Shown here: in pieces, positions 1-31,172 of the stretch
How the letters are laid out: each line of letters opens with the position of its first letter
Position numbering within the stretch: the stretch's first letter is position 1
Source: Thainema sp.
GTDB taxonomy: Bacteria > Cyanobacteriota > Cyanobacteriia > Phormidesmidales > Phormidesmidaceae
Assembly: GCA_052168235.1 (NCBI GenBank)
Contig: JBQLZK010000071.1
Location: forward strand, 1-31,172
Direction of reading: 5' to 3'
DNA length: 31,172 nt
Translations under genes and position numbers: made by a program
Notes under the pieces: generated by a model
Told to the model about the DNA's origin: nothing
Seen by the model: the letters and a program-made list of their open reading frames with translations, nothing else
The model's database searches: none

Positions 1-104
1 CTTATCATCTTCTGTCAAAGCTGTGTTTCGGTCAACCCAGTTGAGCAATTACAATTTGCGTTCCTTAGCCCATAATAAGAAGCGTTGTGTAACGTTTTAT
101 TGCT

Positions 105-569
105 ATGCCTTTACCCAGCAATTTGGCAACTCTTAATGGTCAGCCGCTTTCGCCGGAAACTCTAGAGAATAAAGTGGTGCTGTTCGTTAACGTAGCCAGC
201 CAGTGCGGTCTGACCCCGCAGTATAGCGGCCTAGTTGAGTTAGATCAGGAATATCGCGATCGTGGTTTGGTAATTATCGGCGTACCCTGCAACCAGTTTG
301 GCAAGCAGGAGCCAGGAACACCAGAAGAAATCAAGGATTTCACCCAGTCGAAGTACAACGTAGACTTTACGCTGCTGGAAAAGCAGGATGTCAACGGTGC
401 CAACCGCAGCCCCTTGTATCAGTTCTTAGTGGGTGAAGGCCCCGATATTGCCTGGAACTTTGGCAAGTTTGTTGTCGGTCGAGATGGCGAAGTGGTGGCT
501 CGCTTTGAACCCCAAACGGCTCCCAATGATCCAGAACTGAAAGCCGCGATTGAAAAGGCTTTGGGCTAA
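105..569 (+). CDS. Glutathione peroxidase family protein (Cys-type)
   Basis: Motifs NVASQCGLTPQY, GVPCNQFG and WNFGKF are GPx signatures. Confidence 0.95.
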   Translation: MPLPSNLATLNGQPLSPETLENKVVLFVNVASQCGLTPQYSGLVELDQEYRDRGLVIIGVPCNQFGKQEPGTPEEIKDFTQSKYNVDFTLLEKQDVNGANRSPLYQFLVGEGPDIAWNFGKFVVGRDGEVVARFEPQTAPNDPELKAAIEKALG

Positions 570-593
570 TCAAATGGCAACTGGTTAGGTAGC

Positions 594-1085
594 TTAAGCC
601 TGCCAGAAGTCCGTCAAGTTAGCCTCATCGATCAGGTACGCTGTTTCCCCATCGCGGATCGCGCGTTTGCCATGATGGGGAAACGTGCCAATATCAACCT
701 TGACCTGTTCGCCACCGACTAAATACACCAACTCCTGATCAAACGGATTCCGCAGATGGTGCGGCTTTTGAGGCAGACCAAACCCCAGGAAATCACCCGC
801 CGCAACTTCATATTCCGCTTCGTCAATCTCGGCAATGCCTCGACCCGATAAGATATAAATCCATTCTTCTTCATTACTGTGGGCGTGGTAAATAAACGAT
901 TCTTTACCAGGAGGAATGCGAGCCAGGGTAACGCCGATCCGATTGAGTCCGGTGGCGCGACTGAGCGATCGCAGATACACTTCGGAATTGGGATTTAGCG
1001 GATGATGAAATTCAAACTCGCCAATTGCTTCAATATCGGCGGCTTTGAGCAGTGAGGGTTGAGATTCGGGCTGGGGCTGAGACAT
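594..1085 (-). CDS. Cupin domain protein
   Basis: Cupin motifs HAHSNEEEWIYILSGRG and PHHLRN. Start at ATG 1085 (MSQPQ) preferred over the longer ORF-track start at 1130. Confidence 0.85.
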   Translation of the reverse strand: MSQPQPESQPSLLKAADIEAIGEFEFHHPLNPNSEVYLRSLSRATGLNRIGVTLARIPPGKESFIYHAHSNEEEWIYILSGRGIAEIDEAEYEVAAGDFLGFGLPQKPHHLRNPFDQELVYLVGGEQVKVDIGTFPHHGKRAIRDGETAYLIDEANLTDFWQA

Positions 1086-1091
1086 AGGAAC

Positions 1092-1121
1092 TTGACATCC
1101 CGTTGAAACTTGCTTTAATTG
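1092..1121 (+). promoter_or_regulatory. Possible sigma70-type promoter for the Thr leader/thrS transcript
   Basis: Perfect TTGACA at 1092-1097 followed by TGC-TTTAAT (1111-1119). The -10 element is imperfect. Confidence 0.3.
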
Positions 1122-1146
1122 AGCTATCACTCAGTTTATTTCAACT

Positions 1147-1212
1147 ATGCAGCCGTCAATTCATTTGACTACCACCACTACGACCCAAACCACCCATCTG
1201 GGAGGGCTGTAG
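1147..1212 (+). CDS. Thr-rich leader peptide 1, MQPSIHLTTTTTTQTTHLGGL (21 aa, 8 Thr)
   Basis: ATG...TAG ORF with mixed Thr codons (ACT/ACC/ACG). Its last codons (GGGAGGGCTGT) are complementary to the 5' arm of the downstream terminator. Confidence 0.85.
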   Translation: MQPSIHLTTTTTTQTTHLGGL

Positions 1213-1243
1213 GTGCTGCGCTAGAATTGCAAGCTTACCGTTG

Positions 1244-1284
1244 AAACGGCCCTCCTGATCACCATCGGGAGGGCTGTTTGTTTT
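1244..1284 (+). terminator. Attenuator terminator 1
   Basis: AAACGGCCCTCCTGAT-CACC-ATCGGGAGGGCTGTTT forms a 16-bp stem (2 G-U) followed by GTTTT. Confidence 0.85.
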
Positions 1285-1292
1285 AGGTACGT

Positions 1293-1518
1293 AGCCCTCA
1301 CCCCCAGCCCCTCTCCCACGGGAGCTACTGTTTATATATAAGTCTCCTAGACTTCGCTTCGAGGTTGAGATCCCCCCTAGCCCCCCTTAAAAAGGGGGGA
1401 ATTGACTCAAAGTTCCCCCTTTTTAAGGGGGATTTAGGGGGATCAGTCCGGGATTTAGAAGGACTTTCAGAATGTGTATAAACAGTAGCTCCCGTGGGAG
1501 AGGGCTAGGGTGAGGGCT
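1293..1518. repeat. Nested palindromic dispersed repeat (REP/MITE-like)
   Basis: ~47-bp terminal inverted repeats (AGCCCTCACCC...CTCTCCCACGGGAGCTACTGTTTATA / TATAAACAGTAGCTCCCGTGGGAGAGGG...GGGTGAGGGCT) enclose an inner GATCCCCC..CCCCCTTAAAAAGGGGG..CCCCCTTTTTAAGGGGG..GGGGGATC palindrome (~1368-1444). Confidence 0.85.
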
Positions 1519-1545
1519 TTCCGAGTAATGTTACTTTCTAAACCA

Positions 1546-1602
1546 ATGTTCAGAATTACAACCACTACGACGACTACCACTACCACGCCGGGAGGGACGT
1601 GA
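1546..1602 (+). CDS. Thr-rich leader peptide 2, MFRITTTTTTTTTTPGGT (18 aa, 11 Thr; alternative in-frame ATG at 1528)
   Basis: Ten consecutive Thr codons using all four ACN codons. The ORF ends GGAGGGACG-TGA, complementary to CGCCCCTC in terminator 2. Confidence 0.88.
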   Translation: MFRITTTTTTTTTTPGGT

Positions 1603-1632
1603 CGATTGCGGCTGCCAAAACGCATTTAATTC

Positions 1633-1668
1633 GCCCCTCAAGTGCTCTTGGAGGGGTTTTTGTTATTT
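1633..1668 (+). terminator. Attenuator terminator 2
   Basis: GCCCCTCAAG-TGCT-CTTGGAGGGGT hairpin (one bulge) followed by TTTTTGTTATTT. Confidence 0.8.
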
Positions 1669-1715
1669 CAAATTAGCCTGCCATTGACTCATATCAAGTC
1701 TGTGTATAAGAACCC

Positions 1716-1768
1716 GATTTATTTTTTATGAAACGTTTGCTCTGCAAACGTTTCATAAAAAATAAATC
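1716..1768. repeat. Perfect 25-bp AT-rich inverted repeat in the thrS 5' region
   Basis: GATTTATTTTTTATGAAACGTTTGC-TCT-GCAAACGTTTCATAAAAAATAAATC. Confidence 0.9.
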
Positions 1769-1846
1769 ATGGGTTTTCAACAAGACTTCATATCACATTA
1801 ATTTCGTTAATTTACCCACTCATTCATCCACTAAAGGAGAACTCAA

Positions 1847-3058
1847 ATGGCTGACCATCGCGATTTCGCAAGAGATATGGATTTGTTTCACTTTGAAGAA
1901 CACAGCCCCGGCATGGTGTTCTGGCATCCCCAGGGCTGGCAGCTTTTCCGTAATGTTGAAGACTTCATGCGCCAAGAGTATCAGCATCATGGCTTTGACG
2001 AAGTGCGATCGCCCGTTGCCCTGAGCCGATCGCTGTGGCTGCGATCGCAACATTGGCAGAAGTTCCGCAATGGTATGTTTGTCGTGGGCAGTGCTGAATC
2101 TGAAGCACCAGAGGTGGACGCGGCAGTGGCTGTAGCAGAACCCGACTATGCGCTGAAGCCGATGTCCTGTCCAGCTCATATCGCCATTTTTCAGGCCCAT
2201 AAACGCAGCTATCGGCAGTTGCCCATGCGACTGATGGAGTTTGGCATGTGTCACCGCAATGAGCTATCGGGAACGCTGTCGGGCTGTATGCGGCTGCGGC
2301 AGTTTGTCCAGGATGATGCCCATATTTTTTGCCAGCCGGGGGATGTGCCCCAGGAAATTCAGCGCTTTCTGAGCATGGTGCAGCGGGTCTATCGGGCGTT
2401 TGGCTATGAGCGATTTTCGCTACAAGTGTCCCTGCGACCTGCCCAGCGCTTGGGTTCAGATGAACTGTGGGATCGAGCAGAGAACATTCTAATTGAGGCG
2501 GTGCAGTTGCTCCAGATGGACTTTGAGCTGGCTCCAGGGGAAGGCGCATTTTATGGGCCAAAGCTGGAAATTGCTTTGCACGATCATCTCGGTCGCTCTT
2601 GGCAGTGCGGTACGTTTCAGGTCGATTTCAATATGCCGCGTTTGTTTGACCTCTCGTTTGTCAATGCCGCAGGCGAGCTAGAGCAGCCAATTATGCTGCA
2701 CCAAGCGGTTTTGGGTTCCCTCGAACGCTGGATCGGTATTCTGCTGGAGCACCATGACGGAATTCTGCCGCTCTGGTTGGCTCCCACTCAAATTGCCGTC
2801 GCGCCCATTTCGGATAAATCCGCAGACTGGGCCGAAGCGATTTTCCAGCGACTCAAACAGCGCGGTATCCGAGTTGAAATGTGTGATCGCAATGGCACAA
2901 TCGGCAAGAAAATCCGCGATTTATCCCGCCGCCGCGTCCCGCTCATCGCCATTGTGGGCGAACAGGAAAGCGAACAGCAAACGCTCAATCTGCGGCGATT
3001 AGGAGAAAACAAGCAGGAGGAGATATCGCTAATTGAATTGGAAAATCGGTTGAGATGA
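1847..3058 (+). CDS. thrS: Threonine--tRNA ligase, short form (catalytic and anticodon-binding domains only; no TGS/editing domain)
   Basis: Starts at DHR..DLF. Motifs KPMSCPAH, HRNELSG..MRLRQFVQDDAHIF, GEGAFYGPK, QCGT.Q.DF and HQAVLGSLERWIG, plus a C-terminal anticodon domain. SD AAGGAGA upstream. Confidence 0.95.
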   Translation: MADHRDFARDMDLFHFEEHSPGMVFWHPQGWQLFRNVEDFMRQEYQHHGFDEVRSPVALSRSLWLRSQHWQKFRNGMFVVGSAESEAPEVDAAVAVAEPDYALKPMSCPAHIAIFQAHKRSYRQLPMRLMEFGMCHRNELSGTLSGCMRLRQFVQDDAHIFCQPGDVPQEIQRFLSMVQRVYRAFGYERFSLQVSLRPAQRLGSDELWDRAENILIEAVQLLQMDFELAPGEGAFYGPKLEIALHDHLGRSWQCGTFQVDFNMPRLFDLSFVNAAGELEQPIMLHQAVLGSLERWIGILLEHHDGILPLWLAPTQIAVAPISDKSADWAEAIFQRLKQRGIRVEMCDRNGTIGKKIRDLSRRRVPLIAIVGEQESEQQTLNLRRLGENKQEEISLIELENRLR

Positions 3059-3154
3059 ATCAGTTGGACTAGGGTTTATAACTAGAAGGTTTTGTTATAG
3101 AAGTGCTATAACAGAAGCGTTTATTTATGGGCAGCGATAACGCTTAGAGAACCT

Positions 3155-3946
3155 GTGGGCAAGGAAGTATATCGTTTAAATAAGCGTCGAAAGACTCTTG
3201 AAAAACTTCGCGAGTATTGGGAGCATCAAGAAAACATTCTCGTAGTTCATTATTCCTGCGAAAGCTTTCATGATAAATCTAACGATTCCACCTCAAGAAT
3301 TACTTCGATCGCTGTCAGAAACTTTGCTTCAGGTCAAACTGAATCATTTTCAATTCATAAGATTGCAGAACTGGAGAAACTTTCGAGTAATCAGATTGTT
3401 AATAACTATGATGAACTTGAACGAAAGATGCTGGATGAATTCTTCCAGTTTCTTTTAGAAAATCAGCGTTGCACATGGGTACATTGGAACATGAGAGATA
3501 TTAACTATGGATTTCAAGCACTTGAACATCGATATAAAGTTCTTGGTGGTCTTCCCACTCATCTAGGCGAAGATAGAAAACTTGACCTTTCTCGCACCTT
3601 AATCAACATCTATGGCAACAACTATATTGATCATCCTAGGCTTGGCAAGCTGATGGAAAAGAATAGGATTTCATCCATCAGCTTTTTATATGGAAAAGAT
3701 GAGGCCAAAGCCTTTGAGGCAAGAGAATTCGTTAAGCTCCATCAGTCAACTCTACGCAAAGTAAATGTAATTGCCAGTATCTTGGAAAGGACTTTACAAG
3801 ATGACTTAAAAACAAATGCAAAGTGGCATCAAACTCATGGCATCCATCCTAGAGCATTAGTTGAAATCATCACTGAAAATTGGATATGGAGCTTGGTTAC
3901 TATGACAGCCACTATCATCGGAATTACAAAATTCTTTTTAATGTGA
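3155..3946 (+). CDS. Hypothetical protein, possible degenerate 3'-5' exonuclease (RNase H-like) fold with C-terminal TM helix
   Basis: 263-aa AT-rich ORF. ERKMLDEFF and VHWNMRDINYGF resemble exonuclease-domain motifs; hydrophobic C-terminus WIWSLVTMTATIIGITKFFLM. Confidence 0.6.
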   Translation: MGKEVYRLNKRRKTLEKLREYWEHQENILVVHYSCESFHDKSNDSTSRITSIAVRNFASGQTESFSIHKIAELEKLSSNQIVNNYDELERKMLDEFFQFLLENQRCTWVHWNMRDINYGFQALEHRYKVLGGLPTHLGEDRKLDLSRTLINIYGNNYIDHPRLGKLMEKNRISSISFLYGKDEAKAFEAREFVKLHQSTLRKVNVIASILERTLQDDLKTNAKWHQTHGIHPRALVEIITENWIWSLVTMTATIIGITKFFLM

Positions 3947-3949
3947 GAA

Positions 3950-4072
3950 ATGGTAAATTCAAATCCTAAAGCGATTCTCCGAGCATGGGTTGAGGCGTTC
4001 AATCGGGCAGATGTTGAAACGCTTGTTTCTTTTTATACCGAGGACGCCATCAACCGAGTAGTGTCGTTCTGA
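3950..4072 (+). pseudogene. Truncated SnoaL/NTF2-like protein (40 aa)
   Basis: MVNSNPKAILRAWVEAFNRADVETLVSFYTEDAIN matches the SnoaL N-terminal pattern, then stops early. Confidence 0.65.
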
Positions 4073-4639
4073 TGAGTAAGTGTTAGTTAAACGACGCTTG
4101 CCGCCAATAGAGATATTAAAAAATAAGCTGTGGATAATGCTTGATTGATCTAAGTCAGTTTGGGTGATGGGCATTGGCCGAATAAATCAAATGCTAAAGA
4201 TTGGATTTTGATTTATCCAATGTTGCCCTAGATTTTGCATACAACCATTTAGATACTTGCATTTTACACTGATCTTTCAGAGGTTATTTGTTACCATAAT
4301 GCAGCGACAAATAATTCTTCTGGTTTCTGATTGGTGGAGTGCCAGCTGTGAGGATTACAATATTAAGCGAATAGCCTCAAGCATTGATAAACTGGAGCTG
4401 CAATGGTGTAGCCCCAGTTGGTGTTGAGGGCACGCTGTCATCTACTGTGCAACCACCTCACTTAACCTGTAATCGTTGTTAACCCAAGGCCGTAACCTGT
4501 ATTCACAATTTGTGCAGAGCATAGATTTGAGAGATAAGGTGAAAATAAGAGAAAAGTAATAGAGCTTTGGCGTTTATTACTGGCAACGATGATTTATGAT
4601 TGCTGCACGATTGACCCTTGGCGATCAGGTGACTCCCTC

Positions 4640-7408
4640 ATGAAGATTCTATTGGTTGAGGATGACGCGCAGATTGGACAGTTTCTATCCGCAACGCTAA
4701 CCACTCATCGCTACGCTGTAGATGTGGTGGCGGATGGTCAAACAGGTCTGGATTTGGCGATTGAGCGGGATTACGACGTGATCTTGCTCGATGTCCTGTT
4801 GCCCAAGCTGAATGGTATTGAAGTGTGCCGCACGTTACGACAGTACGGACGAACGACCCCAATTTTAATGTTGACGGGCAAAGGCACCAATGAAGATGTG
4901 GTCATGGGGCTAGATGCGGGCGCAGATGATTATGTCGTCAAACCCTGCGATCCCGCTCGGTTGCTAGCGCGGATTCGGGCGCTCTTGCGGCGTCAGGAGG
5001 CTACGTCATCGCTCATTCTCAGTTGGGGTGATCTACAGCTCGACTTAACGCTGATTCAAGCGACCTATCGTCAGCAAACGATTGCACTGAGCCCCAAGGA
5101 ATATAGCCTGCTGGAGCTGTTTTTGCGGCATCCCCAGCGCATTTTCAGCCGCAGCAACATTATTGATCGGCTCTGGTCAATTGATGACTCACCGACGGAT
5201 GCAGCTGTCACCAATTTAATTAAAGATCTACGGCGACGGCTGCGATCGGCAGGCATTGAGGAAGAAATGATCGAAACGGTCTACCGTTTGGGCTATCGGC
5301 TAAAAGCGCCACCCTCGAAAGCTGATTCGGCTGCTTCACCTACGAGCGACACCGCCGGTTCGGCGAACTCGCCGTCTTCGCCAGCGACTCCCGCGCCGCA
5401 ATCACCTGAACCAGCAGATGCGCTAGTGGCTGATTCATTAGCGGAACGGCAGCGGGCTGATGCGTTGAATCAAACTGTTTCATCTGTTCCGTTGAACCAG
5501 TCGGCTCTGTATCAATCCGAATTTAGTTCACAATCTAGTCCAGTATCAGAGTCAGGGGCTAGCCCAGACCAGGCCAAGCAAGAAGGACTGCTACTGCTGC
5601 AGCAAGCGATACAGGATTTTCGGGCGTCGCTGCCGAGTCGGATGCAGAGCTTAGAGACTGCCATCCAGCAGCTGCAAATCCAACTAGGGGAGGATCAGTT
5701 CGCTGACCCCGTGTCAGACCCGGCATCAGACCAGACATTAGACCAGACATCAGCAGACCAGGCATCAGATGCAAGTGATTCTTGGTCAGCTTTGGTTTTA
5801 ATTGTGGCTCAGATTCGGGATCAGGCGCATCGACTAGCGGGCGGACTGGGCACATTTGGCTATACCAAAGCGGGGCAGTTGGCACAGACAATTGAGCAAA
5901 TGCTGGATGCGTGGCTCAATGCTGGCTCAGCGGATGGAGACAGAGATGAGGCTGGGGATACAACGGCTCGTCGTCAAGCCATTCAGCAACTGGTTAATCC
6001 GATTACTACTCTGCTAGCTGACTTAAAACAAGCGACGGTGAGCGACCCAGAAACGCCGATGATTTCTATGCCGGAGGTTGCGGTCGATGCTCTCCCGATG
6101 TCCCAGCTATCGATTGTCGTGATGGATGATGATCATTCATTTACTCAACTGCTCCAGCAGATTGCGCTGCTGCGGAATGCTGAGGTTGATGTGGTGCTTG
6201 ATGAGTCGGGTTTGTGGCAGCGGTTGCAGGCCCAGGTGCCCAGTGTTCTGCTGTTGAGCTTGAACATTGAGGGGATGTCTCATGCATTACTGGACTTACT
6301 GGAGCAGGTCACGGAGCGCTATCCGGATCTGCCAGTGTTGGCATTAGCCGAGACCGATCAATTGCGCGATCGCATGTTGGTGACGCAAAAGGGGGGACGG
6401 GGCTATATTCTCAAGTCAGCTACGCTGGATGAGGTATTTGAAGCGATTCTGCTGGCGCTGCCCGCTACTCAGATGGGAGCCAAAGTTTTATTAGTGGATG
6501 ATGACTCCATCATGCTGAGCACCCTGGCGGCGCTACTTGAACCCCAGCGCTTGAACTTGACTACCCTCTCTAATCCGGCTCAGTTCTGGCAGGTGCTGAC
6601 GCAGATTCAGCCGGAGGTGCTGCTGTTGGATTTAGAAATGCCTCAATTTAACGGTTTGGAGCTGTGTCGGGTGGTGCGGCAGGATGCTCGCTATCGCAAT
6701 TTACCCATCCTGGTTGTCACAGCCTATACGGATGAAGACCGCTTGCAGAAGGCATTTGCGGCAGGGGCAGACGACTTTATTCGCAAGCCCGTTGAGCCCA
6801 AAGACTTTGTGATGCGGGTGCTGCGCCAAATCGAGAAAATGCGCCATCAGCGGCAGCAGCAGCAGCTGCAGCACCAGCAGCTTCAGACGTGGTACAACCA
6901 GGCGCGACAGGACACCTTAACGCGGGTGGCCAATCGTCGCTATTTTGATGAATTTTTGGCTCAGACTTGGCAGCAGTGTCAGCATCAGCAGATGTTTGTT
7001 TCGCTGATTTTGGCGGATGTCGATTTGTTCAAAGCCTACAACGACGCGCATGGACATGTGGCGGGCGATCAGTGTCTGCAGCAGATTGCCCGTGTGCTGC
7101 AGGACTGTGTGCAGTCGCGCCAAGATCTAGTGGCTCGCTATGGTGGAGAGGAATTTGCAGTCATTTTACCGGAGACGAATTTGAATGGTGCGCTACAGGT
7201 GGCCGAGCGGATTCGAGCTGCGATCGCAGATTTAAAGATTCGTCATCCTGATTCTCCAGTGAGTGACTATGTCACACTAAGCTTAGGGATTACTGGAGTT
7301 ATACCGTCCGATCGCCATTCGCCGCATGATCTAATTGCGATCGCAGATCAAGCTCTCTATGCTGCAAAAAAACGCGGTCGCAATACCTATTGCCTCTACC
7401 CGCTCTAG
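4640..7408 (+). CDS. Multidomain response regulator/diguanylate cyclase: REC-wHTH-Hpt-REC(pseudo)-REC-GGDEF
   Basis: MKILLVEDD REC; OmpR-type wHTH (LSPKEY..IETVYRLGYRL); Hpt AHRLAGGLG; REC LLVDDD..LLDLEMP; DTLTRVANRR..RYGGEEF. Confidence 0.92.
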   Translation: MKILLVEDDAQIGQFLSATLTTHRYAVDVVADGQTGLDLAIERDYDVILLDVLLPKLNGIEVCRTLRQYGRTTPILMLTGKGTNEDVVMGLDAGADDYVVKPCDPARLLARIRALLRRQEATSSLILSWGDLQLDLTLIQATYRQQTIALSPKEYSLLELFLRHPQRIFSRSNIIDRLWSIDDSPTDAAVTNLIKDLRRRLRSAGIEEEMIETVYRLGYRLKAPPSKADSAASPTSDTAGSANSPSSPATPAPQSPEPADALVADSLAERQRADALNQTVSSVPLNQSALYQSEFSSQSSPVSESGASPDQAKQEGLLLLQQAIQDFRASLPSRMQSLETAIQQLQIQLGEDQFADPVSDPASDQTLDQTSADQASDASDSWSALVLIVAQIRDQAHRLAGGLGTFGYTKAGQLAQTIEQMLDAWLNAGSADGDRDEAGDTTARRQAIQQLVNPITTLLADLKQATVSDPETPMISMPEVAVDALPMSQLSIVVMDDDHSFTQLLQQIALLRNAEVDVVLDESGLWQRLQAQVPSVLLLSLNIEGMSHALLDLLEQVTERYPDLPVLALAETDQLRDRMLVTQKGGRGYILKSATLDEVFEAILLALPATQMGAKVLLVDDDSIMLSTLAALLEPQRLNLTTLSNPAQFWQVLTQIQPEVLLLDLEMPQFNGLELCRVVRQDARYRNLPILVVTAYTDEDRLQKAFAAGADDFIRKPVEPKDFVMRVLRQIEKMRHQRQQQQLQHQQLQTWYNQARQDTLTRVANRRYFDEFLAQTWQQCQHQQMFVSLILADVDLFKAYNDAHGHVAGDQCLQQIARVLQDCVQSRQDLVARYGGEEFAVILPETNLNGALQVAERIRAAIADLKIRHPDSPVSDYVTLSLGITGVIPSDRHSPHDLIAIADQALYAAKKRGRNTYCLYPL

Positions 7409-7425
7409 CAGGTTTCAATGGCATC

Positions 7426-10400
7426 ATGAGCCAACCATCCAAGTTATTTCAGTCATTTAAGTCATCTAAACCGCCTGATTTTTCATCGAACAGACAAAAC
7501 TGGTTGGCCAAAATCCCGCTGCGAGTATTGCTGACGGTGCCCTTTGTGATTCAACTAGTCGGCGCAGTTGGCTTAGTTGGTTATTTGTCTTACCGCAGTG
7601 GCCAGCAATCAGTTGCAGATTTGGCGGATCATTTGGTTAAAGAGACGGGTGCGCGCGTTGCCCAAAAGCTCGATAGTTATCTACAAGGGGCACAACAGGT
7701 TAATCAAGCAAGTGTTGCAGCTTTGGAATCTGGCGCAATTCGCCTCGATGATCTCGACCAGCTTCATCGCTATCTGATCTTGCAGCATCGGCACTATCCA
7801 GACATTACCAGTTTTCACTTTGGCAATCCCAACGGTGATTTTCGGCTCATTCATCACTTGGAGCCGTCGGAAGTTGAAGCCGGGCTGACTCAGCTCCAAT
7901 CCACAGACTTACCGTTTGAAGCTGGACAGTCCGATCCAAATCTGCCCAGCCGCTTAAATCTATATGCCATTGATCAAAAAGGGAATCTAGGACGTTTTCT
8001 AGGGTCGCTTGACAACATTGATGTGCGAGAGCGCCCCTGGTATCGTCGCGCGGTTGAGACTAAGCAACCGGGCTGGAGCGAGCCGTTTCAAATTGGGGGG
8101 TCGAATCTGCTGGCCGTCAATGCCTATGCGCCTGCATATGACGCGACCCAGCAGCTACAGGGCGTATTTTCCGTCAATCTCAGTTTTGAGCGTTTGGATC
8201 AATTTCTGGAAACGCTCTCAGTGGGTGAAACTGGGCAGGTCTTTATCTTAGAAAAGAATGGCTTACTGCTGGCTAGTTCAGCCGAAGAACCGGAGTATCT
8301 TACCTCCAGATCTGAACCGTTAGAAACATCCAATGATGCTGCACCCGCGAATCAACCAGGAATCATCCAGTTTCAACGATTGGCGGCATCTGAAAGTTCA
8401 AATCCGCTCATTAAACATGCTGCCCAGCAGTTGAATTTTACCTTTAGTGATCTCAACGCAATTACGTCCACACAAAAGCTCACGTTTCGCGAACAAGGTA
8501 AGCTGCATTATCTTTGCGTGTTTCCGTATCAAGATGCGTATGGCTTGGATTGGCTAGTGGTGACGGTGGTGCCAGAAACTGATTTTATGGCTCAGATTCA
8601 TGCGAATCAGCGCCGAACGATTGGGTTATGCGTGTTGACCTTTGGGTTGGCGTTGGGAACGGGTCTATTAACGGCTCACTGGATTGCGGCTCCGATTCGG
8701 CGGTTACAGCAGGCGGCAGATGCGATCGCACGTGGGCAGTTTGATACACCAATTCCAATAGGTGGCGTTGGCGAAGTGGCTCAGTTAGCTGAGCAGTTTC
8801 AGCGGATGGCTTACCAGCTCAGCATCTTTTTTGAAACGGCTCAGGCGAGCGAGGAAAAATTTGCCAGCCTGCTCGATGATTTACCGATTGGGGTCAGTGT
8901 CCTAGATGCGTCGGGACAACGAGTCTACACGAATTGGGTGGGGCAACAGATGCTGGGGCACAATCTGGATCAAGGCTTACTGACGTTGTCGTTTAATCAG
9001 CTCCTGGATAGGTTTCCGGTCTATGTAGCCGGGACTCAAACCCTTTATCCCAGAGATCAGTTGCCGGTTGTGCGATCGCTACAGGGAGAGTCGGTGACGG
9101 CTGATGATATTGAGATTGAAATCAACGGTCAGCGCATCCCGCTGGAGGTACGAACCATTCCCATTTGGGATGAACAGGGGCAGGTGATTTATATCATCAA
9201 TGTGTTTCAGGATATTACTGAACGTCGTAAGGCGGCTCAGCTACAGGAGCGCTATCAGCGCGATCTGGAACAAGCCCTGGCGCATCAAGCGGAAGCCTTT
9301 TTGCAATCAGAAGCGCGATTTCGGTTTGCGGTGGATCAAATGCCGGATGTGTTTGCACTTTACGATGCGGAACGGCGGTTTCAGTTTGTCAATGCCCAGG
9401 GCATTGAGCAGAGTGGGTTAACTCTGGAGGATCACCTCGGTAAGCGAGATGAAGATCTGTATTCGCCAGAGGTGACGGATGCCTATTTGCCGCTGCTGAA
9501 AACTGCGATCGCAACTCGCTCCATTCAAACAGGGGAATGTACGATTACCTTACCGGATCGGGAACCATTTACCATCATCGTTAAATATGCCCCGCTGCTA
9601 GATAGTAAAGGCAATATTCAGCAAATTTTGGCTCTGACCTACGACATCACGTCGCGTAAACGAGCTGAACAGGCTCTCCAAGACAGTGAAGAGCGGTTCC
9701 GTCAAATTGCTGAAACGATTAACCAAGTTTTTATGGTTCGAGATGCCGACTCAGGTCAGTTTCTCTATATCAGTCCGGCCTATGAAAGCATTTGGGGCCG
9801 AAGCTGCCAGAGCCTGTATCAAGATCCAGAATCCTGGCTAGAGGCGATTCATCCAGACGATTTACCGATTGTGCAACAGTCGCTCCAGCAGCAGTTCAGT
9901 GGTCAACGCACCCACCGCGAATATCGAATTCAGCGTTCCGACGGTACGATTCGCTGGATTCGCGCGGCTATTTCAACTGTGCGAGATGAACAGGGCAATG
10001 TGGTGCGCCATGTCGGTCTGGCTGAAGATATCACTGAGCGTAAACAGGCTGAACTGGCGCTGCAATTCACGACTCAGCAGTTGCAGACATTTTTGAATAA
10101 TGCTCCGGTGATTATCAGCTTGTTTGATGCGGAAGGGCGTTATTTGCAGGTTAATCCAGCTTTTGCAGCCCTCCTTGATCGCTCAGCCGCCGATATTGTA
10201 GGTCAGAAATTTACTGATCTTCATCCTGCCGCTGTTGTCGATCGGTTTCACGCCCGCTTAAAGCAGATCATAGAGAGCGGTTTGCCGCTGCAAGTAGACG
10301 ATGAAATTGTCTTAGATGGCGAGGTTAAAACATTTCAGTCCATCCTGTTTCCGGTCATGGATGAGCAGGGTCTACCTAGCACCTTTTGGGCCATCTCAAC

Positions 10401-12636
10401 GGATATCAGCGATCGCAAACGAACGGAACAGGCTTTGCAGGAAAGCGAAGCCCGCCTTCAGCTGATTACCGATTCACTGCCTGGCTGTATTTCCTACATT
10501 GATGCATCGCAGCGCTATCAGTTTGTCAATCGAGTTTATGAACAGTGGTTTGACCTGCGTAGGGAAGATATTCTGGGCTGTACGGTGGAAGAGATCATTG
10601 GGACAGATGCGTATCAGGTGGTACGCCCTTATCTTGAACGAGCGCAAGCGGGCGAAACGGTAACATTTGAAAATGAATTGTCTGATCAGCCAGGAAAGCC
10701 GCGTTATCTATTTGGGGTTTTTGTGCCGGATCTGGATGCCGAAGGTAAGGTACGGGGAGTTTATGCTCTCATTACGGACATTAGCGATCGCAAGCAGTTT
10801 GAACTGGCGCTGCAAGAGGCGAATGCGCGGCAGCAGGCGATTTTGTCGGGCCTGCCTGATCTGATGTTTGTTGTTGATGCGAATGGCCTCCTATTGGAGA
10901 AAGTGACTCATCGCCCCCAACTGGATCTGTTTGTGCCGGGGGCTGGGAAAATCCAGGACTCAATTTTCTGTGTCGGGTCGCCCGAAAATATCGCCATGAA
11001 GCAGGCTGCCATCCAGCAGGTACTCACGTCTGGAATAACCTATGTCTATGAGCAGCAGGTGGAGCGGGACGGCAAAGCGTGGTATGAAGAAGTGCGCTGT
11101 GTGCCAATGCTGGGCAATCGAGTCCTGTTTATGATTCGTGATATTAGCGATCGCAAACAGGCGGAACTTTTACTTCAGGAAACAAATGCGCGGCAGCAGG
11201 CGATTTTGTCGGTCATGCCGGATCTGATGTACGTTGTGGCGATAGACGGCACGATTTTAGGTCAGGTTACGTTTCGGCCCAAGCGCGATCTATTCCCCGT
11301 TGACCAGTCGATTTCCGACGTCACGATTTTTGATGTTGGCCCACCTGAGATAAGTCGTCGCAAAATGCTGGCGCTGCGTACCGCACTGGCCACCCGAACC
11401 GTGCAGACCTATGAACAGCAGGTCGAAAAAGATGGTGAAACTTGGCACGAAGAAGTGCGCTGTGTGCCGATGCCAAGAGATCGGGTGCTGTTCATGTTCC
11501 GCGATATTAGCGATCGCAAACGGGCCGAGGAAGAACTGAAGCAAAGCGAAGATCGGTTCCGTAAAGCCTTTGACAATGCTCCTATCGGCATGGCGCTGGT
11601 GGCACCGATGACCGGGCGATTTCTGCGCGTCAATCGCGAGCTGCAGCAAATTTTGGGCTATTCCGAAGCGGAACTGCTCCAGCTTTCGTTTCAAGAGATT
11701 ACCCATGTCGATGATCTCAAAGCTGACCTTGACGGACGGCAGCGATTAATTATGGGTAACATTCGGCAATACCAAGTTCAAAAGCGATATATCCATAAGC
11801 AAGGACATATTGTGCGAGTCTTGCTGAGTTCATCGGTGGTGCGCGATCAGGCCGATGACCCGCTGTATTTTGTCACTCATATCTTGGACATCAGCGATCG
11901 CTACCGGATTGACCGGATGAAGGACGAATTTATTTCCATCGTCAGTCATGAACTGCGCACCCCGCTGACGGCAATTCGCGGCTCACTCGGTATTTTGGAA
12001 TCGGGCGTGCTCGATAATGAGCCGGATCAGATTCAAGCCATGCTGAAAATCGCCTCAAACAATAGCGAGCGGCTGGTGCGCTTAGTCAATGACATCTTAG
12101 ATTTAGAGCGGCTGGAATCCGGCAAAGTTGAACTGCTCATGCAAAAGTGTTCAGTTGCGGCGGTTATCCAGGATGCTATTGGAGCCGTCTCTGCGATCGC
12201 AGATGCCAACAGCATCACCCTCTCTGTTTCGCAGGTTGAAGCCAGTCTCTATGCCGCGCCAGATGCGATTGTGCAAACCCTAACCAATTTGCTGAGCAAT
12301 GCCATCAAGTTTTCCGACCCTGGCAGCACCGTCTGGCTAACGGCTGGCCCTGCGGCAGCGGCAATGCCTGATGTGACTAACCCTAGTGCGACCTATTGGC
12401 AATTCTCAGTCCGCGACCAAGGGCGAGGAATTCCGGTGGATAAACGAGATATAATCTTTCAGCGCTTTCAGCAGATTGATGTATCTGATGCGCGGCAAAA
12501 AGGTGGTACAGGTTTAGGCTTAACGATTTGCCAGACCATTATTCGGCAGCATGGCGGGCAAATTTGGATTGAGAGTGAAGTAGGCCAGGGTAGTATCTTT
12601 TGCTTTACAATCCCTTGCTGGAGGAACGAAGTGTGA
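7426..12636 (+). CDS. Membrane sensor histidine kinase: Cache-HAMP-multiple PAS/PAC-HisKA-HATPase
   Basis: Two TM segments, Cache RPWY motif, HAMP, about eight PAS/PAC units ending DI(T/S)xRK, SHELRTPLT, NLLSNAIKF, DQGRGI and GGTGLGL. Start at ATG 7426 preferred. Confidence 0.93.
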   Translation: MSQPSKLFQSFKSSKPPDFSSNRQNWLAKIPLRVLLTVPFVIQLVGAVGLVGYLSYRSGQQSVADLADHLVKETGARVAQKLDSYLQGAQQVNQASVAALESGAIRLDDLDQLHRYLILQHRHYPDITSFHFGNPNGDFRLIHHLEPSEVEAGLTQLQSTDLPFEAGQSDPNLPSRLNLYAIDQKGNLGRFLGSLDNIDVRERPWYRRAVETKQPGWSEPFQIGGSNLLAVNAYAPAYDATQQLQGVFSVNLSFERLDQFLETLSVGETGQVFILEKNGLLLASSAEEPEYLTSRSEPLETSNDAAPANQPGIIQFQRLAASESSNPLIKHAAQQLNFTFSDLNAITSTQKLTFREQGKLHYLCVFPYQDAYGLDWLVVTVVPETDFMAQIHANQRRTIGLCVLTFGLALGTGLLTAHWIAAPIRRLQQAADAIARGQFDTPIPIGGVGEVAQLAEQFQRMAYQLSIFFETAQASEEKFASLLDDLPIGVSVLDASGQRVYTNWVGQQMLGHNLDQGLLTLSFNQLLDRFPVYVAGTQTLYPRDQLPVVRSLQGESVTADDIEIEINGQRIPLEVRTIPIWDEQGQVIYIINVFQDITERRKAAQLQERYQRDLEQALAHQAEAFLQSEARFRFAVDQMPDVFALYDAERRFQFVNAQGIEQSGLTLEDHLGKRDEDLYSPEVTDAYLPLLKTAIATRSIQTGECTITLPDREPFTIIVKYAPLLDSKGNIQQILALTYDITSRKRAEQALQDSEERFRQIAETINQVFMVRDADSGQFLYISPAYESIWGRSCQSLYQDPESWLEAIHPDDLPIVQQSLQQQFSGQRTHREYRIQRSDGTIRWIRAAISTVRDEQGNVVRHVGLAEDITERKQAELALQFTTQQLQTFLNNAPVIISLFDAEGRYLQVNPAFAALLDRSAADIVGQKFTDLHPAAVVDRFHARLKQIIESGLPLQVDDEIVLDGEVKTFQSILFPVMDEQGLPSTFWAISTDISDRKRTEQALQESEARLQLITDSLPGCISYIDASQRYQFVNRVYEQWFDLRREDILGCTVEEIIGTDAYQVVRPYLERAQAGETVTFENELSDQPGKPRYLFGVFVPDLDAEGKVRGVYALITDISDRKQFELALQEANARQQAILSGLPDLMFVVDANGLLLEKVTHRPQLDLFVPGAGKIQDSIFCVGSPENIAMKQAAIQQVLTSGITYVYEQQVERDGKAWYEEVRCVPMLGNRVLFMIRDISDRKQAELLLQETNARQQAILSVMPDLMYVVAIDGTILGQVTFRPKRDLFPVDQSISDVTIFDVGPPEISRRKMLALRTALATRTVQTYEQQVEKDGETWHEEVRCVPMPRDRVLFMFRDISDRKRAEEELKQSEDRFRKAFDNAPIGMALVAPMTGRFLRVNRELQQILGYSEAELLQLSFQEITHVDDLKADLDGRQRLIMGNIRQYQVQKRYIHKQGHIVRVLLSSSVVRDQADDPLYFVTHILDISDRYRIDRMKDEFISIVSHELRTPLTAIRGSLGILESGVLDNEPDQIQAMLKIASNNSERLVRLVNDILDLERLESGKVELLMQKCSVAAVIQDAIGAVSAIADANSITLSVSQVEASLYAAPDAIVQTLTNLLSNAIKFSDPGSTVWLTAGPAAAAMPDVTNPSATYWQFSVRDQGRGIPVDKRDIIFQRFQQIDVSDARQKGGTGLGLTICQTIIRQHGGQIWIESEVGQGSIFCFTIPCWRNEV

Positions 12637-13004
12637 CGAAGCGCATTCTTGTCATTGATGATGAACCCAATATTCATACCATTGTCAAAATCTCGTTAGA
12701 AAAATTTGCGGGTTGGTATGTACTGACGGCATCCTCGGCTATGGAAGGGCTGCAAATTGCCCAGTCTGAAAGCCTGGATGCCATTTTGCTGGATGTTTCG
12801 ATGCCCAATATCGATGGCTTACAGTGTTTTGAAAAACTGCGATCGCAACCCAGTACCGAAACCATTCCCGTGATTTTGCTAACGGCTAAAGTACTGCCCA
12901 GCGATCGCAAACGGTTTGACCAACTCGGCGTCGATGGTGTGCTTGCCAAACCATTTAACCCGATGACGGTCTGGCAAGACGTTGCCACACTCCTCAACTG
13001 GTAA
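12633..13004 (+). CDS. Single-domain response regulator (CheY-like)
   Basis: ILVIDDE..LLDVSMP..LTAK..KPF. The GTG start overlaps the kinase stop codon (GTGA). Confidence 0.92.
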   Translation: MTKRILVIDDEPNIHTIVKISLEKFAGWYVLTASSAMEGLQIAQSESLDAILLDVSMPNIDGLQCFEKLRSQPSTETIPVILLTAKVLPSDRKRFDQLGVDGVLAKPFNPMTVWQDVATLLNW

Positions 13005-13163
13005 AATTACTGGCTGGGAATCACTGCATGTAAGGTTTATATGAGTTCCTTATAAACGCTTTATCTAGCCAGCGTAAGATAAGAGTTGACTGGGCTAACT
13101 GACAAATTTTCTAGGTAAGATGCAAGTCGCTTAGCCAGATTATCCCCCCTATGCTGTACGGCT

Positions 13164-13586
13164 ATGGCACAAAAACTTATTCTACTGATCGATCATGAGT
13201 CTTCAGTACGAACAGTGCTTCAGGTTTGTCTGAGTCAACTGGGGGGATGGGATGTACTCTCTGTTTCCTCCTTAGAGTCTGGGCTGGCCACGCTAGGTAA
13301 TCGGCAACCGGACGCGATCTTACTGGATTCACCCATTTTAGAAGTGAATGCGCAGTCCTTCATGCACAAGATTCGGCAGCGTATTGCCCCCTCTGTACCG
13401 ATTTTACTGATTACCGCTAGAGCCAAGTGGTTTAGCTCCCAGCAGTTAAACGAGATGGGGGTAAAAGGGGCAATCGTGAAGCCGTTTAATCCGATTGCGC
13501 TGCCAGCGCAGGTGGCGGCGCTGCTTAATTGGAATACTGACGCTGACTGCACGAGCGCCAGCTTGAATATGGCTAAGAGACCATAG
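13164..13586 (+). CDS. Single-domain response regulator (atypical acidic pocket DHE)
   Basis: LLIDHE..ILLDSP..ITAR..KPFNP; paralogous to the preceding regulator. Confidence 0.85.
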   Translation: MAQKLILLIDHESSVRTVLQVCLSQLGGWDVLSVSSLESGLATLGNRQPDAILLDSPILEVNAQSFMHKIRQRIAPSVPILLITARAKWFSSQQLNEMGVKGAIVKPFNPIALPAQVAALLNWNTDADCTSASLNMAKRP

Positions 13587-13606
13587 GTAATCATGTACAG
13601 CAATCT

Positions 13607-13666
13607 TAAATTGATTGTGAACAGGCCGCCCCAATGCAATGGAGCGACCTGTTCACAATCAATTTA
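13607..13666. terminator. Long hairpin after the signalling cluster
   Basis: Perfect 19-bp arms TAAATTGATTGTGAACAGG / CCTGTTCACAATCAATTTA plus an inner imperfect stem. Confidence 0.6.
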
Positions 13667-14458
13667 GTTCACCCGCTATTGAATAGAGCTACGTAAACAA
13701 ATCGTGTATAAAAGGCACTGAAATAGTGCAGTTAAGCTGATTAGCTGAATATAAATTTCTTATATACCCCTTAGTTTTGCTTGTTATACCTATATTGGGT
13801 TAAGCAATTTAATCTAAACGACCAGCAACAGTTGCGAGGCGATGTCATCACCTCGCATTTTTGTAGGACTGACGTGACGGTAGCGCTACATGTTTTATCA
13901 CTACTACCAAGCTACAAGGTTTTTGAGCGATTTTATAGTGATGAATGTCAATCAAAAACTATGCTTTTGAAACCTTTGAAGGCTGCCATTAAAATTTTTT
14001 GAGAGTAAATATTCCAAAAGTAGTAGTTTTACTGAAAAACTGCAATTTGGCTATAGCTTAAATAAAATTGCTACAAAGTCATTGCTTGTGTCTAGTGAAT
14101 TTTATGTAAAGAGTCCGTAGAGTTACTGATTCAAAGAGTTGCTCTCAGTAAGGTTAAGACTAGCCATTGTGAGATTAGTCATTAAAGGCATAAACATGAT
14201 TTAACTCAGAATTTTGAATTGTGCAAAAGCGCAATGTCAAAGATTCTGGTGCTGCATTAGTCATGGCGAAGTGATAGCGATAACGCTTTCTCTGAATCCG
14301 ATTTAGGGTGCGGATTGATGGAATTCAAGACAGTTTGGGGTTGCCTTAAAGGGTAGCCACAGAGTTTGGTGTCAATTTTTTGATGAATCCTGATTCTAAC
14401 CAGAATTGGGAACCTAGCTGAACTTTAGATGTAAACCTTACTCTTAGGATTGAGATTG

Positions 14459-15796
14459 ATGGTTGATTCTCCACCTAGAGCTTCTACAGTTAAACCGATT
14501 CATTCTTCTCCAAAAGTTGACTACAAATTATCTGCTTTACAGCCTCGTCCTCATCCATTACAGCGCCTTCTAATTGGTGGTTTTTGTGTTTCATGTGGTT
14601 TATTCGCAGTAGCAATTGGAGCCGCTTCAATTACGTATCGTTTAGCTCATTTAAGTGTTGAAAATGGTCTGGTCAATGGTCGAACTGTGCGAGTACAAGC
14701 GTCTGCTGACGGTATTATCAAAGACTTCTATGCCAGCCCAGGTGCCCGAGTGCGAGCGGGGCAAACTCTAGCGCAGCTCGAACCGGTTTTAGATAATCAA
14801 AGCGAAAGTTTGCTACCCCAAGCCCAGCAAGCGAATCAAAGCACAGCGACTCAGCTCGCTTCAGCTCAGCAAACGCTCAGTTTGCTAACTGAGCAGCTCC
14901 AGACGTTAGACCGTCAAGCAGAAGTGCTGCAAACGGCTACAACCACCATTGCGGCTGAAAATGTGAACCATTCTAGGGCAGCTCTAGAGTCTGCGATCGC
15001 ACAAGAGGCGGCAGCTCGATCGGAATATGAGCGCTTTCGGTTTCTTTTGCAGGAAGGTGCCGTATCTGAGCAGCAGGTTGATGAGCTAGAGGCCGATTGG
15101 CGTTCGGCTCAGTCGGCTGTGCAGCAGGCCAGTTCAGAAAGGAACGTTGCTCAAGTCACTCGCGATGCCCTGAATCAGCAGGCTCCGATTCAGTCTAATA
15201 CTCAGGATCTGCGATCGCAACGGCGGCGGTTGCTGCAAGACATCCAAGCTCAGACAGCCCATATCAAAACCCTGGAGTTAGAGCTGCAAGGCCAACAGCA
15301 ACAGTTGCAGCAGCTACAGATGCAAAATAGCGTGGTGCCGCTGGTTAAAGTTACGGCACCGTTTAACGGCGTGATTTATAGCACCCATCACGATGTTGGT
15401 GAGCAAGTGAATCGCCCAACCACTTTGCTGTCTGTCTTAGACTGTAACGACCTTTGGGTGGAAGCATTAATGAGCCTGGAGCAGTCGAGAAAGATTGATG
15501 CCAATCAGCCCGTGCGGATGCAGATTGCTGGCTATCCCGAGACACTGGTGGGCGATGTTGACCTGATCACAGCCATCCGGGCGGGAGATTTACCCCAGGC
15601 TCGATCAAAGGCTCTGATTCCGGCTGTTTCGCCCGATCTGGTGGATCAGCCTTTGGCTCGGGTACGCGTCAACATTCCACCGATGCCAGATCAAGAACAG
15701 GCTCATCAGTTCTGCGGCCTCGGCCAGTCAGTGAACCTCACCTTTGGCACGCAGTCATCCATGCCAGCATTTTTGAGTCGCTTGATTGGTCGCTAA
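14459..15796 (+). CDS. HlyD/MFP family protein, Alg44-like (no PilZ domain)
   Basis: N-terminal TM, lipoyl half-motifs (VQASADGII; VTAPFNGVI) and long coiled coil; directly upstream of an Alg8-like gene. Confidence 0.8.
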   Translation: MVDSPPRASTVKPIHSSPKVDYKLSALQPRPHPLQRLLIGGFCVSCGLFAVAIGAASITYRLAHLSVENGLVNGRTVRVQASADGIIKDFYASPGARVRAGQTLAQLEPVLDNQSESLLPQAQQANQSTATQLASAQQTLSLLTEQLQTLDRQAEVLQTATTTIAAENVNHSRAALESAIAQEAAARSEYERFRFLLQEGAVSEQQVDELEADWRSAQSAVQQASSERNVAQVTRDALNQQAPIQSNTQDLRSQRRRLLQDIQAQTAHIKTLELELQGQQQQLQQLQMQNSVVPLVKVTAPFNGVIYSTHHDVGEQVNRPTTLLSVLDCNDLWVEALMSLEQSRKIDANQPVRMQIAGYPETLVGDVDLITAIRAGDLPQARSKALIPAVSPDLVDQPLARVRVNIPPMPDQEQAHQFCGLGQSVNLTFGTQSSMPAFLSRLIGR

Positions 15797-15830
15797 TCTG
15801 CTTCTACCCTTTAAGTTCCTGGAAAAATAT

Positions 15831-17924
15831 ATGACAGTCTCTTCATCTCGACCAGCCCTTAGCTCGCCGCGATCGCCTTCGGTAATATTGGGTTGGGTTC
15901 TTTTTCTTTTCTTTTCTCTCTGTGGCTTCATTGGCCTACATCTTCTCCAGCAGTCGAAAGATTTAGCATTTTGGAATATCACGGGTCTAGTTGGTCTGGG
16001 TATAGTCGGCATCTGGCGCTGGTCTTGGTTCCTGTTCCGCATGTGCCGTGCCCGCTACTACATGCACTGGGTGTTTCCCCGTTGGCGTCGCCTCGCCGAT
16101 CAGATACCCGTTGAAGATCTGCCCCACATGTGTTTTCTCGTGCCGACCTATAAAGAGAAACCTTGGATTACGGAGCGGGTTTTTTGTGCGATCGCAGATG
16201 AAGCGAAGACGCTGGCTCAACCGATTACAGTCTTAGTCAACAGCAGTAGTGACGAAGAGAATGCCGCGATTCAAGCCATTCTGGAGCGCGAAGATCCGGG
16301 TCTGCAATCGATTCATTTGATTTTAATGACCCAAAAGGACGGCAAACGCAAGGCAATGGCCGACGCCCTGCGAGAACTTGCGACACTCGACCTGCCTGCT
16401 GATACCGTGATCGCCTTGATGGACGGGGATTCCGAGCTAATGCCGGGTACACTGCGCCGCTGTCTGCCCTTCTTTCGTCTCTTTCCCAAGATGGGCGCAC
16501 TGACAACGGATGAAATGCCGATTGTGCAAGGCTCGTACGTATTCTCAGAGTGGTTCCATTTGCGCTTTGCCCAACGTCACATGCAGATGTGTTCCGATTC
16601 CCTGTCTCACAAGGTTATGTGTTTGACGGGTCGCTTTTCCTTATTTAGAGCAGAAGCGGCGCTCCAGCCTTCCTTTGCTGCCCAGCTTGAGCAGGACTTT
16701 CTGGATGATTGGCTGTGGGGCCGCTTCCAGTTCCTATCGGGTGATGATAAAAGCACTTGGTACTGGCTGCTGCGCCATCGGTATGACATGCTCTATGTCC
16801 CAGACGCCATCGTCAACTCGATTGAAACCTTATCCGGTTCTGTAATTACCCGCGCCTATAACAATATGCGCCGCTGGTATGGCAACATGCTGCGCAACAA
16901 CGGACGTGCGATCGCGCTTAGCCCCAGAACCACAGGCTGGTTTATTTGGTACAGCCTAATTGATCAGCGCACCAACTTTTGGTTTTGCCTGATTACCCCC
17001 AGCTTCCTGATCCTTTCTATCTTGCAGGGACATTGGCAAGCCGCAGGCATTGTCCTCTGCTGGGTTCTCTTTAGCCGTCCACTGGTCTTAATCTTTATCT
17101 TCCTGGGCCGTAGTTCTGTCCTAAAGCCAATTCATTTTCCGCTGCTGCTGTTTTCGCAATGGGGCGGTTCTTTGGTGAAAATTTGGACTCAGATGAATCT
17201 AGCTCAGCAGAAATGGACGAATCGCGGATCACAAAGCATCACGGCTGCGGGTACAGGAATCGAACGGGTGATGAAGCTCGGCACGTCGCGTTTCCTGCTC
17301 TTTATTCAGTATTTTACGTTTGGTGTCTTGCTGTGCTGGTTAGCTGGCTATCTCGATCCATCGTGGGATTTAGCTGGTCTCCATTTGAATCGTCAGACTG
17401 CCCAAGCTAGCAGCGAAGTTCAAGTCATAGATGCGATTGAGCATGGAGTGTGGCCGAATGATGGTCAAGACGATGGTGCTGCATTGCAGACACTCATTGA
17501 TGATTTGCCATCTCAGACTCCGGTTGAGCTGCGCTTACCGATTGGTCAACTCGATATGATGCAGCCCGTTCAGATTCATCGCAGTCACGTCAGGTTAACG
17601 GGTGAAGGCCCCAATCGCACGGTACTGCAAGCAAATCTTGACCAATCTTCTGCAAGGGCTATCCTACAAGTTGCTCCGAACCAGTCAGACAGTGCAACCT
17701 CGCCAACGGCTCTAGAGCAGGTTCATTTACGCGGATTTTCGCTGCGATCGGCTAAGAACTCACCCTCATCTGCCGAAGTTGATGGCATTCGGCTGGAACA
17801 GGTAACTAACAGTTCGTTGACCGATTTAGACATTGATGCGGGTCGCCGCCAACCGTTTGTATTAGAACAAACTCAGGATGTCAAAGTGGAGCATGTTGTT
17901 GTTCCAGAACAGTCCGATTTGTAG
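15831..17924 (+). CDS. Alg8-like GT2 polysaccharide synthase with C-terminal pectate-lyase-3-like beta-helix
   Basis: GKR, MDGDS, LRFAQRH.QMCS..LS..V..LTGRFSLFRA, GRFQFLSGDDKSTW and MRRWYGNMLRNN resemble Alg8. C-terminus HGVWPNDGQDDGAALQ..LTGEGPNRTVL. Confidence 0.85.
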   Translation: MTVSSSRPALSSPRSPSVILGWVLFLFFSLCGFIGLHLLQQSKDLAFWNITGLVGLGIVGIWRWSWFLFRMCRARYYMHWVFPRWRRLADQIPVEDLPHMCFLVPTYKEKPWITERVFCAIADEAKTLAQPITVLVNSSSDEENAAIQAILEREDPGLQSIHLILMTQKDGKRKAMADALRELATLDLPADTVIALMDGDSELMPGTLRRCLPFFRLFPKMGALTTDEMPIVQGSYVFSEWFHLRFAQRHMQMCSDSLSHKVMCLTGRFSLFRAEAALQPSFAAQLEQDFLDDWLWGRFQFLSGDDKSTWYWLLRHRYDMLYVPDAIVNSIETLSGSVITRAYNNMRRWYGNMLRNNGRAIALSPRTTGWFIWYSLIDQRTNFWFCLITPSFLILSILQGHWQAAGIVLCWVLFSRPLVLIFIFLGRSSVLKPIHFPLLLFSQWGGSLVKIWTQMNLAQQKWTNRGSQSITAAGTGIERVMKLGTSRFLLFIQYFTFGVLLCWLAGYLDPSWDLAGLHLNRQTAQASSEVQVIDAIEHGVWPNDGQDDGAALQTLIDDLPSQTPVELRLPIGQLDMMQPVQIHRSHVRLTGEGPNRTVLQANLDQSSARAILQVAPNQSDSATSPTALEQVHLRGFSLRSAKNSPSSAEVDGIRLEQVTNSSLTDLDIDAGRRQPFVLEQTQDVKVEHVVVPEQSDL

Positions 17925-18118
17925 AGACACAGTATTGCCCTGTATGTATCTAGCGCAGTTATACGATCCCCCGCTGTCGCCGCCCCCTTAAAAAAGGGGC
18001 TATGCCAACGCTAGTTCCAAGTCCCCCTTTTTCTAGGCGAAGCCATACCCGAAGGGCTATAGGGGGATCTTGCAGAGTATCTACGCTAAACGCGGACACG
18101 GCATTGCCGTGTCCCTAC
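17921..18118. repeat. Composite nested REP-like repeat between convergent genes
   Basis: GTAG-type palindromic ends (GGACACGGCATTGCCGTGTCCCTAC at 18094-18118) and an inner GATCCCCC..CCCCCTTAAAAAAGGGG..CCCCCTTTTT..GGGGGATC related to 1368-1444. Confidence 0.75.
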
Positions 18119-18123
18119 TGTTC

Positions 18124-19026
18124 TTATAGAGGGCTAACGGAAAAATTGGCGAAGTCGGCATAGACATCATGGGGCGTTGCCCAGGATTCATCGCCGCCAC
18201 CGAAGAAGGTTGAAAAGAACAGGCCATCAATTTGAAGTGAATCAACCGTGCGGAACGTCAGTCCCGCCTGATCAATCACCAGTTCTCCATCGATCCAGAC
18301 TCGAATCTGACCGTCAGCTTGCGAGGGCTGATTCAGCCTCACCTCCTGATCGATGCGGTACCAAGTTCCTGGGACAAATCTCCAGGAGCCTCGCCCGATA
18401 GACGTGCCATAGTCTTCACTGGTTGGTAGATAGGCATAAACTTCCCCATCGCCGTTTCGTCGCCACATCATGCGAGTGGAAAAGCCATCCGTGCCGTCAG
18501 GAATATCGCCACCGCTAGCACCGTCTCCCCCAAATAAACCTGGTAGCTTGCCTCCCTTCACAAAATCGAAATTATCTGAAAAGCGAACGTAGTAGCTCAG
18601 CCGCAGCCCAGTTTGAGGCGGCATAAATAGGTTGGCGTAGAACTGTGCCCCTCCGATGGGGACTCCAGCTTGACGCGACACCGATGGACTAGCGGAACCA
18701 GCAGGATAGGACACTCTGAGGATGTGCTCAAAGGGTTCCCCCGGTTCGGAAATGACTTCAAGGTTGTCCAATCCCCAAGATTTTTCCTGACGAACCTGCC
18801 ACTCTTCCATCCAGCTTGAGTTGTGCCATTGTCCAGTCCAAAGGGGACTACGGGCGGTTGATATTGATAAATCGTCCTCGTGGATAGATAAATGGGTAGA
18901 TGTTTCAGTAGATTGAGCCGCAGAATTGTCGCTGGATATTAAATCTGACTGATCGGTAACGCAGCTTGTCAGCGTGAGCAAACACAAAATGGTGGCTAAG
19001 TTGAAGCGGGAATAAATAGCCATCAT
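18124..19026 (-). CDS. Polysaccharide lyase (PL14-like) lipoprotein
   Basis: FDFVKGGKLPGLFGG, FSTRMMWR, EVYAY and FFSTFFGG motifs; lipobox-like LTSC after a hydrophobic segment. Confidence 0.85.
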   Translation of the reverse strand: MMAIYSRFNLATILCLLTLTSCVTDQSDLISSDNSAAQSTETSTHLSIHEDDLSISTARSPLWTGQWHNSSWMEEWQVRQEKSWGLDNLEVISEPGEPFEHILRVSYPAGSASPSVSRQAGVPIGGAQFYANLFMPPQTGLRLSYYVRFSDNFDFVKGGKLPGLFGGDGASGGDIPDGTDGFSTRMMWRRNGDGEVYAYLPTSEDYGTSIGRGSWRFVPGTWYRIDQEVRLNQPSQADGQIRVWIDGELVIDQAGLTFRTVDSLQIDGLFFSTFFGGGDESWATPHDVYADFANFSVSPL

Positions 19027-19102
19027 TAGAAACCTAAAATTCTACATTTTGTGTATCTCTCCTAAATTCTAAAGTGATGTCTCAGGATTAGCCATGCCTC
19101 CT

Positions 19103-19130
19103 AAAAACCGGGGAAAAGTCCCCGGCTTTT
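19103..19130 (-). terminator. Intrinsic terminator downstream of aqpZ
   Basis: AAAAACCGGGGA-AAAG-TCCCCGGCTTTT. Confidence 0.7.
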
Positions 19131-19172
19131 AAGTTTTTGTACCAGATTTGAGTATGCTACCTACCTGACTGG

Positions 19173-19943
19173 TTACACCAGTTCTTTCGCACGCTCCTCT
19201 TCATGTAGAGGCGCTTCAAAAACGGCAGAGTACAGAAAGCCAGCCAGAATTGCGCCGAGAATTGGCGCTAGCCAGAATAGCCAAACCTGGCTAAACAGTT
19301 CAGCTCCTGCGAAGATAGCTGGTCCCGTGCTCCGGGCTGGATTCACAGATGTATTGGTCACGGGAATACTGATCAGGTGAATCAAAGTCAGTCCCATACC
19401 GATGGCGATTGGTGCTAACCCCGCTGGCGCACGCCGATCTGTGGCACCCAAAATAATGAACAGGAACATGAAGGTCATCACGACTTCGGTGATGAAGCAG
19501 GCAATCAAGGAATATCCACCAGGGGAATGTGCACCATAGCCATTAGTGGCTAGCGGATTGGCACCACCCAAGACAAAATCTGGTTGACCGCTGGCAATGA
19601 GGTAAATTGCACCAGCACCAACGATCGCGCCAATTACCTGAGCAAGGATGTATGGCAGTAGCTCTGACGACGGGAAGCGTTTGCAAGCCCAGAGGCCAAA
19701 GGATACAGCCGGATTGAGATGACAGCCGGAGATGTGGCCAATTGCATAGGCCATTGTGAGAACGGTTAAACCAAAGGCCAGCGAGACTCCGATAAAGCCC
19801 AATCCAAGAGGATAGAGGGTACTTTCACTAATTTGCACATTAACTGAAGTAAACGTCGCGGCTAGGACGGCACTGCCACAACCACCTAAAACTAGCCAAA
19901 AGGTACCAATGGCTTCTGCTAGACAACGCTTGAAAAGTGTCAT
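19173..19943 (-). CDS. aqpZ: Aquaporin Z
   Basis: [12 protein letters not shown] and [13 protein letters not shown] boxes; [12 protein letters not shown] loop. Confidence 0.97.
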
Positions 19944-20575
19944 CGCTTAAACTCCTTATCTGAATAATCTATTCTGAGTGATCCATTCTGAGTGATCTGT
20001 ATGGTTTTATTGCCTATTTTCTGTTGGTAAGTCGAGTTAATCGAAACAGTTTCTCTGCTAATCGCTAGCGTTAAATCCTATGATTTGAGCTGGCAATATC
20101 CAAATAAATTAATTTTTTGTTAATGATCGTTAAATTTAAATGCTGTTTTAAACTCAGCAATGCGATCGCACAACAGTTAAGTTCGAACAGCTTAGACTCG
20201 CCTCCTAAGCAGTATATGTGAGAATACTAAAACAAGATCCAAATACCTGTCATCTGTATGCTATTCAGGTGGACGTGATCGAGTCATCATAAGTCTCATG
20301 CTGCTATCGCTATGGCGCTATAGTGAACTGAAAATGGTCAATTTCTGCAAAATAACTGCAAAATAAAGCAAAGCGATCAGCCGGAAACGAACTGCTTTAT
20401 ATCTGTAATGCCAAATTGAGCTGCGATCGCAGTTTGCCACGGATGTCTCTTATAAATCCCTTATATTTTCTGTAAGTATGAAACATTACTCTATTGTTGG
20501 GTGATAGCGTCGAGCGGCTTAAGACAATTCGCTGCATTCCTTTCTATATGTCAATATATGTTTACGAGATCGAGC

Positions 20576-21121
20576 ATGAGTGCCAACCTAAATCAAAAAG
20601 TAAGAGTGGCAACAACCTGGTCTATCGTGCTGGGAGTTTTGATTATTTTGGCAGGATTGCTTGCAATTTTGCTGCCGCTCGTTACGTCTGTGGCAGTTGT
20701 ATTTATCCTGGGTTGGGTCTTCCTGATTTCAGGCGTCTTTCGGGCTGTGCAGGCGATCCAAAATCAACTGGAACGAGGCTTCTGGATGAAGCTTGTTGTT
20801 TCTGTGATTTATGCGGTGATTGGCCTGTTAATCCTTACAAACTTGGCCAGTGGCCTAGTTTCCCTAAGGCTGATCATTGGTCTGACTGTTTTAGTTAACG
20901 GCATCCTAGAGATTATTTTGGCGTTTCAGATTCGTCCGATGAATGGGTGGCAATGGACACTGCTCAGCGGTTTTGTCTCCTTGGTGCTGGGCACTTTGAT
21001 TTGCTTTAAGCTAGCGGCTGGAGTGGTTTGGATCATTAGTTTGATGGTGGGCATCAGCCTAATTCTGACGGGGCTTTGGTTTATCATGCTGTCGCTAGCT
21101 GTGCGCAACGTACCCAACTAG
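20576..21121 (+). CDS. HdeD/DUF308 family membrane protein
   Basis: Six hydrophobic segments with the LGVLIILAGLLAI..P and GWQWTLLSG patterns. Confidence 0.85.
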   Translation: MSANLNQKVRVATTWSIVLGVLIILAGLLAILLPLVTSVAVVFILGWVFLISGVFRAVQAIQNQLERGFWMKLVVSVIYAVIGLLILTNLASGLVSLRLIIGLTVLVNGILEIILAFQIRPMNGWQWTLLSGFVSLVLGTLICFKLAAGVVWIISLMVGISLILTGLWFIMLSLAVRNVPN

Positions 21122-21166
21122 CACATCTGCACCCCATACGACCCAAAATATTGAGGTTGGTTAGCG

Positions 21167-23911
21167 ATGGTTTTACTTCAATTATTAGCAAGGCTAAGAG
21201 CAATGCTAGGAGCAAGGCAACGAGGGTACCGATCCTATCTGCGATTGTGGCGATTAGTTCGATTAGTGCTGATCAGCGCGATCGCAGTTTTAGTATGTTC
21301 AACTCAGCCTGGGCAAGCGACTGATCGACCGACAAGCTACGATCTCAGCCTGCAGGCCGCATTCAACCAGCCCAGCTACTACCCTATCCAGCAAACTCCA
21401 AATCCCGAACTCTATCGCCCTACTGCTGACTGGTTGGGGCGCTTGATTTTGCCGGACGTTGGAGCAGAACCGCGCGATCGCGATTGGGTGTGGCTAGAGG
21501 TGTATCATGCCCCTACGGGAGCTGAGAATTTAGTGGGCCAAAGAGTGCGGCTAGAGTGGAGCCAGCAGCCTGGTGTGCAGGCCTATGTCGATTTGGTGAC
21601 AACCGATGTCCGGCTGACGGAGGGAGCCAAGCGATACCAAAGCTGGGGCAATGTTATTCCCAGCCGATTGGATGGTCGTGACCACGTTGGCCCCCTGCGA
21701 TCGCTGGCCGGATCACGTCCTCAAGATGATTTGATTGTACGTCTCGATCGGGTGACGCTGGATACCAGTAGCGGTCAGCCGGTGCTGCAAACCCTGTTTG
21801 AACCCGTGCAGGTAACAGGGCGGTTTTATGGACTTGTGCAAATTCTGCGTCCTGATCCGGTGGAATCGTTGGCACAAGCCAATACAGCAACCAGTACAGT
21901 AACCAATACAGCAGCCAGTTCAGAATCCAATACAGAAGCAAAGAGTACAGCGGCAGAGAGTACAACAGCAGAGAGTACAACAGCAGAAAATTCTGACACC
22001 CAAAATGCTGAAGTAGATGTGTGCTCTGGAGTTGAAGCCTGCATCAGCGAATACTTCTGGGTCAGGCACTACAATTCAGCGACACAGCAGTTTGATGGTG
22101 CTGAAGAACGAATTCGGATTCCGCAACAGCCGCGTGATGGGAATGGGCGGTTCCTATCAACATCCCAACTGATTGACCAGTCGCCTGCCGGAACGGAAGG
22201 CTGGTATATTTATGGCGCAATGGACGAGGCTGGAGTCTTCACTGTGCAGAGCCTCAAACCGCGATCGCTCTTTTTGCTCCAGCCACAAGCCGTGATGATA
22301 GATAGGAAAGCAGGGCTGAACTATATCAAACGCGGCAACTGGGATAGAACGCCGGAGCGTAAAGGAACGGTGCAGTCGGTTTTAGTCACCCGTCAAGATA
22401 TGCAAGATCAAGATCTGGATGACGCGGAAACTGCGATCGCGGATTGGCAAGAAGGTGATCAGGCGCTGGTCATTCACAACTTTGGGGGAATCGGCGGCGA
22501 AAATGGTGAAGGCGCACCCGGTTGGACGGTGACGGGGCATTTTGCCTATGGCTTTGGTCGAGTCGTGCGCGATCCGCTCAGCCAAGATTTGGTGCTAGAC
22601 ATCATCTACCAGCAAATTTACGCCCACAATCCCAACGGTATTGTCTCTGGCTCTCTTGATTGGACGGCCTATACAGGGGATCTGCAACGCGGCTGGATGG
22701 GAACGCGCCCCATCTCGGACGTGCTGGTTAAATCTGACCTGCTGACCATGCCCCTCCGGTTAGGCAATACGACCCTCTCCTTGTTGGATGAACTGCTGAT
22801 TCAAGCGCAGATACTGGCTGCTCGCTACCGCACAGGAGACGGAACGGGTGTCGCCTCAGTGTCGCCTGCTTCGTCCTGCGTCCAAGATTCCAGCCAAGCG
22901 CTCTACATTGCGCTACAGCGGCTGAAACAGCGAGCGCTGTCTACGCCAGAATTGAAAACCTGGTTAGATGAGCATCCCGACGATCCGAATACGGAACGGT
23001 TCTACCAGCTCGTTGCATTAGGCGAAGATTTGGCCAATGCCCTTGCGCCACGGGGGGTTGTGCGGCAGGACTGGGACGGCAACGCCCAGCGAATCACGGG
23101 TATTGATCCAGATGGCAATCTGAATACCGAGTTTACGATTGAGAACACCATCCGCAGTTGGCGAACCATGCTGCCCCGCACAGCCTACGACGAAATCAGC
23201 AGCATCTTTTTTGCAAATGGAGCAACGCTGTGGTTTCTGCGTACCAATCAGGTGGGCGGCCTTGATCCCACCATTGAGCCTGTAGCACCGACGGGCGTGC
23301 TGGGTCAGCTCCCGGTGCTTAGCGTTGTATTGGATCGGCTGCTAGATAGCAGTTTGGCTCCTCTATCCTGGCAAAGCTGGCTGATCTGGCTGGCAATGCT
23401 CGTTGCTTATGCCGCGATCGCACTGCCAATTGGCTTTCAATCCGGCTTGTTTAACGTTGAAATTGAACAAGCTGCGATCGCATCTCCCATCCGTACGATA
23501 CTGGCGATCGTCAAACGCTTTTTCTTTCCAGCTCTGGTCGAGGAATTAGTCTTTCGCATAGCGCTAATTCCCCATCCCAGCGAAGTGGTAACTGCGATAA
23601 CCTGGATGGGTTGGGCCACACTCAGCTTGGGTCTATTTGTCCTGTATCATCCGCTGCTGGCCATCACTCTCTTGCCAGTTGGGCGACCGCTGTTTTTCCA
23701 AGCCCCCTTCTTGATTAATGCTACCGTACTAGGATTAGCCTGTACGGCAACCTATAGGCTAACGGGCTCTCTTTGGCTAACGGCGCTGCTGCACTGGATA
23801 ATTATTGTTATCTGGCTATTCGGCTTGGGGGGGCAGTATCGCTTACGTCCACATTGGCTGAATCAACCTGCCAATTCTCCAATTTCTTCATCAACCAAAC
23901 GTGTAACTTAA
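21167..23911 (+). CDS. CPBP/Abi (CAAX protease) family protein with a large N-terminal domain
   Basis: C-terminal PALVEELVFR, FVLYH and LLHW motifs; large soluble N-domain (HNFGGIGGE, TGHFAYG). Confidence 0.85.
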   Translation: MVLLQLLARLRAMLGARQRGYRSYLRLWRLVRLVLISAIAVLVCSTQPGQATDRPTSYDLSLQAAFNQPSYYPIQQTPNPELYRPTADWLGRLILPDVGAEPRDRDWVWLEVYHAPTGAENLVGQRVRLEWSQQPGVQAYVDLVTTDVRLTEGAKRYQSWGNVIPSRLDGRDHVGPLRSLAGSRPQDDLIVRLDRVTLDTSSGQPVLQTLFEPVQVTGRFYGLVQILRPDPVESLAQANTATSTVTNTAASSESNTEAKSTAAESTTAESTTAENSDTQNAEVDVCSGVEACISEYFWVRHYNSATQQFDGAEERIRIPQQPRDGNGRFLSTSQLIDQSPAGTEGWYIYGAMDEAGVFTVQSLKPRSLFLLQPQAVMIDRKAGLNYIKRGNWDRTPERKGTVQSVLVTRQDMQDQDLDDAETAIADWQEGDQALVIHNFGGIGGENGEGAPGWTVTGHFAYGFGRVVRDPLSQDLVLDIIYQQIYAHNPNGIVSGSLDWTAYTGDLQRGWMGTRPISDVLVKSDLLTMPLRLGNTTLSLLDELLIQAQILAARYRTGDGTGVASVSPASSCVQDSSQALYIALQRLKQRALSTPELKTWLDEHPDDPNTERFYQLVALGEDLANALAPRGVVRQDWDGNAQRITGIDPDGNLNTEFTIENTIRSWRTMLPRTAYDEISSIFFANGATLWFLRTNQVGGLDPTIEPVAPTGVLGQLPVLSVVLDRLLDSSLAPLSWQSWLIWLAMLVAYAAIALPIGFQSGLFNVEIEQAAIASPIRTILAIVKRFFFPALVEELVFRIALIPHPSEVVTAITWMGWATLSLGLFVLYHPLLAITLLPVGRPLFFQAPFLINATVLGLACTATYRLTGSLWLTALLHWIIIVIWLFGLGGQYRLRPHWLNQPANSPISSSTKRVT

Positions 23912-25192
23912 ATGCCAACAACCATTGCTTTGACAGCTCAATCTGGCAAACAGGAAGAATTAGCAGACTTTGTCTATCAGCATCGGGCTGTCTTTTCTCG
24001 CTTTCGGTTAGTCGCTACAGCCACCACCGCCCAATATATTAGCAATACCGGGTTGGACGTTGAGTCGCTGCTGCCCGGTGTAGAAGGGGGGTATGTGCAG
24101 CTTGCAGCCCAAGTCATTGCCGAGGAGGTGGCGAGCCTCATTTGCTTGCGTAACTGCAATTCTCTCCAAATTCCCGACATGGAAACGCTGTTGCGCACCT
24201 GTGAAATTCGCGACATTCCCTTTGCCACGAATCTAGCGACGGCGCGACTGTTGGTACGGGCGCTCATCAAGTCTCGGACGGCCTATCTGATCTTTAATCC
24301 CGTTTCTGGTCAAGGTAATCCCAATGCCGATCTAGCACTCATTCGTAAGCTGCTGCAAGCGCAACTGAACTTAGAAATTGTGCAGACTCAACCGGATGTC
24401 AGTCCGGCTCAACTTGTTGCCGAAATCCTCAAGTCTGTCAAAGCCGATGATCCAGAAGAAGCGGCAGTAAGCATGGTCGTTGCCTCCGGTGGCGATGGTA
24501 CTGTGTCCGAAGTAGCGGGCGCTCTGATTGGCACCGATATCCCGCTAGGCGTGATTCCCAGAGGAACGGCCAATGCGTTCTCGGTTGGGCTGGGGATTCC
24601 AACCAATATCAATGGTGCCTGTGAAACCATCCTGATGGGCAATACCAAAAAAGTTGATGCAGCCTTCTGCGACCAAACGCCGATGATTCTGCTGGCGGGA
24701 ATCGGCTTTGAAGCGGAAACGATTGATCGGGCTAGCCGTGAGCTTAAAGATCGCTTTGGCCCCCTGGCCTATCTTTGGGCGGGTGTGCAGCAGTTTCGAG
24801 AGCAGGAAGCGTTTGATGCTGAAATTGAAATCGATGGTAAGACTACCGAGATCCAGGCAGCCGCTATTACGATCGCAAATGTGGCTCCTCCCACGTCCGT
24901 TCTGGCCCAAGGATTTGGCGAGGTGGTACCCAATGATGGCCTGCTGGAGGTAACGATAACGGCTTCTACCTCGCGATTGCAGGGTTTGGGGGCAATGGCG
25001 AGCCTGTTTGCCTCGGCGCTGGTGAAACAGAAGTTTGAGCGTGAGGATATTCTGTGTCTGCGGGCAGCTCAAATTAAAGTGAAAACCAATCCGCCGCAAA
25101 AAGTGGTTCTAGATGGCGAGATGATCGGTACAACGCCAGTGGAATTCAACTGCTCATCGGATGGTCTGACTGTCTTTGTTCCACCCAGTTGA
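23912..25192 (+). CDS. YegS/DAGK family lipid kinase with N-terminal MGS-like domain
   Basis: IFNPVSG, SGGDGTV and IPRGTAN; the N-terminal ATATT..GG..Q..FATNLATA resembles methylglyoxal synthase. Confidence 0.9.
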   Translation: MPTTIALTAQSGKQEELADFVYQHRAVFSRFRLVATATTAQYISNTGLDVESLLPGVEGGYVQLAAQVIAEEVASLICLRNCNSLQIPDMETLLRTCEIRDIPFATNLATARLLVRALIKSRTAYLIFNPVSGQGNPNADLALIRKLLQAQLNLEIVQTQPDVSPAQLVAEILKSVKADDPEEAAVSMVVASGGDGTVSEVAGALIGTDIPLGVIPRGTANAFSVGLGIPTNINGACETILMGNTKKVDAAFCDQTPMILLAGIGFEAETIDRASRELKDRFGPLAYLWAGVQQFREQEAFDAEIEIDGKTTEIQAAAITIANVAPPTSVLAQGFGEVVPNDGLLEVTITASTSRLQGLGAMASLFASALVKQKFEREDILCLRAAQIKVKTNPPQKVVLDGEMIGTTPVEFNCSSDGLTVFVPPS

Positions 25193-25240
25193 TAAGTGTT
25201 TCATACTTTGTACTCATAAACTGGAAAAACCCAAGGATGA

Positions 25241-25267
25241 TTTTGCCGCCGCGATGCGGCGGCAAAA
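25241..25267. terminator. GC-rich hairpin, possible bidirectional terminator
   Basis: TTTTGCCGCCGC-GAT-GCGGCGGCAAAA perfect stem between convergent genes. Confidence 0.65.
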
Positions 25268-25286
25268 TTGCCTCTTGAGGTGTTCA

Positions 25287-25387
25287 GTAGGTTGGGTTGA
25301 GCAACGCGAAACCCAACACCAGCAGCAGTTTTGTTCGATTTCACTAGCGCTTTAGTGTAGCCATGCCCGTAGGGTTATACTCAACCT
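25287..25387. repeat. GTAG-type dispersed palindromic repeat
   Basis: GTAGGTTGGGTTGAGC..GCGAAACCCAAC with a degenerate inverted partner ending ACTCAACCT. Confidence 0.7.
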
Positions 25388-25443
25388 TGATAGGGCAAGG
25401 GTTGCAAGAGTCTTGTCAGGCAAACAGCCCAGCGCAGGTATAT

Positions 25444-25719
25444 TTAACCTGCTTGATAAGACTGCTGTTTAGTTTGATCGTCGTTCTGTGCTGCTTGTTT
25501 AGTCTGAGCGTCGCCCTGATTGGATTGGTTGTTGCTGTAGCTGTAGTCGCTTGAGTAGGTCTGATCTTGGGCGTAGTCTGCCTGTTGGTCGGTCTGTTGG
25601 GACTGTTGAATTTGGGTGTAGCTCTCTTGCTGCTCTGCCTGGGCAGTGGCAGAAACACTGAGCAGAGTGACTAAGCTGAGTACCAGAACTGCAAGCAAGC
25701 TGAAAACGCGACGAAACAT
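25444..25719 (-). CDS. Small secreted Gln-rich hypothetical protein
   Basis: Signal peptide MFRRVFSLLAVLVLSLVTLLSVSATAQA followed by a Q/D/S/Y low-complexity mature part. Confidence 0.7.
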   Translation of the reverse strand: MFRRVFSLLAVLVLSLVTLLSVSATAQAEQQESYTQIQQSQQTDQQADYAQDQTYSSDYSYSNNQSNQGDAQTKQAAQNDDQTKQQSYQAG

Positions 25720-25792
25720 AATTGGATTCCCTCAAAAAAGAACTGAAAAGTAAACTCTGAACTAGCTGACTAGACACTCAGTAGGAGACTGA

Positions 25793-26905
25793 TTATTCTT
25801 CAGAACCGACTGGATCGACTGGATTGGAGCCAACTACTGCTTCTGTCCTGGGTGCAGGTGTTTGCCCCCATCTTTTGATGCCCAAGCGCTGGACTACACT
25901 CGTCGCAGTCTGAGCCACTTGCTCCCGCTGGTTTACCAGGTATACGCTGATTAGGGTCAGCAGGACGCCGATCCACTGGAGTTGAGTAAGCTGCTCGCCC
26001 AAGAAAACGTTGCTGAACAGCAGCGCAAACACAGGTGTTAGAAAGATGAGAGCGCTGATGCTGGTCATGTTGCCCGTTGCGGCTAAGTAGAAGAACATGC
26101 CGTAGGTAAGGGCTGTGCCAAATACCGTGGCGTATAGCAGACCAATCCAATCCCCGGTGATTAAGTTAGCAGTCTGGTTGGTTTCCCACAGTAGCGATAA
26201 GCCGACGAGAGGAATGCCACCTAAAATCATGTGCCAGCCCGTTGCCACAATTGGGTCAGCGTAACGCTTTACGTAGCCGACGATGATGGTGCCAAACGAC
26301 ATGGAAAGTGCGGCCAGCAGCATCAGCAGCTCACCGCTATTTGCGATCGCACTCCAACTCCAGTTTTCTCCACTACTCAGTATCTGCCCAAGGGGTATAC
26401 CGTTATCGATGAATGAGTAAATCCACTCTTCCGGCAGTCCACACAGGCTAATGCCAGCGATACCAATGGCTAACCCGATCCAGCCCCAAAAGCCAATTAA
26501 ATTCCCGAACAGCAGTCGAGCCAAAATTGCCACCACCAGCGGCTGCGCGTCAATTAGCACCGCTCCAATGCCAGCTCCCGTATTGACCAAACCTGCTGTC
26601 AGTAGCCCCTGAAACATGGCTCCATCCACGAGGGCAAATACACCAATCCAGAGCCACGCTTGCCAGGTTTTGGGCTGGGGCAGCTTCAGCACTGCCGCCA
26701 AAATCAGGATCAGGGCACCCGCAGGCAGAAGCCGAAACGCCGCCAAAAACATCGGTGACGTATGGGGAATGATGTATTTCATCGCCACCATAGCCGTACC
26801 CAAAAAGAAGAAGGGAGCGACCAAAAATAGTGGCGATTTGGCTAGCTTGGTGGCCAGCGTTTGGTCTTCTAACTGAGTGAAACCTGCGTTGTCTGGTGAT
26901 GTCAT
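25793..26905 (-). CDS. DMT/EamA family transporter
   Basis: About ten TM helices with the duplicated EamA pattern (FRLLPAG, LTPVFALLF..LGE). Confidence 0.92.
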   Translation of the reverse strand: MTSPDNAGFTQLEDQTLATKLAKSPLFLVAPFFFLGTAMVAMKYIIPHTSPMFLAAFRLLPAGALILILAAVLKLPQPKTWQAWLWIGVFALVDGAMFQGLLTAGLVNTGAGIGAVLIDAQPLVVAILARLLFGNLIGFWGWIGLAIGIAGISLCGLPEEWIYSFIDNGIPLGQILSSGENWSWSAIANSGELLMLLAALSMSFGTIIVGYVKRYADPIVATGWHMILGGIPLVGLSLLWETNQTANLITGDWIGLLYATVFGTALTYGMFFYLAATGNMTSISALIFLTPVFALLFSNVFLGEQLTQLQWIGVLLTLISVYLVNQREQVAQTATSVVQRLGIKRWGQTPAPRTEAVVGSNPVDPVGSEE

Positions 26906-27071
26906 AACGTCCTGTCAGCCCAATGTCTCTTCGCGTTTGAGCTGCTCAATAAGGTGCAACTAAATTCCATGCATCGTACGCAATTTGCTGTGAAAATAAA
27001 GCCAAATTAGTTACTAAGAATTAATCTTTATATTTTCTTCCTTTCCTGATGTATACAGAATTTGCTCATAA

Positions 27072-28148
27072 TCAAACTGAAATTGATTTGATAGATGATG
27101 TTTCTTTCAAGCTCACAGATTGCGTTTTATCCGGCTTCTGATTTGTCTGCTCAACTTCTCCGTATTCTCGTAATAAAGCTGCCACTTTCTTGCGAATCAT
27201 GACGCCAGGACGATCGGTCAACATATGTTCTTCCTGGCTAGGACTGAGCGGTACATCGTAATCTGTAGACTCCAGAATCCGCTTGTCCTCTAGGGTGACG
27301 GCTCGGTCAAAGGCAATCACATCTTGGGCAGGCGTGTCGGCTTCTGTATCGTTGCGGACGCAAAACTGCACCATTTGAGAACAGGAGTCGCTAATGGGCG
27401 TCATCGTGTTGACGACGATGTGCTCTAATCCATTGGGATAGATAATCTTGAGCTTAATCGTGAAGGGCATAAACCAGTCCATTTCTAGGGTGCGGACGGT
27501 TTGCTTTTCGCTCATCTTCAGATTTTGCTGCTGCTGCTCAGGATTGACAACCCCTAGCAGTCCACTGACGTGAATGCCATAGTCCGTATCGTCAATGGCT
27601 AACGAGTCCGGCACCGGATGCTCCTCGCTGCCGAATGTGCCCGTATGTACAAACGTGGGATGGGCCAAATCTAGCTCATTCTCCATCACCCGCAGGCCAG
27701 CGGTTTGCCACGGCTCGTAGAACTCGTGAATGGTTCGATAGTTCTCATTCTCGGCTTCAGCAATATCGGGAATATCAGCAATTGGCTCCTCCAAGCAGAC
27801 CCACACGTAGCCGTAGCGTTCGGTGCAGCGGTAGGCATCAACCCGGTAAGTAGCGGGAATTGCCTTATCGGGCGCTAACTGCGGCACTTTGACACAGGCC
27901 CCCGTGGCGTCAAACTCCCAACCATGATAAGGACAGCAAATCCGCCCCTGATCGACGCGCCCTAAGGATAATTTGGCCGTCCGATGACAACAGCGATCGC
28001 GGGTGGCGGCAGGCTGCCCATTCTGATCGAGCCACAGCACCAGTGGTTCTCCCAGCAGCGTAAATGCCTGGGGACCATTCTCTAGCTGCTGCAAGGGGAT
28101 AACCGGATACCAAAACCGACGAAAGACAGGCTGTTGGGTGACTAGCAT
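27072..28148 (-). CDS. Rieske non-heme iron oxygenase alpha subunit (VanA-like)
   Basis: Rieske C-C-H..CPYHGW and mononuclear Fe motif EN..D..H..FVH; C-terminal EDK..LE. Confidence 0.92.
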   Translation of the reverse strand: MLVTQQPVFRRFWYPVIPLQQLENGPQAFTLLGEPLVLWLDQNGQPAATRDRCCHRTAKLSLGRVDQGRICCPYHGWEFDATGACVKVPQLAPDKAIPATYRVDAYRCTERYGYVWVCLEEPIADIPDIAEAENENYRTIHEFYEPWQTAGLRVMENELDLAHPTFVHTGTFGSEEHPVPDSLAIDDTDYGIHVSGLLGVVNPEQQQQNLKMSEKQTVRTLEMDWFMPFTIKLKIIYPNGLEHIVVNTMTPISDSCSQMVQFCVRNDTEADTPAQDVIAFDRAVTLEDKRILESTDYDVPLSPSQEEHMLTDRPGVMIRKKVAALLREYGEVEQTNQKPDKTQSVSLKETSSIKSISV

Positions 28149-28174
28149 GGGCTTATTTTGAGCATTTCTATAGT

Positions 28175-28218
28175 TTGTATACAGTATACAGATGCAAGAA
28201 TTTTGTATTGATGAATAC
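28175..28218. promoter_or_regulatory. Candidate GntR/FadR-type operator and NtcA-like box upstream of the Rieske oxygenase
   Basis: TTGTATACAGTATACA at 28175-28190; GTA-N8-TAC at 28205-28218. Confidence 0.4.
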
Positions 28219-28334
28219 GATTTAGTCGCGTTGATGCAAATTTGGTGCTTTCTAGGTTGGTGTACATGTTTGGCTCAGATGATTTAAGCGCTATAACTAT
28301 GCTGAGGAACGTAAGTTTAATAAATCCGCCAATT

Positions 28335-28400
28335 GTAGGGACGGGTTTTGCCGCCAACTCTATGACAATGTACAAATTGGTCTGCTAAACTCTCCCTTAC
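28335..28400. repeat. Degenerate GTAG-type REP-like inverted repeat
   Basis: GTAGGGACGGGTTTTGC ... GCTAAACTCTCCCTTAC. Confidence 0.5.
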
Positions 28401-28538
28401 CCAATATTGAACTTATCAAATTCACCATCTTCAGCATTTCTCAATCCTCAAAAACTTGCGGCAAAATTACCGCTTCCGGTTCCAGTTTTGCTAGATGCAA
28501 GATATGAGAATACTTAAAATTTAATCAAAACAGAGGCA

Positions 28539-30536
28539 ATGAAAGTACTCGCTCTGGTTATGCAGTCTCGCTTTATCCGTATTTTGTCAGTCTATCGCTG
28601 TATAGGAGTCGGAATTCTTGGTAGTTTGATTGTTGCTTTAGCTCTGTATTTCAATCAACCGACAGAATTGGTTTTAATTGACTCATCGGTTCACAATCCA
28701 CAGTTTTTTCTGAGCCAGCTTCATCCTCATCAGCGAGGCTGGGTGCTCTCTGCCAAAAGCAACCTCGCTTCAGTGACTCATCAGTTACAGCACTACAGAA
28801 ACTTGCAGGCTGTTCATGTAATTTCTCACGGTGCACCGGGCCAGTTTCAGCTCGGCCAAACGGTTGTAAATACGGATTCTGTCAAAGACTCTAACCAGCG
28901 CCATCTCTTCACAAATTGGCAACATGCTCTGGCTCCGGGTGGCGACATCTTCCTTTACGGCTGCGAAGTGGGGGCAACGGCTCAAGGACAAACGTTGCTG
29001 GCTGAACTGCACCAACTGACTCAGGCCGATCTGGCTGCGTCTACCACGCTGTCCGGCGATCCCTTGCTGCATGGGGACTGGCAGCTTGAATCAACGGTTG
29101 GTACTGTGGCAACGTCCTTGCCTCTTACTGGCTTGTATGGAGCTGTCCTGCGCCAAATGACCGTTACGACTCACGCGGATGACGGTACAGGTTCCCTGCG
29201 CTGGGCTATTACCGAGGCTAACCGTACGCCGGAAGATGACCTGATTGAACTGCATCAGCTAGATGTACCCATTGTTTTACAGTCTCCCCTGCCTGTTGTG
29301 ACCAGTAATCTTTACCTGTTTGGGCATGGTGCCACATTGAGCGGTCATGAGCAGTTTCGGGTTTTGCACGTCAAAGATAGTGACGTGGTTGTGCAAGATC
29401 TGACGATTGCCGATGGTCTTGCTCAAGGTGCCGATGGGAAAGGAACCGCTGGTGGTGATGCAGGTTTGGGTGGTGGGCTGCTGATCGAAAATGGCAGTGC
29501 CATCTTGAGCCAGGTGCAGTTGATTAATAATCGTGCGGCAGGTGGCGATGGGGGCTTGCGTCTAGCGCCTGTACCGGACGCTGAAGCGAGTCCTGTATCG
29601 GGTCAAATTGATGTCGATGGCAAAGTTTTCAAAGTCAATCGAGGCGCGATCGCAGGTTTAAATGGTATCAGTCTGCCCAATCCTGAAAATTTAACGCTGC
29701 CAGAACGTGCAATGGGACAGCTTTCGATTAGCGGCACGACTAAAAAGCTGCGAGCCAACCGAGGTGCGATCGCAGGTGTCAACGGCATTGGTGTAGGCGG
29801 CATCGGCAGCATTGCCTTTGGTGGTGGTGGTGGCTTTGGTGGCTTTGGCAACGCGGGCAACGGCGGTAATGGCGGCAACGGTGGAGCTGAAGGCGGTAGC
29901 GGCGGCAATGGTGGCGACGGTGGCGATGGCGGGGTCGGCATCTTCGGTGGCTTTGGCCTCTGGGAAGAAGAGGGCAGTATCGGAACGGTGGCCTTTGGTG
30001 GCGGCGGCGGCTTTGGTGGCTTTGGCAACGCGGGGAATGGTGGCAATGGCGGTAACGCAGTAGCACCTGTAGCCAACGGTGGCAATGGCGGCAACGGCGG
30101 CCAGGGTGGCTTTGGCGGTGGTGGCGGTGGCGGCGGTTTCGGCGGTCAGGGTGGCTACGCTGGAAAAGCGGGTAAATCCGGTATCCCTGGAAAAGGCGGC
30201 TTCGGTGGTGGTAATGGCGAAATCGGGTACGGTGGCGGCGGTGTAGGTTTTGGCGGCGCGATTTTTCTCAAGTCTAGTCGGCTAATCTTGAACCATACGG
30301 TGTTTGATCACAATACTGCGATCGCAGGTCAGGGGGCTCATCCAGGAGCCAGCGACGGCAGCTCTATCTTTGTTTGGTCAGGTCAAGAGCAGAAGGAAGA
30401 TGCTATGCAGGATGCAGCGGCAGTGCAGGTTATTTCTCTGGGTGGCGCTCCTACGTTCAATCGCGATCCATCTCAGTCTGCGAATGGGGCAACCTGTGAT
30501 GTGTTTGGTTCCCTAGTGGTGTTTGGTGGCCGTTAG
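28539..30536 (+). CDS. DUF4347 domain protein with Gly-rich repeats, likely surface-associated
   Basis: HVISHGAPG.F.LG, LYGCEVG and GDWQLE (DUF4347); DDGTGSLRWAI; GGxGGxG repeats; N-terminal TM. Confidence 0.85.
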   Translation: MKVLALVMQSRFIRILSVYRCIGVGILGSLIVALALYFNQPTELVLIDSSVHNPQFFLSQLHPHQRGWVLSAKSNLASVTHQLQHYRNLQAVHVISHGAPGQFQLGQTVVNTDSVKDSNQRHLFTNWQHALAPGGDIFLYGCEVGATAQGQTLLAELHQLTQADLAASTTLSGDPLLHGDWQLESTVGTVATSLPLTGLYGAVLRQMTVTTHADDGTGSLRWAITEANRTPEDDLIELHQLDVPIVLQSPLPVVTSNLYLFGHGATLSGHEQFRVLHVKDSDVVVQDLTIADGLAQGADGKGTAGGDAGLGGGLLIENGSAILSQVQLINNRAAGGDGGLRLAPVPDAEASPVSGQIDVDGKVFKVNRGAIAGLNGISLPNPENLTLPERAMGQLSISGTTKKLRANRGAIAGVNGIGVGGIGSIAFGGGGGFGGFGNAGNGGNGGNGGAEGGSGGNGGDGGDGGVGIFGGFGLWEEEGSIGTVAFGGGGGFGGFGNAGNGGNGGNAVAPVANGGNGGNGGQGGFGGGGGGGGFGGQGGYAGKAGKSGIPGKGGFGGGNGEIGYGGGGVGFGGAIFLKSSRLILNHTVFDHNTAIAGQGAHPGASDGSSIFVWSGQEQKEDAMQDAAAVQVISLGGAPTFNRDPSQSANGATCDVFGSLVVFGGR

Positions 30537-30633
30537 TGTGGGTAAATCTATGGCACTCACTGCCACAAAGTCAACTCCGCTTCCAACAAACATAGGTTTG
30601 TTCAGTACGGTAGAAGTAATGTTTAAGACGAAT

Positions 30634-30671
30634 GGTGTCACGTATTTGGTCAGGTGTCACGTATTTGGTCA
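30634..30671. repeat. Perfect 19-bp tandem duplication
   Basis: GGTGTCACGTATTTGGTCA x2. Confidence 0.9.
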
Positions 30672-30792
30672 AGTAGTTTCTTTGGACGAGGCTGAGGTGG
30701 CTGCATAGAGTGAATATATGTTGAGGGATGATAAATAAACTCTAAGCAGCGTGAGCCTGAAGTTGTAGGGGTAGTTATACTGAATTTTTCTG

Positions 30793-30920
30793 CCTAATCA
30801 CCTAAATAGGCGTGTTAGGTAGACACTTGTCAACCTAATCCCCCAAATAAGCGTGTTAGGCTGACGGATTTCCACCTAATTACCCGAATAGGTGTGTTAG
30901 GCAGAAAGTTTCACTCTAAT
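30793..30920. repeat. 41-bp-period array of 3 units plus a partial unit
   Basis: CCTAAT...AATARGYGTGTTAGG starts at 30793, 30834 and 30875, each followed by a variable 14-bp segment. Confidence 0.8.
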
Positions 30921-31172
30921 AAATAGTTATGCTGCTCAGCCGAATAGCGAACTTAGGAATTGGGCACTCTATGATCAAGGTATCGAACTTAGTCTTAAAA
31001 GTGGTTGTTCTATATGAGCTGTAGTTATTGCGGAGGAATGTTTATTCTAGGCGATGGAATCTATGATGATGGGGATTTTATCTGTGGTAGCTGTTTGGCA
31101 AGCATGATGTCTCAATATAGGGCACTTCGAAAAATAGCCAGAACGATCTCAATATGAGATCATAAGGTGGGA

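Follow-up and report, generated by a model that had tools for sequence, protein, structure and literature searches.

The locus raises the question of why a gene for a short threonyl-tRNA synthetase (ThrRS) is preceded by two Thr-rich short open reading frames, each of which is followed by a hairpin. The gene, denoted thrS, encodes a 403-residue protein composed of the class II catalytic core and the anticodon-binding domain (1847..3058), and is located in a 31,172-nt stretch of Thainema sp. DNA, which is referred to as the window. All stranded features below lie on its forward strand. We propose, with a probability of roughly 80%, that tandem ribosome-mediated transcription attenuators sensing the charging of tRNA-Thr are placed upstream of this monocistronic thrS paralog.

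Leader ORF 1 (1147..1212) encodes MQPSIHLTTTTTTQTTHLGGL followed by a stop codon, and contains 8 Thr in 21 codons (ACT, ACC, and ACG), while leader ORF 2 (1528..1602) encodes MLLSKPMFRITTTTTTTTTTPGGT followed by a stop codon, with 11 Thr in 24 codons. The second ORF had been read from an ATG at 1546 in the preliminary description (1546–1602, MFRITTTTTTTTTTPGGT and stop; 11 Thr in 18 codons, comprising ACA, ACC, ACT, and ACG). Its frame and stop codon stand, but 1546 is probably an internal ATG; a start at the in-frame ATG at 1528 is likelier because the resulting N-terminus, MLLSKPMFRIT..., resembles the MLLxMPLA... with which leader 2 of the orthologs begins. The sequence GGGAGGG occupies 1200–1206 and 1590–1596, in both cases immediately 5' of the final sense codon and stop, and GGAGGG lies 3–8 nt 5' of the leader stop. 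Between 4 and 9 Thr were counted in the 22 unit-1 leaders and between 4 and 14 in the 18 unit-2 leaders, which when pooled use all four synonymous codons (ACC 156, ACT 72, ACG 49, and ACA 21). Codon entropy was 1.1–1.2 bits at the third position versus 0.5–0.7 at positions 1 and 2; the constraint on the Thr run thus has a period of three bases, which gives indirect support for translation of the leaders. A clear Shine–Dalgarno sequence is absent before them, which counts against the attenuator model.

The GGA GGG codons exhibited no synonymous change in 39 of the 40 units, indicating that the constraint at this site acts on the RNA and not on the peptide. This bears on a different reading of the locus, in which the Thr-rich ORFs encode small peptides with a function of their own, or the precursors of modified peptides, and the hairpins are their own terminators rather than regulators of thrS. 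Residues outside the Thr run are indeed partly conserved (MKAAIALTT...HLGGS in leader 1 and MLLTMPLAMN... in leader 2), and a GG motif near the C-terminus may be reminiscent of double-glycine peptides. Selection on a peptide, however, requires neither the fixation of GGA GGG nor its complementarity to the terminator arm; a single residue follows the GG, and therefore no core peptide remains. Furthermore, the units are found solely in front of short thrS, no maturation genes are conserved nearby, and a conserved promoter belonging to thrS itself is lacking after unit 2, which together make the peptide reading extremely improbable.

The preliminary description had claimed two Thr-rich upstream ORFs co-directional with thrS, GGGAGGG before their stops, and complementary terminators in a trp/thr-type attenuation geometry, and had named a lack of leaders upstream of orthologs as a finding that would speak against it. 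All of these elements were found at the positions claimed, leaders proved to be present upstream of the orthologs, and each prediction that the attenuation model makes at the sequence level is borne out, with conservation among orthologs. Short-ThrRS orthologs (68–92% identical) were obtained from 13 of 100 related genomes and from 9 more in a class-wide sample of 401 genomes. Among the cyanobacterial short-ThrRS loci with upstream DNA, Thainema sp. included, unit 1 is present in 22 of 22 as a Thr-rich ORF homologous to leader 1 and ending in GG-X-stop, and unit 2 is present in 18 of 22, ending in (P)GGT-TGA, with TGA as the stop codon in 18/18. The segment GGAGGGACGTGA of leader 2 is the same in 15 of these 18 loci, and the remaining three each deviate by one base.

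The pattern (ACN)x3 ... GGAGGG-NNN-stop gave two matches in the 7.54-Mb genome, both at this locus. A longer form of the pattern matched in 19 of the 401 cyanobacterial genomes; these comprised all 14 genomes with a short thrS, each match being directly upstream of that gene, one match at a contig edge in G021, and single matches in 4 other genomes that look like chance, being near the rate of the reversed control pattern (approximately 24 scattered single matches in 21 genomes, as counted from its table). Metagenome contigs yielded 49 pattern matches, 11 of which were true units: 7 precede short thrS, 2 precede disrupted thrS remnants, and 2 are cut by contig ends. Judged from these searches, the arrangement of leader and terminator is a conserved cyanobacterial family that is exclusive to short thrS.

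Intrinsic terminator 1 (1244..1286) consists of a 16-bp stem (1244–1279) followed by GTTTT in a U-rich tail, and its 150-nt fold gave z = −5.1. Intrinsic terminator 2 (1633..1667) was missed by a simple terminator scanner; it has a stem at 1633–1657 (GCCCCUCAAG...CUUGGAGGGGU), the tail TTTTGTTATT, and a free energy of −13.7 kcal/mol. Unit 2 alone (133 nt) folds no better than its shuffles (z = −0.56), which counts against the model, as do the T-poor tails of some unit-1 copies (TATTTGCTG in L085 and TAATTGTTG in L097). On scanning, each of the 40 units had a hairpin with a T-rich tail. In the alignment of terminator 1 (22 sequences), 92.7% of the cells were paired and 6 of 13 pairs had changed on both sides, a covariation score reached by none of 500 shuffles; for terminator 2, 87.9% of the cells were paired, 4 of 12 pairs had changed on both sides, and the score was reached by 11 of 500 shuffles. 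The spacing between the leader stop and the terminator falls within 29–35 nt for all but one of the 22 copies of unit 1, and within 18–40 nt for unit 2; a value of 72 nt for L091 is an artefact, the script having chosen a second hairpin.

The predicted antiterminator of unit 1 uses a 5' strand at 1200..1210 (GGGAGGGCUGU), which pairs with 1246–1256 in the 5' arm of terminator 1; it was detected as an inverted repeat and formed 11 pairs when the truncated transcript was folded. That of unit 2 (1591..1599, GGAGGGACG) is predicted to pair with the 5' arm of terminator 2; the minimum-free-energy structure of the full unit uses this pairing and the truncated fold has 8 pairs, though the 5 core pairs in the Thainema sp. 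window are few and count against the model. In transcripts cut before the 3' arm, pairing of the leader tail with the 5' arm was observed in 24 of 24 units (5–13 pairs). On alignment, 86% (unit 1) and 83% (unit 2) of the antiterminator cells were paired versus 36–61% when the partner was slid, the range for unit 2 alone being 36–52%. The unit-1 core, GGAGGG:CCCUCC, is paired in 21–22 of 22 sequences with zero variation, and its covariation is no better than that of shuffles (412 of 500 as high), while the both-side changes in unit 2 sit in an inner hairpin and not in the core. Since the core never varies, covariation neither supports nor refutes the pairing, and the predicted antiterminator draws on pairing potential and invariance.

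A 6-bp candidate for a "1:2" hairpin was predicted by RNAalifold in unit 2 (1584..1601, CACGCC / GG.ACGUG), with 96% of cells paired versus 19–37% when the partner was slid, and no covariation; it might tie up the antiterminator strand in the absence of a stalled ribosome. Unit 1 gave no convincing candidate for a 1:2 hairpin. In equilibrium folding the terminator wins, and a ribosome parked on the early Thr codons lowered the terminator probability in just one of the 13 copies of unit 1 and five of the 11 copies of unit 2, so that the model needs a kinetic, co-transcriptional competition instead of a simple equilibrium switch. The free RNA of three unit-2 copies favours the antiterminator; untranslated transcripts of these copies would therefore read through, unlike the trp leader.

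The inner hairpins, which are conserved, changed on both sides, and located within both antiterminator loops, could also suit control of the leader by protein or tRNA binding, either by ThrRS on a mimic of the anticodon arm, as for E. coli thrS, or by uncharged tRNA in a T-box-like manner; the short ThrRS retains its anticodon-binding domain. The loop of the inner hairpin, however, has approximately 4 nt (ACAU-like) and is not a 7-nt anticodon loop. No leader or T-box family was matched in an Rfam cmscan of 900–2000 with E values up to 10, the only matches being spurious miRNA/sRNA models on the repeat hairpins described below, and T-boxes were reported in 0 of 13 cyanobacterial genomes of one survey (PMC2494555). 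Binding of this kind also leaves the in-frame runs of Thr codons and their three-base periodicity unexplained, and is very improbable here.

Transcription through both units is suggested by the position of the promoter. A promoter-like site (1092..1120) consists of a −35 TTGACA (1092–1097), a 16–17-nt spacer, and a −10-like TTTAAT/TTAATT (1114–1120); it was unlisted by a consensus scanner because its −10 has no A at position 2. Of the 22 orthologous loci, 21 have CTTGAC approximately 53–64 nt before the start of leader 1, and no conserved promoter was seen other than the one upstream of leader 1. The distance from the leader-2 stop to the thrS ATG is about 92–130 nt in most orthologs versus 244 nt in Thainema sp., and this 92–130-nt interval of the orthologs contains no conserved promoter of thrS itself. 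This indicates that in most orthologs thrS is read through both terminators.

In the attenuation mechanism that we propose, transcription would start at the conserved TTGACA promoter, approximately 25–30 nt before leader 1, and in each unit a ribosome would translate a 17–24-codon ORF with a central run of Thr codons. Reading of these codons would involve each of the three tRNA-Thr isoacceptor types that the genome encodes, with the anticodons UGU (two genes), CGU, and GGU. The run is followed by GGA GGG, one sense codon, and the stop, where GGA GGG would serve as the antiterminator 5' strand complementary to CCCUCC, the 5' arm of the intrinsic terminator that starts approximately 30 nt past the leader stop. 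With ample Thr-tRNA, the ribosome would proceed to the stop codon and cover GGAGGG, and the terminator would fold, ending transcription near 1280–1286 (unit 1) or 1658–1667 (unit 2). When Thr-tRNA is scarce, the ribosome would stall within the Thr run, some 15 nt or more upstream, and the exposed GGAGGG would pair with nascent CCCUCC before the terminator 3' arm is made, allowing RNA polymerase to read on. Two gates in series would multiply, giving a low basal expression and a steep response, and the third ThrRS of the cell would be produced only upon failure of charging by the resident enzymes.

The same attenuators could be real and yet sense general translation stress, or the released RNAs of approximately 130 nt could act mainly in trans as sRNAs. 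Both have precedents, namely the attenuator-derived sRNA rnTrpL of Sinorhizobium (PMC6614838) and upstream ORFs that sense ribosome-targeting drugs (PMC12121999). Against them, the Thr run is the sole peptide feature besides GG that is conserved in all 40 units, and the regulated gene encodes a Thr-specific synthetase; we consider these readings unlikely.

Classical leader-peptide attenuators are those of the trp, his, thr, and pheA operons of Enterobacteria, with pheST as the aminoacyl-tRNA synthetase case. Similar to them, the present locus has a short ORF with many cognate codons, alternative hairpins for antitermination and termination, a terminator before the structural gene, and, as proposed, a ribosome at the stop codon that would mask the antiterminator strand. 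It differs from them in belonging to another phylum with no sequence or Rfam relationship, in having two complete units in series, in placing the antiterminator strand on the last sense codons (GGA GGG) and not on sequence past the stop, and in that its 1:2 hairpin is a candidate, seen in unit 2 only. The Salmonella leader ORFs mgtM and mgtP respond to different signals (ATP and proline charging) without classical intrinsic terminators, whereas the two units here share one codon signal and each comes with a terminator. The mgtCBR leader was described as "tandem attenuators", in which mgtM and mgtP each steer the choice of stem-loop and transcription into the coding region (PMC3641672). In both systems, one leader carries two short ORFs.

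The Bacillus ThrZ is a full-length protein, whereas the short ThrRS has no editing domain. The gene thrZ, which encodes this backup enzyme, was reported to lie behind two or three neighbouring T-boxes (PMC2494555), so that in both cases an auxiliary ThrRS gene is, or here would be, silenced by serial terminators and relieved as tRNA-Thr charging drops; the proposed sensor here is a ribosome translating Thr codons and not the binding of uncharged tRNA, in line with the lack of a T-box match. Leader peptides with cognate codons upstream of the matching synthetase gene were also predicted in Streptomyces lividans (thrL-thrS, alaS, trpS, and leuS; PMC8079986) and as a cysS uORF motif in Rhodobacterales (PMC8632094). 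Those are single units at housekeeping genes, and the S. lividans thrL peptide has two Thr only and, according to its authors, no clear terminator (PMC8079986), whereas the leaders here have 4–14 Thr, clear terminators, and a tandem arrangement before an accessory truncated enzyme. In the literature searched, no prior description of tandem Thr attenuators before a short ThrRS was found, and leader-peptide attenuation was not documented in cyanobacteria, in many of which the present arrangement recurs.

The enzyme gave Pfam matches to tRNA-synt_2b and HGTP_anticodon only, with neither TGS/N1 nor the N2 editing domain, and scored 464 bits against TIGR00418 thrS (cut-off 384) over profile positions 171–562 of 565. 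The tRNA_SAD domain was not found in it and is present in both full-length paralogs. From residue 1 it aligns to E. coli ThrRS 242–609 and to the 242–642 crystal fragment, so the protein begins where E. coli residue 242 starts; the earlier term "editing-less" is thereby borne out. "Auxiliary" is likewise apt, since the short ThrRS is the third copy in a genome that also holds two full-length genes, the housekeeping ThrRS and a copy on contig C119. The zinc-ligand motifs MSCPAH, QDDAHIF, and MLHQA are retained, with Cys, His, and His aligned with those of E. coli, and we infer that the short ThrRS aminoacylates without editing in cis. In its composition of catalytic core and anticodon-binding domain it is similar to the E. 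coli 242–642 fragment, which unlike it is a laboratory truncation, and to crenarchaeal catalytic-only ThrRS; the archaeal catalytic-only enzyme has a separate editing protein (cited in PMC4787780).

All 23 short ThrRS orthologs share a start at a MADHR motif. In the tree, the short-ThrRS clade lies outside all 18 full-length cyanobacterial ThrRS sampled (SH-aLRT 100 for each clade), and within it members of genome families f1, f10, f16, and f31 are intermixed. A related case is Anabaena sp. PCC 7120, whose duplicated ThrRS comprise T1 and T2; the full-length T2 is induced when zinc is low, an engineered T2-deltaN proved devoid of editing activity, and editing in trans by T1 subunits was documented (PMC4787780). 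Similar to T2, the short ThrRS is an extra cyanobacterial enzyme with weak or no editing that would be kept for stress conditions, but it forms its own clade, is naturally truncated at the N-terminus, and is accompanied by attenuators. A T2-type zinc-starvation enzyme was considered and rejected, as the short ThrRS falls outside the cyanobacterial full-length clade and the metal-gene context is instead that of C119. The preliminary description had suggested that a collapse of charging, including by zinc loss, is the trigger. A collapse of charging agrees with the proposed mechanism, but zinc appears to be a less specific trigger than suggested, because the separate full-length ThrRS on C119 adjoins a FUR-family regulator, ALAD, and metal-transport genes.

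The same switch may serve another purpose, namely as an inducible resistance or immunity ThrRS against borrelidin- or obafluorin-like inhibitors made by neighbouring organisms or by the host itself. An inhibitor would block the housekeeping ThrRS, uncharged tRNA-Thr would stall the leader ribosomes, and a resistant copy would be turned on. Several features point in this direction: the short thrS is accessory and patchy (14 of 401 sampled genomes), lacks conserved neighbours, shows interleaved families in its tree, and occurs in decayed copies, all of which befit a mobile gene of conditional use. In addition, fixed differences lie close to the active site, as HQA is found in 23/23 short ThrRS and HRA in 37 of 42 other ThrRS, and the clade is also fixed for MSCPAH and has a variable insertion of 15–20 residues. 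A second ThrRS copy is documented as a self-resistance gene for ObaO, and the one resistance substitution documented there replaces Gly463 (E. coli numbering) with Ser or Ala (PMC11252418). The Gly463 equivalent, however, is kept in 22 of 23 short ThrRS and is Ala in L097 only, so an ObaO-type enzyme by this replacement was rejected; moreover, the 31-kb window holds no biosynthetic cluster, the loci have no neighbours in common, and no cyanobacterial ThrRS inhibitor tied to these organisms was found. A resistance role is thus conceivable but doubtful.

The unit is self-contained, since a conserved promoter lies solely before leader 1 and no neighbouring genes are conserved across the short-thrS loci. 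Tentatively, the promoter, two attenuators, and editing-less ThrRS may constitute a horizontally moving, charge-sensing emergency cassette of cyanobacteria, silent until the charging of tRNA-Thr collapses, whose product would be either inhibitor-resistant or one that trades accuracy for continued translation. In the latter option, Ser-for-Thr mischarging would be allowed, or resident ThrRS subunits would edit in trans. Under both options, such a cassette would represent the first well-supported case of leader-peptide attenuation in cyanobacteria, and would directly indicate that transcription and translation are coupled there closely enough for switches of this type.

The Thainema sp. leader itself is longer than those of its orthologs. 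A MITE-like inverted-repeat element (1287..1525, unstranded) is inserted between unit 1 and leader 2, with perfect 28-nt arms at 1309–1336 and 1477–1504, and gave 87 BLAST HSPs across the contigs of its own genome at 90–99% identity. It is missing from L085, an ortholog in the same genus, in which 292 nt separate the stop of leader 1 from thrS, compared with 634 nt here. A second dispersed repeat (1688..1796, unstranded) is inserted between terminator 2 and the thrS ribosome-binding region; it forms a near-perfect AT-rich hairpin of approximately 100 nt with 50-nt arms (z = −11.8) and gave 136 BLAST HSPs in the same genome. On this comparison, the long spacers are two inserted dispersed repeats and not part of the conserved device, and the insertions might have changed the regulation here, e.g., via an added promoter or processing site. 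The ribosome-binding region of thrS (1833..1846, AAAGGAGAACTCAA) is similar to the CAGGAGAAACTAAA that precedes the ATG in orthologs.

On the forward strand upstream of the short ThrRS ORF (403 aa, 1847–3058), a promoter-like site (TTGACA at 1092–1097 and TTTAAT/TTAATT at 1114–1120) preceded leader ORF 1, which encodes MQPSIHLTTTTTTQTTHLGGL before its stop codon (1147–1212). Terminator 1, a 16-bp hairpin with a U-rich tail, was located by a hairpin scan and folding at 1244–1279. Leader ORF 2, whose C-terminal end is TTTTTTTTTTPGGT before a stop codon ending at 1602, was followed by terminator 2, which folded as a hairpin at 1633–1657 and ran into TTTTGTTATT, and then by a ribosome-binding site in front of the synthetase ORF. 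The codons GGA GGG stood three codons before the end of both leaders, and an inverted-repeat search and folding indicated that they are complementary to CCCUCC/CCCCUC, the 5′ arm of the next hairpin. The preliminary description was correct as to both leader ORFs, their GGGAGGG sequences, and a terminator behind each with a 5′ arm complementary to GGAGGG; its start of leader 2 at 1546 should probably be moved to the in-frame ATG at 1528, because the resulting N-terminus MLLSKPMF… agrees with how leader 2 begins elsewhere (MLLxMPLA… in other genomes). It is probable (roughly 0.8), judging from sequence, that the two units, each composed of a Thr-rich leader, an antiterminator strand, and a terminator, are tandem ribosome-mediated threonine attenuators, a reading proposed at the outset and supported by the comparative evidence.

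In geometry, the units match the attenuators of trp, his, and thr. Once its A site reaches the leader stop codon, a ribosome would cover GGAGGG, and the terminator arm, which starts 26–35 nt beyond in most units, would stay free, leading to termination. When stalled on Thr codons at least ~15 nt upstream, the ribosome would leave GGAGGG exposed to capture CCCUCC before the terminator 3′ arm is made, so that RNA polymerase would read through. Two such gates in series are expected to act multiplicatively, so that leakage would be low and the response steep.

Two different elements were found inside the thrS leader of this genome. An inverted-repeat, MITE-like dispersed element occupied 1287–1525 (87 BLAST HSPs across the genome's own contigs), and a palindromic, MITE-like dispersed repeat, an AT-rich hairpin of ~100 nt, occupied 1688–1796 (136 HSPs); the HSPs of both showed ~89–99% identity, and the same-genus ortholog carried neither element. 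The long spacers in the window are these inserted repeats, which lie outside the device. Small terminator-like hairpins were also seen within the first repeat at 1311–1324 and 1489–1502. An Rfam search of the leader gave only matches to miRNA and sRNA models, all located on the hairpins of the two repeats and judged spurious. A GTG overlapping the leader-2 stop codon (ACGTGA) opens a 25-codon ORF through terminator 2 (1599–1676), and the block GGAGGGACGTGACG in this region is nearly invariant in orthologs, seemingly beyond pairing needs. A search for sequencing runs containing the sequence listed six, all DNA-type metagenome runs, and no RNA run.

Orthologs of the short ThrRS (68–92% identical, open frames of 406–487 aa) were present in 13 of 100 related genomes and in 9 more genomes of a 401-genome class sample. 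For comparison, 22 loci were used, including the window and leaving out one locus without upstream DNA. The search for poly-Thr uORFs upstream of short thrS, suggested in the preliminary description, recovered unit 1 in all 22 loci, as an ORF of 17–23 codons with 4–9 Thr that ends in GG-X-stop and is followed by a hairpin and T-rich tail. Unit 2 was found in 18 of the 22, with 13–22 codons as scored, 4–14 Thr, and the ending (P)GGT-TGA. Two loci of one genus, L116 (reverse-oriented, ~1278–1460) and L118 (~1292–1460), retained an intact first unit and a decayed second one, which shows a register shift of its Thr-rich ORF, AGGAGACGTGG or AGAGAACGTGA in place of GGAGGGACGTGA, and a weak hairpin. 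The loci L089 and L091 kept the second terminator and had no second uORF, so that a single Thr leader stands before two terminators (1401–1470 in both). In these two, terminator 1 has a 3′ arm (CUGGGGGG) complementary to the terminator-2 5′ arm (CCCCUCCAG), so that both terminators might be relieved in a relay by one stalled ribosome. One in-frame TAG each was seen in the short thrS of L117 and L121 (genomes G220 and G327), which could be a pseudogene or a sequencing error. A CTTGAC(A) box preceded the start of leader 1 by 53–64 nt in 21 of 22 loci, and the distance from the leader-2 stop to the thrS ATG was 92–130 nt in most, leaving little room for another promoter. Across the loci, no conserved neighbor of thrS was found beyond a cupin gene shared within the genus and family. 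Together, the upstream box, the short gap, and the lack of conserved neighbors indicate a self-contained unit. The 263-aa ORF directly 3′ of thrS (3155–3946) matched nothing in Pfam or NCBIfam and does not recur beside thrS in other genomes.

The Thr runs and GGA GGG bear different kinds of constraint. Over 40 units, all four synonymous Thr codons were used (ACC 156, ACT 72, ACG 49, and ACA 21), and the third-position entropy of the Thr-rich codons was 1.1–1.2 bits versus 0.5–0.7 at positions 1 and 2, a signature of translated sequence. GGA GGG was unchanged at every position in 39 of the 40 units, which argues that the constraint there acts on RNA. The window's own genome has tRNA-Thr genes with the anticodons UGU (two genes), CGU, and GGU, so that the mixed Thr codons sample every isoacceptor and would report total ThrRS activity. 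One tRNA-Thr(UGU) was numbered by ARAGORN as the 19th tRNA on its contig (C99), which implies a large tRNA gene array there.

Terminator pairing was well preserved, with 92.7% of cells paired for terminator 1 and 87.9% for terminator 2; both sides had changed in 6 of 13 and 4 of 12 pairs, and the covariation score was reached by 0 and 11 of 500 shuffles, respectively. Antiterminator 1 was paired in 85.9% of cells (38–61% when slid), with both-side changes in 2 of 15 pairs and the score reached by 412 of 500 shuffles. The corresponding values for antiterminator 2 were 83.0% (36–52% when slid), 6 of 19 (each within the inner hairpin), and 10 of 500. Covariation is silent on the six antiterminator core pairs because these pairs never vary. 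A small candidate "1:2" hairpin of unit 2 (1584–1601), conserved and invariant, could sequester the antiterminator strand; 96.3% of its cells were paired (19–37% when slid), with both-side changes in 0 of 6 pairs and the score reached by 500 of 500 shuffles. When transcripts were cut just before the terminator 3′ arm, folding paired the leader tail with the 5′ arm in every one of the 24 units (5–13 pairs). A thermodynamic switch, in which the position of the ribosome alters the equilibrium fold, was rejected, as masked-ribosome folding failed to reproduce switching in most units: placing a ribosome on early Thr codons lowered the probability of the terminator in only 1 of 13 unit-1 and 5 of 11 unit-2 copies. 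Since the terminator still dominates at equilibrium under this condition, the switch must be kinetic.

The element was also rare and tied to short thrS. A compound motif (at least 3 ACN codons, then GGAGGG-NNN-stop within 36 nt) had two matches in the whole 7.54-Mb genome (205 contigs), both in this leader. A rough scan of the genome for amino-acid-run uORFs beside terminators gave 44 candidates, none of which was like the Thr leaders; two that were inspected proved false, one lying within an ABC-transporter gene and the other on a repeat. A longer pattern (Thr run, GGAGGG-NNN-stop, and CCCTC) matched in 19 of 401 genomes, including all 14 that have short thrS, in each of which a match lay directly upstream of that gene. 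Another genome, G021, held both units at a contig edge, and four further genomes gave single, chance-like matches; a reversed control pattern had ~24 matches in 21 genomes of the same sample. Among metagenome contigs, the unit-2 pattern matched 49 times, and a Thr-run uORF with a T tail was present in 11, of which 7 stood before short thrS, 2 were cut by contig ends, and 2 preceded thrS remnants. Both leader units were intact in L133 (~1724–1830), whose thrS is interrupted after 33 codons by repeat-rich DNA and then other ORFs, and in L139 (~1702–1780), whose thrS is truncated after ~8 codons. Chance-like matches and edge cases aside, no element away from short thrS or its remnants was found in the own genome, the 401 genomes, or the metagenome contigs.

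The short ThrRS consists of the class II core and the anticodon-binding domain only. It scored 464 bits against a curated thrS model (cut-off 384) over profile positions 171–562 only, its residue 1 aligns with E. coli ThrRS position 242, where the crystallised catalytic fragment begins, and the zinc-ligand motifs are kept. Two more ThrRS genes, both full length with an editing domain, were found in the genome, so the window enzyme is a third, naturally editing-less copy, and its description as auxiliary and editing-less was borne out. One full-length ThrRS (623 aa; contig C119, L123 4193–7882) directly follows a 127-aa FUR-family regulator and is flanked by a divergent ALAD (delta-aminolevulinate dehydratase, hemB-like), a metal-transport protein (DUF3299/NicO), and genes of ABC transporters. 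The arrangement has the look of a zinc-starvation cluster like the operon of the ThrRS copy T2 in Anabaena. T2 is zinc-regulated (PMC4787780).

Among the best 120 database matches, at least 115 clusters were of 391–455 aa, 63–91% identical, and annotated only as "threonine--tRNA ligase"; their organism names were all cyanobacterial (Leptolyngbya, Nodosilinea, Acaryochloris, Moorena, Scytonema, Calothrix, Nostoc, and others), with Acaryochloris marina, Scytonema hofmannii PCC 7110, and strains of Nodosilinea and Leptolyngbya as culturable carriers. At least 80 proteobacterial matches from the broad locus search were rejected as orthologs, being full-length ThrRS of 44–50% identity, and such sequences served only as the outgroup. 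In a tree of 65 sequences, the 23 short enzymes formed one clade (SH-aLRT 100) that fell outside the one made up of 18 full-length ThrRS from cyanobacteria (also 100); their placement relative to Proteobacteria had a support of 33, where long branches meet. Genome families were interleaved within the short clade, which, together with the patchy distribution and decayed copies, suggests that short thrS moves laterally. All 23 short enzymes have HQA beside the third zinc ligand, near the active site, versus HRA in 37 of 42 other ThrRS. They also have a clade-specific insertion of 15–20 variable acidic residues after a conserved GMFVVGS (window 2084–2150, residues ~80–101), which ThrRS of the E. 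coli type and the full-length cyanobacterial enzymes lack. The short ThrRS may serve as a plain backup, confer inhibitor immunity, or permit tolerated mistranslation. As to immunity, replacement of Gly463 gives the self-resistance enzyme ObaO and E. coli mutants obafluorin/borrelidin resistance (PMC11252418). An ObaO-type substitution was rejected, since the Gly463 equivalent is kept in 22 of 23 short ThrRS, with Ala in L097 alone, and no biosynthetic cluster was seen within the 31-kb window. The missing proofreading raises testable questions of fidelity under stress and natural-inhibitor resistance, and these enzymes suggest a third class of cyanobacterial ThrRS that is widespread and as yet uncharacterised.

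In Proteobacteria and Actinobacteria, leader-peptide attenuation is textbook knowledge. Both the mechanism and its placement in front of synthetase genes have precedents, E. coli pheST among them. Reported cases include a weak thrL-thrS leader-peptide candidate in Streptomyces lividans, and others (PMC8079986), a uORF motif at cysS in Rhodobacterales (PMC8632094), "tandem attenuators" comprising a pair of leader ORFs in Salmonella mgtCBR (PMC3641672), and serial control of the Bacillus backup ThrRS gene thrZ by 2–3 T-boxes (PMC2494555). A 2016 survey found no reliable evidence of leader-peptide attenuation in cyanobacteria (PMC4833913), and an earlier survey detected no T-boxes in its 13 cyanobacterial genomes (PMC2494555). 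No prior description of these elements was found in the literature searched, which lay mostly outside subscription journals, and an earlier prediction is possible. What appears new is the phylum, the placing of two complete same-signal leader-peptide attenuators in series, the antiterminator strand within the last sense codons, and an accessory ThrRS without proofreading as the target. The tandem is a ribosome-based counterpart of the multiple T-boxes of Bacillus thrZ, and the same control logic seems to have arisen independently in the two lineages. Such a conserved, anatomically clear family would show that cyanobacteria can couple tRNA charging to transcription via the ribosome, and the leader would offer cyanobacterial synthetic biology a compact natural sensor of Thr-tRNA charging. 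Elsewhere in the window (4589–12636), a protein of 939 aa combines three receiver domains with a winged-helix output, an Hpt domain, and a GGDEF domain, and the overlapping gene after it encodes a Cache-HAMP-multi-PAS histidine kinase of 1748 aa.

Follow-up and report, generated by a model that had tools for sequence, protein, structure and literature searches.

The window, by which we mean the whole stretch of 31,172 nt that was analysed, derives from Thainema sp. (assembly GCA_052168235.1, contig JBQLZK010000071.1, positions 1-31,172, forward strand). The locus considered here contains a gene for a truncated threonyl-tRNA synthetase (ThrRS), hereafter truncated thrS, which is preceded in order by a TTGACA promoter-like site, leader 1, terminator 1, leader 2 and terminator 2. 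The individual features, with counts that refer to the truncated-thrS loci described below, are as follows.

1092..1119, forward strand: putative promoter, with a conserved -35 TTGACA (1092-1097), a 16-nt spacer and TTTAAT (1114-1119)
1147..1212, forward strand: leader ORF 1, MQPSIHLTTTTTTQTTHLGGL and a stop, with 8 Thr codons; a homologous Thr-rich ORF ending GG-x-stop is found in 24/24 loci
1200..1209, forward strand: predicted antiterminator-1 5' strand GGGAGGGCUG, an exact copy of the terminator-1 3' arm, pairing with 1249-1257
1244..1285, forward strand: terminator 1, a 16-bp hairpin (1244-1279, fold -29.4 kcal/mol) and then a GTTTT tail
1286..1527, unstranded: palindromic, MITE-like multi-copy repeat of 242 nt between the two attenuators, from repeat matches in the genome
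1528..1602, forward strand: leader ORF 2, MLLSKPMFRITTTTTTTTTTPGGT and a stop, with 10 consecutive Thr codons (1558-1587) and an 11th (1597-1599)
1591..1602, forward strand: predicted antiterminator-2 5' strand GGAGGGACGUGA, the last three sense codons plus the stop codon, pairing with 1631-1639
1604..1627, forward strand: small hairpin nested in the antiterminator-2 loop, a predicted fold
1633..1664, forward strand: terminator 2, a GCCCCUCAAG/CUU-G-GAGGGGU hairpin (fold -13.7 kcal/mol) plus TTTTTGTT
1686..1800, unstranded: member of a second palindromic repeat family, between terminator 2 and the thrS ribosome-binding site, from repeat matches in the genome
1834..1839, forward strand: thrS ribosome-binding site AAGGAG, 7 nt before the ATG at 1847, read from the sequence
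1847..3058, forward strand: truncated ThrRS of 403 aa, catalytic core plus anticodon-binding domain, from Pfam and TIGR00418

The promoter-like site was not returned by a consensus promoter scan because its second hexamer has no A at position 2; a TTGACA lies 112-154 nt upstream of the leader-1 stop in 24/24 loci.

The ten consecutive Thr codons that the first-pass annotation of this DNA had placed in leader 2 proved correct to the base (ACA ACC ACT ACG ACG ACT ACC ACT ACC ACG at 1558-1587). The run lies downstream of the ATG start at 1528 and is followed by CCG GGA GGG ACG and the TGA stop at 1600-1602, and Thr accounts for 11 of the 24 codons of leader 2 and for 8 of the 21 codons of leader 1. 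Throughout the 7.54-Mb genome, read on both strands and in all frames, runs of at least six ACN codons occur six times, and two of the six belong to these leaders, whose stops are 390 nt apart; the leader-2 run is the only one in the whole genome that reaches seven or more. Chance is excluded as the origin of the Thr-codon runs. The genome carries four tRNA-Thr genes with three anticodons (UGU twice, CGU and GGU), and therefore the four different Thr codons used in leader 2 call on all of the isoacceptors, as had been proposed. Each leader of the window also has a single Ile, as had been noted, and the argument built on that Ile for a synthetase target is weak, given that one orthologue has MTFTTTITTITTTIAPGGT. 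Both leaders retain the Thr run and the ending of two Gly codons, one further codon and a stop (GG-x-stop), and the spacing of about 30 nt from stop to terminator arm holds for both (31 nt for leader 2, 32-38 nt for leader 1). Outside these functional motifs leaders 1 and 2 do not align, and the descent of the two units from one old duplication is plausible.

Neither leader is preceded by a Shine-Dalgarno sequence in the window, and the ATGTT start of leader 2 is homologous to the start found in orthologues. The hexamer GGAGGG is present in nine copies in the 31-kb window and is not enriched overall (shuffle mean 12.4); five of the nine lie within 1201-1655, at the leader ends and in the terminator arms. 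Its use as a Shine-Dalgarno sequence for a downstream ORF was considered and rejected, the only candidate start being a GTG at 1599 that is 2 nt away and opens a frame which crosses the terminator.

The downstream ORF is a synthetase gene, in agreement with the target that had been assumed for the leaders. Its open frame of 407 aa has a stop just upstream, and the 403-aa product scores 464.2 bits against the ThrRS model TIGR00418 (cut-off 383.65). Pfam finds in it only PF00587 (class II core) and PF03129 (anticodon-binding); the TGS and editing (second additional) domains are absent from the protein, which covers positions 171-562 of the 565 in TIGR00418. From its first residues the protein aligns with E. 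coli ThrRS 242-609, and residue 242 is likewise the start of the 401-residue catalytic-core PDB chains 1evk and 1evl. Thus, the truncated ThrRS begins where the E. coli catalytic core begins and is without the TGS and editing domains. The motifs MSCPAH, QDDAHIFC and MLHQA, which we take to surround the zinc ligands of E. coli ThrRS, align with that enzyme and are kept. In truncation work on E. coli ThrRS the core reportedly charges tRNA(Thr) and cannot hydrolyse Ser-tRNA(Thr).

Two full-length ThrRS genes, with open frames of 625 and 607 aa, are found in the same genome, and in a quick tree they fall in two subclades of full-length cyanobacterial ThrRS. The truncated ThrRS forms its own clade in that tree (support 100, branch length 1.47) outside the full-length cyanobacterial group, with a placement relative to Proteobacteria that is weak (support 45). 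On the basis of this tree, recent truncation of one of the genome's own full-length ThrRS genes was rejected, since the truncated proteins group together on a long branch and fall outside the full-length cyanobacterial clade. Proteins of 396-455 aa with these two domains and 63-91% identity make up at least 115 clusters in public data, and all of the organisms named by source among these clusters are cyanobacteria. The possibility of a self-resistance gene within a biosynthetic cluster was rejected, since the window is without such neighbours.

The phylogenetic distribution of truncated thrS is patchy, with occurrences in 7 of 60 relatives, 14 of 172 other genomes of the family, 2 of 400 genomes in a phylum sample and 13 of 400 in a class sample (the order-level set comprises the same 173 genomes as the family set). 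There are 25 truncated-thrS loci in total, and 24 of them have enough upstream DNA, whereas L122 runs off its contig. Leader 1 and its terminator occur at 24/24 of these loci, leader 2 and its terminator at 20/24, spread over several families of the phylum. Among the four loci in which leader 2 is missing or decayed, L088 and L119, of one genus, keep only the second hairpin with its T-run, and L243 and L245, of another genus, hold a decayed remnant of the leader. Thus, leader 2 is dispensable in some lineages.

Where the leaders are present, their design is closely kept. Thr occupies 4-9 of the last 18 codons in leader 1 (median 6) and 4-14 in leader 2 (median 8), and all four Thr codons are used across the leaders, with ACC and ACT dominating the runs in relatives. 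Two Gly codons, one further codon and a stop end every leader except leader 2 of L118, which has Arg-Gly (AGA GGG); the leader-2 end GGAGGGACGTGAC is nearly invariant across families, and the leader-2 stop context is TGAC in 20/20. Third codon positions in the leaders are the most variable (1.14-1.18 bits vs 0.69-0.95 bits at first and second positions), as expected for translated sequence. All 44 units seen place a duplicate of the terminator 3' arm precisely at the stop codon of the leader, and the antiterminator core pairs are kept in 24/24 loci for leader 1 and in 20/20 for leader 2. A hairpin with a T-run of at least five follows 20/20 leader-2 units, and the terminator-1 hairpin is found in 24/24 loci, with a T-run that is weak or absent in a few (e.g. 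L115, L086).

The exact leader-2 motif occurs in 10 of the 173 family genomes, nine of which have truncated thrS, and the reversed control pattern gave one match; the tenth motif is 380 nt away from the end of its contig, and truncated thrS was not found in that genome. A pattern scan of metagenomes returned 118 loci, of which only three (L169, L226 and L240) have a true Thr leader; these three are close to sequences already among the loci above and were left out of the alignments and counts.

The structural part of the first-pass annotation rested on a pairing of GAGGGACG (1592-1599) with CGCCCCTC (1632-1639), and this pairing does have seven of its eight positions matched, the single mismatch being A1597 vs C1634. 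The terminator-2 hairpin at 1633-1657 has the form GCCCCUCAAG-ugcu-CUU(G)GAGGGGU and is followed by TTTTTGTT. A simple terminator scan found terminator 1 (1244-1279) and missed terminator 2 because of the one-base bulge in the latter. In leader 1 the ten bases GGGAGGGCTG are present twice, at the leader end (1200-1209) and in the terminator-1 3' arm.

Folding of the nascent RNA, that is, the RNA existing just before the terminator 3' arm is made, was carried out for 14 leader-2 and 16 leader-1 units. The pairing of GGAGGG with CCCUCC of the terminator 5' arm is the minimum-free-energy fold in 14/14 and 16/16 of these, respectively, with predicted energies of -15.9 to -27.4 kcal/mol for the nascent antiterminators across the 30 units and of -9.2 to -29.7 kcal/mol for the terminators. 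In the window the minimum-free-energy folds of the nascent RNA are antiterminator 1 (1200-1209 with 1249-1257) at -25.4 kcal/mol and antiterminator 2 (1591-1602 with 1631-1639) at -16.3 kcal/mol. In most leader-2 units the antiterminator helix runs on through the stop codon (GGAGGGACG.GA with UC.UGUCCCUCC); the window's clade has a different register (GAGGG..GUGA with UCGC-CCCUC). A small hairpin is nested in the antiterminator loop in nearly all of the 30 folded units; at the place of 1604..1627 it is predicted in 13 of the 14 leader-2 units, with differing sequences, and it is possible that this hairpin acts as an RNA polymerase pause or as a helper helix.

When the stretch through stop+14, corresponding to the cover of a ribosome at the stop, is removed, the remainder folds at only 0 to -3.6 kcal/mol, which leaves the terminator without a competitor. 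The full-length naked leader-2 RNA keeps the antiterminator pairing in its predicted fold. No anti-antiterminator (region 1:2) helix was found for leader 2, where GGAGGG had no visible partner upstream; the GGGAGGG region of leader 1 pairs only weakly with the Thr-codon region before it, while the terminator forms. The absence of a region-1:region-2 helix and the preference of naked leader-2 RNA for the antiterminator thus depart from the classical four-segment scheme, and as modelled the design is one of two states, not four segments, with the antiterminator strand embedded in the final codons and the stop of the ORF.

Alignment of homologous leaders for covariation had been put forward as a check on the pairing, and the antiterminator helix proved to have none. 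Its core, GGAGGG:CCCUCC, is invariant (0/6 and 0/7 consensus pairs compensatory by RNAalifold, which recovered just this invariant core), and the case for the helix is therefore one of conservation, position and energy. The conservation of GGAGGG could have another reason, such as Gly-Gly coding or a likeness to a Shine-Dalgarno sequence. Compensatory changes do occur in the terminator hairpins, at 5 of 12 consensus pairs in terminator 1 and at 1 of 8 in terminator 2. The 148-nt leader-2 stretch folds no better than its shuffles (z -1.15). A cmscan search of 1000-1900 against Rfam at E up to 10 gave 45 weak matches, none at gathering score; these were mostly microRNA-precursor models on the two palindromic repeats, and no leader or T-box family and no Thr_leader was among them.

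Two palindromic repeats interrupt the locus in the window. The repeat at 1286-1527 has 23 long matches on 16 contigs of the genome and the repeat at 1686-1800 has 137 long matches on 57 contigs, and both are absent from the same-genus orthologue. From the leader-1 stop to the leader-2 stop is 162 nt in that orthologue vs 390 nt in the window, and in most relatives a few tens of bases separate terminator 1 from the leader-2 start. Similarly, the leader-2 stop is followed by the thrS ATG after 244 nt in the window vs 92-130 nt in most orthologues. Sequence comparison thereby indicates that the repeat at 1286-1527 is not part of the ancestral design, and the two attenuator units evidently tolerate separation. 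The insertion at 1286-1527 replaced the region directly before leader 2, including an AAGGA that is found there in relatives.

Taken together, the sequence and the modelled folds make it probable that 1528-1664 is the second of two serial ribosome-mediated transcription attenuators, which would sense Thr-tRNA(Thr) and guard an emergency ThrRS. The first-pass view of a Thr-codon leader-peptide attenuator before a synthetase gene draws support from the ThrRS identity of the target, from the conservation of two leaders and from the nascent folds. From one promoter, with its -35 at 1092, a transcript would have to pass terminator 1 and then terminator 2 in order to reach thrS. The leader-end GGA GGG xxx stop copies the terminator 3' arm and can thus form an antiterminator with CCCUCC of the 5' arm. 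While Thr-tRNA(Thr) is plentiful, the ribosome would reach the stop and cover GGAGGG, the 5' arm would remain free, the terminator would form and transcription would end. The UGA-C stop of leader 2 would hold the ribosome in place, as a slow context; UGA-C is a slow termination context in E. coli. When Thr-tRNA(Thr) is scarce, the ribosome would stall in the Thr run, 10-40 nt upstream, and the GGAGGG strand would be exposed and would capture the emerging 5' arm, so that the polymerase would read through. Were the stall to fall on the final Thr codon or the one before it, the ribosome would still hide GGAGGG, and this may be why the runs are long. Because naked leader-2 RNA prefers the antiterminator, the switch would work only if the ribosome follows the polymerase closely.

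Two such units in series would multiply two read-through probabilities and would give a very low basal level with a steeper response. The product would be a spare synthetase that charges tRNA(Thr) and is unable to clear Ser-tRNA(Thr), which may be the reason for a tight off state unless the two full-length enzymes fail. Possible triggers of such failure include threonine shortage, metal limitation or a natural ThrRS inhibitor. The layout of the locus, its conservation, its capacity to fold and the identity of the gene are established by the analysis; we infer translation of the leaders, termination at the hairpins, ribosome-polymerase coupling, the multiplicative effect and the physiological trigger from the arrangement of the locus. 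To our knowledge, cyanobacteria are without Rho.

It is unlikely, though it deserves the most weight among the alternatives, that only unit 1 works and that unit 2 (1528-1664) is a redundant or decaying copy, perhaps crippled in the window by the upstream insertion. The retention of leader 1 in 24/24 loci vs leader 2 in 20/24, with visibly degenerate remnants at two loci, would fit such decay, as would the far greater predicted strength of terminator 1 in the window (-29.4 kcal/mol vs -13.7 kcal/mol for the modest, bulged terminator 2) and the loss to the insertion of the AAGGA that precedes leader 2 in relatives. However, leader 2 is the richer of the two in Thr (median 8 vs 6), its end GGAGGGACGTGAC is the same or nearly so from family to family, and its hairpin with a T-run of at least five has been kept in all 20 of its units. 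The window's own leader 2 has the second-longest uninterrupted run, and its terminator is intact.

Considerably less probable is a post-transcriptional role for the hairpins in stability, processing or translation, with Thr-rich ORFs that encode small proteins or are untranslated and with no Thr-sensing switch. Consistent with this are the lack of covariation in the antiterminator core, the unremarkable folding z-score of the region as a whole and the statement of a 2016 survey that reliable data for attenuation in cyanobacteria are lacking (PMC4833913). Nevertheless, a hairpin with a U-run is the standard form of an intrinsic terminator and here stands before a gene, not after one; the regulatory amino acid matches the substrate of the downstream enzyme; and in every unit seen the terminator 3' arm is duplicated right at the stop codon of the leader. 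Apart from their Thr run and GG-x ending, the peptides differ freely from locus to locus, which argues against a functional small protein. Finally, an origin of the runs as by-products of ACC/ACT slippage or of the mobile repeats nearby, which would leave them without a part in sensing, is scarcely credible: ACC and ACT do dominate in relatives, run length does vary (4-14 codons) and two multi-copy repeats do share the intergenic region of the window, but the window run mixes ACA, ACC, ACT and ACG without a repeating unit, all of the runs share their frame with a start codon and a GG-x-stop end, they are conserved in loci without repeats, the repeats being absent from orthologous loci, and such runs occur almost nowhere else in the genome.

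Serial attenuation by Thr leader peptides, the reading favoured here, has its closest mechanistic relatives among the enterobacterial leader-peptide attenuators trpL, thrL and hisL, and pheM, which precedes the synthetase operon pheST. On this reading, the classical attenuators and the present units alike combine a short ORF rich in codons of the amino acid that is sensed with an intrinsic terminator ahead of the gene and an alternative helix on the 5' arm of that terminator, the position of the lead ribosome being the deciding factor, and in pheM-pheST the target is a synthetase, as here. The present system differs from them in several ways: no region-1:region-2 helix was found, the units are complete and come as a serial pair, they occur in a cyanobacterium, and the gene behind them encodes a truncated paralogue and not the housekeeping enzyme.

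Work by Vecchione and Sello from 2010 reportedly places an auxiliary, antibiotic-resistant TrpRS of Streptomyces coelicolor under ribosome-mediated attenuation, and this spare TrpRS is induced when the main enzyme is inhibited. In Streptomyces lividans, leader peptides have been proposed before alaS, thrS, trpS and leuS, and a leader there before thrS has only two Thr codons and no clear terminator (PMC8079986). The present leaders, with 8 and 11 Thr codons and clear terminators, are unlike that thrS leader. The Streptomyces systems resemble the present one in having a leader peptide with cognate codons before a synthetase gene, and in the TrpRS case a spare copy as the target; they are single units in another phylum, and resistance to an inhibitor is a reported property of the TrpRS.

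The thrZ gene of Bacillus subtilis is a normally silent spare copy. In Bacillota, ThrRS genes, B. subtilis thrZ among them, are described as having T-boxes in series, two or three at a time, and ThrRS is named as the only synthetase with tandem T-boxes (PMC12452182). The resemblance to the present units would lie in the serial arrangement, before a ThrRS gene, of sensors for uncharged tRNA(Thr) that each close with a terminator. However, the RNA of a T-box itself binds the tRNA, and neither a ribosome nor a leader ORF takes part; on this comparison the likeness would be one of logic, reached by convergence, and not of family.

Among cyanobacteria, Anabaena and the present genome both have more than one ThrRS. 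According to the T1/T2 study of Anabaena, the spare T2 is a full-length ThrRS with impaired editing, which Zur represses for as long as the main enzyme functions and for which the other ThrRS paralogue can edit in trans (PMC4787780). Whereas T2 is full length and under the zinc regulator Zur, the present enzyme is without the N-terminal half and is preceded by Thr leaders, and its clade lies outside both full-length cyanobacterial ThrRS groups. In the literature covered, which takes in few subscription journals, no account of Thr leaders before a cyanobacterial thrS or of this truncated ThrRS class was found.

The broader reading, to which we incline by a modest degree, is that the locus combines a working cyanobacterial leader-peptide attenuator with a third class of ThrRS consisting of the catalytic core only, an error-prone emergency enzyme that would be placed behind a two-stage 'AND' gate on uncharged tRNA(Thr). 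Leader-peptide attenuation is a kind already known; the sequence comparisons support as new a two-state form of it that appears to be doubled in series, in a cyanobacterium, before an editing-less spare ThrRS. If this is true, the conservation of the design would be genetic evidence for close transcription-translation coupling in cyanobacteria, because leader-2 RNA that defaults to the antiterminator would permit regulation only if the lead ribosome keeps pace with RNA polymerase. The locus would then be a compact, conserved and easily mutated natural reporter of ribosome-polymerase closeness and of failures in tRNA(Thr) charging in cyanobacteria. Serial sensors of uncharged tRNA(Thr) would also have been reached twice, as T-box RNAs in Bacillota and as leader peptides here, which suggests that expression of a spare ThrRS needs unusually tight, switch-like control. 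It is plausible that such control is needed because an enzyme without an editing domain would put serine for threonine. The two-state design, in which the last codons and the stop would form the antiterminator strand, may be simple enough to serve in an engineered amino-acid sensor.

A genome-wide search of the window's genome found no other units of the same leader-terminator design. A scan of that genome for leaders with amino-acid runs and terminators yielded six candidates, of which two are leaders 1 and 2 and two have Ser runs. A Leu-run candidate on contig C4 was rejected, as it sits inside an ABC-ATPase-like ORF; another, on C112, has a palindromic repeat behind it and a CHASE2-GGDEF-EAL gene at a distance of 740 nt. 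The genome also contains 8,963 copies of GCGATCGC, a high copy number that is typical of cyanobacteria.

All 20 of the 20 leader-2 units (window 1600-1603 and the orthologues) stop at UGA with C as the next base, and the antiterminator helix contains this stop codon. Leader 1 ends instead in UAA-G or UAG-G, or in UGA-G at a single locus (L115). The leader 2 of L086, an orthologous thrS locus in genome G014, reads MTFTTTITTITTTIAPGGT*, a mixture of Thr and Ile that recalls the enterobacterial thrL leader. The first-pass annotation had taken the single Ile in each leader, unlike the Thr+Ile composition of thrL, as consistent with a synthetase target rather than a biosynthetic one; this argument is weakened by the mixed composition of the L086 leader.

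Two thrS loci of genus g210 (L243 and L245) carry decayed remnants of leader 2 upstream of the gene. More specifically, these have an MLLTMLSIMKTTPAITTAMTAAIFVR*-like ORF, with GGAGACGTGGCG replacing GGAGGGACGTGACG, and no terminator; they show the second unit in the course of being lost. In the distant genome G062, the terminators of L115 (659-701 and 963-997) both have the form CCCCTCTAGG..ATTCCCGGAGGGG and are closer to each other than to their respective counterparts in other genomes, a likeness that hints at exchange between the units, by gene conversion or by re-duplication. No T-run follows terminator 1 in L115. An exact leader-2 motif also lies on the minus strand of a G021 contig (C154, 380-424), close to the contig end; the truncated thrS was not found in G021 at the threshold used, and was probably cut off by the assembly.

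Three further features lie around the attenuators and thrS in the window:
1286-1527, palindromic, MITE-like multi-copy repeat, an insertion exactly separating terminator 1 from leader 2
1686-1800, shorter palindromic repeat of a second family, an insertion after terminator 2 and before the thrS ribosome-binding site
3155-3946, 263-aa ORF directly 3' of thrS

The first repeat has 23 matches of at least 150 nt on 16 contigs (85-94% identity) and is missing from the same-genus orthologue. The second family, with 137 matches of at least 70 nt on 57 contigs, is the source of spurious microRNA-model matches in the Rfam search. The 263-aa ORF has no Pfam match. Judged against 6vu9, the best-aligning solved bacterial ThrRS, the truncated ThrRS carries an insertion of ~14 residues at about residues 82-99 (window 2090-2150), in the SAESEAPEVDAAVAVAEP region.

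Follow-up and report, generated by a model that had tools for sequence, protein, structure and literature searches.

The gene at positions 1847 to 3058 of a 31,172-nt stretch of Thainema sp. DNA (contig JBQLZK010000071.1; hereafter the window) probably encodes a working auxiliary threonyl-tRNA synthetase (ThrRS) that lacks proofreading, is controlled by two tandem ribosome-mediated attenuators and acts as an emergency charger when Thr-tRNA(Thr) runs short. We refer to it as T3, and to the two other ThrRS genes of the genome as T1 and T2. The strongest clue to the role of T3 is the pair of Thr leaders in front of it (1147-1661). The respective elements are, in order along the window:

1092 to 1119, plus strand: promoter-like element with -35 TTGACA (1092-1097), a 16-nt spacer and the -10-like TTTAAT (1114-1119), in a block conserved with the same-genus ortholog
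1147 to 1212, plus strand: leader ORF 1, MQPSIHLTTTTTTQTTHLGGL and stop, 8 Thr among 21 sense codons, with an equivalent ORF in orthologs
1244 to 1284, plus strand: intrinsic terminator 1, a 16-bp stem (GCCCTCC...GGGAGGGC) followed by GTTTGTTTT, from terminator scan and folding
1293 to 1518, no strand assigned: MITE-like repeat with terminal inverted repeats of about 44 nt, 123 blastn HSPs in its own genome
1528 to 1602, plus strand: leader ORF 2, MLLSKPMFRITTTTTTTTTTPGGT and stop, 11 Thr among 24 sense codons, with an equivalent ORF in orthologs
1634 to 1661, plus strand: intrinsic terminator 2, CCCCTCAAG-tgct-CTTGGAGGGG followed by TTTTT, from folding, RNAalifold and covariance model R1
1688 to 1793, no strand assigned: palindromic MITE-like repeat with 50-nt arms that are 78% complementary, 228 blastn HSPs in its own genome
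1834 to 1839, plus strand: Shine-Dalgarno sequence AAGGAG, 7 nt upstream of the T3 ATG
1847 to 3058, plus strand: T3, N-truncated ThrRS of 403 aa, from Pfam, TIGR00418, E. coli alignment and dN/dS

Judged by its sequence, T3 is a naturally occurring and conserved accessory ThrRS that lacks an editing domain but whose active site is intact. The reading frame has 407 open codons from stop to stop, only 4 of which precede the ATG, such that a longer N-terminus is impossible. Pfam identifies tRNA-synt_2b (PF00587, aa 99-303, E = 7.8e-45) and HGTP_anticodon (PF03129, aa 315-402, E = 1.6e-19), i.e., a catalytic core encoded at 2141-2755 and an anticodon-binding domain at 2789-3052, and no domain beyond these two. 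The NCBIfam model TIGR00418 (thrS) scores 464.2 bits with a cut-off of 383.65 and is matched from position 171 to 562 of 565, that is, the N-terminal third of the model is missing in T3. TGS and tRNA_SAD editing domains are absent from the protein, PF07973 has no match on the T3 contig, and in the alignment to E. coli ThrRS chains the start of T3 falls on E. coli (Ec) residues 241-242. The initial annotation, which had described a 403-aa ThrRS without TGS and editing domains behind a strong Shine-Dalgarno sequence, is borne out by the real ORF, by the agreeing Pfam and TIGR00418 positions and by the AAGGAG, for which orthologs show AGGAGAA or GGAG at the equivalent place. It was also right that the upstream DNA is no remnant of the N-terminal domains: there we find leader ORFs, terminators and repeats, and no tRNA_SAD remnant.

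For the active site, we take the roles as zinc ligands, motif 2/3 arginines and Thr/ATP-binding residues to be those assigned from E. coli ThrRS structures. All three zinc ligands, already called intact in the initial annotation, are kept, with Cys108, His159 and His285 of T3 aligning to Ec C334, H385 and H511. The alignment likewise reproduces the substitutions it had quoted relative to E. coli, namely TGHWDNY to SQHWQKF, KPMNC to KPMSC, HRA to HQA, Met at Ec489 and a 14-residue insert before KPM. Across 115 members of the T3 family, 98-100% keep Ec C334, H385, H511, R363, E365, R375, Q381 and D383, and the same holds for Y462, K465, Q479, T482, Q484, S517 and R520; the window's T3 has all tested catalytic and zinc-ligand residues. 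Compared with the same-genus ortholog, dN/dS is 0.044/0.709 over 403 codons, i.e., 0.06. Given its catalytic residues, its TIGR00418 score and this dN/dS, T3 looks competent as a synthetase. The HIP1 sites that had been reported within the gene are present at 2005 and 2041. The window as a whole holds 36 copies of GCGATCGC, where 0.66 are expected.

Three ThrRS genes are found in the Thainema genome: the full-length T1 (606 aa), a T2-like gene with an editing-domain insert (623 aa, contig C119) and T3, which is 39-43% identical to the other two. T3 had been proposed to be a second ThrRS. That it is an additional copy stands, while the ordinal has to be corrected to third. The initial annotation had suggested looking for a full-length thrS elsewhere, and had considered that T3 might be the only thrS, paired with a separately encoded editing domain. 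With T1 and the T2-like gene present and PF07973 matching only AlaRS, T1 and T2 in the genome, T3 is neither the only copy nor accompanied by a free-standing tRNA_SAD domain. Editing for T3 could therefore come only from T1 or T2, in trans.

The T3 family comprises at least 115 database clusters with 63-91% identity to the window's protein. Among 401 sampled genomes of the class, 14 carry T3. All 14 also have a full-length T1, and the T2-like gene is missing from 11 and present in 3, the Thainema genome included. At the T3 loci there is neither synteny nor a conserved neighbour, and no partner gene conserved beside T3 was found; GPx, cupin and signalling proteins adjoin the gene in the window, and the neighbours at other loci are heterogeneous. 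In Acaryochloris, T3 resides on conjugative plasmids. One T3 copy of the family (G534) has a premature TAG.

Phylogeny, which the initial annotation had proposed as a check, was computed with FastTree (112 rows) and with IQ-TREE (LG+G4, 'quick', 46 hand-picked rows). The clade of T1 and T2 excludes T3 (branch 99* in the 'quick' IQ-TREE run on the 46 hand-picked rows), and the nearest relatives of T3 are equally truncated gamma-proteobacterial ThrRS (Vibrio, Photobacterium, Xenorhabdus and Hahella among them) that have the substitutions Y290F, N333S, R512Q and F521W in common with it, which in T3 numbering are F50, S107, Q286 and W295. The deep position of T3 receives a support of only 54-70. 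T3 is not recently cut down from T1 or T2. N333S and R512Q occur in 115/115 T3 members, whereas 45/45 canonical enzymes have N and R; the two positions flank the zinc ligands C334 and H511. The gamma-proteobacterial sister family was found in 0/400 genomes at E <= 1e-130 and gave no plasmid match at E <= 1e-125. A universal ThrRS motif search of genome contigs returned, among the matches listed, only proteobacterial full-length ThrRS. Within the open-access literature we found no paper on truncated cyanobacterial ThrRS, which does not prove that there is none; incomplete ThrRS sequences were removed from the data of PMC4787780, according to the part of it available.

Next, we consider the region upstream of T3. 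The element at 1092-1119 is promoter-like and is our predicted T3 promoter. A perfect TTGACA is located 52-58 nt upstream of the leader-1 ATG in 12/12 loci that have leader 1, and the generic promoter scan omitted the element owing to the T at the second position of the -10 hexamer. The attenuator region downstream of it (1147-1661) had been missed by the initial annotation. Leader ORF 2 contains 10 consecutive Thr codons drawn from ACA, ACC, ACT and ACG. Short ORFs with at least 6 Thr in 7 codons occur 3 times in the 7.54-Mb genome, and 2 of them are the T3 leaders. Both leader ORFs terminate in GGAGGG, where GGGAGGG at 1200-1206 (leader ORF 1) is the 5' strand of the predicted antiterminator 1 and GGGAGGG at 1590-1596 (leader ORF 2) is the respective predicted antiterminator strand.

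For comparison, 13 orthologous T3 loci were fetched from the genome search. Leaders are found upstream of T3 in 13/13 of them as well as in genome G415 and on plasmid pREB2 of Acaryochloris marina MBIC11017. The leader-1 equivalent (consensus M-K-x-A-I-A-L-T-T-T-T-T-x-T-I-H-L-G-G-S, then stop) is present in 12/13 loci and the leader-2 equivalent (ending ...TTTTITPGGT, then stop) in 10/13, both also in G415 and on pREB2; the leader-2 ending GGAGGGACGTGA is invariant or nearly so across loci. Exceptions are L134 and L141, where the second leader is degenerate, and L140, where the first is missing. The leader-attenuator architecture accompanies T3 at all loci examined and was not found elsewhere in the Thainema genome. 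An Rfam cmscan of positions 1000-4600 (E <= 1) yielded only chance-level miRNA and sRNA matches, the enterobacterial Thr leader being unmatched. A generic scan of the same genome for leader attenuators of other amino acids gave 678 matches, mostly Trp/Cys artefacts, and was discarded as too noisy; the two candidates inspected, C47 and C34, are ends of ordinary ORFs.

Both leaders are followed by predicted, mutually exclusive foldings. The hairpin of terminator 1 has a predicted energy of -26.3 kcal/mol, and the alternative pairing of 1200-1206 with 1249-1255, which leaves out the 3' arm, reaches -26.0 kcal/mol. For terminator 2, the values are -13.7 kcal/mol for the hairpin and -16.3 kcal/mol for the antiterminator (1590-1596 paired to 1634-1639 around a small hairpin). 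Over all attenuators, terminators range from -13.7 to -26.3 and antiterminators from -16.3 to -26.0 kcal/mol. Terminator and antiterminator alternatives fold in 9/10 proximal and 11/12 distal attenuators (the distal one of L130 is an exception, in its 5' part), and for the proximal attenuators of L132 and L137 the entire stretch folds as antiterminator. Terminator 2 is recovered by RNAalifold from a 10-sequence alignment; in 8-10/10 of these sequences, part of GGAGGG is tied up in a small hairpin CACGCC/GGxCGTG. The covariance model R1 scores 76.9 bits at the terminator 2 site, and its strong matches over 151 genomes (E <= 1.5e-5) are located solely directly upstream of T3, in 6 genomes. Covariation adds little to this: the antiterminator helix is paired in 98.3% of cells, 4/6 of its pairs never vary and 2 vary one-sidedly. 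Of 500 shuffles, 177-446 do as well as the real alignment on the measures used; a compensatory change is seen in only 5/25 RNAalifold pairs.

The analysis shows the anatomy, conservation, T3 linkage and thermodynamics of this region; that the leaders are translated, that transcription terminates or reads through in the cell, and how active and error-prone T3 is, we infer along the following lines. The protein is probably a class II dimer with an intact zinc-dependent threonine site, and would be transcribed from its own promoter through the two tandem attenuators. As long as Thr-tRNA(Thr) is plentiful, ribosomes would reach the leader stop codon and cover GGAGGG, such that the downstream CCCTCC...GGAGGG hairpin with its U-run forms and transcription stops. 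If charged tRNA(Thr) is scarce, ribosomes would stall in the Thr run, leaving GGAGGG to pair with the 5' arm of the terminator. T3 would thus be made only once both terminators are overcome, and would restore Thr-tRNA(Thr) when the housekeeping T1 fails for any cause, i.e., zinc shortage, an inhibitor or threonine shortage. For any Ser-tRNA(Thr) produced by T3, clearance could come from T1 or T2 alone, acting in trans.

A precedent is thrZ of B. subtilis, an auxiliary ThrRS gene beside the housekeeping thrS that stays silent until charging drops. ThrZ is full length and has the editing domain, which T3 lacks. In thrZ, uncharged tRNA(Thr) is sensed by consecutive terminator-type leaders, i.e., 2 or 3 adjacent T-boxes upstream of the gene in Bacillus, and T-boxes were found in 0/13 cyanobacterial genomes (both from an excerpt of PMC2494555). 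Instead of a T-box RNA, T3 has a predicted translated Thr-codon leader as sensor. In this respect T3 is similar to the enterobacterial thrL and pheST attenuators, where a short ORF with many Thr (and Ile) codons precedes alternative terminator/antiterminator hairpins; unlike these, the T3 element, which has no sequence similarity to them and no Rfam match, occurs as a tandem pair and would act on a synthetase gene instead of biosynthesis genes. An accessory synthetase under such control is reportedly known from Streptomyces coelicolor, for which Vecchione and Sello are said to have described ribosome-mediated attenuation of trpRS1 in 2010. There too, the leader contains codons of the enzyme's own amino acid and expression is induced when charging is blocked. 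In contrast to T3, trpRS1 concerns another amino acid and another phylum, has a single attenuator, and resistance has been demonstrated there only; resistance by TrpRS1 (to indolmycin) is listed in the accessible part of PMC9437257.

With regard to protein architecture, the domain content of T3 (catalytic core and anticodon-binding domain) is that of E. coli residues 242-642, yeast mitochondrial ThrRS and crenarchaeal ThrRS-cat (PDB chains 1evk, 3ugq and 3a31 match T3 with E = 6e-112, 2e-75 and 6e-46). The E. coli core is active in tRNA charging and also mischarges with Ser. Compared to these editing-less examples, T3 is a bacterial third copy, chromosomal or plasmid-borne, whose expression is predicted to be conditional; and whereas crenarchaeal ThrRS-cat has ThrRS-ed as a separate editing protein, the PF07973 search revealed no such partner in the Thainema genome. 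Duplicated cyanobacterial ThrRS are known from Anabaena sp. PCC 7120, whose extra copy edits poorly while T1 edits in trans (PMC4787780, available part), and T1 and the T2-like gene of the Thainema genome resemble this T1/T2 pair. Anabaena T2 is a full-length enzyme under Zur control and the sister of T1, while T3 has no N2 domain, lies outside the T1 and T2 clade and is predicted to be under attenuator control.

Two further readings name a specific trigger. It is possible, though unlikely, that T3 is mainly an inhibitor-insensitive ThrRS: a compound of the borrelidin or obafluorin type would block T1, uncharged tRNA(Thr) would open the attenuators, and a resistant T3 would take over. This is a special case of the charge-sensing explanation with the trigger named, and the induction logic fits target inhibition. 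Like ObaO, T3 is an extra ThrRS copy, and its patchy distribution without synteny and its presence on conjugative plasmids in Acaryochloris resemble those of acquired resistance genes. E. coli ThrRS becomes resistant to obafluorin and borrelidin through G463S or G463A, and the immunity of ObaO is accounted for by Ser464 (PMC11252418, from an excerpt); ObaO-type Ser or Ala at Ec463 is found in 22/115 T3 members, often together with A460S and L489F, and in 0/45 canonical enzymes and 0/46 full-length relatives. Gly463 is, however, kept in the window's T3 (as Gly237), in 93/115 family members and in 68/68 gamma-proteobacterial sisters, i.e., the known resistance determinant is absent here. The initial annotation had based possible inhibitor tolerance on Met at Ec489, and this is not supported in that form: Met is a minority state (7/115) and L489M confers no obafluorin resistance on E. 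coli ThrRS (same excerpt). In addition, the hallmark substitutions of T3 have no known link to inhibitor binding and none is mentioned in that excerpt; and while ObaO is full length and encoded inside a biosynthetic cluster, no cluster adjoins T3 in the window or in any of 13 loci. We give no greater chance to T3 being a low-zinc backup, where zinc scarcity would cost T1 its metal and its activity, the resulting drop in charging would open the attenuators, and T3 would function with little zinc, e.g., by holding it more tightly, as a functional alternative to the Zur-regulated Anabaena T2. In Anabaena, low zinc makes T1 dissociate and become inactive, and T2 takes its place (PMC4787780, in the part available). 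The absence of the T2-like gene from 11/14 T3 genomes would fit, as would the invariant N333S and R512Q next to the zinc ligands and the plasmid neighbourhoods in Acaryochloris: on pREB2, T3 adjoins cysS (with a Fur/Zur-box-like palindrome upstream), cobW/COG0523 and folE, on pREC2 a 'metal-binding protein' and a Fur-family regulator. Yet the 12 other chromosomal loci have no zinc-related neighbour, T2 coexists with T3 in 3/14 genomes including that of Thainema, and T3, with all three zinc ligands kept, remains dependent on the metal; what the hallmark substitutions make up for may instead be the loss of the N-terminal domains.

The remaining readings question whether T3 acts in translation, or acts at all in this strain. 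Decay of the cassette in the window strain, i.e., two MITE insertions uncouple T3 from its leaders and leave the gene a passenger, seems improbable to us. Both repeats are unique to the leader of this genome. The first (1293-1518) sits between attenuator 1 and leader 2, is missing there in all orthologous loci and ends 10 nt upstream of leader ORF 2, which lacks a Shine-Dalgarno sequence here. The second (1688-1793) forms a long hairpin between terminator 2 and the Shine-Dalgarno sequence of T3; it is missing in orthologs, where this gap spans 30-45 nt. With two repeats interrupting the leader, regulation of T3 in the Thainema strain may be altered or lost. Against decay, the T3 ORF, both leaders and both terminators are intact, dN/dS to the same-genus ortholog is low as given above, and either insertion lies just downstream of a terminator and inside no functional element. 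The long palindrome at 1691-1793 was also considered as an operator or Zur box, which we rejected as it is a multi-copy repeat missing in orthologs. Least probable is a role outside translation, such that T3 supplies threonyl-adenylate or Thr-tRNA to a secondary pathway or is a regulator. Truncated synthetase paralogs with new roles are known (excerpts of PMC4787780 and PMC9437257) and family-specific invariant substitutions lie near the T3 active site, but conservation extends to each catalytic residue tested and to the complete anticodon-binding domain, no conserved partner gene adjoins T3, and being controlled by way of Thr codons agrees with a function in supplying Thr-tRNA.

Beyond the charge-sensing auxiliary ThrRS that we favour, we put forward a broader proposal only tentatively. 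The promoter, the two Thr leader attenuators and T3 might form a self-contained, horizontally mobile charge-sensing cassette and the first ribosome-mediated attenuation described in cyanobacteria. T3 and its gamma-proteobacterial sisters might then be a distinct old class of editing-less ThrRS, in which N333S, R512Q, Y290F and F521W adapt the active site to the missing editing domain, e.g., by making it reject serine better, bind zinc more tightly or tolerate inhibitors. A 2016 survey saw no reliable evidence of leader-peptide attenuation in cyanobacteria (PMC4833913, in the portion available), and our own search of the open-access literature found no paper on it, which does not prove its absence.

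Given that cyanobacteria lack T-boxes and reliable evidence of attenuation, a conserved tandem Thr attenuator would add a regulatory mechanism to the phylum, together with a clean reporter gene. T3 is also a natural experiment in translational fidelity, being a ThrRS that has lost its editing domain and is nonetheless retained by strong purifying selection, in many lineages as well as on plasmids. With this arrangement, one can test directly when error-prone charging is tolerated, whether T1 or T2 proofread in trans, and what the invariant zinc-flanking substitutions are for. Should an inhibitor or a lack of zinc prove to be the trigger, the cassette would be a portable stress or resistance module.

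The region upstream of the truncated ThrRS gene (T3), which lies outside the coordinates given in the initial annotation, carries short Thr-rich ORFs, and after each of these come a GC-rich hairpin and then a U-run. This holds for the window as well as for 12/12 orthologous loci.

Features of the T3 locus in the window
1147-1212, leader 1, MQPSIHLTTTTTTQTTHLGGL followed by stop, upstream of T3 (ORF scan)
1244-1284, terminator of leader 1 (predicted hairpin and U-run)
1293-1518, MITE-like repeat 1, multi-copy (123 blastn HSPs in the own genome)
1528-1602, leader 2, MLLSKPMFRITTTTTTTTTTPGGT followed by stop, upstream of T3 (ORF scan)
1634-1661, terminator of leader 2 (predicted hairpin and U-run)
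about 1688-1793, MITE-like repeat 2, hairpin with 50-bp arms, multi-copy (228 blastn HSPs in the own genome)
7 nt 5' of the T3 ATG, + strand, Shine-Dalgarno AAGGAG (sequence)
1847-3058, + strand, T3, intact ORF of 403 aa (ORF and stop-to-stop reading)

Leader 1 is found in 12/13 loci and a clear leader 2 in 10/13 (degenerate in loci L134 and L141, none listed by the scan for L136), while genome G415 and the Acaryochloris plasmid pREB2 have both. Each leader ends with GGAGGG, 3-6 nt before the stop codon, which in folding pairs with the CCCTCC 5' arm of the terminator once the 3' arm is withheld. Folding energies are -16.3 to -24.8 kcal/mol for proximal and -18.2 to -26.0 kcal/mol for distal antiterminators, and -13.7 to -26.3 kcal/mol for terminators. 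Such terminator/antiterminator alternatives are obtained for 9/10 proximal and 11/12 distal elements; the distal element of L130 has no usable fold of its 5' part, and for the proximal elements of L132 and L137 the whole stretch folds as antiterminator. A conserved small hairpin (CACGCC/GGxCGTG) can partly sequester GGAGGG in the absence of a ribosome, and a perfect TTGACA box is located 52-58 nt before leader 1 in 12/12 loci. Covariation is uninformative here because the attenuator helices are so conserved. Judged from sequence and predicted folds, the arrangement matches classical ribosome-mediated attenuation, here in a tandem, Thr-specific version placed before an accessory ThrRS.

In the own genome, just three short ORFs reach a density of 6 or more Thr in 7 codons near the stop, and the T3 leaders account for two of these. 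When 151 genomes of the class were scanned with a covariance model built on the proximal element, every strong match (6 genomes) lay right before T3; three weak matches are plain terminators. No Rfam family matches the leader region. Among T3 leaders, only that of the own strain carries the two MITE-like repeats, which are absent from all orthologs. Each lies just 3' of a terminator and all regulatory elements are left intact: repeat 1 ends 10 nt before leader 2 and repeat 2 lies a short way before the Shine-Dalgarno.

The stop-to-stop frame around T3 comprises only 407 codons, such that a longer N-terminus is impossible. Two domains are all that Pfam finds, namely the class II core at aa 99-303 and an HGTP anticodon-binding domain at aa 315-402. 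With the NCBIfam thrS equivalog, T3 reaches 464 bits against a cut-off of 384, but its match is limited to model positions 171-562 of 565. The initial annotation had described a protein starting at the catalytic domain, and alignment to E. coli ThrRS chains bears this out in detail: the first residue corresponds to Ec241-242 (E. coli numbering), all three zinc ligands are present, and SQHWQKF, KPMSC, DFNMP, HQA and the 14-residue insert ahead of KPM are all seen. Both HIP1 sites reported inside the gene were found as well; GCGATCGC occurs 36 times in the window vs. 0.66 expected. Directly 3' of T3 follows a 263-aa ORF (3155-3946) without Pfam or NCBIfam match and without a counterpart adjoining T3 in other genomes. 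Further on (4589-12636), two genes overlap: the first encodes 939 aa with three receiver domains, an OmpR-type DNA-binding domain, Hpt and GGDEF and extends over the beginning of the second, which encodes a Cache-HAMP-multi-PAS histidine kinase of 1748 aa. The two genes recur as a pair in the same-genus genome and are elsewhere unlinked to T3.

T3 had been proposed to be a second ThrRS. It is indeed accessory to a full-length thrS, the presence of which was to be checked, but it is the third of three ThrRS genes in the own genome (7.54 Mb, 205 contigs, 99.99% complete). The others are T1 (606 aa, contig C131) and a T2-like ThrRS (623 aa, contig C119) with an editing-domain insertion just before CWWDLCAGPH, a feature in common with Anabaena T2 (PMC4787780). 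Identity of T3 to both is 39-43% (method-dependent), compared to 51% between T1 and T2. PF07973 (tRNA_SAD) matches only AlaRS, T1 and T2, i.e., this search found no free-standing editing domain of that type in the own genome.

The T3 family comprises at least 115 database clusters (about 396-455 aa, 63-91% identity to T3 over nearly full length) from sources named Leptolyngbya, Nodosilinea, Acaryochloris, Moorena, Crocosphaera, Pleurocapsa, Calothrix, Scytonema, Nostoc and Chlorogloeopsis. It is sparse among sampled species genomes, with 3/301 carriers in the phylum and 14/401 in the class sample (E <= 1e-140); G415 is a further carrier, its gene being incomplete at the end of a contig. A full-length T1 accompanies T3 in all 14 carriers, and three of them (G000, G434 and G469, the own genome among these) have a T2-like gene as well. 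T3 and its same-genus ortholog show dN/dS = 0.044/0.709. In G534 (contig C45, L138), a premature TAG leaves a 325-aa product, named 'aminoacyl-tRNA ligase-related protein' in the database; both leaders remain upstream.

Apart from the same-genus genome, no gene neighbours are common to T3 loci. In Acaryochloris marina, T3 resides on three conjugative plasmids. On pREB2 (L181, NC_009927.1) it adjoins a second cysS, cobW/COG0523, folE and M23 peptidases, with a Fur/Zur-box-like palindrome ATGAGAATGATTATCAT (5331-5347) before cysS; on another (L182, NZ_AP026077.1) its neighbours are a Fur-family regulator and a 'metal-binding protein'. In 5/13 chromosomal loci (window 105-569, L130, L135, L139, L140), T3 has an antioxidant enzyme gene no more than 5 kb away (glutathione peroxidase twice, Mn catalase, AhpC/TSA, Fe/Mn SOD), which may be chance.

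The phylogenetic comparison with cyanobacterial and proteobacterial ThrRS proposed initially was based on shared domains only (FastTree, 112 rows; IQ-TREE LG+G4 quick, 46 hand-picked rows). T3 is monophyletic (99), falls outside the cyanobacterial T1+T2 clade (99) and clusters (SH-aLRT 94) with further proteins about 404-416 aa long, truncated ThrRS from gamma-proteobacteria. Deeper in the tree, support is weak (54-70). A search seeded with one of these partners yields a family of 394-415-aa ThrRS (P0124, P0290-P0357) from Vibrio, Photobacterium, Xenorhabdus, Marinomonas, Hahella, Gynuella and others; none was found among 400 genomes sampled from its class. Sixty-eight of its members have the MxxHR start in common with T3 as well as Y290F (68/68), N333S (67/68), R512Q (68/68) and F521W (68/68), and all have Gly463. 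Given the tree placement and these common hallmarks, T3 belongs, by sequence, to an older class of ThrRS that naturally lack the N-terminal part, and is no recently shortened T1 or T2. Separately, the 640-650-aa ThrRS of L012-L019 (family f18, genomes of 1.6-2.7 Mb) nests within gamma/zeta-proteobacterial ThrRS (99) rather than joining cyanobacterial T1/T2, which suggests an old replacement by transfer.

We compared residues of 115 T3 members with 45 canonical ThrRS (cyanobacterial and proteobacterial, picked from loci). Every catalytic position tested is kept (Ec H309, M332, C334, R363, E365, R375, Q381, D383, H385, Y462, K465, Q479, T482, Q484, H511, S517, R520). Family-wide substitutions include Y290F, T295S, N333S, H371S, L373C, V376L, R512Q and F521W, where N333S and R512Q, found in 115/115 members vs. 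N and R in 45/45 canonical enzymes, flank two zinc ligands. Met at Ec489, noted initially as a weak hint of resistance, occurs in only 7/115 members, and L489M E. coli ThrRS is reported to be obafluorin-sensitive (PMC11252418). The same paper reports that G463S or G463A confers obafluorin and borrelidin resistance on E. coli ThrRS. Position 463 is Gly in the window's T3, while the family has Ser in 17 and Ala in 5 of 115 members, often with A460S and L489F, vs. 0/45 canonical enzymes.

The closest analogies include the auxiliary TrpRS of Streptomyces, which is attenuator-controlled as T3 would be, and Bacillus thrZ, whose sensor is instead 2-3 preceding T-boxes (PMC2494555). The open-access literature searched contained no paper on the T3 family or on cyanobacterial leader-peptide attenuation. 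A 2022 review lists T2 and ThrRS-L as sole ThrRS duplicates (PMC9437257), and a 2016 survey regards attenuation in cyanobacteria as lacking reliable evidence (PMC4833913). Class II synthetase and leader-peptide attenuator are known in kind; what is new is that they are combined, that this occurs in the present phylum and that the attenuator is built in tandem.

Zinc shortage disabling T1 is one suggested trigger, in line with the Anabaena T1/T2 work (PMC4787780), the metal-related genes next to T3 on the two examined plasmids of Acaryochloris and the substitutions flanking the zinc ligands. ThrRS inhibitors would disable T1 likewise, to which the Ser/Ala463 subclade and the mobile, patchy distribution of T3 point. 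For the window's T3, no tested determinant backs either trigger. The most economical reading is that T3 serves as a backup for T1 and would be produced only under a shortage of Thr-tRNA(Thr).
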